A stretch of 14,247 bases of DNA from Promethearchaeota archaeon Loki_b31 (GCA_005222975.1 NJBI01000071.1:1-14247); one strand, 5' to 3'. Counted from the stretch's first letter, positions 1 to 14,247 are shown. Notes: generated from the letters alone by a model not told the origin. A program made the numbers and translations.

Positions 1-181
1 TAGGTTTTAATTAATTATTTCTTTTTCCTGTCCTCCTACTTTGTTAACCCCCTTATTTTAAATGTATTGTTACGACCCATAATCATAAAAAAGGTTAAAC
101 AATTATTTTAACTTAGTAACTCAAGAATTTAATAAAAATGTAATATTCTATTAGAAAATTAGACAAATTTGTGAAAGAATT

Positions 182-1642
182 ATGGTTGAAGATAAAGAAT
201 TAAAACGGGGTATTAACTTACCCATAGCGATCTTTATTATAATTGGAATGGTTATCGGGGCGGGAATATGGGTTTCGCCAGCAGCTTATCTATCAAGAAC
301 TGGACCGGCGATATTCATCTCATATTTAATTGCAGTTATTCCCGCTATTTTTGTAGCTTATCTCGTAGCCTACGTTGGATCTGCTTTTCCCGTAGCCGGT
401 GGCACATATGTAATTACTAGTAGACTATTAGGCGGGTTTGGAGGTTTCATGACTGTTTGGCTGGTGATTTTAGCAGTCGGGTCTGCTATAGCTTTCTTAG
501 CTGCGACATTAGGCGTATTTATAGGACAAGCTTTAGGAATTCCTCCGGAATCGGAATTATTATTTGTATTAATCGTTGGAATTTCTGCTTTAGTCATTTT
601 TTACTTACTAAATTGGATAAAAGTAGAAATTTCTGGTTTAATCGAATTAATCCTTACAATTGTCGGAGACGTTTTAGTTATGGTGATATTTATAATAGCG
701 GCGATTCCACATTTTAATCCTTCGAATTTTGAACCTCTGTTTCCAATTGGTCTTGGGCCTGTTATGTTTGCGGGTTTAACTTTCTTTTTCTCTTATACAG
801 GGTTCACTTTAATTTTAGATGTTGCTGGAGAGATTAAGAATCCAAAAAAGAACATACCTCGTGCACTACTAATTAGTATGGTGACACTCACAATTTTATA
901 CGTTTTACAAGCGCTAATGGTTGCTGGAATTCAACCATGGGATAGTCCAGTTGGGACCGTAACAGAAATTCTCATTCTTGGAGGTATCTTACCTCCCGAA
1001 ATAATTATGGTTATGATAGTTCTCATTTCCATTGCTATCGCTTCTACTATCCATCCATCTTACATGGCGTATTCTCGAGACATACTTGTAGCAGCAAGAG
1101 AGCAAATGTTTCCTAAAGTTTTTACTAAGGTAAATAAAAAACACAAAACACCAAGGCCTGCATTAACACTTTTGCTTGTTGTTGGAATTTTCCTCCTTGT
1201 AACCATTATACCCTTACTCGAACCATCTTATGGCATCGAAACTGCAGGCGTGCTATTGAGCGCCGTTACAGCTACCGTTGTCCTCATGCTACAAATTCCC
1301 TTATCTCTAGCAGTATTTATCCTTCCAAAGAAGTTTCCTGAGTGGCACGAAAAAGCAGGCTTCAAACCAGCATCTTGGGCTTTAAAGACTATGGGAATAT
1401 TAGGTTCTGTTACTTCCCTAATATTTGTTCTACTATTGTTCACTGATCCTGATGCGGGCTTAATAATTGCTTTAGTCATTTTTCCATTCGCTGCTGTTGG
1501 AGCAATAGTATATCTATTTAGAAGAAACACTCTCAAAAAGAGAGGAATCAATATTAAGGAAATGATGAAAACGCTTCCAGAATCAGTATCCCTTGAAGAA
1601 GGAGCACCTGGCAAGGTGGAAAGATTAGCGAAAGAAAAATAG
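182..1642 (+). CDS. APC-superfamily amino acid/polyamine permease
   Basis: 486 aa with about 12 hydrophobic segments. It carries the TM1 motif GMVIGAGIW, P-x-AGG-x-Y (FPVAGGTY), FFSYTGF...AGEIKNPKKNIPRA, SR...ARE..FP and HKTPRPA, all typical of APC transporters. Confidence 0.93.
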   Translation: MVEDKELKRGINLPIAIFIIIGMVIGAGIWVSPAAYLSRTGPAIFISYLIAVIPAIFVAYLVAYVGSAFPVAGGTYVITSRLLGGFGGFMTVWLVILAVGSAIAFLAATLGVFIGQALGIPPESELLFVLIVGISALVIFYLLNWIKVEISGLIELILTIVGDVLVMVIFIIAAIPHFNPSNFEPLFPIGLGPVMFAGLTFFFSYTGFTLILDVAGEIKNPKKNIPRALLISMVTLTILYVLQALMVAGIQPWDSPVGTVTEILILGGILPPEIIMVMIVLISIAIASTIHPSYMAYSRDILVAAREQMFPKVFTKVNKKHKTPRPALTLLLVVGIFLLVTIIPLLEPSYGIETAGVLLSAVTATVVLMLQIPLSLAVFILPKKFPEWHEKAGFKPASWALKTMGILGSVTSLIFVLLLFTDPDAGLIIALVIFPFAAVGAIVYLFRRNTLKKRGINIKEMMKTLPESVSLEEGAPGKVERLAKEK

Positions 1643-1667
1643 TAATACTAAAATAATTTTTTATTTT

Positions 1668-2573
1668 TTAATTTAAAATATAACCATCTTTTTTTTTTGA
1701 AATTATATCGTATTTTAGGAACTTCTCAAAATGTTTTTCAATCATTAAAAGTTCAGCAATAATTTCAAAATCTTTAAAGGCCGTGTATTTTCGGTAGATA
1801 ATATTTTTAAATTTAAAATCAATTAGTTTAATTGGGTTGCTTCTTTCAGGAAAATAGGATAATATCCTCTCGTCTCGCTCTTGCAAGATCGATTCGTATT
1901 TTTCAATTTCTTCTCTAATTTTACTTCTTCCTTCAATAACTCCTCTATGCCCCGTAACTACAATATTAACATCTAAATCTTTGATTTTAACAATTGAGTT
2001 CTCAAATTCAATTAAACTTGCATCAATATTGCCATAGTATGGATATTTCGAAAGATCGATATCGCCTAAAAAAGCTACTTTTGTACTCAATTCATAGAAT
2101 GAACAATGTCCAGCAGTATGTCCAGGAGTATAAATAATTTGTAATTTTAACTCGTTTCCAATGTCTATAACTTGATTATCTTCAATTAAATAGTTTATTT
2201 TAACATTTTTCATCCGCAATACTTCAATTAGCTTTCTCATATCATCTTCAATGGGTGTACTTGCGACATTATAATAAGGAATCATCTTTTCGATATCTTC
2301 GATAGGTGGTTTATCTCTTAAATGGCAATGAAACTTCGCATCTTTTAATAGATAATTACCAGAGATGTAGTCTTCATGCCAATGGCTTAAAATTACGTGA
2401 TTTATTGGAAATAATTTCTTCAGTTTTCTTAAACGTTTGGACGAAATCCCTGTATCGATAAGATAATCGCCAACTAAAAGAGAATGAGAATATGGATACC
2501 GAGCATTCAGTTCGCCTTGGATAAAGTAAATGTCTTTATCCTCGTCCGATAGAGGTTGGATGAAATTGTTCAT
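1668..2573 (-). CDS. Metallo-beta-lactamase-fold hydrolase (glyoxalase II/LACTB2-like) with variant metal motif HWHEDY
   Basis: Motifs LIDTG, SHWHEDY (canonical HxHxDH), TPGHTAGH, LGDID and VTGH. The short helical C-terminal extension resembles the winged-helix tail of LACTB2-like proteins. Confidence 0.9.
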   Translation of the reverse strand: MNNFIQPLSDEDKDIYFIQGELNARYPYSHSLLVGDYLIDTGISSKRLRKLKKLFPINHVILSHWHEDYISGNYLLKDAKFHCHLRDKPPIEDIEKMIPYYNVASTPIEDDMRKLIEVLRMKNVKINYLIEDNQVIDIGNELKLQIIYTPGHTAGHCSFYELSTKVAFLGDIDLSKYPYYGNIDASLIEFENSIVKIKDLDVNIVVTGHRGVIEGRSKIREEIEKYESILQERDERILSYFPERSNPIKLIDFKFKNIIYRKYTAFKDFEIIAELLMIEKHFEKFLKYDIISKKKDGYILN

Positions 2574-2634
2574 AATATCAAACTTCCTAATTAATGAGCA
2601 ATTTAAAGTTAGAAATCTCTTAAATTTTTGGATT

Positions 2635-2650
2635 TTACATCTAAATGTAA
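2635..2650. promoter_or_regulatory. Palindrome TTACAT-CTAA-ATGTAA, candidate operator upstream of the MBL hydrolase gene
   Basis: Perfect 6-bp inverted arms with a 4-nt spacer, a few bases upstream of a BRE/TATA-like CCAAAAATTTAAGAG on the minus strand (2617-2631). Confidence 0.35.
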
Positions 2651-2686
2651 GCTTGGTAAAATGGTTATGAAAAATGAAGATAATTT

Positions 2687-3271
2687 TTAAGCAGAATTTG
2701 GATATGATTTATTCAAATCTCTTAACCATTCTCTACCTTTTAATTCTATTTGTAAGATAAAATCGTTTGAGCTAAATTTTAAGACATCTTCAAATTCTTC
2801 TACATATTTCTCAAAGAGATCAGAATAATAATCACAAATCACATTTTCATAGGGTTTTAGGCGGATAAAAGGATTTAAAAAGAGTGTAATTGTGAATTGG
2901 CTAAAACAAAAGATAGAATGCATTTTTATGTTTGTACCTTTTAATTTAATCCCTGCTAAATTCTCAATACAAATTTGGTCAGAAAAACGTTCCAACGCAC
3001 AAATAAACATAGGTATAAGCTCGATATAAAAATTATTTCTCTTTTCTATGTCTTTTATATCCTTTTTTATAAAATAATCTAAAGCACCTTTGAATAATTC
3101 AAAAATGGCAATAGTTTTACCATCTTTATCAGAAATCATACACCCAATAAAAGCTGGCGCACTAAAATTAATAGAAGAAGACGCTAATTCCATCCATTTA
3201 GCATCCTCGTTAAGAAAATCTGTTAATTCAGTAGTTATTTCTATAGCTGGTTCAGTATTCATTTTTGCCAT
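2687..3271 (-). CDS. Hypothetical protein, predicted longin/roadblock-like fold (paralog A)
   Basis: 194 aa. The pattern FIGCMISD-KDG-KTIAIFE / helix LIPMFICALERFSDQI / three strands / two helices fits the longin topology. Clear paralog of 3313-3822. Confidence 0.6.
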   Translation of the reverse strand: MAKMNTEPAIEITTELTDFLNEDAKWMELASSSINFSAPAFIGCMISDKDGKTIAIFELFKGALDYFIKKDIKDIEKRNNFYIELIPMFICALERFSDQICIENLAGIKLKGTNIKMHSIFCFSQFTITLFLNPFIRLKPYENVICDYYSDLFEKYVEEFEDVLKFSSNDFILQIELKGREWLRDLNKSYPNSA

Positions 3272-3312
3272 TTCCTCTGAGATTTAGTTATTATACATTT
3301 CTATTAATTAAT

Positions 3313-3822
3313 TTAAGTAGATTTCAAATAGTTGTTATTTAAATCTATAAGCCAGTCCCAACCTAACCTTTCTAAAAAGTAAATATCGTCAAAATTATAC
3401 TTAAACTCTTCAAAAAAATTTGTTAGGTAATTGTCTATTACATTTTCAACGACATTAAAGCAAACTATTGGATTTAAGAAGAAGATTATTGTAAATTCAT
3501 TTTGATAGAAAAGGATATGCATTTTAAAATTTGAATTTTCTAGTTCAATATTGGGAATATTTTGAATAATAATTTCTTCCGATAACCTTTTAAAAGCGCA
3601 AATATAAGTTGGAAAGGTGTCTATATTAACATTTTCCGCGTTCCTATCTTTTTTAATAATATTTTCAAGAGCTCCCTTAACAATTTCAAATGTAACTAAA
3701 GTTTTTCCATCTTTATCAGAAATCATACATCCAATAAAGGGTGGGATCTTTTCGTTTGAAAAATCGGAATCAATATCCATATAATAATTTTCCTCACAAT
3801 AAACATAACTTTCAGTTATCAT
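3313..3822 (-). CDS. Hypothetical protein, predicted longin/roadblock-like fold (paralog B)
   Basis: 169 aa. Shares FIGCMISDKDGKT, FE..KGAL, KMH, FT...FLNP, ENVI and WL.DLN with paralog A. Confidence 0.6.
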   Translation of the reverse strand: MITESYVYCEENYYMDIDSDFSNEKIPPFIGCMISDKDGKTLVTFEIVKGALENIIKKDRNAENVNIDTFPTYICAFKRLSEEIIIQNIPNIELENSNFKMHILFYQNEFTIIFFLNPIVCFNVVENVIDNYLTNFFEEFKYNFDDIYFLERLGWDWLIDLNNNYLKST

Positions 3823-3871
3823 TTTTTTTATTCAACCATTTATTTGTTTAACTGTATTAGAAAAGTAACAA

Positions 3872-3879
3872 TATATAAA
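3872..3879 (-). promoter_or_regulatory. Putative archaeal TATA box (TTTATATA) for the longin-like pair
   Basis: Matches the archaeal TATA consensus about 50 nt upstream of the ATG at 3822. The AT-rich background limits confidence. Confidence 0.4.
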
Positions 3880-3905
3880 TTGATAACAAAAAGTAGATTG
3901 TATGT

Positions 3906-3939
3906 ACTTTTAACACACAATACTGACTTTTACACACAA
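3906..3939. repeat. Imperfect direct repeat ACTTTT(A)ACACACAA x2 in a divergent intergenic region
   Basis: 3906-3920 acttttaacacacaa and 3926-3939 acttttacacacaa, with starts 20 bp apart. Confidence 0.6.
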
Positions 3940-4058
3940 GAAATAAAAATTAATTACCTTTGTCTAGAAAATAAGTTAAAAAATTTTAATCTTATTCCAA
4001 TTGGTTTTAAATAACTAGTATAACACCATAAATATAGGAAAAGCTCTTAAAAAATTTT

Positions 4059-4079
4059 CAATAAACAATAAACAATAAA
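4059..4079 (+). repeat. Tandem repeat (CAATAAA)x3 immediately upstream of the 4088 start
   Basis: Three exact 7-mers at 4059, 4066 and 4073, followed by GTGATGAA-ATG. Confidence 0.75.
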
Positions 4080-4087
4080 GTGATGAA

Positions 4088-4381
4088 ATGAGAGAAGAAG
4101 ATTTAATGAAATTGTTAGCGGGTATAGGTGGAGTAATTACATTAATTGAAACTCTATTAGGTTTTAACGAAAAGAACATTGATACTTCTAAAGTAATATT
4201 AATAGTAATTTCAATAATTCTAGCTGTAATTGTTTTACTCAGTGTTATCAGACCTGGTAATCCTGTACCTATGAATTGGCTATTATTTGTAGGTGTAGGT
4301 ATAGTACTGATAATATTTAGTAGCTTAGCTGGAGGAATATTAATCTTAGTTGCGGGATTTATTGGATATACAGAAAGATAA
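4088..4381 (+). CDS. Small integral membrane protein (about 3-4 TM), function unknown
   Basis: 97 aa, almost entirely hydrophobic Gly-rich helices. A GTGA SD-like sequence lies upstream, and the ORF fills an otherwise empty gap. Confidence 0.8.
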   Translation: MREEDLMKLLAGIGGVITLIETLLGFNEKNIDTSKVILIVISIILAVIVLLSVIRPGNPVPMNWLLFVGVGIVLIIFSSLAGGILILVAGFIGYTER

Positions 4382-4402
4382 AATAATGATTAGCAGTTAA
4401 GG

Positions 4403-4984
4403 CTACTCCCAAGGCATAACTTTTTCTCTCTTCTTTTTCCCAAATATTGCTCCACAAATAACAATCCCAATAATAATAGGCACAAAAACAATTAAAACAC
4501 CTAAACCAAAATTATGGCCAGAATATATCGTTGGCAGGAAAGTAAAATATAATGTTTCATTTCCTAATGTCGATGAATTCGCCCATAGACTGTATCTTAA
4601 AATAGATGATGAATTTACATCAATATATTTTTCAATAATTTCGTTTAAATAATCTATCCATATTGTTTCGTTATTCTGGTCATTTATCCAAATTGAACCA
4701 TTATTATTAGAGAAGTTTGCTTTAAGATAGAATCCTCCAATCATTAGGACTGAAAATTTGTCACCAGGTGGAACAGACACCTCCGAAATTAGGGTGGGAA
4801 CACCATATTCTAACTCAACTTCATGGTCATAGTCTGATTCTGCTTGTTGAATGTCAGTATATATTTTTGCTTGTACATAGATAATATTCCCTACTAAGAT
4901 GATTCCTAGAATTGATAAATATGTGATAAAAAGAGACAGATTTTTTTTTAAAAATTTCTTCAATTCAGATAAATTTAATCTCAT
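4403..4984 (-). CDS. Hypothetical membrane protein: N-terminal TM, extracytoplasmic beta-rich domain, C-terminal TM with basic tail
   Basis: 193 aa with hydrophobic segments at about aa 16-38 and 159-181. Several N-x-S/T sequons (NFS, NGS, NET, NSS) lie in the middle domain, and the tail reads KKKREK. Confidence 0.75.
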   Translation of the reverse strand: MRLNLSELKKFLKKNLSLFITYLSILGIILVGNIIYVQAKIYTDIQQAESDYDHEVELEYGVPTLISEVSVPPGDKFSVLMIGGFYLKANFSNNNGSIWINDQNNETIWIDYLNEIIEKYIDVNSSSILRYSLWANSSTLGNETLYFTFLPTIYSGHNFGLGVLIVFVPIIIGIVICGAIFGKKKREKVMPWE

Positions 4985-5031
4985 ATTAGGATTCGCGAAA
5001 AATTATTGAATTATGAAAAAAAAGAAAGCCT

Positions 5032-5039
5032 TATATAAA
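5032..5039 (-). promoter_or_regulatory. Putative TATA box (TTTATATA) for 4403-4984
   Basis: Consensus match about 48 nt upstream of the ATG at 4984. Confidence 0.35.
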
Positions 5040-5184
5040 TATATATTCTTCAATAACGATATTAACATAATTTCTACGTCTCATTATAGATTAGATATTT
5101 CAAGTTAAGAAAAGGAAGTTAATGGAATTCTTTGTAAGCCAATAATCTTAATTTATTTATTAAATAAAATTAATTAATATAAAT

Positions 5185-6660
5185 CTAATAACTCTTGGCA
5201 ACATACACTGTACATCCAGCGGGTTTCCCACAAATTAAGCAAGTGGCGAACTCATGTTTCTCTTCATCTACTCTTTTACCTCTAACCTCCGCACCAATAT
5301 CTTTTTCAACAACTTCAGCGCAATGTTCACCATCTAAATCTATAGAACAAAAACCACAAGCCACTATTTTTCCGTTTTTAATTGCTTCAATTGCTGCGTC
5401 CTTCTCATAAGTCAATTCTATCTGCGATTCAAAGTCGATCATAGACTTTTCTTTAATTTCTTTAGTATAGTTTTGAGCAATTTCATCTACAACTTTTTCT
5501 AGATCGGGATCCTTTACAAATATCTTCTTCCCATCGTGTCTTTTTACTAAAACCATTTGGTTTTTTTCTAAGTCTCTTGGTCCGATTTCAATCCTTATCG
5601 GGACTCCTTTTAATTCCCAATTGTAAAATTTACTTCCTGGTGACTCGTCAGAATCGTCGATTTTAACCGTATAATTGCTTTTTAACCTTTCACATATTTC
5701 TTTTGCTTTAGTTAGAACGATATCCTCTTTTTCTTTGAAGAGTATTGGAATAATTACTATTTGGATTGGTGCTAAATCAAAAGGTAAAACTAACCCTTGG
5801 TCATCCCCAAGATATGCAATCATAGCTCCATAATTTCTACTTTGAGAAGGGCCATAACATGTCTGATAACCATATTTCTCTTCTCCATCTGTATCTACAA
5901 ATTTTACATCAAATGGCTTTGAGAAATTCTGTCCTAACAAATGCGTTGAAGGCAACTGCAGAACTTTTCCAGATCCCATTAATGCGTCAGCAGCATAAGT
6001 ATGAACGGCTCCTGCAAATTTATCCCATTCTGGTCTTTGAAAAAAGATTATAGGGATACAACACTCGTCCTGAAGAATCTGATAAGTCGTTTCCATATCC
6101 TCTTTAACTTGTTCCATCGCACCCTCCATTGTAGCAAAAACATTGTGTGCTTCAATCCAATGAAATTCTCTGCCTCTAAGAAATGGTCTTGTCATTTTTC
6201 CCTCATATCTCCAGACTTGGCATGAAAGATATCTTTTATAGGGTAGATCCTTATAACTTCTTATCCACATTGAATACATTTTATATAGCGCAGTTTCGCT
6301 AGTTGGGCGTAATGCCAAACGTTCTGATAATTTGCCAGAACTACCTGCTTCTGTTACCCAAAATAGTTCTGGAGCAAAACCCTCAACATGTTCTGCTTCT
6401 AATAAGAAATTCGATTCTGGGATAAGAGAAGGCATTGTCAGTGGGAGATGACCTTTTTTTTCTAACAAATCTTCAGATTTTTTATACATTTTTCTAATTG
6501 TGATGGTTGCCCATTCTCGATAAACGACAAATCCTTTAATATTATATCGAATATCAGCTAACTCTGCCTTGTTTATTAGCTCCGTGTACCAACCGGAAAA
6601 ATCCTCTTCTTTAGAAACTGTGATTCCCGTTAAAGGAGCTTCCTTTTTCTTTTTAGCCAT
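5185..6660 (-). CDS. proS: Proline--tRNA ligase, archaeal/eukaryotic type
   Basis: FSGWYTE, EAEHVEGFAPE, LALRPTSET, motif 2 WRYE..TRPFLRGREFHWIEAH, KFAGA, HLLGQNFSKPF, anticodon domain WELKGVPIRIEIGPRD, a C-terminal Cys cluster and the terminal AKSY. Confidence 0.98.
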   Translation of the reverse strand: MAKKKKEAPLTGITVSKEEDFSGWYTELINKAELADIRYNIKGFVVYREWATITIRKMYKKSEDLLEKKGHLPLTMPSLIPESNFLLEAEHVEGFAPELFWVTEAGSSGKLSERLALRPTSETALYKMYSMWIRSYKDLPYKRYLSCQVWRYEGKMTRPFLRGREFHWIEAHNVFATMEGAMEQVKEDMETTYQILQDECCIPIIFFQRPEWDKFAGAVHTYAADALMGSGKVLQLPSTHLLGQNFSKPFDVKFVDTDGEEKYGYQTCYGPSQSRNYGAMIAYLGDDQGLVLPFDLAPIQIVIIPILFKEKEDIVLTKAKEICERLKSNYTVKIDDSDESPGSKFYNWELKGVPIRIEIGPRDLEKNQMVLVKRHDGKKIFVKDPDLEKVVDEIAQNYTKEIKEKSMIDFESQIELTYEKDAAIEAIKNGKIVACGFCSIDLDGEHCAEVVEKDIGAEVRGKRVDEEKHEFATCLICGKPAGCTVYVAKSY

Positions 6661-6775
6661 AAACTATCATCGAAATAAATACTTTAAAAGTTAAATATTT
6701 TATGAGTAAAACTCTATTTAAAAAAGTCTAAAAACTCCATTCAAGAAATTATAATTATAAATTTTAATCAATTTA

Positions 6776-7561
6776 TTAATCAGGATTTAAATTAGCGTTA
6801 GTAATGATCGAGCCAGTTAAAAAATCTTGCTCCAGTGTAAGATCGGTAATTTCTAGAAGTAAGATTATAGCTTCATAACCTTTTGAAATGAGATATTCTT
6901 TTAATTCTCTCCCAATTTTTTTCAATAACTCCTCATCTGTAGAATAAATAGAATAATGTATAATTGCATTTGGATTATTGATAAACTCCGCCCTGTTTAG
7001 GATTTCTTCATTATTAAGAATCGCTACCTCGTCCGCACCAGCAATTATAGCGATCTTTTTGATTTCTGCTTCTAAAGTTCCAAAAGTAAAGAATTGCTTA
7101 CTCCCCGATTCGATTTTTTCAGCTAATATTCGTTCTAAATCTTCACGAGTTTTCTTGTCGTAAAAAACCGTTAACTCTTTAGAACTGATTTCTTTATATT
7201 TACCCGATATTAAATTTTCTTTCTCATTAATGAAATCTATAATAGTTTCGTAATATTGATCATCTAATTTTTGAAACTCCTCAACGCATCTTATAAAATG
7301 AGTCAGTTTGTCTATTAAATCGTAATAGAATTTTAATCGAGATTTAATCCTGAGCTTATCGCTAATTTGTTTTATTTCTGGATAATATTTCTTTAGGATG
7401 AGATTAATGTTTTTGTTACTAAGAGCGCATAATTTTGCGACCTTTTCCGAATATTTAATGGATTTATAATTAAATAATTTTAGGATATCTTGTTCCAATT
7501 TAGTGAGGTCGTCAAAGACCTCTGAGATCTTATTGTTATACTTTTTCTCAATATAAGACAT
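6776..7561 (-). CDS. Hypothetical soluble protein (helical N-terminal part, alpha/beta C-terminal part)
   Basis: 261-aa ORF, co-oriented between the PlsY-like genes and proS, with an AGGA SD-like sequence before the ATG. No family recognised. Confidence 0.8.
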   Translation of the reverse strand: MSYIEKKYNNKISEVFDDLTKLEQDILKLFNYKSIKYSEKVAKLCALSNKNINLILKKYYPEIKQISDKLRIKSRLKFYYDLIDKLTHFIRCVEEFQKLDDQYYETIIDFINEKENLISGKYKEISSKELTVFYDKKTREDLERILAEKIESGSKQFFTFGTLEAEIKKIAIIAGADEVAILNNEEILNRAEFINNPNAIIHYSIYSTDEELLKKIGRELKEYLISKGYEAIILLLEITDLTLEQDFLTGSIITNANLNPD

Positions 7562-7629
7562 TCCTATAATTATGATAGGTTTATTTAATATAACATTATT
7601 TTTTGAAGAATTTGATAAGAAAATTATTT

Positions 7630-7758
7630 TTATAAACCAAACAACAGTGCTACGGTCATAATTGATCCTGTTATTAAAGGAACTGTAAGATTGTCATTTA
7701 CATTCATTGAAAACATTTCAACTAAAGGTGCTGAGATACCCCCTAGAATTAAAACAAT
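7630..7758. repeat. Near-identical 3' tract shared with 9019-9147
   Basis: Manual alignment gives 5 mismatches in 129 nt, and 7670-7758 vs 9059-9147 differ at 1 of 89 nt. Confidence 0.9.
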
Positions 7759-8835
7759 TAATGGAATATTTAAACTAGTATAGAGTATGTATCCCATAAT
7801 AAGAACGCTCCCAATATATGCTAATGTACCTTCTAATGTCTTATTCAATATTTTATGTCTCCCAAATGCTAAACCGAAAAGCTTTCCAAATATATCACCA
7901 TAGATTAAAAAGGATGATGCAATGAATGCTACTTCTTTCGGAAATACTAATAATGTAATAAACAAGGCAACAAAAAAGATGGTAAAAGACGAAAATTTTT
8001 TAATTTCATTTTTCCTAAGTAAAGCCTTTACTTTTGTCTTCAATACCTCATTGGTTTTTTTATGCATAAATCTAAAGATATCAAATGCTACCAAAACTAG
8101 GGTCACACTTCCAAGTATATATAAAGAAGGAACTTTAGTGAAAATACTATAAAATATTAAAAAAATAATCGCAAATGGTCTTATCGCAACACGCCACCTA
8201 TATGTCTGAAAATTCGTGTCTTCTATCTTAAATTTACCTTCTTTCAAGATATTATAAATAGCAATCGTAGTAATATGGGCAATTACAATCCAAAAAAAGA
8301 TGTTATATTGACAATCCGGGAAATAAATGTATACAGAATAGCCAAGAAGAGGAAGCACTACAATACTTAAAAGAGTCCAAATTCTAGAAATATAATAAAA
8401 TATTACTGAAAGAAGAATTAAATAAAATAGAAAGAAGATAAATTCAGTATTGGTTATTAAATAATTCATTAAATAGCAAAGAAGCATTCCTGTAGCAGCA
8501 GCAACACCCTGGCCGCCTCTAAATTTTAAATAGAATGGAAATATGTGACCTACAATTGTCATCAATCCACTTAAATGAGCCACAATAATGTTAGTTCCTA
8601 AGCTTAATGTTATTAGTATAACTAACAACCCTTTAAAAATATCAAATATGGCCGTGGGGATCCCATATTTCACCCCTAACGTCTGAAATGTATTTATTGT
8701 TCCTGCGTTTTTGGAACCAACTTCCCTTATATCGATTTTTTTCAGTCTCCCAAAAAAATAGCCAGGATTAATACTACCAAAAAAATAACCAAATAATAAA
8801 CATAATATGCTAATCAAAATTTCTAAGGGTTCCAT
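7630..8835 (-). CDS. plsY: Fusion: PlsY-like acyltransferase domain + CTP-dependent polyprenol/diacylglycerol kinase (SEC59/DGK1/VTE5-like) domain, copy 1
   Basis: N-half: GSINPGY, DIREVGSKNAGTIN, DIFKG, GHIFP..FRGGQGVA. C-half: LRKNE, GD...LFG..FGRHK, KTLEG, DNLTVP. A GAGG SD lies upstream. The symbol reflects homology only, since the active-site residues deviate. Confidence 0.88.
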   Translation of the reverse strand: MEPLEILISILCLLFGYFFGSINPGYFFGRLKKIDIREVGSKNAGTINTFQTLGVKYGIPTAIFDIFKGLLVILITLSLGTNIIVAHLSGLMTIVGHIFPFYLKFRGGQGVAAATGMLLCYLMNYLITNTEFIFFLFYLILLSVIFYYISRIWTLLSIVVLPLLGYSVYIYFPDCQYNIFFWIVIAHITTIAIYNILKEGKFKIEDTNFQTYRWRVAIRPFAIIFLIFYSIFTKVPSLYILGSVTLVLVAFDIFRFMHKKTNEVLKTKVKALLRKNEIKKFSSFTIFFVALFITLLVFPKEVAFIASSFLIYGDIFGKLFGLAFGRHKILNKTLEGTLAYIGSVLIMGYILYTSLNIPLIVLILGGISAPLVEMFSMNVNDNLTVPLITGSIMTVALLFGL

Positions 8836-8994
8836 TTCTTATCCTCATGTTTGATGCTTTTCTTCTGTTGGCTTTTTTATAACGCATGTGTATTTACATT
8901 TTAATCCATATATATCTTGTATTTAGTGATATTTAAACTCTAGTCCTATCAAAATCATAGAAAAATTACATTGTTAAGTATGATAAAAATAATG

Positions 8995-9005
8995 AAAAAA
9001 AAAAA
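8995..9005 (-). terminator. Oligo-T (T11) archaeal-type terminator after fusion copy 2
   Basis: A11 run on the + strand beginning 14 nt past the stop at 9019. Confidence 0.5.
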
Positions 9006-9018
9006 TTTTTAGGGCTTT

Positions 9019-10239
9019 TTATAGACCAAACAATAGTGCTACTGTCATAATTGATCCAGTTATTAAAGGAACTGTAAGATTGTCATTTAAATTCATTGAA
9101 AACATTTCAACTAAAGGTGCTGAGATACCCCCTAGAATTAAAACAATCAAAGAAATCTCTAAGTTAGTATAAAGAAAGTATCCCATAATAAGGACACTTC
9201 CCGCATATGCTAGCGTACCTTCTAAAGTTTTGTCCAATATTTTATGCCTTCCAAATGCTAACCCAAAAAGCTTACTAAACGAATCTCCGAATATCAGAAA
9301 CGATGCGGCTATAATCGCTACGTTTTTCTGAAATAACAATATAGTTATAAACATCGCAACTAAGAAGATAGTCATTGACGAAAATTTTTTAAATTCAGTT
9401 TTCCTTAATAGAGCTTTAACTTTTGTTGCTATTAATTCATTTGCTTGTTTACTCATAAACCTATAAATATCAAATACTATAAAAAATAGCGCTACGATAC
9501 CAATGAATTGCAATGTAGTTATTTGCGGGTAAAATACGTAAAATATTATAAATAAAATAGCGAACGGTCTTATGGCTACCCGCCACCAGTGAGTTTTAAA
9601 AGTTTTGTCTTCAATCTTGATTACTTTCCCCTTTACCATATCATAAAAAGTAACAGACATATCATAAGCTATTACTATCCAAAAGAAGAGATTATAAGGG
9701 CTTTCAGGATAATAAATAAAAGCAGTATATCCGAGTAAAGCAAGTACAATAAGCGCGATAATTACTCCTGTTCTAGTAATGTAAACAAAAATCACAATTA
9801 TAAAAATTAAATAGCAAAAAAGAAAAATAAGCATTTCGGGGCCAACAAGAATATAATTTAATAAATAAGCAAGTAAGATACCTGAAGTACAAGCCATTCC
9901 TTGACCACCGCGAAATTTAATATAAAATGGAAAAACATGTCCTGCAATAGCAGCTAAACCACTTAATTGCGCGAAGACAAAATCAGCTCCCATACTCAGT
10001 GCTATGAAAATAACAAAAACACCTTTTAGAGTATCAAATATCGCTGTTGGTATTGCAAATTTAAGTCCTAAATTATGATAAGCATTTACAGTGCCAGCAA
10101 TACCATCGCCTTTCTCTCTTATATCGAATTTTTTTAATTTACCAAAAAAATAAGCCGGGTTTATTGAACCTATAAAATAGCCTATAACTATAACTAAAAT
10201 ATTTATTGTGATTGTAAAAATCTCCATAAAATCTCCCAC
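9019..10239 (-). CDS. plsY: Fusion: PlsY-like domain + CTP-dependent lipid kinase domain, copy 2 (true start probably ATG at 10227)
   Basis: GSINPAY, DIREKGDGIAGTVN, DTLKG, GHVFP..FRGGQGMA, then LRKTE, GDSFSKLFGLAFG, KTLEG, DNLTVP. A GGGAG SD precedes ATG 10227. Confidence 0.88.
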   Translation of the reverse strand: MGDFMEIFTITINILVIVIGYFIGSINPAYFFGKLKKFDIREKGDGIAGTVNAYHNLGLKFAIPTAIFDTLKGVFVIFIALSMGADFVFAQLSGLAAIAGHVFPFYIKFRGGQGMACTSGILLAYLLNYILVGPEMLIFLFCYLIFIIVIFVYITRTGVIIALIVLALLGYTAFIYYPESPYNLFFWIVIAYDMSVTFYDMVKGKVIKIEDKTFKTHWWRVAIRPFAILFIIFYVFYPQITTLQFIGIVALFFIVFDIYRFMSKQANELIATKVKALLRKTEFKKFSSMTIFLVAMFITILLFQKNVAIIAASFLIFGDSFSKLFGLAFGRHKILDKTLEGTLAYAGSVLIMGYFLYTNLEISLIVLILGGISAPLVEMFSMNLNDNLTVPLITGSIMTVALLFGL

Positions 10240-10257
10240 TCTTTAATAAAAATCTTG

Positions 10258-10345
10258 TTTCCACGGAAATAATATTAAAAATTATTTTGTGATTAATAAT
10301 CCACAATCTCTGTGACTATTAATCCTATTTTTAATTTTATTTAAA
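10258..10345 (-). promoter_or_regulatory. Putative promoter of fusion copy 2 with operator-like repeats
   Basis: TTTAAATA on the minus strand at 10338-10345. Direct repeat TGTGA(T/C)TA(A/T)TAATCC at 10288-10302 and 10311-10325. TTGTG-N10-CACAA at 10287-10306 and TTTCC-AC-GGAAA at 10258-10269. Confidence 0.45.
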
Positions 10346-10370
10346 TTTTAAGCAAACCAAAAATCAAGAA

Positions 10371-12112
10371 TTAATGATAAAAATATAAAAACCGTTCCAT
10401 ATAATACAAAAAAATCTGGTTATAATAACCTGAAAAATAAAAATCGCTTGCGTGTCCGCCTAATAACATCCATAATATAGCACATTCATAATTTCCTTCA
10501 GCTAAATATGTATTTCTAAAATTATTTGTTATACTAAAATAATTAAGAATATCATGGGTACCTTGGAAAATTAAACACGGTGGACTATCTTCATCAATAA
10601 GTTTTTCAGGATTTTTAAATTCTTCTTTTCCATCAATTCCAAAATAAACCATTTGACCATTTGCGGGATAAAATGGGATTAAACCTTTAATTGTTAAATT
10701 TTGACTAAAAATATCTGTATATTTTCCGCTTGCTATTGCTAAAGCCATAGCAGATGCAAGATGGCCCCCAGAAGATCCTCCACTAATAAATACAGAGTTT
10801 AATTTAGCGCCGTATTCATCTGCGTGTTCAGCGAGGTAAATCGTGAAAATGCCGAGATGACGCATCATATCATCGATATTAAAATCTCCCTTATTATAAT
10901 CGGGTGTACTAGGATCAACAAAAGGCATTGTTCCGTCAAATAATCCGTATTGTATGTCAAATACTATGTATCCTTAAGCTGCAAAATATTTATTCATCTG
11001 CATCATGTTCATATGTCCTTTATCCCCAGAAACCCACCCACCACCATGGATCCTAATAATAGTTGAATTTTCTCCAGGAAGGTTTTTCCCTCGATTTAAT
11101 GGCATATAAGCATCAAAGTATAGGCTTATACCTTCGTCTTTATAAAATAAAGTTTGTTCTTCAATAATACTGCCTTTAGGAGGAATTCCTAAAAAATAAC
11201 CTGGAATTGAAAAAGTAGTTTGTAAAAAATAATTGTTTACTTCAACGGGGATTTCTTCCCGCCAATCTTGACCGAACATTTCTATAAACCTCTTCTCAGC
11301 ATTAAATACTATGGAATGAGTTAAAAAAAAAGGCATCATAGAAATCCCAGAAATTAGAATTCCAATAATTGCTGTTCTATAATATTTTTTAGGATTCCAT
11401 TTTTTCTTTTTTAATTTTAAATATATAATTGTATTTGCCAAAAATATAAATGAAAAGAATGTACCAAATTGAGGGGTAAATAAAACGATACCAGTTGTTA
11501 TTATTTCAAATACACCAAATAATACATTAATCGCAAAAATAATACCAATAATAAAAGTTACCCGCGTAAGAATCATAAAAATTTTATACAATATTTCTTT
11601 AGCTCTAATAATTTCTTTAGATTTTATTCCTTCAAACCTTTTTTTGAATTTCCAAAAATTTTTGTTTTTAATGTTTGTAATATCAATTAATCCTATAAAA
11701 ATGCCAAAAATTAAAATCCCAAAATAAAAAAATAGGTTGTTAAATATGCTCCAAAATTTTCAATTCCTTCATTTGAATATGTCACAGAGGTAGATAAATT
11801 ACCTGACATCAAACTTAGCATAGCAAAAATCATAAAAACTAAATAAAAATAACAAATTAAGCTCGTTCTTTTTCCTAATCTATTCGCATTATTTATTTTA
11901 TCCAAATTAAGATATACAAGTAAAAGATTGACAAATAGACTTATTAATAAAATAATCCCAAAAACATCCCATAAAAAAGAATATAAAGGTTTCACAAGGT
12001 AAATTATTCCTAAAATAATACTAGCTAAATTTAAGACTACTGATAAGTAACTAACATTTTTGATAGTAAAAATTTCAATAATTTTATTTAACTTGTTTTT
12101 AAAATCTATCAA
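10371..12112 (-). pseudogene. Membrane-anchored alpha/beta hydrolase (HGGG / hormone-sensitive-lipase-like esterase), split into three ORFs
   Basis: ORFs 11711-12112, 10974-11591 and 10371-10928 join into about 580 aa, given one extra base in the T7 run (11726-11732) and read-through of the TAA at 10974-10976 (YFAA*GYIVFDIQYG). HGGGW, GGSSGG, GTHD and GGHASD motifs are present, and the N-terminus is multi-TM. Confidence 0.88.
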
Positions 12113-12449
12113 CTAATGATTTTCTCTAATTTATTGGTTAAAATTTCAATTTTTAATAATTTCCTCAACCACAAAAAATATTTGACTTATTTTCAAATCT
12201 CTGATAATCAAAAACGCCTATAAAATAAGTACTTGATAATTATCCGAAAATGTCAAATATAAGATATAAAAGAAATTTTTACTTTAAAAGAACAACTAGA
12301 ATTAGTTTAATTCGTGTTATTGTTATATTCCTAAAAAAAATAGAAACATTTATAAATTGAGTAAATTTTAATTTTAAATCTTTTTATTTTTTTTGTTTAT
12401 TCTTGTATTAATTAATTACTTTATAATATTTCTATGCCTAATAGATTTA

Positions 12450-14247
12450 TGTCGTGCGATCTGCGGTATCTAATGTGCGAAAAGATTATAGAAAAAATTA
12501 CGATTGAAAACCGTTTTTTTGTGACCTCTTTAATTTTAAGAAATAAGACTGAGAGAGAAAGCATAATTAATTTATTCATTGAATCAAAGATTAACCAAAA
12601 AGAATAAATAGGCGAGAAAATAATAGTTAATTATTGATCGTAAAAATGAGCCATCATGATAATAATTTTATATAGAATTAAACCCAGTATTTATCAAACT
12701 CAGTTGACAGACTTCATTGGATTAGAATCCATAGAGAAATATGACATGAATGTTCCAAAAGATTACAGAATAGCCCGAAAAAAGTTTCGATAGTTACCTA
12801 AACATCCCACTTGGGGGAAGCGGAGAACGTCCACTACGAGGCCCTTGACCAAATCCCAGAAAAAGATACAGGACTTCATAGATTGGGAGCCTAGACTAAA
12901 GGATAAATATTTATACAGGTTCCCACGCGTAAAGATCCCTCGTTTTGAAGAATTCGGATTGGGAATGATCTCTAAAATTGAATGGGATTTACATCGATAT
13001 CTTAAGGGATTTAACGAACTCTTTGAAAACTTATTTGAATTTAATGATTTTAGCTATTTTCAAGATTTACAAGGAATCCTTGAGAACCGCGGCGTGTCAT
13101 TTAAGGATATGTTTATTGAAGATGTGCTCGCCTATGAAATGTTGCGGATTAACTTGGGCTTTAAAAACTATACAGAAATTGAAAGAATGGGTAGATTCCT
13201 TGCTTATCCACCCTTATTCAGCATCACACACGATCCTAACTTCTTTCCCAACGCACGAGATATCAGTTATGTGCTCACGAGGATCCCTGCAGAAGCGCTG
13301 TTTGAGTTCTTTCAGCTGTTGGTGAAGGAGTGCGTTGATTGTGGGATAATCGTCCCAAGAATCCTAATTTGGGACGGTCAATTCATACGCTCAAATTGTA
13401 ACAATAATAAAAAGAAAGGACAATCAAAATATACTGATCCAGATGCTGGTTATTGTCGACATAACGGCATAAAAAAAGGAGTAGGCTATGACCCTGGAAT
13501 ACTATATGCTCATTGCTTTAATCGCTGGTTTCTTATATATTTCAAGATGTTTCCAGCAAATCGGAACGATATTCTTGCGTTTAGAGAAACCATGGAAGGA
13601 TTTTTTGCTCTTACAAAATATAAATGACAAGTTCTCATAGCAGATTCAGGACCATACTTTCTGCAAAACATGGAAAATATGCGGTTTAAAGGGTTAATAC
13701 CTATTATTCGAGCAAGGAAGAATCTGAAAACCCATCCTATAAGAGAATTAAAAAAAGGATTTTTTTTCAATACCAACTATATCCCAGACGGGTGGTCGGA
13801 CGATTATTTTTTCAAGATCTACAGCTTTCGACCTATGATTGAGCAAGGAAATTCATATAATAATACGTATTACAACGCCTATCGAATGAATAACAGGGGC
13901 ATGGATGCGGCGATAAAACTTCGCTCTCTTATTTATATTTTAGAACTATTGAAAGCGTTGACGGCGTATAAATTAGGACGACCTGATTTAATAATGAAGC
14001 CTTCTGCTTCTGAATCTTCTCGGCATTCCAATTTTAGACGAATGCTTCCCTATGAAGCACAGAAATCTGGATATCTTTACTTTAATTCCGAAGACGTATT
14101 ACACCGACGAATTAAAAATCTTTATGGAATATTTTTCTGCATATTGCTTTAGTGCTTCGTCAATTTTGCCACTTATATTTACTTGCGTCATTTTCCTTAA
14201 CCTAATTCTGTTATCTGAATAAAAACAAATAAAATATTAAAAACATT
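12450..14247 (+). mobile_element. Degenerate insertion sequence, boundaries approximate
   Basis: Transposase pseudogene with visibly higher GC than the flanks. No terminal inverted repeats or target duplication were identified, and the right end may be outside the window. Confidence 0.55.
12746..14152 (+). pseudogene. DDE transposase (IS4-like clan; IS5/IS1182-like) with two in-frame stops
   Basis: One frame runs from ATG 12746 to 14152 (468 codons), interrupted by TAG 12791-12793 and TGA 13625-13627. Motifs LIWDGQF (D1), DPDAG...GY, LIADSG (D2, directly after the TGA) and YSFRPMIE (Y-x2-R-x3-E). Confidence 0.85.

Follow-up and report, generated by a model that had tools for sequence, protein, structure and literature searches.

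Does a membrane esterase encoded beside two acyltransferase-kinase fusions in an archaeon belong with them to one pathway for salvaging or remodelling lipids? This question was raised by contig NJBI01000071.1 of Promethearchaeota archaeon Loki_b31, which was analysed as a single stretch of 14,247 nucleotides (the window) and which carries an esterase gene and two fusion genes, designated fusB and fusA, on the minus strand (Table 1). The gene identities proposed in a first-pass annotation were borne out by Pfam, profile and motif evidence, and the esterase and fusion genes are real beyond chance, since hundreds of homologs were found and dN/dS against the related locus L001 was 0.19–0.57. The two fusions are 63% identical to each other, and fusB likely starts in truth at the ATG at 10227, the position at which its orthologs start. 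Further downstream, the gene for a 261-aa partner protein was found within 2.5 kb of the fusions in 50 of 60 evaluable loci. This protein had no Pfam match; a weak Sec14-like motif match (E 0.21) placed it in no family.

Table 1. Features of the Loki_b31 locus; positions are counted from the first letter of the window.
Feature	Position	Strand	Remarks
Esterase gene (broken)	10371-12112	minus	7-TM, HGGG/GxSxG
Esterase piece 1: membrane part at the N-terminus with TM1-4, up to the frameshift	11711-12112	minus	ORF list; ortholog hydropathy
Esterase piece 2: TM5-7 with two Lys/Arg-rich loops on the inside, then the first part of the catalytic domain	10977-11759	minus	stop-to-stop frame, translation
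Esterase piece 3: catalytic domain with GxSxG nucleophile elbow	10371-10973	minus	Pfam matches
HGGG motif (piece 2)	11037-11048	minus	
GGSSGG elbow	10764-10781	minus	
1-bp deletion shifting the esterase frame	11727-11729	minus	T7 in the window where L001 and L004 have TTTTTCTT; missing base, C
Premature TAA in the esterase catalytic domain	10974-10976	minus	CAA>TAA
fusB, upstream fusion, 406 aa	9019-10239	minus	PlsY-like ~9616-10227; CTP-type lipid kinase 9022-9615
T11 run directly 3' of the fusB stop	8995-9005	minus	archaeal terminator-like signal (putative function)
fusA, downstream fusion, 401 aa	7630-8835	minus	PlsY-like ~8227-8835; CTP-type lipid kinase 7633-8226
Gene for 261-aa soluble protein, conserved partner downstream of the fusions	6776-7561	minus	outside the 7630-12112 finding

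Each fusion is a single integral-membrane protein with two halves. The PlsY-like half scored 119.6 and 89.8 bits with PF02660 (cut-off 24.1) and matched the PDB profile of 5xj5 (E 9e-23), and the AlphaFold model of fusA (pLDDT 84.6, pTM 0.79) matched PlsY 5xj7 in Foldseek (E 1.2e-5, probability 1.0, TM 0.67 on target). With Aquifex aeolicus PlsY (5XJ5-5XJ9, PF02660) the fusions have in common the seven-helix fold, the outline of motif 1 and the phosphate hole formed by the His92 equivalent and the Gly-rich loop 3. This acyl-phosphate hole (GH..P...F.GG.G, the His92 equivalent plus the GGxG of loop 3) was kept in 70 of 70 fusions; the roles of His92, loop 3 and the PlsY pocket residues were taken from PMC5700162. 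Motif 1 reads GSKNAGT in fusA and GDGIAGT in fusB, which belongs to an old paralog clade that retains G-D/S-G-I/V-A-G-T.

Given scores so far above the PF02660 threshold, the fusions might be ordinary acyltransferases of glycerol-3-phosphate (or glycerol-1-phosphate) that make lysophosphatidic acid for bacterial-type membranes, with the kinase domain an unrelated add-on. Public names (‘glycerol-3-phosphate acyltransferase’) agree with this, and the literature counts the fusion proteins as PlsY. We nevertheless consider it very improbable. Besides carrying a fused 200-aa kinase domain, the fusions reached only 106.9 and 89.1 bits with the NCBIfam model TIGR00023, whose equivalog cut-off is 137.2 bits. 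Among the 70 fusions, the position equivalent to S35 of the glycerol-3-phosphate clamp is occupied by Thr in 49, Ser in 10 and Asp in 7, that of R45 by Lys in 22, His in 15, Arg in 14 and other residues in the rest, and that of K104 by Gln in 50, Arg in 11, Lys in 7 and Glu in 2. The two window fusions have S/Q/Q and D/H/Q at these three sites, and motif 3, including H177 and N180, is deleted (a gap in comparison with E. coli PlsY). Single changes at the clamp sites cost Aquifex PlsY more than 90% of its activity (PMC5700162). Judged by sequence, the PlsY half has lost most of the residues that clamp glycerol-3-phosphate, and an acyl-phosphate source was not found in the 92%-complete genome. 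Reacylation of glycerol phosphate is not suggested by the sequence because the PlsY half is without this clamp.

The C-terminal ~200 aa of the window fusions had no Pfam match, PF01148 included, even at E 10. A profile of this half (A2) gave 4789 library matches and retrieved stand-alone proteins of 190–223 aa at E 1e-19 to 1e-26, named at source dolichol kinase or diacylglycerol/polyprenol kinase family protein. PF01148 was precomputed for P0280 and P0308, and a stand-alone relative, P0235, scored 23.6 bits with it against a cut-off of 24. Residues R12, R52, E74, D111, G118, G133, D178 and N179 did not vary among the fusions and 16 stand-alone relatives and presumably correspond to residues essential in yeast Dgk1; the family motifs RK, D..R, E, GD...G...G, K[ST]xEG and E...DDN were all present. 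Profile homology and the full set of family-invariant residues identify this half as a CTP-dependent lipid kinase domain of the SEC59/DGK1/VTE5 type (dolichol kinase, yeast Dgk1 diacylglycerol kinase and plant phytol kinase, in the CdsA/CarS CTP-transferase superfamily, PF01148). Compared with 48,161 chains, the model of the domain matched CdsA 4q2e best (Z 9.4 over 175 aligned residues, rmsd 7.4), followed by CarS 5guf (Z 7.2 over 98, rmsd 2.9), values of Z below 13 not being decisive for helical bundles; Foldseek gave E 0.32 with 4q2g. In two features the fusion-type domain departs from the SEC59/DGK1/VTE5 kinases: a PlsY-like domain is covalently attached to it in every case, and the Ala of the family's GDxxA is replaced by an invariant Lys (GDxxxK), which lies beside the catalytic Asp and is absent from stand-alone prenol-type kinases. 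A fusion with the reverse domain order also exists (P0266).

The distribution of the fusions offers a clue to what the two halves may do together. Among 150 Asgard genomes sampled from the phylum and sorted by family, the fusion was found only in the window's own family, f1 (15 of 25 genomes). In these 25 genomes DegV and PlsX were each found in none and Dak2 in one, and families f5, f14, f22, f24 and f25 combine DegV and Dak2 with a full-length PlsY that stands alone. The missing acyl-phosphate source noted in the first-pass annotation was confirmed: PlsX, FakA and FakB were not found in the 14,247-nt window, and the genome-wide search that it called for detected GGGPS and PlsC-type acyltransferases in the 92%-complete Loki_b31 genome, but not PlsX, DegV (FakB), FakA-C, Dak2 or GpsA. 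This distribution is consistent with a kinase half that may stand in for the Fak system.

The explanation we favour, at roughly even chances, is that the stretch is a neighbourhood of lipid-ester-handling membrane enzymes in which the two fusion halves would act in sequence on one lipid, with the esterase as an optional feed. Most likely, the kinase half would use CTP to make a phosphorylated donor within the membrane. The favoured donor would be an acyl-phosphate formed from free fatty acid, in place of the missing FakAB and PlsX, and the PlsY-like half would hand the acyl group to an acceptor bound differently from glycerol-3-phosphate, such as a hydroxyl of a lipid or of glycerol. The FakA/FakB-PlsX-PlsY route of Firmicutes likewise pairs a kinase with a PlsY-type transferase and is a possible entry of free fatty acids into lipids, and Fak-PlsY sets of this type form operons in other Asgard families. 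Unlike that route, the fusions come without FakA, FakB and PlsX, their CTP-type kinase sits in the membrane and has another fold, and their acceptor site differs. Gene context speaks for the favoured explanation: two Aminicenantes loci have the gene order fusion-plsY-fakA-degV, and the f22 operon, the esterase topology and the esterase linkage described below are in line with it as well. Several observations count against the favoured explanation. Known substrates of SEC59/DGK1/VTE5 kinases are lipid alcohols, and we know of no member of this family that phosphorylates a carboxylate. The complementarity of fusion and Fak system is in effect one evolutionary contrast, f1 versus the rest, and bacterial fusions occur together with FakAB and canonical PlsY.

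Alternatively, the locus could serve the salvage of isoprenoid alcohols. The kinase half would then phosphorylate a prenol (phytol, geranylgeraniol or a dolichol-type polyprenol) or archaeol, the PlsY-like half, remodelled, would serve this alcohol as a partner that binds lipid phosphate or forms esters, and the esterase would free prenols from esters present in sediment, such as wax esters or those derived from chlorophyll; membrane lipids with fatty acids would not be made. Such a role agrees with the family to which the kinase half belongs and with the names dolichol kinase and polyprenol kinase given at source, and a lost phosphate clamp suits a non-phosphorylated hydrophobic acceptor. Besides, the Loki_b31 genome has GGGPS and therefore makes ether lipids, and plant phytol recycling, in which an esterase is paired with the phytol kinase VTE5 and with an acyltransferase (cf. 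PMC8054155), provides a parallel. However, the hole specific for acyl-phosphate is strictly kept, the Lys beside the catalytic Asp sets the fusions apart from prenol-type kinases, the distribution of the fusion complements the Fak system and not any isoprenoid enzyme, and the Aminicenantes loci place the fusion beside plsY-fakAB. We regard isoprenoid salvage as distinctly unlikely.

The esterase gene itself has recently been inactivated in the Loki_b31 genome. Its broken frame had been recognised before and was traced to a 1-bp deletion near 11728, the sole indel relative to L001 (gene position 385 in a global DNA alignment with L001 and L004), and to the premature TAA, at a site where 28 of 28 related loci have a Gln codon (CAA or CAG, in the motif AAQGY). 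Intact orthologs have one open frame of 574–607 codons, stop to stop, and piece 1 shares 93% identity with the N-terminal end of the L001 ortholog, which is intact. The catalytic domain in piece 3 matched PF20434 (BD-FAE, 42.9 bits) and PF07859 (Abhydrolase_3, 31.1 bits); the L001 ortholog scored 69.4 bits with PF20434, and its best PDB sequence match was esterase 4n5h (E 6e-9), with the catalytic motifs aligned. The window esterase thus resembles Family IV (hormone-sensitive-lipase type)/BD-FAE esterases, such as that of Lactobacillus rhamnosus (4N5H), in its HGGG oxyanion motif, GxSxG and Abhydrolase_3/BD-FAE profile, and differs from them in its broken frame and in an N-terminal anchor of 265 residues and seven TM segments that matches no known family. 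The positive-inside rule and hydropathy, applied to an intact ortholog, predict an N-in, C-out topology, and the catalytic domain probably faces outward. Among the best 120 matches to the esterase, every one named by taxon was from Asgard archaea.

If intact, such an outward esterase could, under our favoured explanation, cleave external esters and supply the fusions with the fatty acids or lipid alcohols set free. The link is optional because the esterase is inactivated in Loki_b31 with both fusions intact. A stricter proposal would make the three genes one unit for building ester or hybrid lipids: the esterase would deacylate foreign ester lipids outside, and the fusions would reactivate the fatty acids, re-esterify glycerol phosphate with them and phosphorylate the resulting lipid. 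The predicted outward orientation is in line with this, as are the adjacency and co-orientation of the genes in Loki_b31; co-orientation weighs little because nearly all genes of the 14-kb contig are on the minus strand. Across evaluable loci, the esterase was upstream of and co-oriented with the fusion in 26 of 50, all in one GTDB family, and directly adjacent in 9 of these. An independent esterase-PlsY pairing was seen in family f22, as a Dak2-DegV-PlsY-alpha/beta-hydrolase operon (3 of 4 loci). Nevertheless, we judge the strict proposal unlikely. In the remaining 17 linked loci the esterase was more than 1.3 kb upstream, with a TFIIB gene filling the gap in all five examined, and it was absent from 24 bacterial fusion loci. 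Four more Asgard families (f2, f5, f7 and f12), none of which gave a fusion match among the sampled genomes, also have the esterase, as does f27, whose PlsY copies the fusion test left out. In ten further sampled genomes with both genes, these were on different contigs in seven, three of which have the fusion at a contig end, where linkage is not judgeable. Moreover, of the three genes in Loki_b31 the esterase alone is broken, the genes look separately transcribed, as had been suggested earlier, with the terminator-like run between fusB and fusA, and the fusions are without the glycerol-3-phosphate clamp.

The esterase might instead be unrelated in function to lipids and to the fusions. It would then be a conserved exo-esterase of Asgard archaea that acts on acetylated or feruloylated polymers or on small esters, and its adjacency would be gene order inherited in one family. 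Its best Pfam match, BD-FAE, is built on feruloyl and acetyl-xylan esterases, and the esterase exceeds the fusions by far in breadth of distribution and also in conservation (53–74% versus ~50% identity). The conserved block around esterase and fusions also holds TFIIB, ProRS and permease genes, unrelated neighbours that, with a linkage that fails in half of the loci, weigh against our favoured explanation as well. On the other hand, the seven-TM anchor holds the active site at the membrane surface, there were weak matches to hormone-sensitive-lipase-type NCBIfam models, and hydrolase and PlsY are also paired in f22; a wholly unrelated esterase appears rather unlikely. The esterase is best described as a loose neighbour of the fusions, with no obligate three-gene machine. 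The first reading of the locus as a lipid salvage or remodelling module was therefore partly supported: the predicted outward domain and the f22 operon speak for it, and the comparison across Asgard genomes recovered the linkage, but only in about half of the loci and within a block of unrelated genes; in addition, bacterial fusions occur without the esterase, and the esterase occurs in Asgard families that gave no fusion match among the genomes sampled.

The passage of PMC13400652 that cites Imachi 2020 gives cultured Lokiarchaeia archaeal lipids only, which also counts against our favoured explanation, and the fusion and esterase genes are weak evidence for bacterial-type membranes. The esterase and the two fusions may handle scavenged lipids.

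The bin to which this contig (C49, 14,247 bases) belongs is a 3.5-Mb Asgard genome that is 92% complete. The minus strand of the contig carries five genes in succession: an esterase, two fusions of a PlsY-like half with a lipid kinase half (fusB and fusA), a 261-aa unknown (orf6776) and prolyl-tRNA synthetase (ProRS). Because most other genes of the contig also lie on this strand, their co-orientation alone was given little weight. A T11 run directly 3' of the stop codon of fusB, together with AT-rich, TATA-like boxes 5' of fusA, fits separate transcription of fusB and fusA, consistent with the suggestion of the first-pass annotation that each gene has its own promoter. At the contig end (12400-14247), the strand turns to plus and GC increases to 0.36, against 0.21 before. 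This segment, whose ORFs 12845-13627 and 13670-14152 had no Pfam match, may be mobile or foreign.

Genes found in succession on the minus strand of the contig
Feature	Coordinates	Strand	Basis
Esterase, in three pieces	11711-12112, 10977-11759, 10371-10973	-	ORF reading
fusB	9019-10239	-	
fusA	7630-8835	-	
orf6776, 261-aa unknown	6776-7561	-	
Prolyl-tRNA synthetase (ProRS)	5185-6660	-	

The two fusions are 63% identical and fall into separate, well-supported paralog clades, which points to an old duplication. Their N-terminal half was PlsY-like by Pfam (PF02660), PDB profile (5xj5, E 9e-23) and Foldseek (5xj7), and Foldseek with the whole fusion model returned PlsY matches only; this half scores below the TIGR00023 equivalog cut-off. 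It has been reported for Aquifex PlsY that the acyl-phosphate 'phosphate hole' consists of His92 and the loop 3 backbone, that the G3P pocket is formed by S35, R45, K104 and N180 plus S142 and H177, and that most single changes in this pocket cost more than 90% of activity (PMC5700162). We found that the His and the GGxG loop of the phosphate hole were present in 70/70 fusions. Clamp positions S35, R45 and K104, which hold G3P in PlsY, were not conserved among these 70: the residue corresponding to S35 was Thr in 49, Ser in 10 and Asp in 7, that corresponding to R45 was Lys in 22, His in 15, Arg in 14 and others in the rest, and that corresponding to K104 was Gln in 50, Arg in 11, Lys in 7 and Glu in 2. 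Motif 3 (H177, N180) was a gap in the alignment to E. coli PlsY. At S35/R45/K104, fusA has S/Q/Q and fusB has D/H/Q; since the G-D-G-I-A-G-T stretch of fusB is conserved within its clade, we regard it as a kept variant and not as decay. The fusions thus share the phosphate hole with bacterial PlsY but differ from it by the lost G3P clamp and the attached lipid kinase.

The C-terminal half had no Pfam match, no informative NCBIfam match and neither a PDB sequence nor a PDB profile match. A profile built from 30 C-terminal halves retrieved 4789 proteins, including stand-alone proteins of 190-223 aa whose source names were dolichol kinase or diacylglycerol/polyprenol kinase family protein; some of these relatives carry PF01148 matches, weak or precomputed. 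When this half was modelled alone (pLDDT 84), the best two of 48,161 chains were CdsA (Z 9.4) and CarS (Z 7.2), values below 13 being not decisive for helical bundles. Fusions and stand-alone relatives have in common the motifs R, D..R, E, GD...G, K[ST]xEG and E...DDN, a type which we take to be that of the kinase branch (SEC59/DGK1/VTE5) and not the CdsA signature. The fusions share the motif set of SEC59/DGK1/VTE5 kinases but are distinguished by the Lys of GDxxxK, which is invariant in 70/70 fusions where stand-alone proteins have Ala. Domain order is reversed in a library protein of 431 aa (P0266), with the kinase first and PlsY second, which speaks for a functional connection of the two halves. 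Another library protein (P0218, 570 aa) has 167 additional residues at its N-terminus.

The fusion was confirmed in 584 stretches of the one-genome-per-species data. The best 79 loci came from 69 Asgard and 10 bacterial bins, the latter mostly Aminicenantes with a single WOR-3 and a single Caldithrix, and bacterial and archaeal copies separated with full support in the fusion tree. Among 150 sampled Asgard genomes, the fusion was found only in the GTDB family of the window (f1; 15/25 genomes), and an Asgard-wide distribution was rejected on this ground, although submitter labels such as Thor, Odin or Hermod on some fusion loci disagree with the one-family picture. Outside f1, PF02660 was detected in families f5 (13/13), f14 (4/4), f22 (4/7), f24, f25, f27 and f4 (1/2), where the proteins are stand-alone with open frames of ~215-290 codons and many, not all, span the whole profile. 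Families with stand-alone PlsY also have DegV (FakB) and Dak2 (the FakA N-terminal domain), except f4, in which neither was found, and f27, with DegV only. For example, DegV occurred in 13/13 f5 genomes, often in 9-15 copies, with only 2-3 in two poorly complete bins. In f1, DegV and PlsX were each found in 0/25 genomes and Dak2 in just 1/25; none of the 150 sampled Asgard genomes gave a match to PF13684, the C-terminal domain of FakA. It had been noted at first pass that the window holds no PlsX or FakA, and the same was true of its 92% complete genome, in which searches found no PlsX, DegV, FakA-C, Dak2 or GpsA. The other genes proposed for this search gave a mixed outcome: GGGPS and PlsC-type acyltransferase domains were present, and G1P dehydrogenase was represented by weak Fe-ADH matches only. 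With the clamp missing and no known donor source found in the genome, the annotated function of the fusions as G3P acyltransferases is the least likely explanation.

Within Asgard, PlsY plus a Fak-like kinase and the fusion of PlsY with a CTP-type kinase take each other's place. This complementary distribution is the main support for the fused kinase supplying a phosphorylated donor, though it represents a single phylogenetic contrast, and bacteria that carry the fusion often have DegV as well. The two halves would then act in sequence, the kinase half converting a fatty acid to acyl-phosphate and the PlsY-like half probably using an acceptor other than G3P. We offer as a tentative and rather unlikely proposal that the fused kinase phosphorylates fatty acids as an integral membrane enzyme, with acyl-phosphate made in place and handed to the PlsY-like half. 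The strongest rival reading of the fusions is that they handle prenol or archaeol, because every known member of the fused kinase's family acts on lipid alcohols.

Joined by read-through, the esterase pieces encode ~580 residues, among them the motifs HGGG and GGSSGG, and match BD-FAE/Abhydrolase_3 in Pfam. The intact ortholog from a close relative (L001) scored 69.4 bits on BD-FAE, and its closest solved structure by sequence was esterase 4n5h. Two lesions agreed with the first-pass description of this gene as broken: a C is absent from TTTTTCTT near 11728, and TAA is found at 10974-10976, where 28/28 related loci have CAA or CAG. In orthologs the gene is one uninterrupted frame, 574-607 codons from stop to stop. 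Stop-codon recoding was rejected because they carry Gln and no stop at this position, and a programmed frameshift because 28/28 are in a single frame. The dN/dS against L001 was 0.19, which suggests that inactivation is recent, or else an assembly error. A paralog in the same genome (G000:C85:5378-7070, L089; 38% identical) keeps Gln in place of the TAA and has a frameshift at another site, ~10-15 codons downstream of that in the window copy; decay of both copies or indel errors of the assembly in A/T runs would explain this. For the intact ortholog, hydropathy gave seven helices, and by the positive-inside rule two strongly Lys/Arg-rich loops (12 and 8 K+R) lie inside, suggesting that the catalytic domain is extracellular. 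The ESM Atlas had nothing usable for the membrane domain.

Of 69 Asgard fusion loci collected for context, 50 had enough flank to score the esterase. It was upstream and co-oriented in 26, directly adjacent in 9 of these and 1.4-3.3 kb upstream in 17; in five such gap loci examined, the gap was a gene of 310-330 aa, TFIIB by Pfam in one of them (L044). Fusion arrays comprised one to four genes per locus. Downstream, orf6776 was found in 50/60 loci, usually at a distance of 70-150 bp, with ProRS next. Since the linkage of ProRS and orf6776 to the fusions was tighter than that of the esterase, gene order was downweighted as functional evidence. orf6776, the most constant neighbour, is a soluble protein without a family, for which the ESM Atlas had nothing usable; a profile of 14 orthologs weakly matched (E 0.21) Sfh5 (6w32), a Sec14-type lipid transfer protein, at its YPE...helix motif, and the orf6776 protein could be a lipid-binding partner of the fusions. 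Besides, ProRS was 81% identical to that of L001, with all flanking genes at 90-94%, and 95-96% identical to those of three other related loci (L002, L011, L014); dS was saturated for ProRS and 0.06-0.15 for the esterase and fusions. By these comparisons the pattern resembles a mosaic produced by recombination between close strains.

Ten sampled genomes had both the fusion and an esterase ortholog, within ~2 kb on one contig in 3 and on different contigs in 7, including 3 with the fusion at a contig end, where linkage is not judgeable. Esterase matches occurred in f1 (21/25) and also in f2, f5, f7, f12 (no fusion found there) and f27; those in f2, f5 and f27 were ~590 aa with 53-60% identity, and those in f7 and f12 were shorter with 38-40% identity only. 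Bacterial contexts, analyzed with our own ORF calls and Pfam, had the esterase in 0/24 fusion loci. The usual Aminicenantes order was YjeF / fusion / gap / pgk; two related Aminicenantes loci (L079:10001-16547, L119) carried the fusion, canonical plsY, fakA, degV, gap and pgk, and at least 10 further bacterial loci, most of them from Aminicenantes, had the fusion adjoining gap, with pgk next wherever the contig extended. An f22 operon (L135:3088-6522, L139, L140) encodes a FakA-like protein of reduced length (341 aa, comprising Dak2 and a middle domain), DegV and full-length PlsY, followed in 3/4 loci by a lipase-like alpha/beta hydrolase of 264 aa; here an esterase accompanies a PlsY system as an independent case. 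The gene order in f5 (L134:3315-6704, L136) is PlsY, a protein of 509-516 aa without a family, and DegV. The first-pass annotation named lack of linkage in related genomes as grounds to refute its three-gene module, and linkage was lacking in about half of the loci scored. The grouping is better described as a loose association specific to one lineage, in which products of the esterase may reach the fusions.

Asgard PlsY homologs were already known and counted as PlsY, and Asgard 'plsY' has been cited as a sign of a capacity for bacterial-type ester phospholipids in the archaeal relatives of eukaryotes (PMC6431249, PMC6737245, PMC13400652). Our literature search found no paper joining PlsY with the SEC59/DGK1/VTE5-type kinase family. 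The 'plsY' of f1 is not plain PlsY, being fused to a lipid kinase and devoid of the G3P clamp, and it occupies the place of PlsY plus the Fak-like system in other Asgard families; this architecture changes what 'plsY' in f1 can be taken to show. If the fused kinase does act on fatty acids, acyl-phosphate would have a third source in addition to PlsX and FakAB, and f1 could attach fatty acids that it scavenges to an acceptor other than G3P, leading to ester or hybrid ether/ester lipids. The fusions provide a concrete enzyme pair with testable substrates for asking if, and by what means, these archaea make use of fatty acids.
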